A stretch of DNA of 64,000 nucleotides from an uncultured Verrucomicrobiae bacterium (GTDB lineage: Bacteria > Verrucomicrobiota > Verrucomicrobiia > Limisphaerales > Palsa-1400). The translations under genes were made by a program, and so were the position numbers. The stretch is taken from NCBI GenBank assembly GCA_963764165.1, contig CAVXRD010000005.1, forward strand, positions 29,651 to 93,650. Reading direction: 5' to 3'. Position 1 is the first letter of the stretch; each line of letters starts with the position of its first letter. The notes under the pieces were generated by a model. That model worked only from the letters and a program-made list of their open reading frames with translations. It was not told where the DNA came from and ran no database searches. Positions 1 to 64,000 of this stretch are shown in pieces.

Positions 1-24
1 TTTATTGCATCGCGCAGAAGTAAA

Positions 25-69
25 GATGCCGGAGGCATCGCAGCCAATAGCCGGTGGTTGAGCGAAGCG
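25..69 (+). repeat. REP-like arm (family A), left flank of IS4
   Basis: GATGCCGGAGGCATC hairpin + TAGCCGGTGGTTGAGCGAAGCG; homologous to the arms at 21805-21860 and 21985-22041. Confidence 0.85.
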
Positions 70-1369
70 CATGCGTGTCCAGTTATAAGTGAAACAAAGG
101 CAATGTGTTACGACTTTCCGAATCGTTTTCGGAAATGGCGTTTGTTGCAAGCAGCTCACCCAGAGGGGTTTGCTCAAACGCGCTGACGCTGAAAATTTGC
201 AGGATTTCATACAGACTTTTCTCCAATTTCCAATGCTTTTTGGCGATGGCCACCAAGAGGTAAGTGCAAATGGCGCACCATATCTGGCATTGAATGGCGT
301 TGCGGGAATGGCCGATGAAGCGGCGGATCCGCAGGTGCTGCTTGATCCATTTGAAGAACAGCTCCACCCTCCATCGCTTTTTGTATAATTCACAAATGGT
401 CAGAGGAGGCAGTTCGAAATCATTGGTCAGAAACACCAGCGTGCGCTCTTCCAGCGCGTCCCGAAAAACCACTCGCCTGAGCGGAACCGGATACCGGCCT
501 TTGGAGTCTTCGCCAGTCAAGCGAATGGTTTGATCGCACCGCAAACCGCCATCCTTGTCAACGACGCGAGATGCCTTCACCCTGAATTTGATCTGCCGCT
601 TGTTGCGCACGACGAATTTGGCCCCGGCGGTTTCCACATTCATCAGCCTGGCGAAATCCAAATAGGCCCGGTCCATCACATGGAAGGCGCCGCGCTCCAA
701 GGGAATCTGGTCGAGCATTTTCACGTCGGGAACAGAGGCTTCCGTGAGCGCCGCCCACACCGGCAGGTCCCCCCGGAAGGACAGCATCGTGTGGAGCTTC
801 ATCGCGCCGGCGCGGGACCGTCCCCAATAGGCCCAAGGAAAGATTTTGATGCTCAGATGAATGATGGAGCTGTCCAAAGCCAGCGCGACGGCGGGAAAAT
901 CCGGGTCTGCGTTTTCAGGCTGGTAAAGCGCGCGGGCGCGCCGCATCAGCACTTCGGCCACTCCGGCAAAGACCCGCCAATCCCGGTTTTCGTTGGAGTA
1001 AGCCAGATTGGTCCGTGTGATCCTTCCCCGAAAGCCCAAATGATACTGCATGCGTGGACGGGCCTGCAGGCAGGCAACAATGTCGCGCAGACTCTCACGG
1101 TAAGTCAATTGTCCGAAACACAGAGCCAGGAAATGGTCGTAGGCGCTGAACGAGCGCGAGGAGCGCTTCATGGGAAAGGCCTCAGCGCAACGCCGAAATT
1201 CGGACGGATAAAGGAGATCGGTTAATTGGGAAAACACGTTTTGGTGGGAAGGCATTTGCCCAGCAAACCCGCTTCCAAACTGGATATCGAGAACAAACCC
1301 CAAATTCCCCAACCCTGCGATAATCAACGACTTTGGGCGCGTTGGCAACGCCTTAACTGGACACGAGTG
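70..1369 (-). mobile_element. IS4-family insertion sequence with 16-bp imperfect terminal inverted repeats
   Basis: Left end CATGCGTGTCCAGTTA (70-85) matches the reverse complement of right end TAACTGGACACGAGTG (1354-1369) at 14/16; encloses one DDE transposase whose stop codon lies in the TIR. Confidence 0.88.
83..1255 (-). CDS. IS4-family DDE transposase (DUF4372 + DDE_Tnp_1 type)
   Basis: N-terminal FSQL/FGQLTYRESLRDI, then ALDSS, MDRAY and the IS4 YREK-type motif LYKKRWRVELFFKWIKQHL; start placed at ATG 1255, inside the TIRs. Confidence 0.93.
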   Translation of the reverse strand: MPSHQNVFSQLTDLLYPSEFRRCAEAFPMKRSSRSFSAYDHFLALCFGQLTYRESLRDIVACLQARPRMQYHLGFRGRITRTNLAYSNENRDWRVFAGVAEVLMRRARALYQPENADPDFPAVALALDSSIIHLSIKIFPWAYWGRSRAGAMKLHTMLSFRGDLPVWAALTEASVPDVKMLDQIPLERGAFHVMDRAYLDFARLMNVETAGAKFVVRNKRQIKFRVKASRVVDKDGGLRCDQTIRLTGEDSKGRYPVPLRRVVFRDALEERTLVFLTNDFELPPLTICELYKKRWRVELFFKWIKQHLRIRRFIGHSRNAIQCQIWCAICTYLLVAIAKKHWKLEKSLYEILQIFSVSAFEQTPLGELLATNAISENDSESRNTLPLFHL

Positions 1370-1416
1370 CGCTCCGCTCAACCACCGGCTACTAGCTTGC
1401 ATCCCGGCCGGGATGC
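1370..1416 (-). repeat. REP-like arm (family A), right flank of IS4
   Basis: CGCTCCGCTCAACCACCGGCTA + GCATCCCGGCCGGGATGC hairpin; inverted copy of 25-69. Confidence 0.85.
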
Positions 1417-1422
1417 TTATTG

Positions 1423-3051
1423 TCAATTAAATTTCACCGCTCCGCAGAAATGCACTTCGATCCCCAATTCTGCCAGCATGGCGGCTTTGATCCGGCAGGC
1501 GCGGTGGGCTTTTTTCTCGTCGGGCGCATAGACGACCTGGATGTGGTTGGATTTGTGCCGGGCCATCATTTGGTCGCGCGTGACGCCCTCGAAAACGGTG
1601 TGCATGATCGGCCATTGTGGAGTCGTTTCGGCCCAGCGGCGTTCGGTTTCTTCCTGCGGCAATTCCACCGCTTTTCCGACGCCGAGGTCGCAATGCAATT
1701 TGCCGCCCATGATGAAAATGCGGCTCCAGACAATCGCTCCCGGCTTGCTGATGCCCTTGAGCGTGCCGCCGCCGAGGCGAAAATACATCGCGGGCTGTCG
1801 TTCACTTGACGCTCCTTTCCAGCCGCCGACGAAATGGGCGGGCGGGGCCGCGCCGGAAATCAACAGCACCCAGACGTATTCGTTCAATGTCTCGCTCTGG
1901 TAGGCCTGGCCCCAGCGCAAATCGTGCAGCGTGTTTTCCGGCGGGTAACCGAGCTTGCGCCAAAGCTGGTAAGTCAGCAATCCGTCCAGCCCGGCGCATT
2001 CATCAACTTCGTTGAAATGCGGCAGCGCTTCGCCCGCGTAAAGCTCGTGCTTCGTCACGGCATGTTTGACTGGCGGGCGGTCCACGTTGTTAAGCGTGCC
2101 CTCAACCAGATCGCTGGCCGGGGCGAGGTCCTTCAATCCTTGCTGATATTGAATGCCAATGGCGCTGCACCCAAAGTCATCCGCAATGCGGAGCGCGGCG
2201 ATATACATTTTGCATTGGAGCAGCGTTTGCTCGCGGGTCAATTCAGTCTCCTCATTTTTGCCCCATTTGAATTTGACGCCGTGTTTCAAGTACCATTGCA
2301 AGACGGCATTCGCCTCGGCATCCGAAACGTCGCGCATGGCGGCGTAAAGGGCGGACTGGCTCAGGCGTTCCTTGAATGCGCCGGTGGGATGGAGCAATTC
2401 GTCGGGGATAATTGCGTTGAACATGCCCATGCAACCTTCATCGAACACGCCCAGGATGGCTTTGCGCTGCTTGAATTGCTGGCCGAAGGCGCGGCCCAAT
2501 TTCTCTTCCGCCGCAGGCAAGTTCACGCCGGAAAAATCGCGCACATGACTTGTATCATGCGTGGCCGCTCCTGTTTCGAGCCATTCGCGAAGGCCTTTTT
2601 GGAAAAACTCGGCGGAGAAATCCTCGGCCCACAACGAACTATATTTAACTCCGGCTTTTGTCATCGAGCCGTTCAGATTGAGCATGCCAACAAGGCCAGG
2701 CCAGGTGCCGCTCCAATTCGCCACCGTCAAGATCGGGGCGCCATGAGTGGTCAGCCCCGGCAGAACATGATGGCTGTATTGCCAGACGGCCTCGGCGACG
2801 ATGAGCGGGACCGACGGATCAAGCTTGCGGAACACCTCCATGCCCATTTTCTGTGAGTCAATAAAACCGTGTTTCTTCGCGGGGTCGCAGGCATGCGCGC
2901 GAACAACCTTCCAGCCAAGGCTTTCTATGGATTTGGCAAGGGCGGCTTCCATCTTGAGCTGTTCCGGCCAGCATTTTTGATTGGCGCTGAGGCGGAGGTC
3001 GCCGCTGGCGATGAGATAAATCTTTTTTGGGGACGAGGTTTTCTTCGGCAT
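1423..3051 (-). CDS. L-fucose isomerase-like sugar isomerase
   Basis: 542 aa; [36 protein letters not shown] and HKSNHIQV motifs of the FucI/AraA-like family. Confidence 0.75.
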
Positions 3052-3471
3052 ATGCGTAGCGTTAAGATTCCTTCAGCGAGTCCGCGGAGTCATTGACTTG
3101 GACGCAACATAAGCAGAAGCCGGGGTGCTTGGCCAGAATTTTGAATGAACCCGGCAGCGGGAATCCACCTTTTGCGTTTCTGCTTCGTGTCCATTGCGTC
3201 CTTCTTGTTCAATTCTTTGCCGGCCGCTGGCTGGTCCGGACAAGCGTCTCGCGCGCCGCGCCGATGCCGGATCAAAAAAGACTTTTTCACAACAAGGACA
3301 CAAAGAGGGAAAGGGGAAGACGCCAATTCCCCTTGAATGCGTATGTTCATTGGCGCGCGAGAAACGAGACCTCGTGTGAAGCGCGCTCTTGCACTCTTTG
3401 TCCCCGCGTCCCAATACGGGCGCTGTTTTGGGGTGACAGCGGCGCGAAAAGCCCGTTATTCTGCCGGCGCC

Positions 3472-4689
3472 ATGAGTGAAACCCTGCGATACCTGCAATC
3501 CGTGCCGGCGGAAGCGCCCCCTGAAATCGGCACGCTTGTCAAATACCTGCTTTTGGACGCCATCAAGGCCAAGGCCAGCGACATTCACATCGAGCCGTGG
3601 GAGACCACACTCGTGGTGCGAATCCGTCTCAACGGGGTGCTGACCGAGCTGGTCCACCTGCCGCTGGAATGGATGGAGAAAATTTCCGGGCGCTTCAAGG
3701 TGCTGGCCAATCTTGTGACCTACCAAACCGGCCTGCCGCAGGAAGGCCACGCGCCGGCGGATCCGGAATTGGGCGGCGTGGAGCAGCGCATCTCCATTTT
3801 CCCGACCGTGCGCGGCGAAAAGATCGTCGTCCGCATTTTTGACCCGAGCAACCGCAGCTTTGACCTCGCCGCGCTGGGCTTTGATGACGATGTGCTCCAG
3901 CAGTTTCTCAAGCTCCTCACCCGGCCGAGCGGTTTGATCTTGTTGACAGGGCCGACGGGATCCGGCAAGACCACCGCCATTTACTCGGCCCTTTACACGC
4001 TCGTGCAGCGGGCGGGTTCGACCATCAGCATCGCGACGGTCGAGGACCCGGTGGAATACAACCTGCCCATGGTCGCCCAGGCGCAGGTGAATCTGGCCCA
4101 GGAATTCACTTATCCGCGCGCCTTGCGCTCCTTGATGCGGCAGGACCCGCAAGTGATCATGGTCGGCGAAATTCGCGACGCGGAAACCGCCGCGATTGCC
4201 GTGCAAGCCGGGCTGACCGGCCACCTTGTCATCAGCACAATTCACAGCGGCAGCACGGCGGGTGTCTTCGCGCGCTTGATGAATATGCAGATCGAGCCGT
4301 TCCTGCTGGCCTCCAGCATCACAGGCGTCCTGGGTGTTCGCTTGATTCGGAAGAATTGCAGCTATTGTTCGATGCCTTATGAGCCGGACCCAGCCTACGT
4401 CAAGCTTGTTCCCATTGAGGAACGGGACAACGCATCGTTCCGCCGCGGCGCCGGTTGCGACCAGTGCGTCACCACCGGCTTCCTGGGCCGCTACTCGGTC
4501 AGCGAAATGCTCACCGTGACGCAGCCCTTTCGTGAAGCTATTGTTGACAAGGTTCCGACGAAAGCGCTGCAGCAGGTCGCAGTCGACGCCGGCATGATTA
4601 CGATGTGGCGGCGCGGCCTCAACCGCGCCCTGACCGGCGAAACCACGCTGGAGGAAATCCTGCGCGTGATTTCCGTGGATGAAATCTAG
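3472..4689 (+). CDS. GspE/PulE/PilB-family secretion ATPase (short form)
   Basis: ASDIHIEP, Walker A GPTGSGKTT, TVEDPVEY, MRQDPQVIMVGEIRD, His box TGHLVISTIH, CxxC pairs; start at ATG 3472. Confidence 0.92.
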   Translation: MSETLRYLQSVPAEAPPEIGTLVKYLLLDAIKAKASDIHIEPWETTLVVRIRLNGVLTELVHLPLEWMEKISGRFKVLANLVTYQTGLPQEGHAPADPELGGVEQRISIFPTVRGEKIVVRIFDPSNRSFDLAALGFDDDVLQQFLKLLTRPSGLILLTGPTGSGKTTAIYSALYTLVQRAGSTISIATVEDPVEYNLPMVAQAQVNLAQEFTYPRALRSLMRQDPQVIMVGEIRDAETAAIAVQAGLTGHLVISTIHSGSTAGVFARLMNMQIEPFLLASSITGVLGVRLIRKNCSYCSMPYEPDPAYVKLVPIEERDNASFRRGAGCDQCVTTGFLGRYSVSEMLTVTQPFREAIVDKVPTKALQQVAVDAGMITMWRRGLNRALTGETTLEEILRVISVDEI

Positions 4690-4693
4690 TGCC

Positions 4694-5827
4694 GTGTTCA
4701 TTGACGGCCTGGCCACCCTGGCCGCCCTCAGTTTTATTTTGACGCTTTGGCGCTGGATCGTGAGCCTGCGATTCCCGCTGCACAGGCGACCGCCGATGGC
4801 GGCATCCCTGCCCGGCGTGACGATGCTGAAGCCACTCAAGGGCTGTGATCCGGAAACAAAAGCGTGCCTGCGAAGCTGGTTCACCCAAGCCTATCCTGGC
4901 CCCGTCCAATTGCTCTTCGGCGTGGCTTCCGCCGAGGATCCCGTTTGCGCCATTGTGCGGGAATTAATTGCGGAATTTCCCGCGGCCGATGCGCGACTGG
5001 TGATCTGCTCCGAACCTCTTGGCATCAACGCCAAGGTTTCCACCCTGCGCCAATTGGAGCCGAACACCCGCCATCCGCTTGTCATGATCAGCGATGCGGA
5101 TGTCCGCGTGCCCGCCGATTTCGCCGCCTGCGTCACACCGCTCCTCGGCGGGGCAGATACGGGGCTTGTCAATTGTTTTTACCGGCTGGCCAATCCATCG
5201 ACGCCCGCAATGCAATGGGAAGCCACCGCCATCAACGCGGATTTTTGGACAAACGTCCTGCAATCGCGAAGCCTCAAGCCAGTGGATTTCGCGCTTGGAG
5301 CGGTGATGGCTTTGCCGGCGGCGCAACTTAAAGCCATCGGCGGATTTGCCACGCTGTCGGATTTTCTGGCGGATGATTACCAGCTTGGCCAGCAAGTCGC
5401 TCTACGCGGGAAAAAAATCGCCTTTGCCAATGTGGTGGCGGAATGCTGGGATGGGCCGATGAACCTGCGGCAAGTGTGGTCGCATCAATCGCGCTGGGCG
5501 CGGACGATTCGTGTGTGCCAGCCGATGCCGTATTTCCTGAGCATCCTTAACAACTCCACGCTATGGCCAGTTGTATTGATGGCAGTTTCGCGTCAGCCAA
5601 ACGCGCTCGCCTGCGGCGCGGCGTGCGTTGTTTTCCGCATCGGAACAGCATTGCATCAGCAATTACGTTTGGCGGAAAAATTTCCGCCGCTGGCTTACTT
5701 CTGGATGGCGCCGGTGAAGGACTTGTTGGATGTATTCGTGTGGGCTGCGGCCTTCGTCGGAAACCACGTCACATGGAGAGGTCAGCGTTATGGAATTCTG
5801 CGGGACGGGCGGCTGGCGAAAGAATAA
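4694..5827 (+). CDS. GT2 glycosyltransferase, HpnI/ceramide glucosyltransferase-like
   Basis: LKPLKG, GINAKV, ISDADV, LADDYQLG and HQSRWARTIR motifs; N- and C-terminal TM segments; start GTG 4694 or ATG 4679. Confidence 0.85.
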   Translation: MFIDGLATLAALSFILTLWRWIVSLRFPLHRRPPMAASLPGVTMLKPLKGCDPETKACLRSWFTQAYPGPVQLLFGVASAEDPVCAIVRELIAEFPAADARLVICSEPLGINAKVSTLRQLEPNTRHPLVMISDADVRVPADFAACVTPLLGGADTGLVNCFYRLANPSTPAMQWEATAINADFWTNVLQSRSLKPVDFALGAVMALPAAQLKAIGGFATLSDFLADDYQLGQQVALRGKKIAFANVVAECWDGPMNLRQVWSHQSRWARTIRVCQPMPYFLSILNNSTLWPVVLMAVSRQPNALACGAACVVFRIGTALHQQLRLAEKFPPLAYFWMAPVKDLLDVFVWAAAFVGNHVTWRGQRYGILRDGRLAKE

Positions 5828-5838
5828 GACACCTCTAG

Positions 5839-7119
5839 TCAACAATACACGAGCAGCGATTGCGCAATCGGGCTGATGCGATTGTAATTCCATAGCTTGT
5901 CAATATAAGCAGCGGTGAGGCGCTGGCCATCGGGGATAAGCAGCATCCCGCTCTCGCTGTAAATGCCTTCGGCCAAAACCATCCCGGGTCGCAAATCTTT
6001 TAAGACAACCACGCGCTGTTTATTCGGGATGACGGCTTTGGGAGAAGTGCGGATGAACATGCGCACAGCCTCCGGGTCGAAAGCCTTGCCGCTGCCTTCG
6101 TTGATCATTTCCAGCGCGAGCTTTGAGTCAAGATGACTTTCGGCGTAGGCGACCGCCACCGCGAGCATGCGCGACAGCCACGGTATATCCGAGCCGCGCA
6201 ATTTATCAGGATAACCGGTGCCATCGAAGCGTTCGTGATGGCCTCGGATGGTCGGGCCGACGCCTGTCAAATGCTGCACGAAGGCCGCCAATTCCTGGCC
6301 GAGAACCGGATGCTGATGGATCAAGCGCCATTCGGCATCCGTCAAGGCGCCCGGAGTTTCCTGCCAGCGCCGGATGAGCTGGCGCGGGACGCCGATCAAA
6401 CCAATGTCGTAAAGGTAGCCGCTGATTTCCAGCGTTTGCTTTTGCGTCGCCGACAAATCCGAGCCTTCGGCCATCGATTGGCACAAGGCCGCCACCCGGC
6501 GCGCCTGGGTGCCAATGGTCGGATAAAATGTCCGCATGGTCTGCACGCACATTTCAACGGAGCGGCGCAGATTTTCCTCCTGGCTGTTGGCGAATGCCTG
6601 CAATTGCTTGTTCTGCTCGTCGATCTTGCCCAGTTGCGTTTCCAGGGCGTGATTCATGTCCTGGAGCTGCTGGTTCATTGCCTGCGTGGCGGCTTGCAGC
6701 CGGGCGTTTTTTGTGATTAGCTCGTGGCGCTGCACCGCGTTGCGGACGGTGGCCAGCAATTCCTCGCGCAGCCACGGCTTGACAATAAAACGGTAAATTT
6801 CCCCCTTGTTAATGGCGTCGATGACTGTGCTCAGGCTCAGCACGGCCGTGATGAGAATGCGGGTGGCTTCCGGCTGAATCTCGCGCACCTGGGCCAGGAA
6901 TTCCAGGCCGGTGACCATCGGCATTTGCTGGTCGGTGATGACGACGGAGAATTGCTGCTCGTTAAGCACGCTCAAGGCGTGAATGGCATGCGGTGAGGAG
7001 ACGACCTCGTAGCCCTCGCGCTGGAGGGTGTCACGCAGAGCAACCAGCACGATTTCTTCATCGTCCACAATCAGGATGGGCCGTGCGATCTCTTTGCCAG
7101 GGGTCGAATCTGAAATCAT
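5839..7119 (-). CDS. Response regulator with degenerate HD-GYP domain
   Basis: REC domain (ILIVDDE, ITDQQMP, IVKPW), coiled coil, HHERFDGTGYP; the HD dyad reads YD. Confidence 0.9.
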   Translation of the reverse strand: MISDSTPGKEIARPILIVDDEEIVLVALRDTLQREGYEVVSSPHAIHALSVLNEQQFSVVITDQQMPMVTGLEFLAQVREIQPEATRILITAVLSLSTVIDAINKGEIYRFIVKPWLREELLATVRNAVQRHELITKNARLQAATQAMNQQLQDMNHALETQLGKIDEQNKQLQAFANSQEENLRRSVEMCVQTMRTFYPTIGTQARRVAALCQSMAEGSDLSATQKQTLEISGYLYDIGLIGVPRQLIRRWQETPGALTDAEWRLIHQHPVLGQELAAFVQHLTGVGPTIRGHHERFDGTGYPDKLRGSDIPWLSRMLAVAVAYAESHLDSKLALEMINEGSGKAFDPEAVRMFIRTSPKAVIPNKQRVVVLKDLRPGMVLAEGIYSESGMLLIPDGQRLTAAYIDKLWNYNRISPIAQSLLVYC

Positions 7120-7140
7120 GTATCTATCAAACTCCAGTGC

Positions 7141-9156
7141 TCATGGGCGTTGGTCAAAAAATGCGCGCAATTTCAACAGCATGTCCTTCTCGGATAAATC
7201 CGGCCCGAGAATCATGTCCACTTCCCGCTGCACCTCGCCGCCAATATCATCCTGGCTGAAGCCCGAGAGCTTCAGCACCACCTTCAAATCCTGCTTCTGC
7301 TGGCGCAATTCCGCCGGGAGCGACATGACCGGCTCATTCGGCTCCGCCAGGATCAACACACCGTTGAACTGATAATCGGTTGAGTGCAGCAGCTCGGCCA
7401 GATTATCGGCGCCGGTGGACATGACAATATGGTAATCGTGCGAGCGAAGCAATTCCGCTGTTTTGTCCAAAACCTCCCCATCCGGGCCGATCAAAAGCAG
7501 GCTCCGGCGGGCGCTCAAACGCTGCGCCTCTTCCTCGACCCGCGAAGGCCCGGCCAGGTTCGCTTCCGGCAGCCAGATTTGGAAACTTGTTCCCAGGCCT
7601 TCCTTCGACACCACGGAGATCGCGCCCTGATGTTTCTCGATGGCCAGGCGGGCGTTGTAAAGGCCCAGGCCCGATCCTTTTGATTTGGTGGTGAAGAACG
7701 CATCAAAAATATGGGGAAGGTGGCGCTGCTTGATGCCGGCTCCGGTGTCTTGAATGGACAGGCTCACGCACGGAAGAGAGGGCATCGTGCCGCGCATGTA
7801 TTCCACAACGGGAACGCTGTCGTGCCGCATCGTTTTCAACGTCAAGCATCCGCCTTGTGGCATGGCCTCGGCGGCATTGAGCATCAAGTTGATCACAACC
7901 TGGCGGAATTCCACCACGTCGAGGTAAACCGGCAGCGGGACCGGCGTCAATTCCGTTTCGACCAGGATGCGGCGCTTGAGAATTTTCGTGACCAATTCCA
8001 CCAGGTCGTTGGCGACGTCGTTGAGGTTGTGGAAATTGCGCTCGCCGGTTTTGCCGAGGTGCAGATTGATCATGCGCTGCACCAGCTGGCTGGCTTGCAG
8101 CGAGCTTTTTTTGATCAGCGACAATCCTTCGTAAAACGGATGCACTGGCTCGAGCGAGCTGATGAACGATTCAGTCAGCGAATGGATGCCCGCGATGATG
8201 TTCGTGAAATCGTGCGCCATGCCCAGGGTCAGCACCGCCAGCGTCTCCTTCCAGGCGGCGGTGGACAGGCGTTTTTCGGCGATGGTCTGGCGCGTCACAT
8301 CCAGCCACACCACTTCGTAGCCGAGCAAAAGGCCGTTCTTGGAAACCGCCGGCTGGCGATGCTCCAAAACATAGGCGACGCGGCCGGTGCCGGCGTGGCG
8401 GATTCGGTAGGTGTTGGTGAGCGGCGCGCCGGATTTGGCCGCGCGCTTGCATTGCTGCTGCAATTCCCCAGAGTCCCCCTCATGCACCAAATCCCAAAAA
8501 CGCCCGGGCTGAACGGCCCATTCCGCCGCGTCGATGCCGGTGAGATCCTTGATATTGGGGCTGGCGAATTGCAGGGTGAAATCGGGGCGCTGGCTGAAAA
8601 TGACGCACGGCCAGCGGCGGGTCAAACCTTCCAGCCGCGCCTCGGCCCGCAGCATCCGGACGAACACGTCGCGCCGCGCCGCGTCGTTTCGCAGGTGCTC
8701 ATCCCAAATGCCTTCCTCCAAATCCGCCAGCGGCGGAAGAACGGAGGTCAGGCGCGCGAAAGAATTCCGCGGGCCGCGGGCGATTTCCAAGCTGAACCAC
8801 TGCGTGGCAGGCCCGCCTTCAGCTCCATCCCTTGGCAGCTTGATGCTGATTCGCTCAAAAGGCGACGTGCTGCCGCGAAGCGGCTTGAGCGATTCCTCCC
8901 ATTCGGGCGACAGCCCCGAAAGCGTGTCCCAATAAGACAGGCCCGCCAGTGAAGCGGCCGGTTTTTCCAGCCAAGTGCAGAGCGATTCGTTGGCGGCGAG
9001 GATGGCGCCATCGGAGTCAAGCGTGGCGCTGCCGCCCTCAAGCCATGAGCGGGGTGAAAAGGGCTTGGCTGGATCGCGCGGCTGCGAAGCATCTGCGGCT
9101 GACACGGCATTCTGGGGTTCCACGCGCACGGCAACATCCATTCGTTGAGAATCCAT
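7141..9156 (-). CDS. PAS-domain hybrid sensor histidine kinase with degenerate C-terminal REC
   Basis: H-box GMAHDFTN, N-box NLMLNA, DTGAG, FFTTKSKGSGLGL; PAS_3-like region; start uncertain (9156). Confidence 0.88.
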   Translation of the reverse strand: MDSQRMDVAVRVEPQNAVSAADASQPRDPAKPFSPRSWLEGGSATLDSDGAILAANESLCTWLEKPAASLAGLSYWDTLSGLSPEWEESLKPLRGSTSPFERISIKLPRDGAEGGPATQWFSLEIARGPRNSFARLTSVLPPLADLEEGIWDEHLRNDAARRDVFVRMLRAEARLEGLTRRWPCVIFSQRPDFTLQFASPNIKDLTGIDAAEWAVQPGRFWDLVHEGDSGELQQQCKRAAKSGAPLTNTYRIRHAGTGRVAYVLEHRQPAVSKNGLLLGYEVVWLDVTRQTIAEKRLSTAAWKETLAVLTLGMAHDFTNIIAGIHSLTESFISSLEPVHPFYEGLSLIKKSSLQASQLVQRMINLHLGKTGERNFHNLNDVANDLVELVTKILKRRILVETELTPVPLPVYLDVVEFRQVVINLMLNAAEAMPQGGCLTLKTMRHDSVPVVEYMRGTMPSLPCVSLSIQDTGAGIKQRHLPHIFDAFFTTKSKGSGLGLYNARLAIEKHQGAISVVSKEGLGTSFQIWLPEANLAGPSRVEEEAQRLSARRSLLLIGPDGEVLDKTAELLRSHDYHIVMSTGADNLAELLHSTDYQFNGVLILAEPNEPVMSLPAELRQQKQDLKVVLKLSGFSQDDIGGEVQREVDMILGPDLSEKDMLLKLRAFFDQRP

Positions 9157-9514
9157 GGTAACTTTGCCGAGGCGGAATCTCAACGACAATATCCAGGTTT
9201 TCTTTCCGGCAAAACCGCCTGACCCCGGCGTAATCTCAGAAATGCCGGCGCATCCGCAAACTGCAGCCGGGCGCTTTGAACCATTTGGCGAGGAAATTTC
9301 TGCGTTCTCCGCGCGATTGTATTTCATGCCCATATGAAACCAAATGGGTTCTTAATTTTGGACGGGACAGATCACACGCATCTTCTGCCTCCAGCGGAAA
9401 AAGAACTCTTGCGCAGAGAAGATGACTGCGCTGAGGGAGGCAAGAGGTGGAGCGTTCCCGGCTCTGTTCATCCTCTTGATTCAGCGGCGGGACGCAACTG
9501 CCACTCTTCGCGTT

Positions 9515-12500
9515 CTACGCCGCGGCTTGCCGCGCCTGGCGGTGGGCGGCTTCCAGAACCTTGACGAAGTTCGGAAGTGTCAAACGCAGAGTTTCAAGCC
9601 GTTCGTGGATTTGGCTGATTAATCCGTGCGCGCCCACTCGAATGGCTTGGCGATACCAATTGAGAATTTCGCGGCTGATGGCAGGCTCCTCGGCGGGCGA
9701 GAAATTGGAATGCAATCCGCCCGTCAAAACTTCGCACAAAACCACCGCTCCCCGCTGGCGCGGCGAGACCGGAGCCTTTCGCCAAAGTTCCGCGGCATCG
9801 GCGAACTTCAGACAATAGAGCAGCGTCTCGGCCCGATGAGCTGCAAGGGGGGGATGTTTCGGGAAATGTTCGACCGCTTCGGCAGTCCAGCCAAGGGCGA
9901 AATTCAGGAACTCGGGGCGGCTTAATGCGGCTTGCGCGCCCAATTCCCACACCAGCGGTTCGAGCGGATTTTCGGACGCCAACTGCCGCAGCCACTTCAA
10001 ACTTTCACCAACCTGGCCTTGCGCGGCAAGGAATCGGGCCAGATCAAAGCGCGCGCGGGACGATTTGGGATCCGCGGCAACGGCATCGGCGAAAGCTTGT
10101 TTGGCGCCTTCCGCATCGTTGAGCGCGATCAAACAGAGCGCGAGGCAATGATGCGGGCCGGCTTTCAAAATTTCTGGATTGATGGGCGACAGGCCAGGAC
10201 GGCTTCTTTTGGCGAGGCAGTGGCGCATCTGCGCGGCGGCCTCGGCGGGCTGCTTTAATTCCATATGGGCCAGGCCGAGGCAGAAATGCTGCGAGGCGGT
10301 CATGCCGGCTCGTTTGGCGAATGGGCTTTGCCACATTTGCACAATCTCGCCGAATTTTTTTGCGGCCATCAAATGGGTCGGCAACTGTGTCAACAATGTT
10401 TCACGCAATTCCGGCGTCACTTCCGCTTCCGGCTGCGAGGCCATCAGGCGAAGCGCTTCCCAATAACGGTCAAGGCCTTCCTCGATTTTGCCGGAGCGCA
10501 CCAGTTCCAAGCCAAGGCTCATGATGAGATTCGGCTCGCCGGGCAGTTCCTCGATGGCTTTTTCCAGGAGGCGCAAATTGCGCTCGATCTTGTTGCGGGA
10601 TCTCACCATGGCGTCTGTGTAGCCGTGATGGAGCAAAATGGTTTTGCCGAGCGCATGCTTCAATCCCCATTGCTGGCAGCGCACTTGAATGCTGCTGAAC
10701 GCCTGCTCATGCACGCGTCCAAGGAAGAAGATGCCGGGCGCGTTGCGGAACAGGCGCGGAACATAACTGCAGCCGCTCTCCTCGCGGCCAGTGTCAACAA
10801 TAGGCATCCGGTAGCCGAAAACCGACGAGTCGCGGATTTCGCGCAAGAGCAGCCCGGCCTGATCGGGCTTTAATTCCTCATCAGCGTCAAGAACAAGAAT
10901 CCAATCGCCGGCGGCGCGCTCGAGGGCGGCGTTGCGGGCCGCGCTGAAATCGTCGCACCACGGGAAGGGGTGGATCTCCGCGCCGAGTTCCTTCGCGATT
11001 TCCACCGTTCGATCCGTCGAACCAGTGTCAACAACTACAATTTGCGATGCGATCGGTTTGACGGAGCGCAGGCATTGGCCGATGAACTTTTCCTCGTTCT
11101 TCGCGATCAGGCAGACGGAAATGCGCGGTTTGGCGGAGTCGTCCGCCAGGGCGGGCGGCAGCTTGAGCCAGTCCGGTTTGGTTGATCCGCGCAGGTTCCC
11201 CTTGAGGAACTGCTTCGGCGGGGCCCAAGTGGGCGCCATGTTGCGGGCCGTCGTGGCGCAGAGGCGGGCGGAGTTGGCGTCGCCGACGGCTTGGGCGATT
11301 TCTGCCAAGAGCAGATACGCTTCGGGGTGATACGGACGCGCGAATATGGCGGACAAGGCGGCTGTCCAGGCTGCGATCCATTGTCTCTTGCGAACCAGTT
11401 CGCGCGCCTCACCTAAGTGACCAAGCATCGCGCACCCAGGAAGCGCAATGCTGGCAACTTGGCGAGAAATTTTCTGGCCTGTTGCGACAGGCGACATTTT
11501 GTCTGCCCAGCAACGGCCGTCTAAAGCCGGGGTGTGGCTGCTCTTCAATTCGGGCAGCGGGAGCCGCAGGGATTGGCCTTGCGGCAAAACGGTCGGGAAA
11601 GAGTAACCGCGCTCGATGGCGGCTTCCTTCGGCATGGCCCACTTGGCTTTGAACACATCCCAATTGCGGTCCAGGCTGGCGCGGTAATCAATCTTCGCGC
11701 CCTTGAACGTTTGTCCGCCCGTGTGATGCACAAAGGAATCCAGCGCGATGCGGGACTTGAATCCCGCGAGGCTGGCGCGGATGCAATAATCGTCATCCTC
11801 GAAATTGCCGCTGCCGAATTGCGCGTCGAGGCCGCCGATTTTCTCCAGCACGGCGCGGCGGAACAGCAGGCAGAATCCGACCAGACGCTTGGCCTCGGTG
11901 GATTTGCCGGCGAATTCGGCCGAGCGCTGCGCGGCGAACTTGGGCAAATGCTCCAAACCCGGATAACCAACAGGCGTGACGAGTTGCGGGCCGGAGACGT
12001 TATTTGACACCGGCCCGACCAAGCCACAGTCCGAATGGCCATTGAGCGTGGCCAGCATATTTTCGAGCCATCCCTGCGTGACGACCGTGTCGTTGTTGAG
12101 CAAGACGATGTTTTCGCCCTGGGCGCAGGCAAGACCCTGGTTGTTTCCAGCGGAAAAACCAAGATTGGCGCCGTTCAAAATCGTCCGGACATTTTGATGC
12201 TGCTCGGCGTATCTGCGGAAAAATGTGGTGGTGCCGTCGTTCGAGCCGTTGTCAACGAGAATGAGTTCGTGCGCGAGCGGCGTGCATTTCTCGATGCTCG
12301 TCAGGCATTGCTGGGTGTCGCGAAGCTGGTTGTGGGCAAGGATGATGATCGAGGTCAGCTTCTCGGCGGGCGGCGAATAGGGGCGTATGGCGGCGTTCGG
12401 GGCCGGCTTGCTCTTGTTCTCGCCGTCAATAAGAATATCCGCGCTCGCTTTTTCCAGCCACCGTTTATGAAAGCGCTCGACGTTTTCGGTCACGCGGCGG

Positions 12501-15500
12501 AAGCGCTCCGGGCCGCTTTGCGATTCGTGATGAATCACTTCGCTGGCCGGCTCGTAAACCGAGAGCCAGCCGCGTTCCTGGAAGCGCAGGCAAAGATCGA
12601 CATCCTCGTAGCCGTTCCAATACTCGTCATCAAATCCGCCCAGCGCGTCGAAATAGGATTTGCGCGCCAGCATGCAGGCGGCGGTGACGGCCTGGTAAAC
12701 GCGGCGCTGGTTGACCACGGGAAGACTGCTCTTTTCCTTGGCGAAAATATGGAAGGCCAGCAGGGGATCGTGGCCGCGGCAATCCGCCAGGGCGACGCCC
12801 GCGTGCTGGATGGTGCCGTCCGGATACAGCAATTTGCAGCCGACCGCAGCGATGCGGGCATCCGCCTCCGCCAGGGCGACGAGCGGGTTGAGCCAGTTGG
12901 ATTTGACTTCGGTGTCGTTGTTCAGGAAGACAATGTAGCGGCCGCGAGCGATTCCCGCCCCTTGATTGCAGGCGGCGGCGAAGCCGGTGTTATCGGCATT
13001 GAAGATGGCGCGCAGGCGATTGCCGGATTCCTCGCCTCGCAGAAAATTCGGCGTGTCGTCGGTGGAACCGTTGTCAACGACAATGATTTCGTGGCGCGGC
13101 CCGGCGGCGTTCACCCGCAGGGCGCGGAGGCACTGGCGTGTCAAGTCGAGTTTGTTGAAAGTGGGAATGACGATGGAGACCAGCGGCGGCGCCTCGGTGG
13201 AGCGCGCTTTCCATCCTTTGAGCGAAGCCAGCAGGTTGACGGCGATTTGCTCGGAGGCTTCGTGCTTGATCGCTTTGGCGAGATCCGACGCAAGCCCAAT
13301 TAGATGCGCAGCGCGCTGGGTGTCAAACGCCCGCATCTCGGACCCGACGTTCAGCAGAGCGTCAAGAATAATCATCGGATGCCGCGATGTCTCGACGGCT
13401 TTGACCGCTTGAATCAGGAATTTGACCGCCTTTTCCTTGTCCCCCTCCTTGGCAAAGACGCGGGCGGTTTCCAATTTGGAGCGCCACAGGACAGCCAGCT
13501 TCATTTCGGGGGAGGTCATCGACCAGTTGCCAAGTTTGGCCAGGCGCATTTGCTGTCCTTGCACGAGTTTCACCAATGGGCGGAAAGCTTCCGGCGCATC
13601 CTGCAAATAGGGGCGCAGGGCGCGCATGCGGTTGCGATACTGGCTCGTCGTGCGCATGACGCTGTCCGCGCAGATGCGATACCAGAAAAGAAATTCCGGC
13701 ACTACCGTGAGCTTGTAACCTTTGAGCACCACGCGGGCGTGGAATTCCCAGTCTTCAAAAGACAGATTGCGATCCTCGGTGTAACCGCCCGCCGCGAAAA
13801 AGACCGAGCGGCGCACAATGGAATTGGCGTCACCAAGGCAGTTGTCAAATACGCCCACCGCACGCGATCCGCCCATCGGCAGCCAGACTGTCTTGGGGCC
13901 TTCCTTGCGATTTGGCGGTTCGTCGCCGGTAAAATGTTTCATGCCGCAGGCGACAATGTCTGCGCCGGAATTCACTGCCGCTTTGGCGAAGACGGTCACT
14001 TCGTGCGGCTCGGCGACGTTGTCGTCGTCCATGAACAAAAGATACTCGCCGGTGGCGTTCCGGGCGGCGGTGTTGCGCGCGGCTCCGAGATAACGATTCT
14101 CCTGCCGCACGATTTGCCAGCCGCGCTTGTCGAATTCGGGTTTGATCTGCGCGAGATAGGCGAGGGCTTCCGGTTTTGTGCTGCCGTCGTCCACCAGCAC
14201 GACCTCGAGATTTGAATAGGTGATGTCTAATACGGACTCGACCGCTTGGCGAAGCAGGGTTGGGCGGTTGAAAGTTGTCAAACAAAGGCTAACCTTGGGC
14301 CATAGCGTTGGTTCGATGGACTTGGGAGTGGTCGGCGCCAACTCCGCCACGCCTTCGTGCCATGCCGCCCAAGCCTTCTCATTGACGTCGGGATCGACCG
14401 CCATGCGAGCGGGCTTGAATCCGTTAAGAAGGGCCGTGGCCACCATCGGCGCGAGAGCTTTTGGATTCGGCTCGAAGCAAACGCGGTCAACATCGTCCGG
14501 CGAAATTAATTCAGGAATGCCGCCAACGCGGCTGGCGAGAAAAGCGATTTGCGATCCCAGGCACTCATAGACGGTATTCGGCGAATTCTCCATCAACGAC
14601 GGAATGACCGCAAGGCGATGCGGGCTTTGCAGGAAAGCGCACGCCTCAATTTGGTTCTTGTCAGAAATAATCTCCGTCTTCCAGGTCCAATTTCTCGCCC
14701 GGCGCTGGATGTATTCCTTGCCCGGCATTTCGCAAACGGTGGCTTCGCGCCCGAGGAACGAAACCATTTTGATTTTCCTGGCCGCTTCGGGAGGAAGTTG
14801 ATCCATCGCGTCGCAAAACAGCGCGACGCCCTTGCGCGTTTCGAGCCGGCCGAAAAAGACCACTTCGTCAACCGTGCGCAAGCCGCCGGGATCCTGGGCC
14901 AGGGCGTTGCGGGCGGATTGCGGCAGGACGTATTGTTGAACAAAGCATTTCTCCGGCAATTGCCAGCCGCGGCTGCCGATGTAATTGATCAGGTAGTTGC
15001 TGGGGCTGCAAAGGCAGTCGCATTGGGCAACGCACTGGCGCTCCATGTAATCCTGCTCCAATTCGCAGACATCCTGGATGTATTCCTGGTTGGCTTCCTT
15101 GATCCATTCCAGCATTCCGTGAAGTCCCAGGCAAATGAGGCTCCGCCCAAAAGCCATGCCCTGGCGCTTGGCGAGGATCGTGTAATAACCCGGCGCCTGC
15201 CATTCGGAAAAGTGGATGACGTCGAAATTATCATTTTGCTTCAGCCAATGGTAAACCTCATAAGGTTTGGTGAAATGAATGGGCCTTTCGAGGAAGGGTT
15301 TTTTGACTTCCGGGAGGGGAACGAGATTGATGCCATCGCGCCGGTAATTTTCAACCCACTTCTGCATTTCGTCCTGGTTGAGGCCCCGAGCATCTACATA
15401 AAGACAGGTGACATCATGGCCGGCCTTGGCCAGCGAGCGCGCCAGCGATGTGTAGGCGGTGCCAATGCCGCCATTGCGGGTCGGCCCGATAAATTCCGGG

Positions 15501-15628
15501 CTGGCGATGCAGACGCGGACGGGCCGCGTGGGCCGAGTGGCATCTTTCCGCGGGAAAATTGGCAGCGATGGGAACGCTTGGGGTTGGGTGGGGCTTTGTG
15601 TGTCCATATTAGCAGGTTGTTTGGCCAT
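9515..15628 (-). CDS. Giant multidomain glycosyltransferase (GT4 + 4x GT2 + TPR), probably flagellin/surface protein glycosylation
   Basis: GT4 (NGGIGT, FFGRLETRKG, ENSPNTVYE); four GT2 modules (VDDGS..MDDD; VDNGS..LNND twice; VDTGS..LDADE); TPR-like helices; start placed after the upstream gene stop. Confidence 0.9.
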   Translation of the reverse strand: MAKQPANMDTQSPTQPQAFPSLPIFPRKDATRPTRPVRVCIASPEFIGPTRNGGIGTAYTSLARSLAKAGHDVTCLYVDARGLNQDEMQKWVENYRRDGINLVPLPEVKKPFLERPIHFTKPYEVYHWLKQNDNFDVIHFSEWQAPGYYTILAKRQGMAFGRSLICLGLHGMLEWIKEANQEYIQDVCELEQDYMERQCVAQCDCLCSPSNYLINYIGSRGWQLPEKCFVQQYVLPQSARNALAQDPGGLRTVDEVVFFGRLETRKGVALFCDAMDQLPPEAARKIKMVSFLGREATVCEMPGKEYIQRRARNWTWKTEIISDKNQIEACAFLQSPHRLAVIPSLMENSPNTVYECLGSQIAFLASRVGGIPELISPDDVDRVCFEPNPKALAPMVATALLNGFKPARMAVDPDVNEKAWAAWHEGVAELAPTTPKSIEPTLWPKVSLCLTTFNRPTLLRQAVESVLDITYSNLEVVLVDDGSTKPEALAYLAQIKPEFDKRGWQIVRQENRYLGAARNTAARNATGEYLLFMDDDNVAEPHEVTVFAKAAVNSGADIVACGMKHFTGDEPPNRKEGPKTVWLPMGGSRAVGVFDNCLGDANSIVRRSVFFAAGGYTEDRNLSFEDWEFHARVVLKGYKLTVVPEFLFWYRICADSVMRTTSQYRNRMRALRPYLQDAPEAFRPLVKLVQGQQMRLAKLGNWSMTSPEMKLAVLWRSKLETARVFAKEGDKEKAVKFLIQAVKAVETSRHPMIILDALLNVGSEMRAFDTQRAAHLIGLASDLAKAIKHEASEQIAVNLLASLKGWKARSTEAPPLVSIVIPTFNKLDLTRQCLRALRVNAAGPRHEIIVVDNGSTDDTPNFLRGEESGNRLRAIFNADNTGFAAACNQGAGIARGRYIVFLNNDTEVKSNWLNPLVALAEADARIAAVGCKLLYPDGTIQHAGVALADCRGHDPLLAFHIFAKEKSSLPVVNQRRVYQAVTAACMLARKSYFDALGGFDDEYWNGYEDVDLCLRFQERGWLSVYEPASEVIHHESQSGPERFRRVTENVERFHKRWLEKASADILIDGENKSKPAPNAAIRPYSPPAEKLTSIIILAHNQLRDTQQCLTSIEKCTPLAHELILVDNGSNDGTTTFFRRYAEQHQNVRTILNGANLGFSAGNNQGLACAQGENIVLLNNDTVVTQGWLENMLATLNGHSDCGLVGPVSNNVSGPQLVTPVGYPGLEHLPKFAAQRSAEFAGKSTEAKRLVGFCLLFRRAVLEKIGGLDAQFGSGNFEDDDYCIRASLAGFKSRIALDSFVHHTGGQTFKGAKIDYRASLDRNWDVFKAKWAMPKEAAIERGYSFPTVLPQGQSLRLPLPELKSSHTPALDGRCWADKMSPVATGQKISRQVASIALPGCAMLGHLGEARELVRKRQWIAAWTAALSAIFARPYHPEAYLLLAEIAQAVGDANSARLCATTARNMAPTWAPPKQFLKGNLRGSTKPDWLKLPPALADDSAKPRISVCLIAKNEEKFIGQCLRSVKPIASQIVVVDTGSTDRTVEIAKELGAEIHPFPWCDDFSAARNAALERAAGDWILVLDADEELKPDQAGLLLREIRDSSVFGYRMPIVDTGREESGCSYVPRLFRNAPGIFFLGRVHEQAFSSIQVRCQQWGLKHALGKTILLHHGYTDAMVRSRNKIERNLRLLEKAIEELPGEPNLIMSLGLELVRSGKIEEGLDRYWEALRLMASQPEAEVTPELRETLLTQLPTHLMAAKKFGEIVQMWQSPFAKRAGMTASQHFCLGLAHMELKQPAEAAAQMRHCLAKRSRPGLSPINPEILKAGPHHCLALCLIALNDAEGAKQAFADAVAADPKSSRARFDLARFLAAQGQVGESLKWLRQLASENPLEPLVWELGAQAALSRPEFLNFALGWTAEAVEHFPKHPPLAAHRAETLLYCLKFADAAELWRKAPVSPRQRGAVVLCEVLTGGLHSNFSPAEEPAISREILNWYRQAIRVGAHGLISQIHERLETLRLTLPNFVKVLEAAHRQARQAAA

Positions 15629-15633
15629 GTGAA

Positions 15634-16776
15634 TCACGCAGCTTGAGCCGCCAGCACTTGTTCTGGGGCCAGAATTTCTCTCCATTCAGGGTGCAGCCGA
15701 ACCGCATCCTGCAAAATCAGCCGGGCGTGAGTTCGGTGATTGCGGCGGCGGGCGCATTCCAGACGCGCGCGCCAGATCTCGATTTCGTTGGGAAAGATGC
15801 TGGCCAGGGTCTGATATAACAAACCCGCCTCTTCCCAATCCTGTTCCATGAAAAAAGCCTGAGCCAGGTGCCGGAGGCCGTGCGGGGATTTGGGCCGTTT
15901 GACCTCGGGTGGCCGAGGGGCTGCCGGCTGTTGAAGCAATTGATCCTGCAATTCTAGAACGCGCATCAAAAGATCCAGCCGGTTCGTCTCCACGCGCTGC
16001 AAGAGCGGATTGCGGTCCCAGGGGGACAGCAATTTGGAAAGGGCCTCGCTCCATGGCTGGCTTCGCGAATAAATAACTCCCAATCCAAGGACTAGCGGGA
16101 TGATGTTGAATTCAAAATCCCGCCGGGCGGCCAGAAAATCTTCCACCGCTGTTTTAACTCCGTTTGAAGGCCCGCCTTCCTCCAGCGCGAACGCCAGGCC
16201 GCCTCCGTAGCACATTCCTCCCTTAACCGTGCCGGAATTTCCAGGGGTGATTCCGTGCAGGCAAGAATGGGGGCGCAAGCTGGGAGCCGGAATGGTGGCA
16301 GGATTGTAATACATGTCCCGCCGGGCGCAGGGCCAGCAGACGTCGTGAAGGATCGCCACCCACGGAGCATCACCGCAGGCCTCGGCGATCAACTCCAGCT
16401 CCCGCCGCACGGTGTAATAATTGTGATCGCCGTCAATAATATAGGCATCTGCTTTAAGGCCCGGCAAAGCCTGAAGGCTGGTATTCTCGATGAACTCAAA
16501 ATACGGCTGCCCCGCGTGCGTTTTCATGAACTCCGCAGCCGAGGGCTGGAGATAGGTGTCGATGCTAATCATCCGGCCGCCAATCTTTTGGGCATGGGCG
16601 CACAGGAACTCGGTGAAGACGCCATGTTCAGAGCCGACTTCGACCAAATTCTTGGCGCGGGTCGTAACCAGAATATCCATGATCAACTCGCGGAAAGTGG
16701 CCATGGAGTATGGGTAGAGATGCCTGTTCATAGCCCACGATTTGCCAAGGTCGGCGGGATTTTGATTGGCTGGCAT
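15634..16776 (-). CDS. Class I SAM-dependent methyltransferase (Methyltransf_24-like) with C-terminal TPR-like helix
   Basis: VEVGSEHG motif I, IIDGDHNY, ILHDV. Confidence 0.82.
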   Translation of the reverse strand: MPANQNPADLGKSWAMNRHLYPYSMATFRELIMDILVTTRAKNLVEVGSEHGVFTEFLCAHAQKIGGRMISIDTYLQPSAAEFMKTHAGQPYFEFIENTSLQALPGLKADAYIIDGDHNYYTVRRELELIAEACGDAPWVAILHDVCWPCARRDMYYNPATIPAPSLRPHSCLHGITPGNSGTVKGGMCYGGGLAFALEEGGPSNGVKTAVEDFLAARRDFEFNIIPLVLGLGVIYSRSQPWSEALSKLLSPWDRNPLLQRVETNRLDLLMRVLELQDQLLQQPAAPRPPEVKRPKSPHGLRHLAQAFFMEQDWEEAGLLYQTLASIFPNEIEIWRARLECARRRNHRTHARLILQDAVRLHPEWREILAPEQVLAAQAA

Positions 16777-16815
16777 AGCTGTGTTCTAAGTTCGGATTTT
16801 CGCGCTTTGCGAAGT

Positions 16816-17151
16816 TCACTGCAAAAGGTTGAGGACGTTGTTGGATAATTGATTGGCCTGAGCGGCCAGTGCGGTCTGCGGATCCTCTTGGATGCCTTGC
16901 TGGACAGATTGGGTCGTTTGCTCGGCTTCCGTTTCAGTTTGGATTTCGGCCTCCGCCTCCTCGGCTTCGTTGGTCGTGGTGGTCAAGCGCTCCAAGGACG
17001 GCGTGAGTTGCGAGAACGCATTGACAGCATTGCCAGCCTCGTTTGCAGCGGGTGTAGCGGATGAATTTGCGGCCGCCCCACTCGCATTCGCGCGCTGATT
17101 CTGCGCGCTCGCAAGCGTGGTGTCCAAGGATGCGTCAGGATTGACAAGCAT
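16816..17151 (-). CDS. Small protein consisting of a low-complexity N-terminus plus a flagellin C-terminal helix ('mini-flagellin')
   Basis: Ends ALAAQANQLSNNVLNLLQ, the flagellin C-terminal signature; start overlaps the csrA stop. Confidence 0.78.
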   Translation of the reverse strand: MLVNPDASLDTTLASAQNQRANASGAAANSSATPAANEAGNAVNAFSQLTPSLERLTTTTNEAEEAEAEIQTETEAEQTTQSVQQGIQEDPQTALAAQANQLSNNVLNLLQ

Positions 17152-17482
17152 GGGATGAAGTCGGTTGGGCGTTCACAATGACGGGCGCGGGCGCGGCTGT
17201 GGCGACCGCCGGAGTGGCGGCGGCGGGCTTTCGGTTGGAAGCGGTGCGTGGCGCGGAAATTTTTGCCTTGGCGGTGAGGCGCGGCAGTGTGCCTTTGGTC
17301 TGGGTCAGCGCTTCCTGGTTGTTTTTCTGGATTTCATCGTAAACCTCCTGCCGATGCACAGGGATGCTCGCCGGGGCTTCGATGCCCACTTTGACCACGT
17401 CGCCTTCCAGCCGCATGATTTTGATGGTGATGCGACCGTCAATAACAATGCTTTCACCGGGTTTGCGCGAGAGAATGAGCAT
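17135..17482 (-). CDS. csrA: Carbon storage regulator CsrA with C-terminal extension
   Basis: MLILSRKPGESIVI...VKVGIEAPASIPVHRQEVYDEIQKNNQEA. Confidence 0.97.
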   Translation of the reverse strand: MLILSRKPGESIVIDGRITIKIMRLEGDVVKVGIEAPASIPVHRQEVYDEIQKNNQEALTQTKGTLPRLTAKAKISAPRTASNRKPAAATPAVATAAPAPVIVNAQPTSSHACQS

Positions 17483-17502
17483 GGCGGCTTTTCGGTGAAG
17501 AT

Positions 17503-17931
17503 TTAGGAAAGAGGCAGGGGATGGCGAATGGCGTATTCCACCGCGTTGACGGGAATGACTTGCTTCCCGACGAGCGTGCGGCGGTTGATGATGATGGGAC
17601 CTTTCAAATTGACCGTGGGGCTTACGCCGGGGCGCATCGTCACGATGTTCAGGACCAGCGCTTCCGAAGGGTCGTTCAACTCGAGAAACGCCACGTCCAG
17701 GTCGCTGATGTCAGGGCTGTAATCCGCCAGCACGAAGTTCGGCGGGATGACGAGGAAGGCGTGCTTGGCCTCTCCGGCCATTTGCAGCCAAAGGAACGGC
17801 TCTTCTTCCGGCCGCGTCAGCAGCACGTAATCCTTGACGCGCTCGAATCCCAGCAAACCGAAAGGAAGCTGGATGATATTCGCTTCGTTGATCTCGGCAC
17901 GCTCGACCGGCGCCATTTGCAATGTATTCAT
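17503..17931 (-). CDS. fliW: Flagellar assembly factor FliW
   Basis: GLLGFE, PFLWLQ, TVNLKGPIIIN, GKQVI; adjacent to csrA. Confidence 0.96.
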   Translation of the reverse strand: MNTLQMAPVERAEINEANIIQLPFGLLGFERVKDYVLLTRPEEEPFLWLQMAGEAKHAFLVIPPNFVLADYSPDISDLDVAFLELNDPSEALVLNIVTMRPGVSPTVNLKGPIIINRRTLVGKQVIPVNAVEYAIRHPLPLS

Positions 17932-17963
17932 GGATTTCAAAGTTGTTCGGTCAAAAGCTGACT

Positions 17964-17979
17964 AGCAGAGGCCATGCCA
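17964..17979 (-). promoter_or_regulatory. Putative sigma54 (-24/-12) promoter of the fliW operon
   Basis: Minus strand TGGCATGGCCTCTGCT: GG-N10-GC spacing, about 33 nt upstream of the fliW ATG. Confidence 0.65.
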
Positions 17980-18094
17980 CGCTGTTTTTGCCGGTTTCTC
18001 GGGGCAACGCGAGGGGCAGAAGGCCAAAACAGGAAAAAATGACCGGGTTAAACGTGCCATGCAGACAATTGTTGCCCCACGAATGGGGGAAGGA

Positions 18095-18258
18095 TTTTAA
18101 TCAGGAACGACCGAACTCAGGAACGGAGGCACAAGCAGATCTCACATGCTGGTTCATTCGTGCCCGCAGCCCATATATGTCCCATGCTTCACATTATTCC
18201 CATTACTCGCAATGCGACCCCAGCCTCCGTTCCTGAGTTTGGTCGTTCCTGATTAAAA
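18095..18258. repeat. MITE/REPIN-like element, 36-bp inverted arms (family C, copy 1)
   Basis: TTTTAATCAGGAACGACCGAACTCAGGAACGGAGGC (18095-18130) pairs with 18223-18258 with one mismatch; second copy at 29725-29876. Confidence 0.85.
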
Positions 18259-18321
18259 ATTTCAGCATCAGGGTTCGTGCTTGCGCGCCTCCCCTGAAGA
18301 ATTAAGTTCTCTCCGAGCCGT

Positions 18322-20139
18322 ATGATCCGTGCCGAAAACCATTTTGATTTTTCGTTCCCCCGGGAAGTTGTTTGGCCGGTGCTCAGCAAAACGGATTGGC
18401 TCAATCGCGCACTCGGCTTTCCCCCCGTCAAATACGATGTCAAACCCGCCTTGGAAGGCGGGAGCCGTGTGACTGCGGCGGCCTCGGTGGGCGGGCTGAC
18501 CTTGCGCTGGCTGGAACTGCCTTTTGAATGGCTCGAGCCGGAATTTCATCGCGTCCGGCGTGTTTTCGACGGGGGTCCGTTGCGGGAAGTGGTGGCCGGC
18601 CTCGGTTTGACCTCTCTTCCGCAGGATCATTGCCGCGCCACCTTTTACTCCGAATGGACGCCGCGCGGCCTGGTGGGAAAGGCTCTGGCTCTGGTCCTGG
18701 CCAAGAAATCGCGGCGCGATCTCCAGCGCGTTCTGGCCCATGTGCAGAAATTCCTCGGCGGACGCCGGAAAATCCTGCTGCCCAGCCTTCCTTCGAGCTC
18801 TGTCCATGAAACGGCGCTGCAATCGGCATTGGCGAAGCTGGCGGAATTCGGCCAGCCCCCGGAATTGGTGGCGCGGCTGGAAAAGTTTCTGCGCGAATCG
18901 CCCGATGTGGAGATGAGCCATATTCGCGCGTTCGCGGTGGCGCGGCAATGGTCACTCGAACCGTGGGCCGTGCTGGGACTGTTTTTGCGGGCCACCCGAT
19001 GCGGATTGCTCGACTTGCGCTGGGAAGTGTTGTGCCCCAATTGCCGGTCATCCCGGCAACCGCCGATTTCGTCGCTCGCGAATATCAAGAGCGCCGCCCA
19101 TTGCGATGTGTGCGAAATCAAATTCGACGCCGAGTTCGACAAATCGGTGGAGTTGAAATTCTCGGTCAACCGATCCATTCGCGCACTCGAGGATCAAACA
19201 TTCTGCCTGGCCGGCCCCGGCGGCAAACCGCACATCCTGAGCCAGGTTTTGATTGACGCAAAAAGCGATAAACTTTGGAAATGGCCTTCCGCCAGGTATT
19301 CGCTTCGCCTGCAATCGCCCCAGGTTTCGGCGTCGGCGGTGGTTTCGCCGGAGGAATGGCCCGGACCGGGCGAGCGGTTGGTAGTTCGGTGCGATTCGGA
19401 TAAGTTCGACTTGACGCGCGAATCTGTGAAAACGAGTGAAGCGCGTGAAGCCCGTCTCATCAATCCTTCGGCGTTTCCCATTCAAGTGAGCTGGCATCAG
19501 CTTAGCTGGAGCGAAGATGTGTTGACAGCGGCCCGCGTTTCCAACTGGCAGGAATTTCGCGAGCTGTTTGCCAGCGAAGTCATTTCGCCCAGCGAGCGGG
19601 TGACGGTGGGTTCGCAAGTGGTCATGTTCACGGATTTGCGCGGTTCGACAGCGCTTTATCATTCGATGGGCGATGCCGCGGCTTACAGTCTGGTGCGAAA
19701 CCATTTCGCTGTATTAACGCGCGTGATCGGAACGCATCACGGCGCGGTGGTCAAGACGATTGGCGATGCGGTCATGGCCAGTTTCAGCCGCGTGGATGAA
19801 GCTCTGCAAGCCGTGAAGCTCGCCTTCGAGCAATTGCCCGGCGCGAACCCCGGCCTCGCTGCGCCGCTGATTCTAAAAACGAGCCTGCACGTCGGCCCTT
19901 GCCTCGCTGTCAATGCGAATGACAAGCTGGATTACTTCGGCACCGCGGTGAATCTCGCGGCTCGGATGGTCGAATGCTGCGACGGCGGAGATTTAACTGT
20001 GTCCGACGATTTTTTCCAGCGCCCGGAAACCGCGCAATTTCTGGAAGGCCACAAAGCCGTTCCCGTAAGCTCGGAAATGCGCTTTCGCGGGTTCAATTCT
20101 CCTCACCGCGTGTGGAAAATCCGGATGGGGAAGGATTGA
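18322..20139 (+). CDS. Class III adenylate/guanylate cyclase with SRPBCC-like and DUF5939-like (CxxC) N-terminal domains
   Basis: MFTDLRGST, VKTIGDAVMA, DYFGTAVNLAARM; CPNC...HCDVC cluster. Confidence 0.9.
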   Translation: MIRAENHFDFSFPREVVWPVLSKTDWLNRALGFPPVKYDVKPALEGGSRVTAAASVGGLTLRWLELPFEWLEPEFHRVRRVFDGGPLREVVAGLGLTSLPQDHCRATFYSEWTPRGLVGKALALVLAKKSRRDLQRVLAHVQKFLGGRRKILLPSLPSSSVHETALQSALAKLAEFGQPPELVARLEKFLRESPDVEMSHIRAFAVARQWSLEPWAVLGLFLRATRCGLLDLRWEVLCPNCRSSRQPPISSLANIKSAAHCDVCEIKFDAEFDKSVELKFSVNRSIRALEDQTFCLAGPGGKPHILSQVLIDAKSDKLWKWPSARYSLRLQSPQVSASAVVSPEEWPGPGERLVVRCDSDKFDLTRESVKTSEAREARLINPSAFPIQVSWHQLSWSEDVLTAARVSNWQEFRELFASEVISPSERVTVGSQVVMFTDLRGSTALYHSMGDAAAYSLVRNHFAVLTRVIGTHHGAVVKTIGDAVMASFSRVDEALQAVKLAFEQLPGANPGLAAPLILKTSLHVGPCLAVNANDKLDYFGTAVNLAARMVECCDGGDLTVSDDFFQRPETAQFLEGHKAVPVSSEMRFRGFNSPHRVWKIRMGKD

Positions 20140-20168
20140 ATCTGGATGTGCATATAATCTCGAAAAAC

Positions 20169-20249
20169 CCGCTACACCCGCTACATCGTTGATTATCAAC
20201 TAGATAAACCGCTACATTTGCCGCTACAGGGCCGCTACAAACCGCTACA
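20169..20249 (+). repeat. Cluster of six CCGCTACA octamers around a GTTGATTATCAAC palindrome
   Basis: Copies start at 20169, 20178, 20209, 20221, 20232 and 20242; palindrome at 20188-20200. Confidence 0.9.
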
Positions 20250-20419
20250 TTCCGGGCGAGGGGATCCAGTTGAGTGAAACAATGTGCTTTCCATGGCATC
20301 CTTTGACACCCGGCAACCACCGTCCAAACCTCGCGAAAAACCAAGGGTGCAATAGGGTGCAATAGCCTGCAACGCCCCGATAACGATTTACTTAGCCGGA
20401 GCCATGGAGTTCATTTCAC

Positions 20420-20567
20420 GGGGGAGCACGCCCGCCCCCGGGTGTGGACGACTGGCGCCTCGCCAGTCGCCATTGGCAAATTCGTCGACCCAAACAATTC
20501 AGGCATTGAATGTGTTCCGCGAGGGCGCGGAACACTGCATACCGCCTAGACGGGTCGTGCGCCCCCC
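20420..20567. repeat. Degenerate REP-like composite palindrome
   Basis: Outer GGGGGAGCACGCCCG...CGGGTCGTGCGCCCCCC with inner hairpins CGACTGGCGCCTCGCCAGTCG and TGTTCCGCGAGGGCGCGGAACA. Confidence 0.6.
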
Positions 20568-20730
20568 AATCCAACTGCATCGTTCCGACTAAGCCCCGAG
20601 TCAGAGACTCCTGTTTTTTTTGAATTTTCAAAGAACACGCCCTGAGGGCGACAGGGGGAAAAATAAGCCCAAAAATCTTTTTTGTCAATTATGCTTGCAG
20701 TTACACGGTTATGTGGTATTTAGTGGGCGT

Positions 20731-21840
20731 ATGACAACCGTATCATCGATTGTTCAGCCGGGGCCAGAGGCGAAAACAGCGCCGGGGGCGGCGGGCCAGG
20801 AGTGCTGCGGGCCGACCGGCCGCGCCCGCACCAGCAAGATCGCGCGCCTGCCCGCCGATATCCGCGCTGAATTGAACGAGCGGCTTCTGGAGGCGGAGCC
20901 GCCTGCCGCCATTCTGGAATGGCTCAACGGCTTGTCGGAGGTGCAGCGCGTGCTGGCGCAATCTTTTGACTCCCAGCCCATCACGGAAGTCAACCTCTCG
21001 CGCTGGCGCCAGGGCGGTTACGCCGGGTGGCTGGAGCAGCGGAACACGCAGGAGGCGGTGGAAGCCGTGGCCACGGCCGCCGCCGGGGTGAAAGGTCCGG
21101 CGGCGGAAAATCTCAACCGGCATCTGGCGGTCGTATTGAGCGCGCGGCTGTTCGTGGAGATGCAGCGCTGCGGGGCCATGCCCGAAGGGCCGGACAAAAC
21201 GGCGTCGCTGCACAAATTGGTGATGTCCTACGCCCTGCTGCGCCGGGCCGAGTATTATGGCGAGAAGGTGCGGCTCGACCGGGAAAAGCTGAAAATGCTG
21301 GAGGAGCGCCTGCGGCAAGAGGCGGAAAAAAACCGCAAGCGCTCGCCCGAGGAACAGGAGGACCGCATCAACAAAATCCTGGGCACAGGCCGCTTCGCCG
21401 CCAACTGGAACAACGACCTAAGACGATGGGAAGGTCCGGGAGCGGCGATGCGGTATGAGGAGGAGGAAGTCACCCTCCAGGTGCGGACGGAAATGAAGCG
21501 GCGCTATCCGAATGGCTTCCCGGAAGGCTACCGCCCTCCCTACGGCGACCCGCTGCCGGTTTACCCCAAGCTCGTTGACACACCAAAGAGTGTCAATCAT
21601 TCAGCGCAGACGCCTAGTGTTCCAGCGCGCAGCGATAGCGACAGCCCGCCCAACAATTCCGTTGGGAACGAGGAACGTGCATCCGCCCCAAGGCAGCGGA
21701 CAGAACAGGAGCCAGCACGAGTGGATGTTGGGCGGCAACCGACAAATGAACACCTTGTCACGATGACGCCTGCGCATGGGGTCGGGCAAACGCATCCAAA
21801 CCGAATCCCGGAGGGATGTCAGATTGCAGCCGGTGGTTGA
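20731..21840 (+). CDS. Hypothetical protein with DUF3486/Mu Gp27-like N-terminal HTH region
   Basis: SKIARLPADIRAELNERL...ILEWLN...NLSRWRQGGY; coiled coil; low-complexity tail ending inside a REP arm. Confidence 0.6.
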   Translation: MTTVSSIVQPGPEAKTAPGAAGQECCGPTGRARTSKIARLPADIRAELNERLLEAEPPAAILEWLNGLSEVQRVLAQSFDSQPITEVNLSRWRQGGYAGWLEQRNTQEAVEAVATAAAGVKGPAAENLNRHLAVVLSARLFVEMQRCGAMPEGPDKTASLHKLVMSYALLRRAEYYGEKVRLDREKLKMLEERLRQEAEKNRKRSPEEQEDRINKILGTGRFAANWNNDLRRWEGPGAAMRYEEEEVTLQVRTEMKRRYPNGFPEGYRPPYGDPLPVYPKLVDTPKSVNHSAQTPSVPARSDSDSPPNNSVGNEERASAPRQRTEQEPARVDVGRQPTNEHLVTMTPAHGVGQTHPNRIPEGCQIAAGG

Positions 21841-22041
21841 GCGGCAGCGACACCACCGGAAACAAATGCCAAAAATCCCCTCGGACCCTGGAAGGCGTCC
21901 CAGCTCCGTCCAAATACCGGCGCCGCATTTGACATCCGATGCTGGCACCCACTTCCGGGGTGCATTCCGATTTCTAAATTGTTATCCGGTGGTGTCGCTG
22001 ACGCTCAACCACCGGCTACAATCTCGGATGCCTCCGGCATC
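21805..22041. repeat. Intact REPIN-like doublet (family A)
   Basis: Arm 21805-21860 (AGCCGGTGGTTGAGCGGCAGCGACACCACCGGA) is inverted at 21985-22041; inner short hairpins. Confidence 0.88.
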
Positions 22042-22114
22042 ACGGACGGAAACCGCCGAGGCTTAGATGCGTTTGCCCTTTGCCCTTTGCGTTGAAATTC
22101 TTACCGCCTGCAAA

Positions 22115-22215
22115 GCGGCTTTTACGGTCCCGGCGCGAGCGGCGGGAATGGCAGCGGATGAAGACTGATTCCCATTTCCGGATACGAAAGTATCAAAAGT
22201 GAGGACTGAAGCCGG
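22115..22215 (+). repeat. 101-bp direct repeat L, copy 1
   Basis: Aligns without gaps to 23477-23577, 7 mismatches by hand count. Confidence 0.93.
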
Positions 22216-22277
22216 TGCGGCCGAGCTTCCAAGAAAAGCGACTCGCCTTTGCTGGTTGCGTGAGACATATTGGTGAT

Positions 22278-22508
22278 ATGGAAGCGACTCTTTTAGAGGC
22301 TCAGAAGCTGCGCCCCGAAATCATCCAGCGCATTGAAGCGATGGATGACGAGAGCTTGCTGTTACTTCACCGCCTTTTGTTGCATTTGGAAAAGGAGCGG
22401 CTGTGGCGCGAGTTGTCAGCGGAAGCCGAGGCAGACCGCCGTTCGGGAAAATTTGACCGATTGTCCGACCTCGTCCGCGAGGCGCGCGCCGAATTGCGCA
22501 AGGGATGA
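22278..22508 (+). CDS. Putative antitoxin, 76 aa
   Basis: Small helical charged ORF with ATGA overlap to a PIN-type remnant. Confidence 0.65.
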   Translation: MEATLLEAQKLRPEIIQRIEAMDDESLLLLHRLLLHLEKERLWRELSAEAEADRRSGKFDRLSDLVREARAELRKG

Positions 22509-22657
22509 TTGTCTGCCTTGACACCAACACAGTGGTGCAAGCGCTGGCTGAGGGGCATCCTTATCATCCGATTGTGGTTTACAAGCCGCAGCCCATCACG
22601 CCTGGCGAATTCATCTCAAAATTCGTCACAGGCGCTTCGCCCGGTTCGGCCAAATAA
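22505..22657 (+). pseudogene. PIN-domain toxin remnant with large in-frame internal deletion
   Basis: Hand translation MIVCLDTNTVVQALAEGHPYHPIVVYKPQPITPGEFISKF...*: PIN start (LDTN) joined directly to a PIN end (ITPxEF); only 50 aa. Confidence 0.75.
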
Positions 22658-22762
22658 TGGGCTTCGATGCCTGCGGCTTTGGGGGCGAAAACTTCCGAAA
22701 TTCCGATGCGTCTGCCCTGTGCGGGCAATGGGACTTCCCGGGTGGAGTGAATGCGCGCTCGT

Positions 22763-23448
22763 CAATCCCAAGGGGATTGAATCATTCAGCCCAGGGTTGG
22801 CCGATTCAGAGAGGGCTACCCTGGGAAGGCGTTCGCAGCCACAACCCTGAAAGGAGTTGCATCAATCCCACACATACCGTTCGTCAAACGCGATTTGGTA
22901 ACGCCGCAGCAATGCTCTGAATTCATCCTGAAACGAAGTCTTCCGATGATGCTCCTCCTGGCCAGCAGTGCAGGCCCGCACCGACTCGATTTGTGAAAAG
23001 CCGATGGAAAAAATGCCATAGCCATTCTGCCATGCAAAATCCTGCAAATCGGTGCATTTGGCTTTTAGCCACAGGGATGAGCCTCGCTTGGACTCCTTGA
23101 CCATGGCCGCCGCTTCACAAGTGCGCGCCAGCACACAGAGGATATGAATATGATCCTCCACTCCGCCGACGATGATGAGCTGGCAATCAAGCTGGGCCAG
23201 AATCCCGCCAACGTATCGATGCAACTCCTGGCGCAACGTGGAGTCGCGCAGGAAGGGGCGGCGATCCTTGGTGGAAAACACCGTGTGAACCAAAATCTTG
23301 GCCAGCGATTGCGGCATGGCGTCAGGATGCGCAAAGGCCGGTTTTGATTCAACCCATTCTGGGTTGGGATTTTATTGCGGTTAACCCAGGGTAGCCCTCT
23401 TGGAATCGGGCAACCCCGGGCTACATGATTTCAATCCCGTTGGGATTG
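22763..23448. mobile_element. IS200-like/REP-associated tyrosine transposase unit bounded by ~100-bp inverted REP arms (family B)
   Basis: 22763-22864 (CAATCCCAAGGGGATTG...GAGGGCTACCCTGGG) is an inverted homologue of 23345-23448. Confidence 0.85.
22862..23317 (-). CDS. tnpA: IS200/IS605-family Y1 HUH transposase, catalytic Tyr replaced by Cys
   Basis: HTVFSTKDR, EDHIH (HUH), FAWQNGYG; VRACTAGQEEHH where the family has YIxxQ. Confidence 0.9.
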   Translation of the reverse strand: MPQSLAKILVHTVFSTKDRRPFLRDSTLRQELHRYVGGILAQLDCQLIIVGGVEDHIHILCVLARTCEAAAMVKESKRGSSLWLKAKCTDLQDFAWQNGYGIFSIGFSQIESVRACTAGQEEHHRKTSFQDEFRALLRRYQIAFDERYVWD

Positions 23449-23476
23449 CTGGGCGGGCTGCAAGCAGTAACACGAC

Positions 23477-23577
23477 GCGGTTTTTACGGCCCCGGCGCGA
23501 GCGGCGGGAATGGCAGCGGATGAAGACTGATTCCCATTTCCGGATACAAACGTGTCAAAAGCGAGGACTGACGCCGG
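23477..23577 (+). repeat. 101-bp direct repeat L, copy 2
   Basis: See 22115-22215. Confidence 0.93.
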
Positions 23578-23604
23578 CACCCCAAGTTTTTGAGCTAACG
23601 CAAT

Positions 23605-24771
23605 TTAAGCTAGCTTAGTAAGTTTTTCAAATTCTAACGCAATCTCAGCTGGGTTAGGCACATTGGCAAGAGTAATCATCACGTTAGCTTCATATTTTTC
23701 GCCCCTTCGTTCGGCTTCTAGGACTTTGGAGATTTCGGCATCGACAGTGCCAGGAATGCCTTCAATTTTCTGAATCGAATCCTTGGAAAACTCAGAAATC
23801 AGATGCAGCAAGCGTTCGCATTCAGGTCTAGTATCCGCACAATTAAACTCAATCGTCCATTCAAGGAGAGCTTTCCGAATTCGAGCGAGGCGTTGGGCAA
23901 CATAGAGAAGATGTTCCGGATCGCCGGCTTCGCCAGGCTTGCCTAGTGCTTCCTTCAAGGCGATATTCATCAATTTCCCCCAAGAATCGACCAAAGCTGC
24001 GATTTGACCATATTTCGCGATAATCCATTGAGACAATACATATAAATCTTCGAGCTTTTGGACGGAGGCCAATTTAAGACCATACTGTAAATCCCATTTG
24101 AATTGTCGATCACGAGCCATCTCGTCCAACAATACCGAGCTAAAGAAAAAGAATTCCCACCCTTTTGGACGCTCCATGAGCAGCTTTAAAGACTTTCCAG
24201 AAAGTGAGAGCAATGGTTCGGAAAGTTTAAGCGCTTGAACCTTCTCGAGAAGCACTAATCCCTCCATAAATAAGTATCCGAGTTGACTGCGAAGCGTTCC
24301 AGTGATGTGAATAACCTCTTCAAACTCAAAAACCCAATGATTCTTGGAGCTTCGTAAAGTTTCAATAAATTCAAATACCTTTGTTGTATCCACTCTACTA
24401 GAGTAATCAGAATTCGGATTCGCCTTCCAAATAGGCAGAATGTTTAGGATTTCTTTTAAGACGAAAACAAATATAGGTATTCCCTTTGCCCTGGCCTCAA
24501 GATACTCTAGGTTCGTGATGGATTTACCTGTTTCGTTTGTTGAGCCATACCGAGCACCTACTATTAGCACGAAAATATCAGCCTTCTCTCTCACCGCACG
24601 CAAACAATTCTCAACCGGACTGATATGTGGGGTAACAGGAAACGCTGGTGTTTCAGAAAGAATGGGATCGAAACCCATGTCGATCAAAAATCTCCGCATA
24701 TCAGCACGGACTTGATTGAGATCAAAACAAGTCGAGCTGACGAAAGCTGTTGGTGCATATCCTTTCGGCAT
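23605..24771 (-). CDS. DUF4062 (TIR-like/nucleoside deoxyribosyltransferase-like fold) protein with helical C-terminal domain
   Basis: FVSSTCFDL, DIFVLIVGARYGS, SITNLEYLEA, GIPIFVF; AT-rich. Confidence 0.88.
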   Translation of the reverse strand: MPKGYAPTAFVSSTCFDLNQVRADMRRFLIDMGFDPILSETPAFPVTPHISPVENCLRAVREKADIFVLIVGARYGSTNETGKSITNLEYLEARAKGIPIFVFVLKEILNILPIWKANPNSDYSSRVDTTKVFEFIETLRSSKNHWVFEFEEVIHITGTLRSQLGYLFMEGLVLLEKVQALKLSEPLLSLSGKSLKLLMERPKGWEFFFFSSVLLDEMARDRQFKWDLQYGLKLASVQKLEDLYVLSQWIIAKYGQIAALVDSWGKLMNIALKEALGKPGEAGDPEHLLYVAQRLARIRKALLEWTIEFNCADTRPECERLLHLISEFSKDSIQKIEGIPGTVDAEISKVLEAERRGEKYEANVMITLANVPNPAEIALEFEKLTKLA

Positions 24772-24863
24772 AGTGTTGGGTAACAGATCGCCCTTGCTCT
24801 GTCGATTCGAGATTTTATCTCGCAGGCATTAGTCCGCCGCACCACTCGCGTGCAGGAGTGCAC

Positions 24864-24917
24864 GTGTCACTCATTAGGGCGTTATGTCAACAGATAAAAC
24901 GCCCTAATGGGTGACAC
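24864..24917. repeat. 54-bp hairpin between the SIR2 and DUF4062 genes
   Basis: GTGTCACTCATTAGGGCGTT...AACGCCCTAATGGGTGACAC, 20-bp stem with one mismatch. Confidence 0.85.
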
Positions 24918-24924
24918 TGGCGCC

Positions 24925-26124
24925 TTATGGGGCAACCTCATTCATCTCTTTCTTGATGAATTCGCTAAAATCGCTGACAACCTTAATATCGTCAGCCTTT
25001 TTGTACATATTTGGCGCAACCTCCTTGAGCATCTCATTTAGGTAATACGCTGGACTGCTCGGAGTCTGCCTCCAGTTCGCACTTAGAGGATTTGCCATAA
25101 CAACTTCGACCTGGGAACCCTTCCCATCGAACAGATATTCCAAACCACCTTTCAAAAATGGATGAACAGATAGACCGACAAACGATATTTTCCTTGCCGC
25201 TTCAATTTCTCGTTTCGCTCTTTCCCATATGCCCTTAAATAAGGTGTATGTCGTTCGGTTTTGCATGAAAAATTTATCTAATCCGATAAATTGTTTTTTC
25301 TCAAGTATCTCCCACGGGAATATAATTGGAGGTACGAATTTCGCCCCGTCGGCTTCAAATAGTGCCTTCGCTCTATCATGCTCGTTTGCTTCAAATAACG
25401 TCCCATACTTCGCCTCGGAACCCCTTGCACCATGCTCGCATATAGTGCCGTGAAGTTGAAGAACACAAAAGCTCTGATTAGGTGAATCATTACTAAGCCA
25501 TTCACGATCCAATGGTGAATAAAATCCACTTGTGACTGCATTTAATTGAATTTCATGTTGCTTATGAGCTGCCATAGCATCCGAGTCCACTATCGCCGCA
25601 GGGCCGCCATGTTCACAAACGTATCGTCGAATGGTTAAGGCACGATGTAGCAAATACTCAAGATAAGGATCATAGTTGTATGTAAGAATTGTTATATCCT
25701 CTCGAAGTTTCGCAAGATCTTCCTTAAATAGAGCCTGCATGAATGGATAATAGTCCGATTTCTCGAAATTGTCCTCGGGGTTGAATATGCCCAATGCCGC
25801 TCTTACAAAAGTTCTAAGTCCGTTGATTTTATGCTGATAACTAGGCGTCTTGTCTGCGAGTTTGCAAAATTCATCCAATGTCGCAAAACCACCGGTCCTA
25901 AACAGCTTTAGTGCCTCTTCGTGTATGTTCCAAAACGGTATTCCTTTATTCAAAATCGAGCCCTGGGGTAACTTACGGTCTTCTTCGTATTTTAGCAGAG
26001 CTTCCTCCCAATGTTTCTTCGATGACATTAGAAGCCTCAATCCGTTCGCGAGTGGATACCCCGAGCTCACAGAGGCTCCAGCGCCAAGGAAAATAACGTG
26101 TTTGCCGTACTTGCCGTTTGCCAT
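24925..26124 (-). CDS. SIR2-like (SIR2_2) domain protein, candidate NADase defence effector
   Basis: FLGAGAS..GYP, TYNYD, QLHG, IIFP, FVGLS motifs; AT-rich. Confidence 0.85.
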   Translation of the reverse strand: MANGKYGKHVIFLGAGASVSSGYPLANGLRLLMSSKKHWEEALLKYEEDRKLPQGSILNKGIPFWNIHEEALKLFRTGGFATLDEFCKLADKTPSYQHKINGLRTFVRAALGIFNPEDNFEKSDYYPFMQALFKEDLAKLREDITILTYNYDPYLEYLLHRALTIRRYVCEHGGPAAIVDSDAMAAHKQHEIQLNAVTSGFYSPLDREWLSNDSPNQSFCVLQLHGTICEHGARGSEAKYGTLFEANEHDRAKALFEADGAKFVPPIIFPWEILEKKQFIGLDKFFMQNRTTYTLFKGIWERAKREIEAARKISFVGLSVHPFLKGGLEYLFDGKGSQVEVVMANPLSANWRQTPSSPAYYLNEMLKEVAPNMYKKADDIKVVSDFSEFIKKEMNEVAP

Positions 26125-26275
26125 AAACAACGAGTCAACAAGTTACTCCCGAGAATGTCCAGCGAGAATTTGAGAATGGGCATACTCCCCGGAGGAGCGA
26201 GTAAAGATTTTTACGCCCTCTGCCTCACGTACCAACATTCAGAGAACGGGAGTTATGATGCAATGCAGCGTCACC

Positions 26276-26353
26276 CCTCACTTTTTGCACAAATGAGACC
26301 GGCTGGAATTTCGGCGGCTCCAAGAGGAGTTCCCGCCTTCGCCAAGGCTACGG
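26276..26353 (+). repeat. ~78-bp direct repeat R, copy 1
   Basis: CCTCACTTTTTGC..AAATGAGACCGGCTGGAATTT..GGCGGCTCCAAGAGGAGTTCCCGCCTTCGC..A..GCTACGG, repeated at 27029-27107. Confidence 0.93.
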
Positions 26354-26452
26354 CGCGACAAGTCCGCGGTCGCGCTTTTCGCGTTTTGGGCGGGCTAAAG
26401 TCGAAAGTATTGTCTGTCCGCCAGTGCTGAGATGTGGTAGGCATGAACAGAT

Positions 26453-26677
26453 ATGGATTACCGAAAGATTATCACCATTGAGGCTGGCAAGCGCGGCGGG
26501 CGTCCGTGCATTCGGAGGATGCGGATTGCCGTGGCCGACGTGCTGGGCTGGCTGGCCGCGGGGATGACGCACGCTGAAATCATTGGCGACTTTCCTGAAT
26601 TGACGGAGGAAGACATTCGGGCATGCCTCGAATACGCCGCTGAACGTGAACGCCGCCTTGTCACTGTGGCCGAATGA
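26453..26677 (+). CDS. DUF433-family antitoxin
   Basis: GKRGGRPCIRRMRIAVADVLGWLAAGMTHAEIIGDFPELTEEDIRACLEYAA. Confidence 0.93.
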   Translation: MDYRKIITIEAGKRGGRPCIRRMRIAVADVLGWLAAGMTHAEIIGDFPELTEEDIRACLEYAAERERRLVTVAE

Positions 26678-27005
26678 AGCTGCTCTTCGACCAGAACTTG
26701 AGTTCAAATTGGCGAAGAAGCTGGGGGATATATTCCCAGAGTCGGAACAAGTGAGATTGGTCGGAATGCATGAAGCCGGGGACGACGAAATTTGGGAATA
26801 CGCGCGGGTGCATGGGTTCACAGTGGTTTCGAAGGATTCAGACTTCGACGAACGCAGCGCATTGCTCGGGCATCCGCCCAAGGTCGTATGGTTGCGGTGC
26901 GGCAACCAAACGACGGCGCGCATAGAACAGTTGATTCGCTTGCGCCTGAACGAGATTCGCAGCTTTGAGTTGAACGAAACGGCAGGCTGCATTGAAATTT
27001 ACTAG
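26674..27005 (+). pseudogene. DUF5615/PIN-like toxin, frameshifted after codon ~10
   Basis: ATG 26674 gives MKLLFDQNLS then stops early; the rest (FKLAKKL..DDEIWEYA..SKDSDF..PPKVVWLRCGN) is in another frame; AGTTCAAA is one base short. Confidence 0.85.
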
Positions 27006-27028
27006 CCAAAGTGGCGTGCCATGCAGGT

Positions 27029-27107
27029 CCTCACTTTTTGCGCTAAATGAGACCGGCTGGAATTTTGGCGGCTCCAAGAGGAGTTCCCGCCTTCGCTAAA
27101 GCTACGG
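27029..27107 (+). repeat. ~78-bp direct repeat R, copy 2
   Basis: See 26276-26353. Confidence 0.93.
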
Positions 27108-27240
27108 ACGACGGGACGGATGACAGGAGGCTTCTGCCTTCGCGCTTTGGCGGGTGGGCGAGCAACAGGTCAAATTATGGGGCTGACGCTTGCGCATGGG
27201 AGATATTCGGCTCTTCGACCACGAGGCGCGATTTCCTGAC

Positions 27241-27269
27241 TTGCTTGGTTGCGCGCTGCCGATTATGTT
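27241..27269 (+). promoter_or_regulatory. Putative sigma70 promoter of a leaderless transcript
   Basis: TTGCTT-N17-TATGTT, 6 nt before ATG 27276; no Shine-Dalgarno sequence. Confidence 0.5.
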
Positions 27270-27275
27270 TCTGTC

Positions 27276-27497
27276 ATGGTTATCATACGATTTGCCGATC
27301 AAGAGTCCAAAAGGAAGGCTCTCGGTTACATCGCCAGGCGCTTCTCCGGCAAGAGTTGGTCTACGGGCGAAGTGATGGTGCCCGAAGCGGCTTTGCCCGT
27401 GCTCGCCGCAGAATGCTTCCAGTTCACTGTCGAAGGTCCGGCCACTTATGAGCGCCTCACGTCGTTACGAGATACTCCTGCCGCTGCGGTTCAATGA
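27276..27497 (+). CDS. Small hypothetical protein, first gene of a TA-like pair
   Basis: 73 aa MVIIRFADQESKRKALGY...; overlaps the next ORF. Confidence 0.6.
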   Translation: MVIIRFADQESKRKALGYIARRFSGKSWSTGEVMVPEAALPVLAAECFQFTVEGPATYERLTSLRDTPAAAVQ

Positions 27498-27651
27498 CGG
27501 GCAATCGGTGCCAGACGCGCTCATCTCCGACACGCTCATTGAATTGGAAAACCACTTTGGCGCGGTTTCGTGGGAAACTCAGGTCATTCGCGGGCGGTGG
27601 CGGCATGAGGAAGATGTCTTTTCTGACGATTTGATGCGGATCTGTGTGTGA
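27448..27651 (+). pseudogene. Small hypothetical protein, probably 3'-truncated
   Basis: RRYEILLPLRFNDGQSVPD...ETQVIRGRW...DDLMRICV*; ends abruptly at a TGTGTGTGA junction; similar proteins as I recall them are ~100 aa. Confidence 0.5.
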
Positions 27652-27835
27652 AAGGGTCCTAGAAAAGTGACAATTCAATTGTGGCTTTGGCGGCGGTAGC
27701 CGTTTTGGTAAATTTGACCGGAATGAAATATGGAATTTTCTAGGACTGCCCTTTCACTTTTCTTTCAACACAACATACGACCAACCAGCCCTATAAAAAC
27801 TTGAGGTTTCCGCAGAGCCGCGCACAATCCTTCCC

Positions 27836-29656
27836 GTGAACCGACTTCACATTTTCCGGGGAATCGCGGTGGTGGCTTTGGCATTTTGCGCCATGGGCGC
27901 AATGGGCGATTCAACTGAACCCCAACACCCCGGCTCCGACGAACTGATTAACTTCAGCCTGCTGGATTATAAGGGCAGATATTACGAATTGCGGCGGGTG
28001 GATGCCCGGGCGGTCGTTTTGTTTTTCACCGGCAATGGCTGCCCGGTCGCGCGGCAGAGCATCGAGAAACTCAAGTCGTTGCGAGAGCGCTATGCGGAGA
28101 AAGGCGTGGCCGTTTGGATGATCAACTCCGTGGCCGGGGATGATCGCGATAGCATCGAAAAGGAAGCCCAGGAATTTAAAGAGAATCCGCTTCCGGTGTT
28201 GATTGACGAAACCCAGGAAATCGCCCGCTTGCTGGAAGTGAAGCGGACTGCGGAAACGATCTGCATCAGCACGGCCAATTGGAAGGTCTTCTATCGCGGC
28301 GCGCTTGACGATCAATTGGCCGAGGGCGCTCAGAAGCCCGAGCCGGCCGAAAAATACGTCGAAACGGCGCTGGATCAGTTTTTGGCGTCGGAGAGCATCA
28401 CGCGGCCCAGCACGGTGGGGCGCGGATGCCTGATCACCTACACGGCGCCCGAGGGACACGGGGCGGGGCCGGTTTGGTACACCAAGGAAATCGCCCCCTT
28501 GCTTCAAAGCAAATGCGTGGTGTGCCATTCCCCCGGCAATATCGGCCCCTTCGCCATGTCGAGCTATCAAAAAGTAAAAGGGCGCGCGGATATGATCCGA
28601 GAGGTGCTGGTTGACCGGAGGATGCCGCCGTGGGATGCCGACCCGCGTTTTGGCCACTTCTCAAATGACCGCTCGATGACCGTAGCGCAAACGAAGACGT
28701 TGCTGCGCTGGATTGATGAAGGCGCTCCACAGGATGCGGGGCCTGATCCTTTGGCGCAATCTGTGCCGGAGTCGCCGCGCTGGCCGATGGGCCAGCCTGA
28801 TTACATCATCAAGCTGCCGGTTCCCCAGCAAATCCCGGCGACCGGCGTTTTCGAATACCGCTACGTCGATGTTCCTTCGCCAGTGACCAATGACGTCTGG
28901 CTGGCGGGGGCTGTTTTTCGGCCGGACAACCACCGGGTGGTTCATCATTTGATTGTCCGCGCCAAATATGAAAAGACGCCGAAACAGGCCAAAGATGATG
29001 TTTTTCTGACCGGCTGGGCGCCGGGCATTGATTACTGGGCGTATCCCGAAGGAACGGGGAAATTTCTGGGCAAGGGAGCGACGCTGAATTTTGAACTGCA
29101 CTACACCGCCGATGGCAAGCCCGAGACGGACCAAAGCGAGCTGGGCCTTTATGTGATGAAGTCGCCGCCCAAACTAGCCCTGCAAACGACCGCCGCCGTG
29201 AACTGGGACCTGGTGGTGCCGCCGCATGAGGCGGAAGCGCCCAGCTACGCCATCTGCGGATTTGACCACGAAACGGTGCTTTATGATTTGGCGCCGCACA
29301 TGCACCTGCGGGGCGCGTGGTTCAAATTCGAGGCTCTTTACCCAACTGGCAAGCGGGAAACGCTGCTCTCGGTGCCGCGCTATGATTTCAACTGGCAAAC
29401 CATTTACCGCCTGGCCGAACCCAAAGTGATGCCGGCCGGCTCGTGGATTTTTTGCACCGGCGGCTTTGATAATTCCACGCGGAACCCAGCCAATCCCAAT
29501 CCCGACAAACGAATCAAGTGGGGGGACCAATCGTTTGACGAAATGTTTATAGGATTTATGGATGTGGCGAAATTGCCTTCCGCGAAAAGCTCGGCCAAAC
29601 AGGATCGGGCGGAAGTGGAAGCGGGAACAGAGACGGGCCGCGCTCTCAGCCAGTAG
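27836..29656 (+). CDS. Exported redoxin + c-type cytochrome + copper monooxygenase-like fusion protein
   Basis: Signal peptide, redoxin (FTGNGCP, YRGALDD), CVVCH heme motif, VVHH, HY, PHMHLRG, DEMFIG. Confidence 0.8.
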   Translation: MNRLHIFRGIAVVALAFCAMGAMGDSTEPQHPGSDELINFSLLDYKGRYYELRRVDARAVVLFFTGNGCPVARQSIEKLKSLRERYAEKGVAVWMINSVAGDDRDSIEKEAQEFKENPLPVLIDETQEIARLLEVKRTAETICISTANWKVFYRGALDDQLAEGAQKPEPAEKYVETALDQFLASESITRPSTVGRGCLITYTAPEGHGAGPVWYTKEIAPLLQSKCVVCHSPGNIGPFAMSSYQKVKGRADMIREVLVDRRMPPWDADPRFGHFSNDRSMTVAQTKTLLRWIDEGAPQDAGPDPLAQSVPESPRWPMGQPDYIIKLPVPQQIPATGVFEYRYVDVPSPVTNDVWLAGAVFRPDNHRVVHHLIVRAKYEKTPKQAKDDVFLTGWAPGIDYWAYPEGTGKFLGKGATLNFELHYTADGKPETDQSELGLYVMKSPPKLALQTTAAVNWDLVVPPHEAEAPSYAICGFDHETVLYDLAPHMHLRGAWFKFEALYPTGKRETLLSVPRYDFNWQTIYRLAEPKVMPAGSWIFCTGGFDNSTRNPANPNPDKRIKWGDQSFDEMFIGFMDVAKLPSAKSSAKQDRAEVEAGTETGRALSQ

Positions 29657-29724
29657 GTTTCGTTGTCCCCATTCGCCGCCCACAGATGAATGGGAATTTG
29701 AAGCCGCAATTCCTTTAGGGAAGG

Positions 29725-29876
29725 ATTGAATCAGGCACGAGCGAACTCAGGAACGGAGGCCGGTTTCGCGGGCCATGCGATGGGCAGAATGCGACTGAAT
29801 GGGACATATGTTATTGAGATGCGCGCGAGACCTGCTTCAGCCTCTTTTCCTGTGTTCGGTCGTTCCTGATTAAAAT
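29725..29876. repeat. MITE/REPIN-like element (family C, copy 2, inverted relative to copy 1)
   Basis: AATCAGGCACGAGCGAACTCAGGAACGGAGGC...GTTCGGTCGTTCCTGATTAAAA; interior matches the reverse complement of copy 1 (AAGCAG.TCTC, ATATGTCCCAT). Confidence 0.82.
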
Positions 29877-29983
29877 AAATCCAGATTAAAATTCATTGCC
29901 CCCGTTGCGCCGACGGCGTTATGCTCGCCCGCCGTGACCGGTAGGAAAACCAAGCCAGATTCCGTGACGCGGCCTAATTATAT

Positions 29984-32266
29984 ATGGTAGCCATGCGCCA
30001 GCGAATGATCCGCACTGCCCTTTTGTGCGCCGCCGTCGGCCTCGCTTCCGCTGCCCGGGCGGATACGATTCTTGGCTTTTCGCCCACCAATTCCGAAGCT
30101 GAGGTGAAATTGGAGAAATCCTTCCGCGCCGCGCCTGATCCGGAGAAACTGCGCGAATACATGGAGCGTTTGGCAGCGCATCCGCATCACGTCGGCTCTC
30201 CTTACGACAAGGAGAATGCCGAATGGCTTCAGGCGCAGATGAAATCGTGGGGATGGGATTCAACCATCGAAACTTTCAACGTTCTTTTCCCAACGCCCAA
30301 AACCCGCGTTTTGGAGATGGTGTCGCCCGTTCACTACGTGCCGTCGCTCAAGGAGCTGGCGCTGCCAGTGGATCCAACGACCAGTCAAGCAGACGAGCAG
30401 CTTCCGACTTACAACGCGTATTCCACCGATGGCGACGTGACCGCGCCGCTCGTTTATGTGAATTACGGTTTGCCGGAGGATTACAGGGAATTGGATCGCC
30501 TCGGCATTTCCGTCAAGGGCGCGATTGTGATTGCCAAATACGGGCGTTCCTGGCGCGGCATCAAACCAAAGGTGGCCGCCGAGCATGGCGCTGTCGGCTG
30601 TATATTATATTCCGATCCGAAGGACGACGGTTACACGGCGGGCGATGTTTTCCCGGACGGCCCGATGCGCAACACCAACGGCGTTCAGCGCGGCAGCGTG
30701 ATGGATTTTCCATCCACAAGTCCGGGTGATCCCTTGACCCCGGGCTTCGGCGCGGTGGAGGGCGCGAAGCGTCTGGATCTGAAAGCTGTCCCCGGCATTA
30801 CGAAAATTCCTGTCCTGCCGATTGCCAACGGCGAAGCGTGGCCGCTCCTTGCCCAGCTTAAAGGCGAGGTTGTGCCCGAGGCATGGCGCGGCTCGCTGCC
30901 GATCACCTATCACATTGGGCCGGGCCCGGCGGTGGTTCATTTGAAATTGGAATTCAATTGGGATTTGAAGCCTGTTCACGATGTCGTTTCTCGCATTGCC
31001 GGTTCGACGGCGGCGGATGAGTGGATTGTCCGCGGCAACCATGACGATGGATGGGTGAACGGCGCTTATGATCCCATTTCCGGCCAGGTTTGTTTGCTGG
31101 AGGAAGCGCGCGAATTGGGCCGCATGGCCAAGTCGGGCTGGAAGCCGCGCCGCACGATTATTTATTGCTCGTGGGATGGCGAGGAGCCGGGGCTGCTCGG
31201 CTCAACCGAATGGGTCGAGACTCACGCTGACGAACTCCGCCAGCACGCCGTGGCTTACGTGAATTCTGACGATACCAGCCGCGGCTTTTTGTCGCTGAGC
31301 GGTTCCCATATTCTCGGAAGTTTAATCAACGGCGTTGCCAAGGAAGTCGAAGATCCCGAGACGAAACTCACGCTTTGGAAGCGCGCTCAAGCGCTGGAAA
31401 TATCGCAGACAGCAAACGCCGCCGAACGCCGCGACTTGCGCGCCGGCCACGATCTTCCGCTTGAAGCGCTTGGTTCCGGAAGTGATTATACTGCCTTCGT
31501 CGATTTTCTCGGCGTGCCATCGCTGAGCCTCGAATTTCACGGCGAAGGCGGCGATGGGGTTTACCATTCCATCTACGATGATTTTTATTGGTATACGCAT
31601 TTCGCCGACACGAATTTCGCCTACGGACGCGCGCTGGCCCAAACCATCGGCACCACCGTCTTGCGCTTGGCGGATGCGGATGTCATTCCCTACGAATTTG
31701 GCGGATTAGCCAGCACAGTCACGAAATATACCGAGGATTTGCAATCGCTGCTGAAGAAGAAACAGGAGGAAATGGAGGAGCGCAAAAAGGAAATTGAGGA
31801 AGGTGTTTTCGCCGCCATTTCCGACCCGCACCATCCAAAGACCGCGCCCAAAGATGAACCAGTCCCGCCGGAACTCAATTTCGCCCCTCTTCTCAATGCG
31901 GGCAAAGCTTTGTCCGCGAGTGCCGCCCATTATGAGAAGGCGTTTGCCAAGGCGCGCCCCTATTTTGGCGAGGCGGCCAAGGCGGCGACGGTCGCTGAGC
32001 TGAATCAAATTCTCTTGCAGGCCGAGCGCCGATTGACGGACCCGGCCGGCTTGCCGCGCCGTCCGTGGTACAAGCATATGCTGTATGCGCCGGGAATTTA
32101 CTCCGGCTACGGCGCGAAGACAATGCCGGGCGTGCGCGAAGGCATCGAATTCGGGCATTACGACGAGGCGGAAAAGGAAATCGCGCGCGTGGCGAAGGTG
32201 GTCGAAGCGGAATCCGCTTTGATTGACTCGGCGACGAAGATTCTGGAACGGGTGGCTGGGCCATGA
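29984..32266 (+). CDS. M28 metallopeptidase, glutamate carboxypeptidase II-like (PA + TfR dimerisation domains)
   Basis: Signal peptide, YVNYG, GNHDDGW, YDPISG, WDGEEPGLLGSTEW, GSGSDY, YHSIYD. Confidence 0.92.
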   Translation: MVAMRQRMIRTALLCAAVGLASAARADTILGFSPTNSEAEVKLEKSFRAAPDPEKLREYMERLAAHPHHVGSPYDKENAEWLQAQMKSWGWDSTIETFNVLFPTPKTRVLEMVSPVHYVPSLKELALPVDPTTSQADEQLPTYNAYSTDGDVTAPLVYVNYGLPEDYRELDRLGISVKGAIVIAKYGRSWRGIKPKVAAEHGAVGCILYSDPKDDGYTAGDVFPDGPMRNTNGVQRGSVMDFPSTSPGDPLTPGFGAVEGAKRLDLKAVPGITKIPVLPIANGEAWPLLAQLKGEVVPEAWRGSLPITYHIGPGPAVVHLKLEFNWDLKPVHDVVSRIAGSTAADEWIVRGNHDDGWVNGAYDPISGQVCLLEEARELGRMAKSGWKPRRTIIYCSWDGEEPGLLGSTEWVETHADELRQHAVAYVNSDDTSRGFLSLSGSHILGSLINGVAKEVEDPETKLTLWKRAQALEISQTANAAERRDLRAGHDLPLEALGSGSDYTAFVDFLGVPSLSLEFHGEGGDGVYHSIYDDFYWYTHFADTNFAYGRALAQTIGTTVLRLADADVIPYEFGGLASTVTKYTEDLQSLLKKKQEEMEERKKEIEEGVFAAISDPHHPKTAPKDEPVPPELNFAPLLNAGKALSASAAHYEKAFAKARPYFGEAAKAATVAELNQILLQAERRLTDPAGLPRRPWYKHMLYAPGIYSGYGAKTMPGVREGIEFGHYDEAEKEIARVAKVVEAESALIDSATKILERVAGP

Positions 32267-32379
32267 CGCGAGATTTGTGACGATTCAGCGTTGATAATTT
32301 GCGAGACGTTCCCTTATGCTGCCAAAGTCTGTGGCGCCCGGGCGCCCGCTCTCGAAACCAAGAAAAAACAGGTTCACGC

Positions 32380-33591
32380 ATGACAAAAAAACATTTGTTT
32401 GACAATGGACGCAAGACACGCGGCGGGCTTTGGCCTATTGCCGGATTGGTCTGCGCGCTACTGGTGGCCGGTTGCGGGAAGTCCAACGATGCACCCGCAG
32501 GCGGCGGAACTGCTGCTGCCGGCGCGACGGGCGGCGAGATCAAGATTGGCGAATTCGCCTCGCTCACCGGCAAGGAAGGGACCTTCGGGGTCTCCTCCCA
32601 TGAAGGAACCTTGCTGGCCGTCGAGCAAATCAATGCCGCGGGCGGCGTTCTCGGCAAAAAACTGAACCTCACCACGGAAGACGATCTTTCCAAAGCGGGC
32701 GAACCCGCCACGGCTGTCAACAAGCTGATTTCCCGTGATGGCGTGGTTGCCGTCCTGGGTGAAGTCGCGTCGAGCCGCTCCTTGGAAGCCGCGCCAATTT
32801 GCCAGAGCAGCCAGATTCCGATGATTTCGCCCTCATCCACCAACCCCAAGGTGACAGCGACCGGCGATTATATTTTCCGCGTCTGTTTCATCGACCCTTT
32901 CCAGGGAACGGTGATGGCCAACTTCGCCATCAAGACTTTGAAAGCCAAGAAGGTCGCTGTTTTCATTGATGTGAAGAGCGACTACAGCATGGGCCTGGCG
33001 AAATTCTTCAAAGAAGGCTTCACCAAGGCGGGCGGAGAAATCGTTTCAGAATTGGATTACAACGGCGGCGACAAGGATTTCAAAGCGCAATTGACGGAGA
33101 TCAAGTCCAAGGGCGTCGATGCGATTTTCGTTCCTGGGTATTACACAGATGTCGCGCTGATTTGCATTCAAGCCAAACAGCTTAGCATAACGGTGCCGCT
33201 GTTCGGTGGCGACGGCTGGGAATCTCCCGACCTTGTCAACATCGGCAAGGACGCGGTGGAAGGGGATTATTTTTCGACGCACTACGCGCCGGAAGTGGAC
33301 ACGCCGCAAAGCAAGGCATTCGTCGAATCTTACAAAAAGCGTTTCAACGGCAAGGTGCCGGACGCCATGGCCGCCCTCGGCTACGACTCCGTCGCGATTC
33401 TGGCCGATGCCATGAAGCGCGCCGGGACGACCGACGGAGCGAAAGTGCGTGATGCGCTGGCGGCAACCAAGAATTTCGCCTGCGTGACGGGCGTCACGAC
33501 AATCAATGCCCAACGCGATGCGACGAAACCTGCCGTGATCATGCAAGTCAAGAACGGCGGTTTCAAATACGTCGAGACCGTCAATCCCTGA
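32380..33591 (+). CDS. livK: Branched-chain amino acid ABC transporter substrate-binding lipoprotein
   Basis: Lipobox LVAGC, INAAGGVLGK, FRVCFIDPFQG. Confidence 0.9.
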   Translation: MTKKHLFDNGRKTRGGLWPIAGLVCALLVAGCGKSNDAPAGGGTAAAGATGGEIKIGEFASLTGKEGTFGVSSHEGTLLAVEQINAAGGVLGKKLNLTTEDDLSKAGEPATAVNKLISRDGVVAVLGEVASSRSLEAAPICQSSQIPMISPSSTNPKVTATGDYIFRVCFIDPFQGTVMANFAIKTLKAKKVAVFIDVKSDYSMGLAKFFKEGFTKAGGEIVSELDYNGGDKDFKAQLTEIKSKGVDAIFVPGYYTDVALICIQAKQLSITVPLFGGDGWESPDLVNIGKDAVEGDYFSTHYAPEVDTPQSKAFVESYKKRFNGKVPDAMAALGYDSVAILADAMKRAGTTDGAKVRDALAATKNFACVTGVTTINAQRDATKPAVIMQVKNGGFKYVETVNP

Positions 33592-33608
33592 CGCCCGCCT
33601 GAACAAGC

Positions 33609-34520
33609 GTGACCTGGTTTCTGCAACAATCCATCAACGGGCTGGCCCTGGGTTCCATTTACGCGCTGATCGCGTTGGGATACACGATGGTTTACGGCGT
33701 GTTGCGCTTCATCAATTTCGCGCACAGCGACGTGATGATGCTCGGCGCGTTTGCCGCCTTCTTCATTTCGCCGCCGCTGGCGCATATTCTGACACCGCAA
33801 TCATATCCGAGCGCTCTGGCTGTGATGGCGTTTTCGGCCCTGGCCTGCGCTGCGCTGGGAATGCTGATAGAATTTCTCGCTTATCGCCCGTTGCGAAATC
33901 GCCCCAAATTGACGGTTCTGATTACGGCCATTGGCGTATCACTTTTCATCGAGTACACCTGCCAGAACGGCAAAGTTTTCGGCAGCAACACCCGCCCGTT
34001 TCCGAAATTGATTCCTGAAAGAGATTTTCAAATCGGCGGCGTGTCGGTTAACACGGTCGATGTGGCGGTGCTGGTCGTGACAGTTATCTTATTGACGCTG
34101 TTGTGGTGGATTGTTCAACGGACACGCGTCGGCATGGCCATGCGCGCGGTTTCCTTCAATGAGCGGGCGGCGGCGCTGATGGGCGTCAATGTAAACCGAA
34201 TCATCAGCTTCACCTTTGGCCTGGGCTCAGCGCTCGCGGCGGTTGCGGGCGTTTTTTATTCGATGCGCGCGCAAGGCATAGAGCCTCTGATGGGCGTGCA
34301 GCCGGGCTTGCGCGCGTTCACGGCGGCGGTCGTCGGCGGCATCGGGAATCTGCCAGGCGCGGCGCTGGGGGGTGTGGTCCTCGGGTTGTTGGAAACCTTC
34401 GCGGGCGGCGTGCCCTTTCTTTCCAATTATCGTGACGGCATTTCATTTGCGATTTTGATTTTGATCCTCATTTTCAAACCGGCCGGATTGCTCGGCAAAT
34501 CGCAGGTGGAAAAGGTATGA
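33609..34520 (+). CDS. livH: Branched-chain amino acid ABC permease
   Basis: GSIYALIALGYTMVYG..INFAH, GGIGNLPGA. Confidence 0.93.
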   Translation: MTWFLQQSINGLALGSIYALIALGYTMVYGVLRFINFAHSDVMMLGAFAAFFISPPLAHILTPQSYPSALAVMAFSALACAALGMLIEFLAYRPLRNRPKLTVLITAIGVSLFIEYTCQNGKVFGSNTRPFPKLIPERDFQIGGVSVNTVDVAVLVVTVILLTLLWWIVQRTRVGMAMRAVSFNERAAALMGVNVNRIISFTFGLGSALAAVAGVFYSMRAQGIEPLMGVQPGLRAFTAAVVGGIGNLPGAALGGVVLGLLETFAGGVPFLSNYRDGISFAILILILIFKPAGLLGKSQVEKV

Positions 34521-35425
34521 ATGGACGCGGTGGAAAACGCTGGCTGCTCCTCGCGATTCTCGCGGCCGCTGCCGTATCTTATTTTTCGCCCCATTACAAT
34601 CGTTACTACCTGGGTGTCGCCATGGATTGCGGGATCGCCGTCATCATGGCGGTAAGCTTGAACTTGATCAACGGACATACCGGCCAATTCAGTCTCGGCC
34701 ACGCGGGTTTTATGGCAGTGGGCGGATTTATGGGGGCGAAGCTGACGCTGATGACGTCACCCGCCATGTTCCCGGTCAGCCTGATTTTCGGCGGATTGAT
34801 GGCGGCTTTGGTAGGACTGATTGTCGGTGTGCCTTCCCTTCGACTGCGCGGGGATTATCTGGCTATTGTCACGCTGGGGTTTGGCGAGATTATCCGCGTC
34901 ATCTTCCAGAATTCGCAAGCCTTCGGCGCCGCGACGGGTTTGACGGGAATCCCCCGCCTGACCAGTCTCTTTTGGGTATGGGCTGCCGCAGCCATTACGG
35001 TCTATGTCGTAACCAGCCTTGTCAATTCTACTTATGGCCGTGGCTTCATCTGCGTGCATGACGATGAAGTGGCGGCTTCGTCGATCGGAGTGAACCCGGT
35101 GCGTTACAAAGTGACGGCGTTCGTGGTCGGCGCGTTTTTTGCGGGAATTGCGGGCGGACTTTATGCGCATCAGAAAAGCGTGATGCAGCCGGACGGATTC
35201 AATTTCATCAAATCAATCGACTACGTTGTCATGGTCATCATGGGCGGAATGGGGCGGACGGCGGGTGTGATCGCGGCGGCAATTATCCTGACGCTTTTGC
35301 CGGAATTTTTGCGGCAATTTTCTGATTACAGGATGATCATTTATTCGCTGCTCATCATTGGCCTGATGATGGCGCGGCCGCAGGGGTTGTTCACCTTTCG
35401 CAGGAAAAAAACGGCCAGCGTATGA
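34517..35425 (+). CDS. livM: Branched-chain amino acid ABC permease
   Basis: GQFSLGHAGF, LRLRGDYLAIVTLGFGEII. Confidence 0.93.
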   Translation: MNGRGGKRWLLLAILAAAAVSYFSPHYNRYYLGVAMDCGIAVIMAVSLNLINGHTGQFSLGHAGFMAVGGFMGAKLTLMTSPAMFPVSLIFGGLMAALVGLIVGVPSLRLRGDYLAIVTLGFGEIIRVIFQNSQAFGAATGLTGIPRLTSLFWVWAAAAITVYVVTSLVNSTYGRGFICVHDDEVAASSIGVNPVRYKVTAFVVGAFFAGIAGGLYAHQKSVMQPDGFNFIKSIDYVVMVIMGGMGRTAGVIAAAIILTLLPEFLRQFSDYRMIIYSLLIIGLMMARPQGLFTFRRKKTASV

Positions 35426-36210
35426 GCAGCGGACTGGCGCTTGACCATGTGACCATCAAATTCGGCGGCCTGACCGCCGTTTCCGACCTGACGCTGCGGG
35501 TCGACAGCACCGAATTACTTGGCCTTATCGGCCCCAATGGCGCTGGCAAAACGACCGTATTTAATCTTATCACAGGTGTATATTCGCCCACTTCCGGCGC
35601 AATCAGTTTCGACGGCAAACCGACCGCCCGGCTCAAAGCCCCGCAGCTCGCGCGGCTCGGCCTGGCCCGCACCTTTCAAAATATCCGGCTGTTCGGAAGT
35701 TTGAGTGTCTTTGACAATGTTCGCGCGGCGATGCAATTGCATCGCTCCCATGGCGTCATCAACGCCCTCTGGCGCGGCGGCAGTTTTCACGATGCGGAAA
35801 AAACCGTCGCCAGCGAGGTGATGGAAATTCTGGATATTTTCAGCCTGGCCAAATTCCGCGACGAACCGGCCACCAGCCTCCCCTACGGCGCGCAGCGGCG
35901 ATTGGAAATTGTCCGCGCTTTGGCCACCAAGCCAAAACTTCTTCTTCTTGACGAGCCGGCCGCTGGCATGAACCCGACGGAAAAGGTCGAATTGATGAAG
36001 CTGATTCAATTCGTCAAAGACAAATATAAAATTGCCGTGCTGCTGGTCGAGCACGACATGCAGGTCGTCATGGGCATCTGCCAGCGCATTGCCGTTTTGG
36101 ATTACGGCGTGAAAATCGCCGAAGGAACGCCCGCTGAAGTGCGCCAGAATCCGAAAGTCATCGAAGCCTATCTGGGCGACGATCATTTGAAGGAGGGCGG
36201 CCATGCTTGA
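35422..36210 (+). CDS. livG: Branched-chain amino acid ABC ATPase
   Basis: GPNGAGKTT, RTFQNIRLF, LPYG, LDEPAAG. Confidence 0.95.
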   Translation: MSSGLALDHVTIKFGGLTAVSDLTLRVDSTELLGLIGPNGAGKTTVFNLITGVYSPTSGAISFDGKPTARLKAPQLARLGLARTFQNIRLFGSLSVFDNVRAAMQLHRSHGVINALWRGGSFHDAEKTVASEVMEILDIFSLAKFRDEPATSLPYGAQRRLEIVRALATKPKLLLLDEPAAGMNPTEKVELMKLIQFVKDKYKIAVLLVEHDMQVVMGICQRIAVLDYGVKIAEGTPAEVRQNPKVIEAYLGDDHLKEGGHA

Positions 36211-36916
36211 AGTAAAGAATCTAACCGTCAATTACGGCGCGATTTGCGCGTTGCGCGGCATTTCGCTCGAAGTGAAGCAGGGTGAAATCGTCACGCTGAT
36301 CGGCGCCAACGGGGCCGGGAAAACGACCACACTGCGGGCGATTTCAGGAATGGTGAAACCGGCCAGCGGCGAAATCATTTATCAGGGAGAAAACATCTCC
36401 GGCCGCCCAGCCCATAAGATTGTCAAAATGGGTTTGTCCCATGTGCCGGAAGGCCGGATGGTCTTTGCGAATTTAACGGTTTGGGAGAATCTGGTCATGG
36501 GCGCGTGGCTGCAAAAAGACAAGGCCGGCCAGCGCAAGGACATGGATTACGTCTATTCCGTTTTCCCGAGATTGAAGGAGCGCCGGGAGCAGGTCGCGGG
36601 CACGCTTTCAGGCGGCGAGCAGCAGATGCTGGCCATCGGGCGCGCCTTGATGAGCCGGCCGAAATTCCTGATGCTGGATGAGCCGTCTCTTGGCATCGCT
36701 CCACTTCTGGTCAAGACGATTTTTGAAAAGATTGTCGAGATCAACCGAGAGCAGGGCCTGACCATTTTGCTGGTGGAGCAGAACGCGAATCTCGCCCTCG
36801 AAATTTCGCGCTACGGCTGTGTGCTGGAGACAGGCGAGATTATTCTTCGCGACAAGTCTTCCGCCCTGCGGGAAAACCCGCGTGTGCGCGCGGCCTACTT
36901 GGGCGGCAGCGTGTAG
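36203..36916 (+). CDS. livF: Branched-chain amino acid ABC ATPase
   Basis: GANGAGKTT, VPEGR, LSGGEQQMLA, LDEPSLG. Confidence 0.95.
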   Translation: MLEVKNLTVNYGAICALRGISLEVKQGEIVTLIGANGAGKTTTLRAISGMVKPASGEIIYQGENISGRPAHKIVKMGLSHVPEGRMVFANLTVWENLVMGAWLQKDKAGQRKDMDYVYSVFPRLKERREQVAGTLSGGEQQMLAIGRALMSRPKFLMLDEPSLGIAPLLVKTIFEKIVEINREQGLTILLVEQNANLALEISRYGCVLETGEIILRDKSSALRENPRVRAAYLGGSV

Positions 36917-37022
36917 GATGGTTGATTGGATTTCCTCCGATTGCCATTTTCGGGATACAGATGGACACGATGGCAACGACGCGGACTTGCCATCGCCGTG
37001 ATTTTATGACCACTATTGCCAC

Positions 37023-37244
37023 ATGAAGAAAGAGTTCGTGTTTCAAATCGAACTGGATGACGACATGCTGGTTGCGACCTGTCACGAACCGGAAATGGCG
37101 ACTCAGGGAGAAAATCTCGACGAACTTCCCGCCATGATTCGCGATCTCATCCGTTGCCGGTTTGACGATGGCGATGAGCGCCTGACCTGGCCGATTCGCC
37201 TTCATTTCCTCCACGACCCTGTTTTGTCCGCGCCGTTGGCGTGA
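37023..37244 (+). CDS. HicB-like antitoxin
   Basis: LVATC...ATQGENLDEL..MIRDLI; GTGA overlap with hicA. Confidence 0.75.
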   Translation: MKKEFVFQIELDDDMLVATCHEPEMATQGENLDELPAMIRDLIRCRFDDGDERLTWPIRLHFLHDPVLSAPLA

Positions 37245-37456
37245 AGCTCCCTCGCGACCTTTCCGGCGATGAGGTGTGTCGCGCATTGAAGCGCCTCGGC
37301 TTTGAATTTGTCCGGCAGACGGGTTCACATCGGCATTACGCAAAAGATGGCTTGCACCCTTGCGTGCCCATGCACCGGGAGATAAAACCGAAAACGCTCC
37401 AATCCATTTTGAAGCAAGCCAACATCACCATCGAAGAATTATTGGAAAATCTTTGA
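37241..37456 (+). CDS. hicA: HicA-family mRNA interferase toxin
   Basis: LKRLGFEFVRQTGSH, VPMH, TLQSILKQA. Confidence 0.9.
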   Translation: MKLPRDLSGDEVCRALKRLGFEFVRQTGSHRHYAKDGLHPCVPMHREIKPKTLQSILKQANITIEELLENL

Positions 37457-37551
37457 GGTTCTTTTTGGCCCTCGGATTTCTCGAAAAAACTTCCACTTGG
37501 ACAGCCTTTGTCCAAGCGCGTTTCGTAAATTGGTTCCAGAAAGTTGGAACT

Positions 37552-37767
37552 ATGAATGCGAAACAAGTCGATCAAATGGAGTTGGGACTCGAAGCCCGGG
37601 CGCGCCGGAATGCGAGTTACAAGAATCGCGCCAAGCAAAACCGGCAGCAGGCGAAGTGGTGGTTTTCACGGATGCGCCAAGTCGTGGGCTCGGCCATGGA
37701 ATGGGCGCCGGAAACAGAAGGGCGCCCTGTTCAGGCTTGCCTTGAGCTGGCACCCAAACAGTCGTGA
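37552..37767 (+). CDS. Small basic hypothetical protein
   Basis: 71 aa, QMELGL...AKWWFSRMRQVV..A.EW; clean ATG after palindromic upstream sites. Confidence 0.6.
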   Translation: MNAKQVDQMELGLEARARRNASYKNRAKQNRQQAKWWFSRMRQVVGSAMEWAPETEGRPVQACLELAPKQS

Positions 37768-37780
37768 TTCAATCCGGCGC

Positions 37781-37950
37781 AAGGGACGCCTCGCCGAGGC
37801 GTCCAAGGATGTGGCGTTCTTCCGGCGTGATCCATTGTCATCTTGCTTCTCCAATAGACGTTCCCGCATTCCCTGCGAAGTGCTTGGTGACAAATGCACG
37901 CGCCCGCAACGTGCCGCGCCCTCGGACGCCTCGGCGAGGCGTTCCTACCT
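37781..37950. repeat. GTAG-type REP doublet
   Basis: GGGACGCCTCGCCGAGGCGTCC ... GGACGCCTCGGCGAGGCGTTCCTACC in inverted orientation. Confidence 0.8.
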
Positions 37951-38013
37951 CGCTTCGCGACTGCTCGCAACCGTTTGGCTTGAGTTTTGGGGCAGGTGGA
38001 GTGATGTTGGGGC

Positions 38014-38235
38014 ATGGATTTTGTTACCGTGTCCAAGGCTGTCAGCGATGCTGAGGCGGAACTCGTCAAATCCCGCCTTGAAGCCAACGGCTTCTTTGTG
38101 AATCTCAAGACTGAAGATGACGCGGTCAGCTTCGGCTATGGCGCAGCCGTTGGCGGCGTCCAGGTTCAAGTGCCGGAAGAAGAAGCGGAAGATGCTCGCG
38201 CTTTGCTGGCTTCGATTGAGCCGGAGGCTTCGTGA
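38014..38235 (+). CDS. DUF2007-like (putative signal-transducing) small protein
   Basis: EAELVKSRLEANG...GGVQVQVPEEEAEDARALL. Confidence 0.8.
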   Translation: MDFVTVSKAVSDAEAELVKSRLEANGFFVNLKTEDDAVSFGYGAAVGGVQVQVPEEEAEDARALLASIEPEAS

Positions 38236-39593
38236 AAATAGCGCCCCTCCAGCGGCTCCTGCCGGCCGGGGAATTGTTGACTGATTCTCCCACGCTCGAA
38301 AAATACTCGGGTGACAAGTGGTTCGCCCGCCATCTTCCCGAAGCGGTCGCGCTTCCGACCAGCACGGAATCGGTCTCGCGCCTTCTGAAATGCGCTTGCA
38401 AACATGGCATTCCGCTGACGGCGCGCGGTGCGGGCTATGGATACGTCGGCGGCTGTGTTCCTGAACGCGGTGGAATTTTGCTCTCGCTCGAACGGATGAA
38501 TCGCATCAAGGAAATCAATTCCGGCGATTTTGTCGCGGTCGCGGAATCTGGTGTCATTCTCAAGACATTGCAGGACGCGGTGGAAGAGAAAGGAATGTAT
38601 TATCCGCCTGACCCGGCCAGCCGCGCGGATTGCAGCGTTGGCGGCACAGTGGCCACCAACGCCGGCGGACCGCGATGCCTCAAGTACGGCGTCACCCGCG
38701 ATTACGTCCTTGGAATGAAAGCGGTGCTGTCGGACGGCTGTGTGGTTGACTTGGGCAGCCGCACGCACAAGAATAAAACAGGTTTCGACTTGACGCGCTT
38801 GATGGTCGGCTCGGAAGGATTGCTGAGCATCATTACGGAAGTGACTTTGAAATTGATCCCGCTGCCGCCTTACCGCGCTTTGCTCGTGTCGGGGTTTGAT
38901 TCCATGAAGGCTGCGGCCCAAGCAATCAGGGCAGTTTTTGCCAACGGCTTTTTGCCGTGCGCCTTGGAAGTGGCAGACTCATTCACGCTGGAAGCCGCCG
39001 CCCGCCGGACGGGCAGCCAGCGCCTGGCCGGGTCGCGCGCTTTGCTCATGGTGGAATTGGATGGGCGCGCGAAATCCGTGCGCGGCGACGCGGCTGAACT
39101 GGCGAAATTGCTGCGCGATCAGAAGCCGGTTTTCGTGCAGAAGGCTTATGGGCCGGAGGAATGCGAGAAGCTGTGGGGATTGCGCCGCGAATTTTCCTAT
39201 GCCTTGCGCGACACCGGGCTTATCAAATTGAACCAGGACATCGCGGTGCCGCGCGGAAGGCTGGAGGATTTATTTGACTTCACCGCGCGATTGCAAAAGA
39301 AAACCGGCCTGCCCATTGCCTGCTTCGGGCACGCGGGCGACGGCAATATTCACGTCAATATTATGTATGACGCCAAGTGGCCCGACATTGAAGGCAGAAC
39401 GCGAGCTGCGCTTGACAAGCTTTTTAGCCAGGTGCTCGCGTGGGGAGGAGTAATCACGGGCGAACACGGGATAGGATTGGCCAAGAAGCCTTGGTGGCCA
39501 CTGGCCGTTTCACCCGCCGTGCAGGCCATGCACGCGAAAATAAAGGAATGCCTGGACCCAAAGGGCATTCTGAATCCAGGGAAATTCGTTTAG
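38232..39593 (+). CDS. FAD-linked oxidase, GlcD/D-lactate dehydrogenase family
   Basis: YPPDPAS, ATNAGGPRCLKYG, GSEG, GHAGDGNIH, GEHGIG, ILNPGK. Confidence 0.9.
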   Translation: MKIAPLQRLLPAGELLTDSPTLEKYSGDKWFARHLPEAVALPTSTESVSRLLKCACKHGIPLTARGAGYGYVGGCVPERGGILLSLERMNRIKEINSGDFVAVAESGVILKTLQDAVEEKGMYYPPDPASRADCSVGGTVATNAGGPRCLKYGVTRDYVLGMKAVLSDGCVVDLGSRTHKNKTGFDLTRLMVGSEGLLSIITEVTLKLIPLPPYRALLVSGFDSMKAAAQAIRAVFANGFLPCALEVADSFTLEAAARRTGSQRLAGSRALLMVELDGRAKSVRGDAAELAKLLRDQKPVFVQKAYGPEECEKLWGLRREFSYALRDTGLIKLNQDIAVPRGRLEDLFDFTARLQKKTGLPIACFGHAGDGNIHVNIMYDAKWPDIEGRTRAALDKLFSQVLAWGGVITGEHGIGLAKKPWWPLAVSPAVQAMHAKIKECLDPKGILNPGKFV

Positions 39594-39677
39594 AGCGTGT
39601 TCTGAAAACGCTCTGGGTTGAACGGAAGCCAGCTGCGAACAACTGGCAAAGCTTAACAACGAACCGACTGCGGTTGG

Positions 39678-40052
39678 TTAGCGATAACCGCCACCGCCGC
39701 GGCGCTCTCCGCCACCGCCACCGCCACGGTAACCACGGTCTCCGCCGCCGCCGCCGCCACCACCGCGATAGCCACGATCTCCACCGCCGCCGGGAGGACG
39801 TTCTTCACGCGGACGCGCTTCATTGACAGTGAGCGGACGGCCTTGGAAGTCCTTGGAATGGAACATCTGGATGGCTTTTTCCGCGTCTTCCTTGGAGGCC
39901 ATCTCAATGAAGGCGAAGCCCCGGGAACGACCTGTCATGCGGTCCTGCATAATGTTGACTGATACCACGACGCCTGCTTGCGCAAAATGATCTTGGAGGT
40001 CATTCTCTGTTGCCGTGAAGGTGAGGTTACCGACGAATAGTTTTGCTGACAT
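39678..40052 (-). CDS. RRM RNA-binding protein with Gly-rich tail
   Basis: RNP2 LFVGNL, RNP1 RGFAFIEM, VNEARPRE. Confidence 0.95.
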   Translation of the reverse strand: MSAKLFVGNLTFTATENDLQDHFAQAGVVVSVNIMQDRMTGRSRGFAFIEMASKEDAEKAIQMFHSKDFQGRPLTVNEARPREERPPGGGGDRGYRGGGGGGGGDRGYRGGGGGGERRGGGGYR

Positions 40053-40192
40053 ATAACTTTACTGTTGCCCCACTGGCTTTGAACGGTCCCCGACTTGGGC
40101 TTTTTACCGAACGTTCCGCTTTGGGACTAAGCTGAATAAGCCGACACTAGGGAAATGAATAAGTCAAATCAAGAAAAAAATTTGACAATCTG

Positions 40193-40897
40193 TCACTTCA
40201 ATTCTTGTTCCATCAAAACGACAAATTCCCCCTTGGGCGGCCTGGCCTTGAATTCAGCCAGCAATTCCGCGGGAGAGCCCCGGCGGAATTCCTCGAATTT
40301 CTTGGTTAACTCCCTTGCCAGAACCAACTTGCGCGTGGGATGCAAATCCGCCAATTCCTCCAGCAGCTTGACGATGCGGTAAGGCGATTCATACAAGACA
40401 AGCGTTCCAGGAATTGCCTTTAATTCCTCCAATTGCCGCCGGCGCTGCCCGCTTTTGTGCGGGAGAAAGCCCACAAAATGGAACTCATTTGTCGGCAATC
40501 CGCTGGCGGTCAGCGCCGCCACCAGCGCGCACGCGCCCGGCACGGACTCCACCCGGAGCCCCGCCGCAATCGCCGCCCCCACCACCCGCGAACCCGGGTC
40601 GCTGATGCCGGGGCTTCCGGCATCCGTCACCAGAGCCACCTTTTCGCCGCGCTTGAGCCGTCCCAGGATTTCCTCGCTGCGCCGCGCTTCGTTGAATTGG
40701 AAGTAGCTGAGCATCGGCTTGGAAATTTCAAAATGCTGCAAGAGCCGGCCCGTGTGGCGCGTGTCTTCGGCGGCGATGATGTCGCACTCGCGCAAGACGC
40801 GCAAAGCCCGGAAGGTGATGTCCTCGAGATTCCCGATTGGCGTGGCCACCAGATAGAGCGTCCCGCCCGTCAACGGGGGCAGCGTGCTGTCGCTCAT
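40193..40897 (-). CDS. rsmI: 16S rRNA (cytidine1402-2'-O)-methyltransferase
   Basis: LYLVATPIGNLEDIT.RA, AEDTR, DAGSPGISDPG, YESPYR, RELTKKFEE. Confidence 0.96.
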   Translation of the reverse strand: MSDSTLPPLTGGTLYLVATPIGNLEDITFRALRVLRECDIIAAEDTRHTGRLLQHFEISKPMLSYFQFNEARRSEEILGRLKRGEKVALVTDAGSPGISDPGSRVVGAAIAAGLRVESVPGACALVAALTASGLPTNEFHFVGFLPHKSGQRRRQLEELKAIPGTLVLYESPYRIVKLLEELADLHPTRKLVLARELTKKFEEFRRGSPAELLAEFKARPPKGEFVVLMEQELK

Positions 40898-40915
40898 AAT
40901 TTCTGGCGCCCCGCG

Positions 40916-42193
40916 TCAAGAGCGGGGCGTGACCGCCACCGGTAGGTAAATCGTGAAGGCCGTGCCCTTCCCCAGTTCGGAATGGACATGCAGGCAGCCC
41001 TTCGCCTCCCGCAGAAGGCGGTGGACGATGGCGAGCCCGAGGCCGGTGCCCTTGCCCGGCGCTTTGGTGGTGAAGTAGGGTTGGAAAATTCTCGGCATCA
41101 CCTCTGGCGGAATTCCCGGGCCGTCATCCGATACTGTCAACTGCAACAAGGGCGCCGAATTGGAGAAGCCCGGCCCCGTCAGGCTGCGGTCGGCGGGGCC
41201 GTCCATGAGGGCCTGGACCTCCACCGGCGTTTCCCGGATTTTGCCCGATATGTCCACCATGTGATTTTCAGTGGTCGACTGAAGGGCGTTGATGGCCAGG
41301 TTGAGCAGAATTTGAATAAGGTCAGTGCCGTTGATCTGCAATTCCACATCCTGCACCAGCGGATGAATCTTCAAGGCGTTCTGCGCCTTGCTCGGATGGA
41401 CGTTCAGCAGCTCGCGCAAATCGTCAAGTATTAGATTCAGGTTGATCCGGATCGGCGCCGCCGGCTGCTGCCGCATGAAGCTGAGGTAGCGATGCGAAAT
41501 TTCGATGCAATTGCTGACTTGCCGCGCGATGCGCCGCAGGCGGTCCTGCACCATCTCCACGTCGTCACCTTCCAGCCGTTTCACGTTGCTCATGCGCTGA
41601 TTGATGATCTGGACGAAGCCGGAGATGATCGTCAGAGGGCCGTTGATGTCGTGGATGATGCTGGCGTAAATTTCTCCGCGCGTCCGGGTGATTTCCTCCT
41701 GCAATCGCTGGTCGTGCAACTCGACCTGCAAGGCGGAAAGGCGGTCGTTGTTGCTGCGGATTTCCTCCGCAAAGGCATGCCGCTCCATCGCCGTCGCCAC
41801 GGATTTGCGGATGGTGGAGACATCGAACGGTTTGTTGAGATAATCGCACGCGCCCAGCCGGAGTGCCTGCCGGATGGTGTCCACCGTTTCGTAGGCGGTG
41901 AGCATGATGACCTCGATGGACGGCTGGATGGCTTTGAGCTTTTCCAAAAGCTCCGTGCCGCTCATGCCGTTCATGCGGATATCGAGCACGGCCGCGTTGA
42001 TTTTATTCTGGCGGGCCAGCGCCAGCGCATCCGGCCCGTTGGCGGCCAGGAGCAGGGAATAATCGTCCTTGAATACCACCCGGAGCGATTGCCGCGGGCC
42101 TTCTTCGTCATCAACGATCAGGAGCGTCCGCCGTGTTTTTTCCGGCGGCCGGCTCCCTTCAGAAGTGAATCCCGAAGTTAATGGTGAGTGCAT
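40916..42193 (-). CDS. Hybrid REC-histidine kinase
   Basis: LLIVDDE, LDIRM, IIHDINGPL, NLAINA, FTTKAPGKGTGLGL; start uncertain. Confidence 0.9.
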   Translation of the reverse strand: MHSPLTSGFTSEGSRPPEKTRRTLLIVDDEEGPRQSLRVVFKDDYSLLLAANGPDALALARQNKINAAVLDIRMNGMSGTELLEKLKAIQPSIEVIMLTAYETVDTIRQALRLGACDYLNKPFDVSTIRKSVATAMERHAFAEEIRSNNDRLSALQVELHDQRLQEEITRTRGEIYASIIHDINGPLTIISGFVQIINQRMSNVKRLEGDDVEMVQDRLRRIARQVSNCIEISHRYLSFMRQQPAAPIRINLNLILDDLRELLNVHPSKAQNALKIHPLVQDVELQINGTDLIQILLNLAINALQSTTENHMVDISGKIRETPVEVQALMDGPADRSLTGPGFSNSAPLLQLTVSDDGPGIPPEVMPRIFQPYFTTKAPGKGTGLGLAIVHRLLREAKGCLHVHSELGKGTAFTIYLPVAVTPRS

Positions 42194-43349
42194 TGCTAAA
42201 GAATTCATAAGAGCCATCCGCGTATCCGTCTCCCGAAATGGACCGCGACGGCCCCCACCCGAATTGATACGCCGCATCCAGACTGAACTGGTTCCACCGC
42301 TTGCCCACGCCGACGCTGAAAAGGTAGCGATCCGAGTCCGCCACCAGCGGGTTGAACGATCCGGATGGCGACGAATTCATGCTGTACATCCAGCCGCCGC
42401 TGACGCGCCAGCCGTCGCCCAGATAGCGCGTGGCTCCCAGATCCACCATCCAGCTTGGCTTCCAGTCGAAGGGCAGAGCCGGACCGTAAGGTTTGACATC
42501 CACGGTTTGCAGCGAGCTCCAATCCGTCCAATTTGCGTCGGCCTCGAAGTTCCATTTCTCCGTGGGGCGAAACGAATATCCAAAGTTTACGGATTTTGGG
42601 AAATGAAAGTCCGCCGAAACGGGTGTTCCGGGGAACGGCAGATTGCCGTGGCCGTTGTAATTCATTTCCGTCGCGCTGTGATACGCCACGCCGACGGAAT
42701 GCTGTTCCAAGAACTTGTACATGACGCCGAGCGTGTATCCGGCGCTGGTGGCGTTGCCGTGAAATTCGTCGACAAAAGGGACGAGAAATTTGAGTTCCGC
42801 GTCCGAGTAATTGAGCGTCGGGCCGGCGGCAATGGACAGGCCTTTGAAAATGTCCCAAGGAAGCTGCCATGCCAGCATGGGGGCAGCCGTGCCGTAATTA
42901 ATTTGCCCAGTGCGCTCCGGAAATGGCGATTTATCGGGCCAGTTCATTCGCAAGCCAAATGGCGAATACGTGCCAAAGCCCAGGGTGAGATGGTAATTCG
43001 TAAAGCTGACGCTGGAGAAAACTTGCGGAATGGCGGCCCACTGCGTTTTTGCATTAACGGAGCCGCCCGCTCCCGTGTAACGGTCGCTGTAAACGATGCC
43101 ATAAGCGCCGAGGCTCAAATTCATGCCGCTTAACTGCGACAGGCCGGCGGGATTGTAATAGACAGCGGCGGGGTCATCAGCCGTTGCGACGAAGGCGTTG
43201 CCACGGGCGGTGGCAAAGGCGTCCTGGTCGGGCAGCGTGATGCCCAAGCCGCGCGCAGTGCGGGATCCCCCGGCGAGGGTCAGCACGGAGGCCGCAGCGG
43301 TGATTGCGATTTGCGTTCGGCGGGTTCTTGTCAGTTTTAGGTTGTGCAT
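42159..43349 (-). CDS. FadL/OmpP1-family outer membrane transporter
   Basis: ARGNAFVATADDPAAVYYNPAGL, PFGL, C-terminal Phe. Confidence 0.9.
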   Translation of the reverse strand: MHNLKLTRTRRTQIAITAAASVLTLAGGSRTARGLGITLPDQDAFATARGNAFVATADDPAAVYYNPAGLSQLSGMNLSLGAYGIVYSDRYTGAGGSVNAKTQWAAIPQVFSSVSFTNYHLTLGFGTYSPFGLRMNWPDKSPFPERTGQINYGTAAPMLAWQLPWDIFKGLSIAAGPTLNYSDAELKFLVPFVDEFHGNATSAGYTLGVMYKFLEQHSVGVAYHSATEMNYNGHGNLPFPGTPVSADFHFPKSVNFGYSFRPTEKWNFEADANWTDWSSLQTVDVKPYGPALPFDWKPSWMVDLGATRYLGDGWRVSGGWMYSMNSSPSGSFNPLVADSDRYLFSVGVGKRWNQFSLDAAYQFGWGPSRSISGDGYADGSYEFFSNALTINFGIHF

Positions 43350-43687
43350 AACTGGCGTAGTCGACAGGAGACTACTGACAAAGAACCCTTTCGAGGACAA
43401 GGCAAATCTTCGCGAAATCTTAAATTCAGGTGCCCAAAAAATGTACACTCGTCTCCCACCGCCGCGGCATGGCTGGGCGGTTTTCGAGGGAAAGCCTCAA
43501 TTCAACCGCCCGGCACAGGCTGGATTTGTGTAACATATAATTACATAAATGAATGGGAATTATGTGAATAACGGGAATAATCCCGTGGAGCGAATCTTGG
43601 CAGGGCGAGGCTGCCATTCTTCCTATTTCTCCCATTCTTCCCATCCGAAGAGTGCCCGGCGGGAGCCTCGCCCAGCCGAGCGCCGCG

Positions 43688-45124
43688 CTATTCCAAGCCC
43701 GCCGGCGGAATGCGCCCGATCCACGCCCCCAAATCCTCCACCGTCCAATTGGGTTGGACGGAATTGAGGTGGTCGGCGGCGGCGCCGTGCTGCCACACGG
43801 CATAGCGGACGGCGAGCATCGCGTCGCGGCGCCATTCCGGCTGCGCCAGCAGTCCCGCAATGTAGCCAGCCAGCAAATCGCCGCTGCCGCCTTGCGCAAG
43901 AAATGGATTGCCGGAATTGTTGACAAAAATATCGCCCGTGGCGCGGCCAATCAGTGTTTGATGGCCTTTGAGCACGACAATGCAATTGAAGAATCTTTCG
44001 GACAATTTCCGCAGCACCGCCACGCGATTGCCCTGCACCTCGCTGATCGGAAGATGCAGCGTGCGGGCCGCCTCACCCGGGTGCGGCGTGATGACGCGGA
44101 CGGCTCCGTGCGGCGGCGGGCGCTGTTCCAGCCACTCAATGGCGCTGGCGTCGACGACCATTGAAATGGGGGAGGTGCGCCAAAGGTCACGCGACATGCC
44201 TTTGACGCTGGAGGGCAGATTTTCCGCCGCCAATCCCGGCCCGACGAGAATGGAACTGCAATTTTTGGGCAGCACGATGGTGTCCCGCCAGGGATGAACC
44301 ATGGCCGATTGCAATTGGGTGGCCACAGCGCCGTAAGTCAGTTCCTGCGCATAGACGCTCACCAGCCCGGGATGAGCCCGCCGGGCGCCAATCGCGCAGA
44401 GGACCGCCGCGCCGTGATAACCCAGGCTGCCCGCCACGATGGCGACATGCCCGAAATCCCCTTTATTTGACACAACAGGGCGCCTGGGTGGAAGCCCGGC
44501 AAAATCCGATGGCAGCGTCCATTTTAATTCCGCCTCCGGCGGGCCGCCAGCCAGCCCGACATTCGAGATGACTTCGACTCTTCCGGTAAACGCCGGGCCA
44601 AGGAGCAATCCTTTCTTTGGAGCGCCGAGGGTCAACGTAATCGCGGCCTCGACCGCCGCTCCCTCGGGTTTTCCGGTGTCGGCGTTCAACCCCGATGGTA
44701 CGTCCACCGCCACAACGGGGAGGTCAGCGGCATTGATGGCGGTGACCAACGCTTGCCAATCGGGATCCAGAGGACGGTCAAGGCCGATTCCGAAAAGCGC
44801 GTCAATGATCCACAGTGGTTTCTCCGGGTCTCGGTCCTTCAAGGCCGCGGTAAAATCAGAGAGGCCATGTTTGGGATTTTCGACGCTGGTCAAAACAACC
44901 TCGCGGCCGGCAAGGTGAGGCTGGGCCGCCCGCGCGTCGTCGCCGTTGTGCCCTTTGCCGGCCAGGATCCATATTTTATCGTTTGGCCTCGTGAGTTGGA
45001 GGATGCGTGCGGCCAATTGGGACCCCGCGTTTTGGATCACGTCCGATTCCTTTTTGCCGGCGTCCCAGGAGGCTTTTTCCCACTGGCGCATCTGTTCCGT
45101 TGAGATGACCGATATCTTTGACAA
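43688..45124 (-). CDS. nnr: Bifunctional NAD(P)HX epimerase/dehydratase
   Basis: GKGHNGDD, DALFGIG, DVPSG, NKGDFG, TPHPGEA, GGSGDLLAG; TTG start at 45124. Confidence 0.93.
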   Translation of the reverse strand: MSKISVISTEQMRQWEKASWDAGKKESDVIQNAGSQLAARILQLTRPNDKIWILAGKGHNGDDARAAQPHLAGREVVLTSVENPKHGLSDFTAALKDRDPEKPLWIIDALFGIGLDRPLDPDWQALVTAINAADLPVVAVDVPSGLNADTGKPEGAAVEAAITLTLGAPKKGLLLGPAFTGRVEVISNVGLAGGPPEAELKWTLPSDFAGLPPRRPVVSNKGDFGHVAIVAGSLGYHGAAVLCAIGARRAHPGLVSVYAQELTYGAVATQLQSAMVHPWRDTIVLPKNCSSILVGPGLAAENLPSSVKGMSRDLWRTSPISMVVDASAIEWLEQRPPPHGAVRVITPHPGEAARTLHLPISEVQGNRVAVLRKLSERFFNCIVVLKGHQTLIGRATGDIFVNNSGNPFLAQGGSGDLLAGYIAGLLAQPEWRRDAMLAVRYAVWQHGAAADHLNSVQPNWTVEDLGAWIGRIPPAGLE

Positions 45125-45608
45125 GCCACGCAGTTTAAGGCGGTTGCGGGCAGCGCGCAATATCATTTTGCCGAAAGGCAGGAAGCCACAGATTGACACA
45201 GATCAACACCGATAAAACAACGGCGAAAACGAGCATTCATATGAGCTGGGTTCGATCACGTCGGCGGGTCGGAATCAGTTCATCGAAGCCTTTTTCAGAA
45301 AATCTGCAGACCTGACCGTTGTGAACCCAAGGGACAGCTCAATAATCCAGAAGCCGACTAAAACGCGCTTCCATCCCAGCCATGTCATCGTGTGCCGTTT
45401 CTCTGTATTCGTTGTTATTATTACGGGATGAATTTGAATCCTGGCGCCTAGATTGGCTCGCCGCTTTTTGCTGAATTTTTTGCGGATTTTGCCGCAAGGC
45501 ATTTGCCGGGAAGCAAAATTCAACCAGCAATGGACAAGGATGGGGTAGCTGCTTTGGGGCATTCTGGCAAATTGATGCCGAACAAGAAGTGAAGCCGAAG
45601 GAACTAAT

Positions 45609-46499
45609 ATGTCCGCGAAATTATGTGCCATTGACGAAGCAAAGCCGCAAGGCGGAGCGAGATTGGAGACGGCTTTTGGCTGTCCACGCAATTTTCTCGG
45701 GAACCGCTTTGTCTATGTCGTGATCTCGCCCAGGGCGCGCGGGCTTTCCATAGGCCTCAATATGAACCCGGACAAGTTTTGCAATTTCGATTGCGTGTAT
45801 TGCGAGGTGCATCGAAATATCCGGCCCACCGAATCCGAACTGGACACGGCCGTCATGGCGGCGGAATTGGAGAGGACGCTGTTGCTGATCCAATCGGGCG
45901 GCATTCGGCAATGCGCCGGTTTCATCGGCATCAGCCCGGAATTGCTTCGGCTGCGCCACGTTGCATTCAGCGGTGACGGCGAGCCGACTTTATGCCCGAA
46001 TTTTGCCGAGGCGGCGCAGTCGGTGGTGCATGTGCGGGCTTGCGGACTGCCTTTCTTCAAGATGGTTCTCATCACCAATGGCACAGGTCTGAACTTGCCG
46101 CAGGTCCAGGAGGGACTCCGATATTTCACCCGCGACGATGAGATTTGGTTCAAACTCGATGCCGGCACGCAGTCCTATATGGATCGAGTCAATCGCAGCG
46201 AAGTCCCGCTGGAGAAAATCATGGACAACGCGAGGTTAACCGGGCGGAAACGCCCGATTGTTATTCAAAGTTTGTTTCCGTTGATCGACGGCCAGGAACC
46301 TCCGGCGGAGGAGATTGAACATTACATCCAGCGCCTTCGCGAATTGAGAGATGCCGGGGCGATGATTTCGCTAGTTCAGATTTATTCGGCCACGCGGCCC
46401 ACTCCAAATTCTGAATGCGGCCATCTTCCTCTTCCACGCCTGGCCGCCATTTGCCAGCGCATCAAACTCGAGACTGGATTGAAGTCGGAAGTGTTTTGA
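45609..46499 (+). CDS. Radical SAM protein
   Basis: CNFDCVYC, FSGDGEPTL, ITNGT, KLDAG. Confidence 0.9.
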   Translation: MSAKLCAIDEAKPQGGARLETAFGCPRNFLGNRFVYVVISPRARGLSIGLNMNPDKFCNFDCVYCEVHRNIRPTESELDTAVMAAELERTLLLIQSGGIRQCAGFIGISPELLRLRHVAFSGDGEPTLCPNFAEAAQSVVHVRACGLPFFKMVLITNGTGLNLPQVQEGLRYFTRDDEIWFKLDAGTQSYMDRVNRSEVPLEKIMDNARLTGRKRPIVIQSLFPLIDGQEPPAEEIEHYIQRLRELRDAGAMISLVQIYSATRPTPNSECGHLPLPRLAAICQRIKLETGLKSEVF

Positions 46500-46534
46500 G
46501 AACAGCGGCGCCAGTCATCAAAAAGAAGCGTTCT

Positions 46535-47215
46535 TCATTGGCCTGCGCCTTCCGATTCGACCCACCTGACAGCATAGTGGATCAATTCAGACATGCTGTG
46601 CAATTTAAGCTTCGCCTTGATGTTGGCGCGATGAACCTCAACGGTTTTGGCGCTCAGGTGAAGCTTCTCGGCCATTCGTTTGGTTTCAAGCCCTTGGCCG
46701 ATGAGCCGAAACACCTCGAACTCACGGTCCGTCAGATTTTCCACCGGCGAGGCGGCCGAATCCGGGCGGCGCCCGGAGAAAATTTCCAGGATTTTTGACG
46801 ACATTTTTTCGCTGACGTGAATTTGCCCGTCCAAGACGCGCCGGATGGCCTCGGCAATTTTTTTCCCTCCTTCCTGTTTCATAACGTAACCGCGCGCACC
46901 GGCCCGCAAGACCCGCTCCGTGTACAGCAGCTCGTCGTGCATCGAGATGACCAGCACCCGGACCTGCGGGTGCATCGCCTGAATGTCCTTGATCAATTCC
47001 AACCCGTTTTTTCCGGGCAAGGTAATATCGCTCAGGACAATGTCAGGTTTCAGAGATGCTATCTTTTCCATTGCTTCGCGCGCGTCTCCAGCTTCGCCGC
47101 AAACTTGAAGATCCGGCTGGTTTGCTATCAGCGCAGCCAGGCCTTCCCGCGTCATGGGATGGTCATCCACGAGAAGCACTTTTTTCCTGGCTCGAGCTTT
47201 TTTTCGAGAAGTCAT
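46535..47215 (-). CDS. NarL/LuxR-family response regulator
   Basis: VLLVDDHP, LTDREFEVF, LSAKTVEVHRANIKAKL. Confidence 0.95.
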   Translation of the reverse strand: MTSRKKARARKKVLLVDDHPMTREGLAALIANQPDLQVCGEAGDAREAMEKIASLKPDIVLSDITLPGKNGLELIKDIQAMHPQVRVLVISMHDELLYTERVLRAGARGYVMKQEGGKKIAEAIRRVLDGQIHVSEKMSSKILEIFSGRRPDSAASPVENLTDREFEVFRLIGQGLETKRMAEKLHLSAKTVEVHRANIKAKLKLHSMSELIHYAVRWVESEGAGQ

Positions 47216-47217
47216 TT

Positions 47218-48315
47218 CTAATTCGAGTTGGCAGCTTGCGGCAGGGAACAAATGACTTCGGTGCCTCCGGTGGATTGGGTTTGGATCAAGACTTGAGATC
47301 CGATTAAGTCGGCGCGGTATTTCATGATGTGCAGCCCCATGCCTTTGCCAGCGGCGGAATTCGGCGGCAGGCCCGCGCCATTGTCCTGAATTGTCAGGAC
47401 GATTCCTTTTGGCTCGGCGGCGAGGCGGATTTTTATCGATTTCGCTTTGCCGTGCTTGATGGCATTTGCCACCGCTTCCTGGGCGATTCGGTAAAGATGC
47501 GTGGCGGCGGCGTTGTTATGGACGTGGACGGGAGCGTCATTATTGAATCGGCACTGAATGCCGAATGCCTGGCTGGTGTCTTCCGCCAATTTTGCCAGGG
47601 CCGACATTAGACCTTCCGATTCCAGAACGACGGGCACGAGGCCATGCGCCAGTGAACGCGTTTGCGCGATGGCGTCGCGGACGCGGGCGGCGATGAGACC
47701 CACTTCAGCGGCTTGAGTTTTGCTAGGCATATTCTCCGCGACGGCCTGCAGTCTGAATTCGATGCCCGCGAGCTGCTGGCAGATTCCATCGTGCAGGTCC
47801 TGTCCAATCCGGCGCTGTTCCAGTTCGCTGATTTGCAGCACCTCCTGCTCCAGCCGCTTGTGCTCGGTGATGTCTGTGCGGATGGCGATGTATTGCGCCG
47901 GTTTTCCCTCGACGTTGAGATACGGATAAATTGTCGTTGCGACCCAATATAATTCTCCGTCCTTGGCCCGATTGCAGATTGCGCCCTGCCAAACTTTGCC
48001 ATGCGCAATTGTTGTCCAAAGCTTTCTGAAAAATTCCTTGGAATGATGGCCTGAATTAATAATCCGATGATCCTGGCCGATCAATTCCTGCCGGGAGTAC
48101 TTGGAAATTTCGCAGAATTTATCGTTGACGTAAGTGATTCGGCCTTGCGCATCCGTAATCGCCACGATGGAATGGGTATCGAGAGCCGATTTGAGATCGC
48201 CAAGTTCCCTGAGGAGCGAGGCGCCGCTGGCTTCAACGAGCGGAGAGGCCGCACCCGACTCCACAGCCCGGAGCCGTTCCACTAAAGCGGATTTGGTCAT
48301 CTTCGCGTATTTCAT
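47218..48315 (-). CDS. PAS (NifL/Aer-like) sensor histidine kinase, HisKA_3 type
   Basis: YVNDKFCEISKYS..ELIG, NRAKDG.LYWV; RIGQDLHDG; QEAVANAIKHG; GMGL. Confidence 0.92.
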   Translation of the reverse strand: MKYAKMTKSALVERLRAVESGAASPLVEASGASLLRELGDLKSALDTHSIVAITDAQGRITYVNDKFCEISKYSRQELIGQDHRIINSGHHSKEFFRKLWTTIAHGKVWQGAICNRAKDGELYWVATTIYPYLNVEGKPAQYIAIRTDITEHKRLEQEVLQISELEQRRIGQDLHDGICQQLAGIEFRLQAVAENMPSKTQAAEVGLIAARVRDAIAQTRSLAHGLVPVVLESEGLMSALAKLAEDTSQAFGIQCRFNNDAPVHVHNNAAATHLYRIAQEAVANAIKHGKAKSIKIRLAAEPKGIVLTIQDNGAGLPPNSAAGKGMGLHIMKYRADLIGSQVLIQTQSTGGTEVICSLPQAANSN

Positions 48316-48397
48316 GGCCGCCTCATCCTATACTCGCCCCCTTCACGAATCACCAGAAAAGGAGCGGCGGGACGAAGCAGCCAAAATGGTTAAATCC

Positions 48398-49330
48398 TTA
48401 GGCGGGAGCCAATTGCCTGCGGTATTCCGTCGGCGACTGTCCGGTGACTCTCTTGAACACGCGGTTAAAGTGCGTCAACGATTGGAAACCAATTTCGAAG
48501 GCGATTTCGCTGATCCGAAGGTTTCGGTTCAGCAGGAGGTTGCGGGCCTTCTCCACCCGGACCCGGGAGACGTAATCGGTAAAATTCAACCCAGTCGCTT
48601 TTTTGAACATTTTGCAGAAATAAAACGCGCTCATGTTCACGGCCTTGGCGACCATTCCGAGTGAAAGATCTTCCGACTGGTTATCCTGAATAAATTGTTT
48701 GGCGCGGGTGATGGACGCGGGCTCCGCGCTGGCGCGCTGAACCAAAATCTGGTTGCTCACCATTGAAATATGCTGGCCAAAAATGGCGAGCAATTTGACC
48801 ACACCTTCGTGCTGCGCGGAAGAAAGCACTTTGGTGGCAAAGTAAGCGTTCTTGAGCTGGTCTTTTTCAATTTCCAGCCCCCATTGCGCCACCTGCTGGG
48901 CCGCTTGGTTGAATCGGTTTTCCGTTGGCTTTTTGCGAAAGACCTGTCCCGTTTGCAGGAAGCCAACGAGACGGTTTCCAAATCGAATGGGCACGGCGGT
49001 GTCCGACAACCCCAGTTCGCACACGACGGTTTTTGGCTCATTCTGAGCTGTCTCGGAAAGCTCTTGCTGGACGCGGAGGCATGCGGCGCAAGCCCGGCTC
49101 TTTCCGGCCATCATGGCGCAGAATTGGTTTTCGTGGCGCTTGCCGCGATGCGGAAGCTGCCATGATTCCACGCTCCGGATGGAAACAGGGAGGCCGGTGG
49201 TCTCGCTGAAAGCCCTCTCATAATCCTTATAAATCGTGGAATTGGCCAGAGTTTCAACAAGTTCGTTGTTCTCGTCATTGATATTTTCGTTGCTGGCTTG
49301 TTCGACCGCATCACCAATTGTTGTTGTCAT
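48398..49330 (-). CDS. AraC-family regulator with PocR ligand-binding domain
   Basis: N-terminal FSETTGL/FC..M/C..GL..TAVPI/LQTGQV; C-terminal AraC double HTH. Confidence 0.9.
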   Translation of the reverse strand: MTTTIGDAVEQASNENINDENNELVETLANSTIYKDYERAFSETTGLPVSIRSVESWQLPHRGKRHENQFCAMMAGKSRACAACLRVQQELSETAQNEPKTVVCELGLSDTAVPIRFGNRLVGFLQTGQVFRKKPTENRFNQAAQQVAQWGLEIEKDQLKNAYFATKVLSSAQHEGVVKLLAIFGQHISMVSNQILVQRASAEPASITRAKQFIQDNQSEDLSLGMVAKAVNMSAFYFCKMFKKATGLNFTDYVSRVRVEKARNLLLNRNLRISEIAFEIGFQSLTHFNRVFKRVTGQSPTEYRRQLAPA

Positions 49331-49536
49331 GCGAGCAGAATAGAGCCACCCGCGGCGTTAGGATATTGGGCGCAAAGCAAATGCTGAAGTGTGGGAGTCA
49401 ACTAGGCCGACTAAGGAATTTCCTTAGGGGCGTCTTGGCAAAACACCGCAGTTCCGTCGGCGAGCTTTTGAGCTGCGCCCCCGCCGATGCCAGATGCCTC
49501 TGATAGGAAACCCTTTGTTTTCATTTATGCGTCTCA

Positions 49537-50025
49537 TTAATTTCCGCGGTCTAATACCTGCTGCAATTGGAGGCATTGCGTGCGGGTGATTTGCAAACGC
49601 TTGACCACCACAGCGACGATCCGCTTCATCAATTCGTAGCCGAAGGCAGGGTTTGTTTCGCACTCTTCGCGCAGGCGCGCGCCGTAAAGGAGGATGGCGG
49701 TGGTGCCGGTCACAGCGCGCGCGCTGAAATGCCAATAATACGGTGGAAAAAGCCATGACCAGCCGAGCACCTCGTTTTCTCCGACAAATTGAACCAACGG
49801 GGCCGAATCGCCCTGGCTGGCTTCCAGCGAGACCTTTCCCTCGCAAATCAGGTAAAATCGATTCGCGGGATCACCTTCGCGAAATATATTCTCGCCGGAT
49901 TCGAACCGTTTGACCACGGCGGCGTCAGCCAAGATTTTAAGATGCTCAGGTTTCAGATCCGCCGAAAACCGGTGGGCAGCAATCGATGGCATCAATTCGA
50001 TTTTGTTTTCAGTAATCGCATTCAT
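49537..50025 (-). CDS. Stand-alone cyclic-nucleotide-binding domain protein
   Basis: IFREGDPANRFYLI..GKV, LGWSWLFPPY; no HTH. Confidence 0.85.
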   Translation of the reverse strand: MNAITENKIELMPSIAAHRFSADLKPEHLKILADAAVVKRFESGENIFREGDPANRFYLICEGKVSLEASQGDSAPLVQFVGENEVLGWSWLFPPYYWHFSARAVTGTTAILLYGARLREECETNPAFGYELMKRIVAVVVKRLQITRTQCLQLQQVLDRGN

Positions 50026-50252
50026 ATCTTTTGCCTGCATTACCTCACCGAAACGCAATGGATGCTTCTTATCTCTTGCCCAGGTTCACTCCGAATTTGG
50101 CAAGGTCCATTGGTCTTCAAGTTGGAGCTGCATCTCTTGGAAATGCTCCGATCCGGCAGTCGCGCAAAAAGTGCTTTATAGTTGGCAAGGATGGGTTAGC
50201 GCCGCTTTGCGCCGGAAACTAGATTCACCTCCAGATGTGAATGCTTGCATTT

Positions 50253-52784
50253 ATGAATAGAATCAATAAAAAATCAATGGGCCTGGCGGTTCTGGCCGCC
50301 CTGGCAGGTTACTCTCCCAGCGTATTTGCTGGAGAGGCGGATATTAAAATTCCCGATCTCACCTCGGTGAAGTTTGACGGCCTGTGGGGCGTCAGCGGCA
50401 CCGCGCTTCTGTGGGCGGGATTGGTCGTTTGCCTAGCAGGGGCGATTTTTGGCCTGGTGCAATACTTTCAGACCAAGGCCCTTCCCGTGCATAAGAGCAT
50501 GGCTCAGGTTTCAGAGACAATTTGGGAGACTTGCAAGACCTACCTCGCAACGCAGGGCAAGTTTCTCTCCATCCTTTGGCTGCTGATTGCGGCATGCATG
50601 ATCTACTATTTTCGCGGCCTGCAACACGAGTCCGCAGGCCATGTCGTGCTTATTTTGCTAGCCTCCATACTCGGCATTCTTGGCTCGTATGGAGTGGCGT
50701 GGTTTGGCATCCGCATTAATACGGTCGCCAATTCGCGCGCGGCCTTTTCCGCGCTTCGCGGCAATCCGCTGAACACGCTGGGCATTCCTCTTCGCTCGGG
50801 CATGAGCGTCGGCTTGCTTCTGGTTTCGGTGGAATTGTTCTGCATGATTTGCATCCTGCTGTTTCTTAAAGACCTGGCCGGCCCGTGTTTCATCGGCTTC
50901 GCCATTGGCGAATCGCTGGGCGCGTCCGTGCTCCGCATCTGCGGCGGCATATTTACCAAGATTGCGGACATCGGCTCCGATCTCATGAAAATTGTTTTCA
51001 AGCTGCCGGAAGATGATCCGAAGAATCCCGGCGTGATTGCCGACTGCACCGGCGACAATGCCGGCGACAGCGTGGGACCGACAGCGGATGGTTTCGAAAC
51101 TTACGGTGTGACCGGCGTGGCGCTCATTGCATTCCTCGCGCTGGCCATGACGGACAAGATCAACCAGCCAGCCTGTGCGACGCTGATTATCTGGCTCTTC
51201 GCCATGCGCGCATTGATGATCATCACTTCGCTCTTTTCCTACGGTGTCAACGAAGTCGCCAGCAAGAGCCTCTACGGCGGCAAGAAAGACTTCGATTTTG
51301 AAGCGCCATTGACTCATCTGGTTTGGCTGACCTCGGCGGTCTCCATCGCAGTCACCTTTGTTGCCAGCAAACTTCTATTGGGCGATTTCAAAGACGGCGC
51401 GGGCGCGGCCCAGCCGGCCTTGTGGTGGGTATTGTCCGTGATCATCAGTTGCGGGACGGTGGCGGGGGCGCTTATTCCCGAATTCACCAAGGTTTTCGTC
51501 AGTGTCAAATCGCGCCATGTGCGCGAGGTGACCAACTGCTCCAAGCACGGCGGCGCTTCGCTGAATATTTTGTCCGGTTTTGTAGCCGGCAATTTCTCGG
51601 CCTTTTGGATGGGCCTTTGCATCATGGCGCTGATGGCAGCTTCGTATTACTTCTCCCAAAATGCCGCCTTGCATTCGTTCCTGCCGGGCAAATTTGCCTT
51701 TGCGGCGCCGATCTTTGCATTCGGCCTGGTGGCTTTCGGCTTTCTAGGAATGGGACCCGTCACGATCGCGGTGGATAGCTACGGCCCGGTCACCGACAAC
51801 GCCCAATCAGTCTTTGAATTAAGCCAGATCGAGCAGCGCAAAAACATCAGCGCGGAAATCGAACGGGACTTTGGCTTCATTGCAGATTTTGAGAACGCCA
51901 AATACCAACTGGAAAAAGCGGATGGCGCGGGCAACACCTTCAAAGCCACCGCCAAACCGGTGCTGATCGGCACCGCTGTTGTCGGCGCGACCACAATGGT
52001 GTTCGGCATCATCATCTTGTTGCAGAAAATGTTCGACCTTCAGGTGGCTTCGGGCGTGCCCGGCCCATTCAAACCAGTCATGGAGGCATTGAGCATTGTA
52101 CAACCCGAGATTATTCTTGGCCTGATTATGGGCGGAGCGGTCATTTACTGGTTCACCGGAGCCTCCTGCCAGGCTGTCGTCACCGGCGCTTATAGCGCGG
52201 TGGTTTACATCAAGGAGCACATGAACCTTTCGGCCACCACGGCCTCGCAAAAAGACAGCAAGGAAGTCGTTCGCATCTGCACGCGCTATGCCCAAAAGGG
52301 AATGTGGAATATCTTTGCCGTTGTGTTTTGCTTCGCCCTCGCGCTGCCATTCTTCAACGCCTACTTCTTCATCGGCTATCTGGTCGGCATTGCATTTTTC
52401 GGTCTTTTCCAGGCCATCTTCATGGCCAATGCTGGCGGGGCGTGGGACAACGCCAAGAAAATCGTCGAAGTAGACATGCACCAGAAAGGCACCGAACTGC
52501 ACGCAGCGACTGTGGTGGGCGATACAGTGGGCGATCCCTTCAAAGACACATCGTCAGTCGCGATGAACCCGGTCATTAAATTCACCACTCTCTTCGGTCT
52601 CCTTGCCACGGAAATCTCGGTAACGATGAAAGACCAGACAGCCAAGACTGCCATTGGCACAGTCTTGTTCCTTGCCGCGCTCGTCTTTGTTTACCGCTCC
52701 TTCTACTGCATGCGCATTCCCTCGGAATCTGCAGTGAAGGAAGAAACTCGCGTAGACGAAGAGCGCTTCGCAGCAGTCAAGTAA
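50253..52784 (+). CDS. hppA: Membrane-bound ion-pumping pyrophosphatase, K+-independent signature
   Basis: GGIFTKIADIGSDL, DCTGDNAGD, DSYGPVTDNA, GNTFKA, GDTVGDPFKD. Confidence 0.95.
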   Translation: MNRINKKSMGLAVLAALAGYSPSVFAGEADIKIPDLTSVKFDGLWGVSGTALLWAGLVVCLAGAIFGLVQYFQTKALPVHKSMAQVSETIWETCKTYLATQGKFLSILWLLIAACMIYYFRGLQHESAGHVVLILLASILGILGSYGVAWFGIRINTVANSRAAFSALRGNPLNTLGIPLRSGMSVGLLLVSVELFCMICILLFLKDLAGPCFIGFAIGESLGASVLRICGGIFTKIADIGSDLMKIVFKLPEDDPKNPGVIADCTGDNAGDSVGPTADGFETYGVTGVALIAFLALAMTDKINQPACATLIIWLFAMRALMIITSLFSYGVNEVASKSLYGGKKDFDFEAPLTHLVWLTSAVSIAVTFVASKLLLGDFKDGAGAAQPALWWVLSVIISCGTVAGALIPEFTKVFVSVKSRHVREVTNCSKHGGASLNILSGFVAGNFSAFWMGLCIMALMAASYYFSQNAALHSFLPGKFAFAAPIFAFGLVAFGFLGMGPVTIAVDSYGPVTDNAQSVFELSQIEQRKNISAEIERDFGFIADFENAKYQLEKADGAGNTFKATAKPVLIGTAVVGATTMVFGIIILLQKMFDLQVASGVPGPFKPVMEALSIVQPEIILGLIMGGAVIYWFTGASCQAVVTGAYSAVVYIKEHMNLSATTASQKDSKEVVRICTRYAQKGMWNIFAVVFCFALALPFFNAYFFIGYLVGIAFFGLFQAIFMANAGGAWDNAKKIVEVDMHQKGTELHAATVVGDTVGDPFKDTSSVAMNPVIKFTTLFGLLATEISVTMKDQTAKTAIGTVLFLAALVFVYRSFYCMRIPSESAVKEETRVDEERFAAVK

Positions 52785-52802
52785 CACTAAAACCGCCAGC
52801 TC

Positions 52803-52842
52803 TCCGCGCCGCGAATTCCCATGCGGCGCGGATTTTTTGTTT
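52803..52842 (+). terminator. Rho-independent terminator after hppA
   Basis: TCCGCGCCGC-loop-GCGGCGCGGA followed by TTTTTTGTTT. Confidence 0.85.
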
Positions 52843-52902
52843 CATGCGGTGGATCTCCCAATTCTAGTCGCTCAATGGAAGACAAGCTGGCCGCGGGCCA
52901 TG

Positions 52903-53652
52903 TCAAGCGTGAACAGTAGCCAGGGCAGCGGCGGCGCGTTCGCAGGTTTCGGCTGGCGAGCCGCCCGCATCGATTGAAATCAATAATCCGCGCTCCCGAT
53001 AAAACCGAAGCAGCGGCAATGAACTGCGCTCATGCTCCTGAATTCGCACTTTGATCGATTCCGGCTGGTCGTCCTCTCGTTGGATAAGCTTCGCGCCGCA
53101 ACGGTCGCACCGGCCAGAAACTCGAGATGGTTTCATGACAACATGGAACGTTGTTTTGCAGCCGGGGCAGGTGCGCCGGCCGGAAAGCCGTGCCATGATT
53201 TGTTCGGATGATAACGCTAGGTGGATGGCTGCGGTTAAAGTCTGGTTTGCGTCTTGCAACATTTGTTGCAGGGCCTCCGCTTGGGCAACCGTCCGCGGAA
53301 AACCGTCCAATACAAAGCCGATCAAGCATTGCAGGCACTGGCTGCGCTGTCGCACTAGTTCCAGCACGGTATCGTCCGGCATCAATTTCCCTTGCCTCAT
53401 ATAATCGCGAGCCTTGCTTAATTGAGGATCCAATTCGCTGGGAGCAGCCAGCTTGGCGGCGCGAAATACGTCTCCCGTTGAAAGATGGCAGAGGCCGAAT
53501 CGCGCGCAGAGCAATTCCGCCTGCGTTCCCTTGCCGGCGCCAGGCCCGCCCAATAGAGCCAGACGGAACAGGTGTTTTTGGTTTGCCGCGAGAGCGCTGC
53601 AACGCGCCGAGCCGCCCTTAAACCAGGCAGCCTGATCGTTTGGTTCATTCAT
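52903..53652 (-). CDS. adk: Adenylate kinase (Zn-lid type)
   Basis: GGPGAGKGTQ, HLSTGD, LDGFPRT, CPGC...CDRC, REDD. Confidence 0.92.
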   Translation of the reverse strand: MNEPNDQAAWFKGGSARCSALAANQKHLFRLALLGGPGAGKGTQAELLCARFGLCHLSTGDVFRAAKLAAPSELDPQLSKARDYMRQGKLMPDDTVLELVRQRSQCLQCLIGFVLDGFPRTVAQAEALQQMLQDANQTLTAAIHLALSSEQIMARLSGRRTCPGCKTTFHVVMKPSRVSGRCDRCGAKLIQREDDQPESIKVRIQEHERSSLPLLRFYRERGLLISIDAGGSPAETCERAAAALATVHA

Positions 53653-53804
53653 GAATTTACACTAGTTGCAAGTGCGGCAATCATCTTTGCTTCCTTTGCC
53701 CAACCTTTGCCTTTTCTTGCCGAAGCTACGGCGCGCCGACGCAATTTTGGTGCGTGGTTTGGCAACAAACGGTGAGCGCAGCGCCCCACAGCGGGCTAGA
53801 AACG

Positions 53805-55343
53805 ATGCAGGATATGAAAACGGTTTTGTTCAACAACACTGTGCTGCGGGATGGGCATCAATCCATGGCAGCCACACGCATGACTACCGCCCAAATGCTG
53901 CCAGCCGCTCCCATTCTTGACGGAATGGGATTCAACGGATTGGAAACATGGGGCGGCGCCACCATTGATTCCTGCCTGCGATTCCTCAATGAGAATCCAT
54001 TCGACCGCCTGCGCACGCTTAAAAAAGTGGCGCCGAAAACGCCGCAATTAATGCTCCTGCGCGGCCAAAACATCGTCCAATACGCCAGCTTTCCCGACGA
54101 CGTTGTCGAGGCGTTCGTGAAATGCATGTGCGACGACGGGATGGACATCATCCGAATATTTGACGCCTTGAATGACGTCCGCAATCTCCGCACGGCGATT
54201 CGCGCCGTCAAGAATTGCAAGAAACATGCGCGAGGCGAACTGTGCTACACCATCAGTCCGGTTCACACCGTCGAGAATTTCGTGAAGATGGGCGTCGAAT
54301 TGGAAAAGATGGGTTGCGACTCGCTCGGCATTAAGGATATGTCCGGGATTCTCCAACCCCGCATCGCTTTCGACCTCGTCAAGGAACTCAAGGGCAAGAT
54401 TGGCATTCCGATTACGCTGCACACCCACGACACGGCGGGATTGGGCGCGGCCAGTTATCTCGCGGCGATTGATGCGGGCGTCGATTGCGTGGAAGTTTCC
54501 ATCGCGCCTTTCGCCAACGGCACTTCGCAGCCGGACACGCAGCGCATGCTCGCCTTGCTCGATGGCCATCCGCGCTGCCCGAAATTCGACACGGACAAGC
54601 TCACCCAGTTGCGAGCCTATTTCGAGGGCGTTTACAAAGAACTTTCGAAGTTCACCAGCCCGGCCAATGAGCGCGTCGACAGCGATATTCTCATTTATCA
54701 GGTTCCCGGCGGCATGCTTTCGAACTTCCGCACGCAATTGAAAGAGCAGGGCATGTCGGATCGTTTTGACGAAGTCGTGCGCGAAATTCCCGTCGTGCGC
54801 GAAGCGCTGGGCTGGATTCCGCTGGTCACGCCCACGTCGCAAATCGTCGGCACGCAGGCGATGATGAACGTGAAATTTGGGCGCTGGAAAATGATCTGCC
54901 AGCCGGCCCAGGACATCGCGCTCGGCAAATACGGCCGCACGCCCGGCCCGATCAATCCCGATGTGCTGGCCCAGGTCGAAAAAACGTCCGGCAAGAAACC
55001 GATCACAGAACGCCCGGCGGATTATCTCGAACCCGGCCTGGAAAATTACCGCAAGCAAGCCGCAGCCAAAGGCCTGCCAACGAGCGACGAAATGGTGGTG
55101 CTGTTCGCCATGTTCCCGCAGCAAGTTGAAGCGCTTTGCAAACCGAAACCGGCTGCGCCCGCCACACCTGCACCTGCTCCCGCGCCAGCCCCAGCCCCAG
55201 CCCCAGCCGCCGCGCCGGCTCCCGCGATTGCAGCCGCCCCGAGCTACGCCGCCACTCAAAACGGCGGCGGGCGAGGCAAGCATCTTTACGTCACCTTGAA
55301 CGGCCAGCGCCACGATGTGCTGGTCGAAACATTGGAAAATTAA
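53805..55343 (+). CDS. Pyruvate/oxaloacetate carboxyltransferase (transcarboxylase 5S/OadA-like), no biotinyl domain
   Basis: LRDGHQS, ETWGGAT, LLRGQN, IKDMSG, HTHDT, QVPGGM, LVTPTSQIVG; Pro/Ala linker. Confidence 0.92.
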   Translation: MQDMKTVLFNNTVLRDGHQSMAATRMTTAQMLPAAPILDGMGFNGLETWGGATIDSCLRFLNENPFDRLRTLKKVAPKTPQLMLLRGQNIVQYASFPDDVVEAFVKCMCDDGMDIIRIFDALNDVRNLRTAIRAVKNCKKHARGELCYTISPVHTVENFVKMGVELEKMGCDSLGIKDMSGILQPRIAFDLVKELKGKIGIPITLHTHDTAGLGAASYLAAIDAGVDCVEVSIAPFANGTSQPDTQRMLALLDGHPRCPKFDTDKLTQLRAYFEGVYKELSKFTSPANERVDSDILIYQVPGGMLSNFRTQLKEQGMSDRFDEVVREIPVVREALGWIPLVTPTSQIVGTQAMMNVKFGRWKMICQPAQDIALGKYGRTPGPINPDVLAQVEKTSGKKPITERPADYLEPGLENYRKQAAAKGLPTSDEMVVLFAMFPQQVEALCKPKPAAPATPAPAPAPAPAPAPAAAPAPAIAAAPSYAATQNGGGRGKHLYVTLNGQRHDVLVETLEN

Positions 55344-55356
55344 TCGTTCGTTTTTT

Positions 55357-57513
55357 ATGAATGCCACCGAATCCAAACCTGAAACAGAGAAGCTGCTGGC
55401 GGAATTTCCGCCAGTGGGTTACGGCGATTGGCAGCGGCTTGTCGAAGCGGAGCTCAAAGGCGCCCCGTTTGACAAGAAGATGTTTTCGTCGACTTACGAA
55501 GGCATCACCCTCAAGCCGATTTATTGTCCCGAGGACGTTGCCAATCTTCCCCACCTGAATTCGGTGCCTGGATTCGCGCCCTTCGTCCGCGGCACCAGCA
55601 CGACCGGCTACAACGGCCAGCCGTGGGCGGTCTCGCAGGAAATTACCAGCTCGAGCCCGGTGGAATTCAATCACGAAGCGCGCAATTGCCTGGCTGGCGG
55701 ATTGAACGCTCTGAACATGGTTCTCGACAAGGCCACCCGCAACGGCGCCGATCCCGATTGGGCGAACGCCGATCAAGTCGGCACCGGCGGACTTTCGATT
55801 GCCACGCTGCGCGATCTTGAGCACGCCCTGGAAGGCGTTGATTTGCGTTCGACATTTTTGTTCGTCCGCTCCGGCGCATCCGGAATGCCGTTCGCGACGC
55901 TGCTGATCGCATTGATGCGCAAGCGCCGCCAAACTCCAAGCTTGCTGCTCGGCTGCATCGAGATTGATCCGCTGGGCGTGCTGGCGGGCGAGGGAAAATT
56001 GCCGCAGTCTCTCGAAGGAGCTTATCGCGAAATGGCCGCCTTCACCCGCTGGTCGTCCGATCACGCGCCCCGTCTGCAATCCATTTGCGTCCATAGCCGC
56101 GCCTGGCATGAATCGGGCGGGAGCGCTGTGCAGGAACTCGCGTTCACTCTGGCCACCGGCGTCGAATATCTGCGCGAAATGCACGAGCGCGGTTTGGAAG
56201 TCGACACCGTTGCGCCGCGCATTCGCATTGCGGTGACGGTCGGCGAGAATCTTTTCATGGAGATCGCCAAGCTGCGCGCGTTGCGCATGCTTTGGTCTCG
56301 GGCTGTTTCCGCTTTGGGCGGCAGCGAGGAATCGCAGAAGTTGTCGCTGCACGTCCGCACTTCGCAGTGGAATAAAACCGAATGCGATCCCTACAACAAT
56401 ATCCTGCGCTCCACCGTGGAGGCTCTGGCCGGCGTGCTCGGCGGATGCGACAGCATGCAAGTGGGCGCGTTCGACGAAGTGGTCCGCCCGCCGGACGATT
56501 TCAGCCGCCGCGTCGCTCGCAACACGCAATTGATTCTGCAAAAGGAATGCAATCTCACCCAGGTCATCGATCCAGCGGGCGGTTCATGGTACGTGGAGTC
56601 GTTGACGGCTGAATTGGCTGATCGCGCGTGGCCGCTTTTCCAAGCCGTCGAAAAACTCGGCGGCATGGCAGCGGCGCTGAGGACTGGCTTCGCCCAGGAA
56701 TCGGTGCATGAAGTTGCTCTGGAAAAAATTCTTAACGTCTCGCGCCGCCGCGATTCGATTGTCGGCGTCAATCAATACGCCAACACCAAGGAGAAACCGC
56801 TCGAAGTTCCGGCGGTGGATACAAATTCATTTTACAAGCGCCGCTCGCAGCAAATCGCGGCTTACCGCACATCGATGGATGATCCCGAGAGTGAAGTGGT
56901 GCTGAAGCGCCTGTCGAACATCGTCAACATTCGCGGCGAAGGTTTGTTTGCCGAATGTGTCGAGGCGGTGGTTGCCGGCGCGACGCTGGGCGAAATTGTC
57001 CGCGCCATTCGCATTCACGATCATCCGTGCGCTCCAGTCGCGCCAGTGGAAATCACGCGCGCCTCCCTCGCCTTCGAACGCCTGCGCGGCGCTGTCAATA
57101 AATATGTGGCCGCCGGCCATGCCGCGCCGCAAGTGTTCCTGCTCAACATGGGATCGCTTCGCGACCACAAAGCTCGCGCGGACTTTTCGCGCGGCTTCTT
57201 CGCGGCTGGCGGTTACGAGGTGGTTTCCCCCGAAGGCTTCAAATCGAGCGAAGCCGCTGTGGACGCCTTCGCAAAATCGACTGCGAACGTCGCGGTGATT
57301 TGTTCGACGGACGAAAATTATCCCGCGCTTGTGCCGCCGCTTGTGAAGGGCATCCGCAGCGTCAAACCGAATGCCACGATTGTGCTGGCAGGGCTTCCGA
57401 AAGATCAAATCGAGGCCCTGAAAAAAGCGGGCATTGACGAATTCATTCACCTTCGCGCAGACGCGGCGGCATTGCTCCACACCATTCATTCGAAACTAGG
57501 AATTACCCTATGA
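55357..57513 (+). CDS. mutA: Methylmalonyl-CoA mutase small (beta) subunit
   Basis: [41 protein letters not shown]; lacks DxHxxG. Confidence 0.9.
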
Positions 57514-59690
57514 CGAACTATCCTGATTTCACCAAGATCGACTTCGAGGCCAAGCCGAAGCACACCAGTTTCGAGGATTGGCGAAACCACTTCGAGTCCG
57601 ATGCCCGCGAATCGCTTGACGAGGCCATCCACAAAACGCTTGAGGGCGTGGACATCCGCCCGCTCTATGTCGCGGACGATCTCGCCGATTGCGAGCATCT
57701 CCAAACCATGCCGGGCATCGCGCCCTTTCTGCGCGGGCCTTATGGATCCATGTATGTGACAAAGCCGTGGACCGTCCGCCAGTACGCGGGATTCTCGACC
57801 GCGGAGGAAAGCAACGCGTTTTATCGCCGCAACATCGCGGCCGGGCAGCAAGGATTGTCGGTGGCGTTCGATTTGCCCACCCATCGCGGCTACGATTCCG
57901 ATCATCCGCGCGCCATTGCCGACGTTGGCAAGGCGGGCGTGGCGGTCAATTCGGTGGAGGACATGAAGATTCTCTTTCAATCCATTCCGCTGGATCGCAT
58001 TTCTGTTTCGATGACGATGAACGGCGCGGTGCTGCCCGTGATGGCGTTTTACATCGTCGCCGCCGAGGAGCAGGGAGTGAAGATCGAGCAGCTTTCCGGC
58101 ACGATCCAAAACGACATTCTGAAGGAATACATGGTGCGGAACACTTACATTTATCCGCCCGCCCCTTCGATGCGCATCATCGCGGACATTTTCAAATTCA
58201 CCTCCAAGAACATGCCGAAATTCAATTCGATTTCCATTTCCGGCTATCACATGCAGGAAGCGGGAGCGACGGCGGACTTGGAAATGGCCTACACGCTGTC
58301 GGACGGCTTGGAATATGTCCGCACGGGCATCAAGGCGGGAATTGATATTGACGCCTTCGCGCCGCGCCTTTCCTTTTTCTGGGCGCAGGGAAAAGATTTC
58401 TTCATGGAGATCGCGAAGATGCGCGCCGCCCGCGCTTTGTGGGCCAAGCTCATCGCGCCGTTCCATCCGAAGAATCCGAAATCGCTCGCGCTGCGCACGC
58501 ATTCGCAGACATCCGGCTGGTCTCTGACGGAGCAGGATCCGTACAACAACATTTCCCGCACGTGCCTCGAAGCCATGGCCGCGGCTTTCGGCCAGACGCA
58601 ATCGCTGCACACCAATTCGCTTGACGAGGCCATCGCGCTGCCGACGGATTTCTCGGCGCGCATCGCCCGCAACACGCAGCTTTTCCTGCAAGAGGAAACC
58701 GGCATTTGCAAAGTGATCGATCCGTGGGGCGGCTCCTATTTCGTCGAGGCTCTCACGCAAGCCCTGATGAAACGCGCGTGGGCGCACATCCAGGAAGTGG
58801 AAGGCTTGGGCGGCATGGCGAAAGCCATCGAAACGGGTTTGCCGAAATTGCGCATTGAAGAGGCAGCCGCCCGCCGCCAGGCCCGCATCGACTCGGGCAA
58901 GGAGGCGATTGTCGGCGTGAATATCTTCCGCCTGGAAAAAACCGAGAAGCTCGACGTCCGCGAAGTGGACAACACCGCCGTGCGTCAATCGCAAATTCAA
59001 CGCCTGCAAAAAATCCGCGCCGAGCGCGACAGCGCCAGGGTTCAAGCCGCGCTGGATGCGCTGACGCAAGCCGCAGAATCCAACACCGGCAATCTTCTCG
59101 CGCTGGCCGTTGACGCCGCTCGCGTCCGGGCCACGCTGGGCGAAATTTCATATGCGCTTGAGAAAGTTTACAGGAGGCATAAAGCTGTGATTCGCACTGT
59201 GTCCGGGGTTTATCAATCGGAATTTGGGCAAGATCCGCAAATCGAACAGGTTCGCAGGCTGACCGACGATTTTGCCCGCAAACAAGGACGGCGCCCGCGC
59301 ATTCTCATCGCCAAGATGGGCCAGGACGGACACGACCGCGGCGCGAAAATCATCGCCACCGCCTACGCCGATCTCGGATTTGACGTGGACATCGGCCCGC
59401 TCTTCCAGCAACCCGACGAAGCCGCCCGCATGGCCGCTGAAAACGACGTCCATATCGTCGGCATCAGCTCGCTGGCCGGTGGACATAAGACATTGCTCGT
59501 CCAATTGGTGGAGGAACTCAAAAAAGTTGGACGTCCCGACATCATGGTCGTGGTCGGCGGAGTCATTCCGCCGCAGGATTACGATTTTCTCAAGGAAAAC
59601 GGCGCGGCGGCGGTGTTCGGCCCGGGAACGTGCATCCCGGACGCCGCGAAGGAATTATTGACACAACTGGCCGCCCGCCTGGCCGCATGA
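57510..59690 (+). CDS. mutB: Methylmalonyl-CoA mutase large (alpha) subunit
   Basis: [38 protein letters not shown]12 motif. Confidence 0.97.
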
Positions 59691-59693
59691 TTC

Positions 59694-60722
59694 ATGCAAT
59701 CAGCGTCATCCAAAACGTGGAGTCCGAAGGACTACGTTACCGGTGTCTTAGCCGGGGATCGCAGCGTGCTCTCCCGCGCCATTACGCTGATTGAAAGCCA
59801 GTCGCCCCGCCACGAAGCGATGGCCCAGGAGGTTTTGCAGACTCTGCTCCCGCACACTGGAAAGGCACGCCGGTTAGGCATTACCGGCGTGCCTGGTGTG
59901 GGAAAGAGCACGTTCATCGAGGCTTTCGGATGCTATTTGACAGGGCAGGGGCATTCACTGGCGGTGTTGACGATTGATCCCACCAGCAAGCGTTCTGGAG
60001 GCAGCATCCTCGGCGACAAGACGCGCATGGAAAATTTGAGCCGCGATCCCAAGGCATTTATTCGCCCGTCGCCAGCGGGCGACACCGTAGGCGGCGTCGC
60101 CCTGCGCACGCGCGAAACGATGCTCTTGTGCGAGGCGGCGGGATTCGACCTCGTGCTGATCGAAAGTGTTGGCGTCGGCCAAAGCGAAACGGCGCTGCGC
60201 TCAATGGTGGATTTCTTTTTGTTGCTGCTGCTGCCGGGTGGCGGCGACGAATTGCAGGGCATCAAGCGCGGCATCATCGAAATGGCCGACGACATTGTTG
60301 TCAACAAGGCGGACGGCGAAAACCGTTTGCGGGCCGAGCAATCCCGCCTCGAGCAGCAGGCCGCGCTCGGCTGCATGCAGCCCGCCACGCCCGGCTGGAA
60401 AACGGAGGCGAATCTCTGCTCTGCGCGATCGGGCGAAGGCATTCCCGAAATCTGGCAGCGCATCGATAAATTTTTCAGCGAAATGACCGCCAAGGGCGTC
60501 ATCGCCAAACGCCGCCAGCAGCAATCCGTCGAGTGGCTGGCCGATTTCGTCCGCGAGGAACTGCAGCGCCGCTTCGAGACGAATCCGCGCGTGCAAGCCC
60601 ATTATCCCGACATCCGCGGCGCGCTGCTGCGCGGGGACTTGACCGTCGTCGCCGCCGCGCGGGCGCTGCTGGCGGATTTTGACGGCTCGCCGGAGAACAT
60701 GTTTTATGATAACAAAAATTGA
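59694..60722 (+). CDS. meaB: Mutase-associated GTPase MeaB/ArgK
   Basis: GVPGVGKST, GGSILGDKTRM, VGVGQSE, NKADG. Confidence 0.96.
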   Translation: MQSASSKTWSPKDYVTGVLAGDRSVLSRAITLIESQSPRHEAMAQEVLQTLLPHTGKARRLGITGVPGVGKSTFIEAFGCYLTGQGHSLAVLTIDPTSKRSGGSILGDKTRMENLSRDPKAFIRPSPAGDTVGGVALRTRETMLLCEAAGFDLVLIESVGVGQSETALRSMVDFFLLLLLPGGGDELQGIKRGIIEMADDIVVNKADGENRLRAEQSRLEQQAALGCMQPATPGWKTEANLCSARSGEGIPEIWQRIDKFFSEMTAKGVIAKRRQQQSVEWLADFVREELQRRFETNPRVQAHYPDIRGALLRGDLTVVAAARALLADFDGSPENMFYDNKN

Positions 60723-61116
60723 CCATCTCGGAATTGCTGTCCCATCGCTGGATCAAGCCGTGCCGTATTACGAAAAGGCGCTTGGCTTGAAATGCGAGCA
60801 TCGCGAGGAAGTTGCCTCGCAAAAAGTTCGCACCGCCTTTTTTCGAGTCGGTGAAGTTCATTTGGAATTGCTCGAGCCCACCAGCCCGGACAGCCCCATC
60901 GCGAAGTTTTTGGAAAAAAATCCTTCCGGCGGAATTCATCATGTCGCGTTTGGCTCCAGCGATGTGGCAGGCCAGCTTGCGCAGGCTTCCGGCGCGGGAG
61001 TGAGATTGATCAACGAAAATCCGGTGGAGGGCGCGGGCTGCAAATTGGTCGCGTTTCTTCATCCCAAATCCACCTTCGGCGTGCTTACCGAATTGTGCAT
61101 GCCCAAACCTTCCTAA
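60706..61116 (+). CDS. mce: Methylmalonyl-CoA epimerase
   Basis: IDHLGIAV, ELLEPT, GIHHVAF, FLHPKSTFGVLTEL. Confidence 0.95.
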   Translation: MITKIDHLGIAVPSLDQAVPYYEKALGLKCEHREEVASQKVRTAFFRVGEVHLELLEPTSPDSPIAKFLEKNPSGGIHHVAFGSSDVAGQLAQASGAGVRLINENPVEGAGCKLVAFLHPKSTFGVLTELCMPKPS

Positions 61117-61134
61117 GGAACGCGCGGAGAATTT

Positions 61135-62685
61135 ATGATACAGAAAGCATTGTTGGAAGACCTCGAGAAAAGGCGGGCCACGGCCAAAGCCGGCGGCGGC
61201 CAGGACAAATTGGACGCCCGCCGGAAGAAGGGCGTGATGACCGCGCGTGATCGCATTGACACGCTGTTCCAGGCCGGGACATTTCAGGAATCCGGCCTGC
61301 ACGCCACGCACGATTGCCACAACTTCGGCCTGGAGGAAAAGGCTCTCCCCGCTGACGCCGTCGTCACCGGCACTGGGATTGTGGATGGACGGCAGGTGGC
61401 GGCCTTCAGCCAGGATTTCACCGTCGGCGGCGGGGCGCTCGGACGCATTCACTCCAAAAAAATCTGCGACGTGATGGATCACGCGCTCAAAACCGGCTGC
61501 CCCGTGGTCGCTTTCAACGATTCGGGCGGGGCGCGCATCCAGGAAGGCTTCGATTCGCTCGCCGCTTATGGTCAAGTATTTTTTCGGAACGTGCTGATTT
61601 CCGGCGTGGTGCCGCAAATCGCGATCATCGCCGGGCCTTGCGCGGGCGGCGCGGCATATTCGCCCGCGTTGATGGATTTCATCATCATGATCAAGGGCGT
61701 GGCCAATATGTTCATTTGCGGCCCGGAAGTGATTCAGGCCGTCACCGGCCAGAAATGCACGATGGAAGAAATCGGCAGCGCCACCGCCAACGCCAGCGTC
61801 AGCGGCAACGTCCACTTCATCGCCGCCAATGACACCGAGGCGATCCAAATCGCGCGGCGTCTGCTGAGCTATCTCCCTTCGAACAATCTGCAAGACCCGC
61901 CGCATCAACCGGCCAAGGACATTGACTTGGGCGCCGATCCCGAGATGGACGCCCTCCTGCCGGCGACGAGCAAGGAGCCGCTCGATGTTCACAAAGTCAT
62001 CGCGCGTTTGGTTGACAACGGAGAAATGCTCGAAGTCCACGCGGAATTCGCCAGGAACATCGTGGTTGGATTCGCGCGCATCCAGGGAATCGTGGTCGGC
62101 ATCATCGCCAACAATCCGGAAGTGAAAGCCGGAACGCTGGACATCGATTCGTCCGACAAAGGCGCCCGGTTCATTCGTTTCTGCAACGTCTTCAACATCC
62201 CGCTGGTGACGCTGGTGGACATTCCCGGCTTCATGCCGGGTGTTCAGCAGGAGCGCGGCGGCATCATCCGCCACGGCGCAAAAATGCTCTTCGCCTACGC
62301 CTCCGCCACCGTTCCAAAGATCACCGTCATTTTGCGCAAAGCCTACGGCGGCGCGTATCTCGCCATGTGCAGCGGCGACATGGGCGCGGATTACGTCTTC
62401 GCATGGCCAACGGCGGAAATCGCCGTGATGGGAGCGGAAGGCGCGGTGAAAATCCTCTTCAAGCGCGAAATCGCCGCCGCCAAGGATCCGAAAGCCAGGG
62501 AAGCGGAATTGGTCAGAGAGTATCGCGAGAAATTCTGCTCGCCCTACGAAGCCGCCAAGAAAGCCATGATTACCGATGTCATCGCGCCTTCAGAAACACG
62601 CGCCCGAGTTTCGATGGCTCTTCGCAGCACACTCACCAAACGCGAAACGCGCCCGCCCAAAAAGCACGGCACCATTCCGCTCTAA
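61135..62685 (+). CDS. Acyl-CoA carboxyltransferase (transcarboxylase 12S/MmdA/PccB family)
   Basis: QDFTVGGG, DSGGARIQEG, GPCAGGAAYSPAL, RKAYGGAY, KKHGTIPL. Confidence 0.93.
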   Translation: MIQKALLEDLEKRRATAKAGGGQDKLDARRKKGVMTARDRIDTLFQAGTFQESGLHATHDCHNFGLEEKALPADAVVTGTGIVDGRQVAAFSQDFTVGGGALGRIHSKKICDVMDHALKTGCPVVAFNDSGGARIQEGFDSLAAYGQVFFRNVLISGVVPQIAIIAGPCAGGAAYSPALMDFIIMIKGVANMFICGPEVIQAVTGQKCTMEEIGSATANASVSGNVHFIAANDTEAIQIARRLLSYLPSNNLQDPPHQPAKDIDLGADPEMDALLPATSKEPLDVHKVIARLVDNGEMLEVHAEFARNIVVGFARIQGIVVGIIANNPEVKAGTLDIDSSDKGARFIRFCNVFNIPLVTLVDIPGFMPGVQQERGGIIRHGAKMLFAYASATVPKITVILRKAYGGAYLAMCSGDMGADYVFAWPTAEIAVMGAEGAVKILFKREIAAAKDPKAREAELVREYREKFCSPYEAAKKAMITDVIAPSETRARVSMALRSTLTKRETRPPKKHGTIPL

Positions 62686-62690
62686 ACACC

Positions 62691-63116
62691 ATGAGCATTA
62701 CAACAATACTTGTCCAATTGATCATATCGGCGGTGGTGGTTCTGATTTACCACATTTGGGCTACGGAAAGAAAGCAAGCCGTCACTCCACCGCCCGTTGT
62801 CAACGTCACGGTCAATCCGCCGCAAGTGGTGGCGCCGCCGCCTCAGATTGTCGTGAATCCTCCGCCAGCGCTGCCGCCCGCCCCCGCTCTCGTCGCGATG
62901 ACAGTCCCGGCGGCGGAGACTGTCAAGAAAGCATCAAGCAAGGCTGAAGCGGTTGCTCCGGAAATCCTGGCTGTCATCGCGGCAGCGGTTGCGGTAGTAA
63001 TTGGCCGGCCCCATCGCGTTCTCGCTGTGCAGGAAGGCAGCGTCCGCACGCCCGAACTGAACGTCTGGGCGCTCGAAGGCCGCGTGGAACAATTCTTGTC
63101 CCACAGAGTTCGTTAA
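62691..63116 (+). CDS. Membrane-anchored OadG/MmdD-like linker subunit
   Basis: N-terminal TM helix, Pro-rich linker, EILAVIAAAV, WALEGR. Confidence 0.7.
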   Translation: MSITTILVQLIISAVVVLIYHIWATERKQAVTPPPVVNVTVNPPQVVAPPPQIVVNPPPALPPAPALVAMTVPAAETVKKASSKAEAVAPEILAVIAAAVAVVIGRPHRVLAVQEGSVRTPELNVWALEGRVEQFLSHRVR

Positions 63117-63134
63117 CCATTGCCGACAAAAGTT

Positions 63135-63536
63135 ATGATCAAGAAACTTCGTGTAACAGTGGATGGCAAATCTTACGACGTCAGTGTTGAAGTGCCCGAT
63201 GAAAATGGCGCATCGGCCGCGCCCGCGCTGCCTCCCATTTCCGCGCCTGTCCCGGCGCTCGTGGCGCCGGCGACTCCCCCACCATCTGCTGTCACAACAA
63301 CACCGTCGCCCGCAGGCAACGGCGCAGACGATGTCAAAAGCCCGCTGGCGGGCCGCATTATTGCCATCGCCGTTCAAGTGGGCCAGGCCGTGAAGGAAGG
63401 CGACAACCTTCTCACGGTCGAGGCGATGAAAATGAACACCTCTGTCAACTCGCCCAAGGCCGGCACGGTCGCCGAAATTCTGACCACGGTTGGCTCCGCG
63501 GTCGACGAAGGCCAGGCGCTCATCCGGCTGAGTTAG
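63135..63536 (+). CDS. Biotin carboxyl carrier protein (1.3S/MmdC-like)
   Basis: KLRVTVDGKSYDVSVE, Pro/Ala linker, EAMKM. Confidence 0.95.
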   Translation: MIKKLRVTVDGKSYDVSVEVPDENGASAAPALPPISAPVPALVAPATPPPSAVTTTPSPAGNGADDVKSPLAGRIIAIAVQVGQAVKEGDNLLTVEAMKMNTSVNSPKAGTVAEILTTVGSAVDEGQALIRLS

Positions 63537-63540
63537 AATT

Positions 63541-64000
63541 ATGATCACCCCCGCTGTAACCGAACCCACGTACGTCAGCGACGGCTGGGCCGTTCACGAA
63601 GTCCCGGTCACCGCATCTACAAATCTCGCCGCCGCGACTCTTCCCGTTTGGGAAGCGATGCGCGCCGATCGCCAGACGGCGGGGCGCGGGCGCTTCCAGC
63701 GCGGCTGGGTTTCCGACGAAGGCGGCCTGTGGCTTTCCGCCGTGGTGCCAGCCGGGGCGGACGCCGCGGCATTGCCGCTGGCGGTGGGGCTCGCCGTGTG
63801 CGACTCCCTGCGGAGCCTCGGCTTGAAGCGCTTTCGCGTGCGCTGGCCAAACGACATTCTTGTCGACGATCGAAAGCTGGCGGGTCTCCTGGTGGAGCGA
63901 TTTCATCCGGTCGCGGCAGTGGCAGGCATTGGCATCAATGTTCTCAACCACCCGGAAAATTGCGACCCGGAGTTGAAAAATCAAACGGTGCGGCTGGCGG
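63541..64000 (+). CDS. birA: Biotin-protein ligase, runs off the window
   Basis: Hand translation: ASTN, QTAGRGRFQRGW, RWPNDI, RKLAGLLVE, GIGINV. Confidence 0.9.
   Translation, partial: MITPAVTEPTYVSDGWAVHEVPVTASTNLAAATLPVWEAMRADRQTAGRGRFQRGWVSDEGGLWLSAVVPAGADAAALPLAVGLAVCDSLRSLGLKRFRVRWPNDILVDDRKLAGLLVERFHPVAAVAGIGINVLNHPENCDPELKNQTVRLA

Follow-up and report, generated by a model that had tools for sequence, protein, structure and literature searches.

Facing orphan TIRtron ends as candidate borders of accessory genes in an uncultured Verrucomicrobiae bacterium

In the genome of an uncultured Verrucomicrobiae bacterium, accessory genes sit, at several islands, between orphan TIRtron ends that face each other across the cargo, and we lean towards the view that TIRYT, the enzyme cognate to these ends, adds or swaps genes there in trans. 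The core motif common to the repeats L and R of the island described here is, judged by its sequence, the TIR of TIRtrons (TIRYT elements; Di Nocera, De Gregorio, Rocco 2013, PMC3733652), a known family, so that the ends belong to a named group rather than to the undescribed system suspected in an initial annotation. What appears to be new are near-identical arms with swapped cargo; only the use of such ends as cassette borders was not found in the literature.

Layout and cargo of the island

The window, i.e. the whole analysed stretch of 64,000 nt, harbors an island that extends from near position 20140 to near position 27680 (Table 1) and is thus wider than the range of 22115–27107 annotated initially. 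Its limits, the T3 hairpin, the T4 tip and the loss of the catalytic tyrosine in the tnpA gene had been overlooked at that stage. Block B constitutes the left border in most L/R islands; block C, which may contain a second, rightward promoter as judged by eye, is present in 50 copies sited downstream of A and/or B. Together with the 5' part of the gp27-like ORF, it is 92–96% identical among six L/R loci. The T3 hairpin ends cassette 2 and begins cassette 3, and since the T3 tips split the island and the T4 tip closes it, both the DUF4062 gene and the SIR2-fold gene have a tip-to-tip pair as borders.

Table 1. Features of the island (window coordinates)
Feature	Position	Strand	Description
Block A	20143..20260	+	9-nt motif repeated directly 5-6 times; dispersed, with 122 profile matches genome-wide
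Block B	20328..20395	+	11-nt motif repeated directly 2-3 times; 80 matches
Block C	20620..20735	.	promoter-like; TTGACA-17-TATTTT on minus strand
Mu gp27 / terminase-small-subunit-like ORF	20731..21840	+	369 aa; phrog_426, E 1.3e-7
REP-like long hairpin	21805..22040	.	63-nt arms; between gp27-like ORF and L1
L1	22115..22215	+	orphan element end; TIRtron TIR type T1, tip 22212, points right
Cassette 1a	22278..22657	+	76-aa hypothetical and truncated 51-codon ORF
Cassette 1b	22767..23443	-	Y1 transposase gene (22862-23317) between own inverted REP-like hairpins
L2	23477..23577	+	second L copy; T1 tip 23574, points right
Cassette 2	23605..24771	-	DUF4062 protein, 388 aa, GC 0.44
T3 hairpin	24864..24917	.	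54 nt, 25-bp arms; two back-to-back tips, TIR-like type T3
Cassette 3	24925..26130	-	SIR2-fold protein, about 400 aa, GC 0.44
R1	26268..26353	-	orphan element end; T1 tip 26268, points left; then REP-like hairpin
Cassette 4	26453..27005	+	DUF433 + DUF5615 toxin-antitoxin pair
R2	27021..27107	-	second R copy; T1 tip 27021 (6-nt deletion at tip), points left
Cassette 5	27276..27651	+	two small overlapping hypothetical ORFs, 73 and 67 aa
T4 tip	27647..27680	-	fourth TIR type, slightly shortened; outermost, points left; island right border

The DUF4062 gene was identified by Pfam (E 8e-21), which also finds DUF433 + DUF5615 and Y1_Tnp in the window. The 401-aa SIR2-fold ORF has no Pfam match and weak PADLOC SIR2 matches; the structure closest to its predicted model (pLDDT 92) is that of E. 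coli SIR2 (Foldseek E 2.7e-5, TM about 0.42). Of 300 further genomes of the order, 6 contain a homologue, with weakly TIR-like flanks in only one of the six. The 76-aa hypothetical protein of cassette 1a may be antitoxin-like, and the neighboring 51-codon ORF, judged by a PIN-like motif, may be a truncated PIN toxin. Copies of the DUF433 + DUF5615 pair (about 89%) are found at C3:759k, again behind R, and at C1:339k. Cargo had been thought to consist mainly of defence and toxin-antitoxin genes; this does not extend to other L/R loci, which hold genes for secreted Ig, LRR and InlB-repeat proteins, SDR+TetR, AAA_21+DUF4276 and hypotheticals. Cassettes occur in either orientation, and cargo differs between loci and is unique apart from known modules, no donor copies being found within the genome except for IS, TA and repeat modules.

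L and R as TIRtron ends

Both repeat pairs of the initial annotation proved to be real: L1 and L2 share 93% identity over 101 nt and R1 (26276–26353) and R2 (27029–27107) 93.7% over 79 nt; the core is identical at 18 of 23 positions between L2 and the reverse complement of R1, and all four cores aim at the AT-rich central segment (GC 0.44 versus 0.57 for the genome). Nor are they merely local duplications, as L is present in 13 copies at 9 loci and R in 9 copies at 7 loci, and all 7 R loci have an L 0.6–4.2 kb upstream in the same orientation, a co-occurrence with a chance probability of 3.6e-7 under a model in which both land independently on the 50 C-block loci. Two of the 9 L loci lack R, and at C4:79k L ends before reaching its tip. 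The left arms (B-C-gp27-like-L) and the right arms (R plus REP hairpin) are about 75–96% identical between loci with unrelated cargo, similarity stopping at the tip (the shared core) and homology extending about 2 kb beyond L. Left-hand tips are stacked as +...+ and right-hand tips as -...-, and divergence of the two arms is only weakly correlated (rho 0.40, p=0.07).

Beyond the core, the bodies of L and R are unrelated (shuffle p=0.40), which rules out that they form one long inverted repeat. A role as structured RNA was likewise rejected: Rfam gave no match for L or R at the gathering score (one weak match lay outside L/R), and folding relative to shuffles was unremarkable for L2, R1 and R2, with L1 (z -2.35) and the T3 hairpin (z -5.8) as exceptions.

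Among 60 relatives' genomes, a core-only match to L was seen in 1 and an R-like match in 2, and long L/R forms were found in none outside this lineage. A scan of metagenomes with the gp27-like protein yielded 2 loci (48–50% identity) that have no L/R or T1 tips. No orthologous empty site was obtained from the 5 relatives searched, in none of which the left flanking gene was found; in G003, a XerC-like gene and a small TA-like pair precede the right flanking gene, and there is no island. This flank comparison shows that the island is lineage-specific; the junction itself is not revealed by it.

The assignment of the core is derived from C4:237.8–242.5k, where three tandem TIRYT genes, with different cargo between them (GC 0.48–0.49), are bounded by the L/R core motif, and from relatives, whose TIRYT genes terminate in T1-, T2- or T4-type TIRs. 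As the core bounds TIRYT genes, L and R are element ends that point outward at the cargo; they are not the two ends of one nested transposon. The island as a whole is not a TIRtron either, with no TIRYT gene in the window and tips that face cargo. The T1 tip reads GGTGTCAG/GGCGTCAG, compared with GGGGWSAS in published TIRs, a tip consensus (GGGG[AT][CG]A[CG]) that describes the majority of TIRtron TIRs but not all: it is matched exactly by 0 of 43 T1 tips (9 with one mismatch), 3 of 39 T2 tips (19 near) and 2 of 9 T3 tips. Reversed-genome controls yielded 3, 0 and 1 matches versus 43, 39 and 9. A guide-like pairing between the TIR and the bases following the tip was dropped upon visual inspection, these bases not varying along with the TIR variant.

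Tip orientation and the cognate enzyme

Polarity was counted for the 91 tips of three TIR families, considering adjacent opposite pairs within 6 kb. In this genome, 18 pairs are oriented tip-to-tip at spacings of 0.76–4.2 kb, and 7 element-oriented pairs represent 53–191 bp minis or 1-kb TIRtrons. Between two orphan ends, the ratio of tip-to-tip to element-oriented pairs is 10:0 (p=0.002), not to be read as ten independent events because 4 are L/R relatives and 2 share the same cargo; at 12 kb, the ratio is 11:1. Five relatives gave 18 tip-to-tip and 14 element-oriented pairs (9 TIRYT genes and 5 minis of 87–307 bp). In neither count did an element-oriented pair within 6 kb enclose anything other than a mini or a TIRYT gene.

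GC content is lower beyond than behind the tip for T1 (0.517 versus 0.570; 43 sites, p=1e-5) and T2 (0.514 versus 0.552; 39 sites, 31/39, p=0.0014), and no asymmetry was seen at 63 exact T1 sites of other genomes (0.590 versus 0.593, p=0.75). Tip stutters are present at 8 of 43 sites in this genome against a background of 2.9%, and weakly in other genomes (10 of 133 versus 3.1%). In a with/without pair, which belongs to a second platform, C4:164–168k equals C2:138–140k plus a 0.72-kb gene at the T2 tip and a 560-bp duplicated end; in G004, a 2.2-kb piece of an RHS locus, truncated within a gene on either side, occupies exactly the interval between two tips. In relatives, IS elements are also located exactly at tips, which therefore may be general hot spots. 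Empty junctions, for which the initial annotation had advised to look, were seen in 0 of 401 genomes of the order, searched with one exact T1 pattern (13 genomes being from the same family).

The cognate enzyme is a 316-aa TIRYT, distinct from the Y1 protein of the window and probably a member of TnpA-Y1 subclass 2.1, HUH-Y1 (Quentin et al. 2018, PMC6006769); TIRYT-type proteins are, according to that paper, the second largest subclass of Y1 HUH enzymes. H-x-H is kept in 17/17 full-length relatives and Y[IV]H[LY]NP in 14/17; Tyr is invariant in 18/18. The predicted model is closest to 4ER8, a REP-associated tyrosine transposase, and includes a confident helical C-terminal domain (residues 238–314) without a named fold match; Pfam detects nothing beyond Y1_Tnp, and in particular none of the C-terminal HTH types of the subclass (Bac_DnaA_C, HTH_23 or HTH_28-like). 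No TIRYT of this assembly (G000) is intact, its sole full-length frame having NYFH instead of NHFH and the other copies being broken. The window tnpA, a REP-flanked Y1 gene with hairpins of its own, has kept HUH and carries Cys at the catalytic Tyr position of YIxxQ, where five intact paralogues have Tyr; remnants of this transposase lie at two other L loci. An association with tyrosine recombinases, a further suggestion of the initial annotation, did not emerge, as none of 22 PF00589 matches in the genome falls at an L/R locus. In a literature search largely without subscription journals, only two works that name TIRYT came up, and we found neither an assay of a TIRYT nor anything on cargo between TIRs.

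Proposed gene addition at tips, its alternatives and related systems

In the scenario that we favor, ssDNA is likely cut at the tips and joined again by TIRYT, an HUH tyrosine transposase that would act in trans, such that genes would be added at one tip or exchanged between the left and right arm. Facing TIRs might pair to form a stem with the cargo as its loop; nicking by the tyrosine at the tips and ensuing strand transfer would then excise the loop or join the tip to foreign DNA, and a circle of one end plus a gene could re-enter at a tip or by homologous recombination to give L-cargo-L and R-cargo-R. The nested look would thus likely reflect genes accreting at the two tips instead of the insertion of complete L...R units into one another. 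Growth by end duplication, as proposed initially, fits the ++ and -- stacks. We consider rather less likely than not a farther-reaching reading, according to which TIRYT would be an integron-like gene-capture recombinase with HUH chemistry and tip-to-tip TIRs would be attachment sites that write in foreign ssDNA of almost any sequence, on a multicopy promoter/terminase-small-subunit-like platform. The chromosome would here stand in for the transposon junction, the written-in DNA would range from whole genes to mid-gene RHS pieces, and the platform would build defence, toxin-antitoxin and surface-protein islands in this bacterial family.

A rather unlikely, yet still weighty, alternative is that the islands are passive wreckage: TIRtrons and minis would pile up in plastic islands and decay, with one-sided deletions leaving tips next to whichever DNA follows. 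One ancestral arm-cargo-arm island would have been copied within the genome and its cargo later replaced through host recombination, by RecA-type exchange with incoming DNA via the shared arms, TIRYT having made the ends without capturing genes. In line with this, 49 of the 91 tips lie no more than 4 kb from an A/B/C block (15% at random), the islands are patched together from REP modules, IS copies and broken Y1 genes, and the unbiased GC at external sites, the lack of an empty junction and the missing intact TIRYT point the same way. Wreckage alone, however, does not account for the position of breakpoints at the tip in two TIR families, for the fact that cargo is never element-oriented between orphan tips within 6 kb (10:0 here; 0/14 in the five relatives), for the tip stutters or for the extra gene exactly at a tip; moreover, two tip junctions would still be required per new cargo.

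The model of the initial annotation, in which L...R is a composite MITE-like unit that has L and R as its own ends, nests and is moved by the REP-associated Y1 of the window, accounts for the +,+,-,- geometry, the co-occurrence of L and R and the varying cargo; it is nevertheless largely refuted and improbable by now. TIR tips are found at the inner, not the outer ends, so that the cores face away from their own element, and no common outer boundary or target duplication was discernible (flanks inspected by eye; outer borders vary). The homology past L continues, and the DNA to the left of L2 and to the right of R1 accompanies L and R elsewhere, rather than representing an interrupted target; the presumed mobilizer lacks its catalytic tyrosine, has its own hairpins and is not the cognate enzyme. 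Hardly more probable, if not slightly less so, is a satellite-like packaging in which the terminase-small-subunit-like protein binds the A/B repeats and a resident Mu-like particle packages downstream cargo that recombines into sister loci via the arms. The phrog_426 terminase small subunit match, the multicopy state of the gp27-like ORF in 23 of 30 family genomes and the iteron-like repeats and promoter-like block upstream of it are compatible with this. But the phrog match is weak and the Pfam match below cut-off, most of the 50 C-block loci retain just an N-terminal relic of the ORF, and tip-to-tip cargo exists also without it. Packaging could supply a transfer route but would leave the tip junctions unexplained. 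Finally, an assembly artefact or chance might be invoked in view of a single assembly with several frameshifts, but is very improbable given copies that differ by about 7% and lie on four contigs with different cargo, the same tip logic in five other genomes, and the reversed-genome controls.

Integrons and CALINs combine a fixed platform with variable AT-rich cassettes, each bounded by a site, that accrete at one point and comprise TA and defence cargo. The islands resemble them in their promoter-like block platform, site-bounded AT-rich cassettes and TA and defence genes, but lack IntI and attC, their sites are inverted TIR tips of several families, and their cassettes point either way; the initial annotation was right in excluding an integron (TIGR02249 best at 83.5 bits versus a cut-off of 265 in the whole genome; 0 attC candidates at 22100–27700 in a simple core scan). 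In one-ended capture by ISCR/IS91 elements, as in complex class 1 integrons, an HUH enzyme leaves the captured gene flanked by a duplicated element end, similar to the direct end duplication in L-cargo-L and the C4 allele; here, however, the enzyme is Y1 not Y2, the TIRs are symmetric unlike oriIS/terIS, and capture would take place at either side. In MICs, IMUs and MITE-bounded composite transposons, passenger genes are likewise bounded by non-autonomous ends, with transposase provided in trans, but the ends enclose them in transposon orientation, whereas polarity is reversed here and no target duplication is discernible by eye.

REPtrons (TnpA-REP or RAYT with BIMEs) also employ an HUH-Y1 enzyme in trans on dispersed repeats, and ssDNA cleavage with strand transfer, tandem amplification and a suggested gene sequestering are among their features (PMC3333891, PMC8266576); E. 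coli TnpA-REP cleaves and recombines ssDNA, and its authors suggest that flanking genes could be sequestered (PMC3333891). REPs, however, are hairpins with a GTAG tag, whereas L/R ends are A-rich inverted repeats without a stable hairpin of their own, and cargo here amounts to whole genes of 0.6–4 kb. Closest are the TIRtrons themselves, whose TIR corresponds to the L/R core bounding 316-aa Y1 genes with NH[FY]H and Y[IV]HLNP motifs, and whose gene-less TIR copies, described as single, in dimers and in clusters in PMC3733652, recur here in the same three arrangements. What differs is that the TIRs here are orphan halves joined to long arms of non-transposase sequence, with unrelated genes lying between the facing ends; the accessible parts of PMC3733652 and PMC6006769 describe neither cargo between TIRs nor biochemistry.

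With substrates at hand in this genome (paired arms, the with/without pair, the 54-nt mini element) and intact enzymes in relatives, the question lends itself to direct testing. The ability of an HUH enzyme to link a short end to almost any ssDNA could also make it useful as a tool. If TIRYT ends do function as cassette borders, TIR tips could guide the mining of defence and toxin genes in the way attC sites do, and bacteria would possess a second, integrase-free route to variable gene arrays.

Identity of the shared core

The repeat positions of the initial annotation were confirmed (see table). So was the core match, in which 18 of 23 positions agree when R1 is reverse-complemented and compared with L2; beyond the core, no relatedness between L and R emerged (shuffle p = 0.40). 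Scanning with a core profile identified 43 sites in the source genome versus 3 in a reversed-genome control. On contig C4 (237.8-242.5k), a 316-aa Y1 gene is present in three tandem copies bounded by the core, which overlaps the stop codon; the genes that separate the copies differ and are AT-richer. This protein family carries the motifs NH[FY]H and Y[IV]HLNP, which fit subclass 2.1 as listed in Table 1 of PMC6006769, and the predicted structure resembles that of 4ER8, a REP-associated tyrosine transposase. Such genes and elements are termed TIRYT and TIRtrons in PMC3733652; the 316-aa Y1 genes are TIRYT genes within TIRtrons, and the L/R ends and the enzyme belong to this already named family. 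Of 30 family genomes, 25 contain TIRYT homologues, whose ends carry the same or sister terminal inverted repeats (TIRs); loci L181 and L183, for instance, contain intact TIRYT genes with ends of the core's type, T1.

Since the core is a TIRtron TIR, L looks like the right-hand terminus of an element that would lie on its left, and R like the left-hand terminus of one on its right, and the cargo lies outside both. Nested mobile L...R units, as originally proposed, are thus not needed, the tips (TIR ends) having the polarity of element ends that face the cargo. Likewise, the Y1 transposase of the window had been considered a possible mobiliser, but it is a distinct, REP-flanked Y1 protein whose catalytic Tyr is replaced by Cys, and is therefore cargo rather than motor.

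Tip-bounded cargo in the island and elsewhere

The central cargo of the island (GC 0.44 vs 0.57 for the genome) comprises a DUF4062 protein and a protein of roughly 400 aa, for whose predicted structure the top match is E. coli SIR2, a component of the SIR2-HerA system. A DUF433/DUF5615 pair fills the right interval, and the left one contains a 76-aa hypothetical, a truncated ORF and the Y1 gene. Absence of an integron had been claimed, in line with our finding of no integron integrase over the cut-off genome-wide (5 contigs, 7.0 Mb) and no attC-like candidates in a simple scan of 22100-27700. The T3 motif, detected in 21 of the 30 family genomes against 0-1 hits per genome in controls, is regarded as a putative TIR because it ends in the same tip bases and stacks with T1 tips, although T3 bounding a TIRYT gene was seen at none of 15 loci checked. 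With the T3 hairpin and the T4 site, the island order becomes +, +, (-,+), -, -, -. This divides the cargo into five segments, with the DUF4062 gene and the SIR2-fold gene each enclosed between facing tips.

Features of the island and its surroundings (window positions)
Feature	Position	Remark
Inverted-repeat element	18094-18258	36-69 nt arms
Blocks A, B, C	20143-20735	repeat and promoter-like blocks
L1	22115-22215	93% identical to L2
L2	23477-23577	93% identical to L1
T3 hairpin	24864-24917	two back-to-back T3 motif copies
SIR2-fold gene	24925-26130	
R1	26276-26353	93.7% identical to R2
R2	27029-27107	93.7% identical to R1
T4 tip	27647-27680	matches TIR type bounding TIRYT genes in extracted loci L202 and L243
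Inverted-repeat element	29726-29876	36-69 nt arms

The SIR2-fold protein, a candidate stand-alone defence effector, belongs to a family of at least 131 proteins that lack a Pfam or NCBIfam hit and are sporadic across the order, with 6 of 300 genomes positive. An apparent type I restriction gene end directly precedes one homologue. The two inverted-repeat elements of the table, 11.6 kb apart, are related to each other and flank the wider region.

The suggestion that L/R pairs bound different cargo elsewhere was borne out within the source genome, which harbors 13 L copies in 9 loci and 9 R copies in 7 loci: each of the seven R loci has an L upstream, 0.6-4.2 kb away and in the same orientation, and the intervening DNA differs at each locus. 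It encodes, for example, an Ig-domain secreted protein, a BspA-type LRR protein, AAA_21 plus DUF4276, SDR and TetR proteins with an IS, or small hypotheticals, and has no other copies in the genome except for IS, TA and repeat modules. Conservation between copies falls off at the outer end of the core; as exceptions, L at C4:79k is truncated before the core and other repeats replace R at two L loci. Extending the search to 60 relatives recovered neither L nor R in its long form, the yield being one core-only hit and two R-like hits.

In a second platform, C4:164-168k corresponds to C2:138-140k (94-97% identity) plus an insert, namely a 0.72-kb gene that starts at the T2 tip, is closed by an apparent T3 remnant (by eye) and precedes a second, 560-bp copy of the element end. 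Among the other genomes, the interval between two identical tips in G004 is filled exactly by a 2.2-kb RHS-locus piece, each end of which falls within a gene, and locus L240 displays a +,+,+,-,- stack, the same as in the window. Pieces of RHS polymorphic-toxin loci fused mid-gene to TIR tips were noted at L208:3301-5472 and L206:2507 (G004, G016). At C1:316154-316229 of the source genome (L010), tips of three TIR families are stacked within 75 bp and face a corresponding T1/T2 stack 2.5 kb distant.

Blocks A, B and C and the gp27-like genes

The left arm is far longer than L, which is preceded by blocks B and C and a 369-aa ORF resembling terminase small subunits (phrog_426, here gp27-like); counted from block C, the initial 540 nt show 92-96% identity among six loci. 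Blocks A, B and C recur at about 50 further places, and had L and R independently landed among these 50 places, the observed overlap would have a chance of 3.6e-7. Block A consists of 5-6 direct 9-mers and B of 2-3 direct 11-mers; the promoter-like block C (TTGACA-17-TATTTT on the minus strand) is followed by a motif that we take to be boxA-like, and runs into the gp27-like ORF or its N-terminal relic. The blocks mostly keep this order, with interchangeable REP-like spacers between them.

The gp27-like family is found in 23 of 30 family genomes, with up to 15 matches each. On a metagenome contig (L179:2500-4600), small TA-like and other genes behind a gp27-like gene are separated by several copies of a long-hairpin repeat, an analogous platform built with another repeat. 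At two L/R loci (L004:2457-3722 and L005; C2:1332.4k and C2:2572k), the same 421-aa IS-like ORF interrupts the gp27-like gene or lies immediately behind it. Repeated 5' gene fragments, presumably of a comM-like gene judging by their translation, directly follow R-like TIR tips in G027 and G029 (L028:1080-1560, 2930-3057; L029:760-1540) and lie beside a gp27-like element at C1:1575.6k of the source genome.

Tip polarity and the origin of the islands

For 91 tips of three TIR families in the source genome, adjacent opposite pairs within 6 kb were tip-to-tip in 18 cases (0.76-4.2 kb) versus 7 in element orientation, the latter all being 53-191 bp minis or 1-kb TIRtrons. As complete elements force tip-to-tip neighbours, orphan-orphan pairs were counted separately, giving a ratio of 10:0 (p = 0.002; 11:1 at 12 kb), with the restriction that these are not independent events, since four are L/R relatives and two have one common cargo. 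Five relatives picked for good assemblies had 18 tip-to-tip and 14 element-oriented pairs (9 TIRYT genes and 5 minis). At T1 sites, GC was 0.517 beyond the tip versus 0.570 behind it, falling below 0.50 at 17 of 43 sites versus 4% of random windows; T2, as a replicate, gave 0.514 versus 0.552 (31/39 sites), and the asymmetry was not significant for the 9 T3 sites. Short tandem repeats of the tip itself (stutters) occurred at 8 of 43 T1 sites (background 2.9%).

End identity and polarity, pairing, cargo turnover at the tips, and stacking are demonstrated. For TnpA-REP, ssDNA cleavage and recombination have been described and sequestering of flanking genes suggested in PMC3333891 and PMC8266576. 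Judging from HUH chemistry, TIRYT would bind paired TIRs, nick at the tips and rejoin the ends; with the tips facing each other, the cargo would be the loop, so that the reaction would excise or exchange it, and L-cargo-L or R-cargo-R would arise by adding a circle that consists of a single end and a gene. We consider such excision, exchange and addition at TIRYT tips a moderately probable origin of the cargo islands; that TIRYT is a capture recombinase is less probable than not. In addition, homologous recombination among arms likely reshuffles modules, as the junctions beside L2 and R1 are common to other loci.

Several results speak against capture. Exact T1 sites from other genomes (n = 63, 500 bp either side) showed no GC asymmetry (p = 0.75), and stutters at external sites were weak (10/133). 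One exact pattern for an empty tip-to-tip junction had no match in 401 genomes; such junctions may be palindromes that are unstable or unassembled. Weak TIR-like flanks were seen for one of six homologues of the SIR2-fold gene, TIRYT copies in the source assembly are broken or carry NYFH, co-divergence of left and right arms is weak, and IS elements are likewise located at tips. An origin as passive wreckage shaped by host recombination appears less likely to us. TIR tips are IS targets: in G018, the same IS, read as IS110-like, begins exactly at T2 tips (L244:4994, L244:7001; L245:4304, L245:5325), and another starts at a T1-variant tip in G004 (L238:3191).

In the openly accessible literature searched, two works were found to name TIRYT, and none to describe cargo between TIR tips. 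What this locus newly contributes are near-identical arms with swapped cargo at seven loci and, also within one genome, the polarity bias and a pair of platforms with and without an insert.
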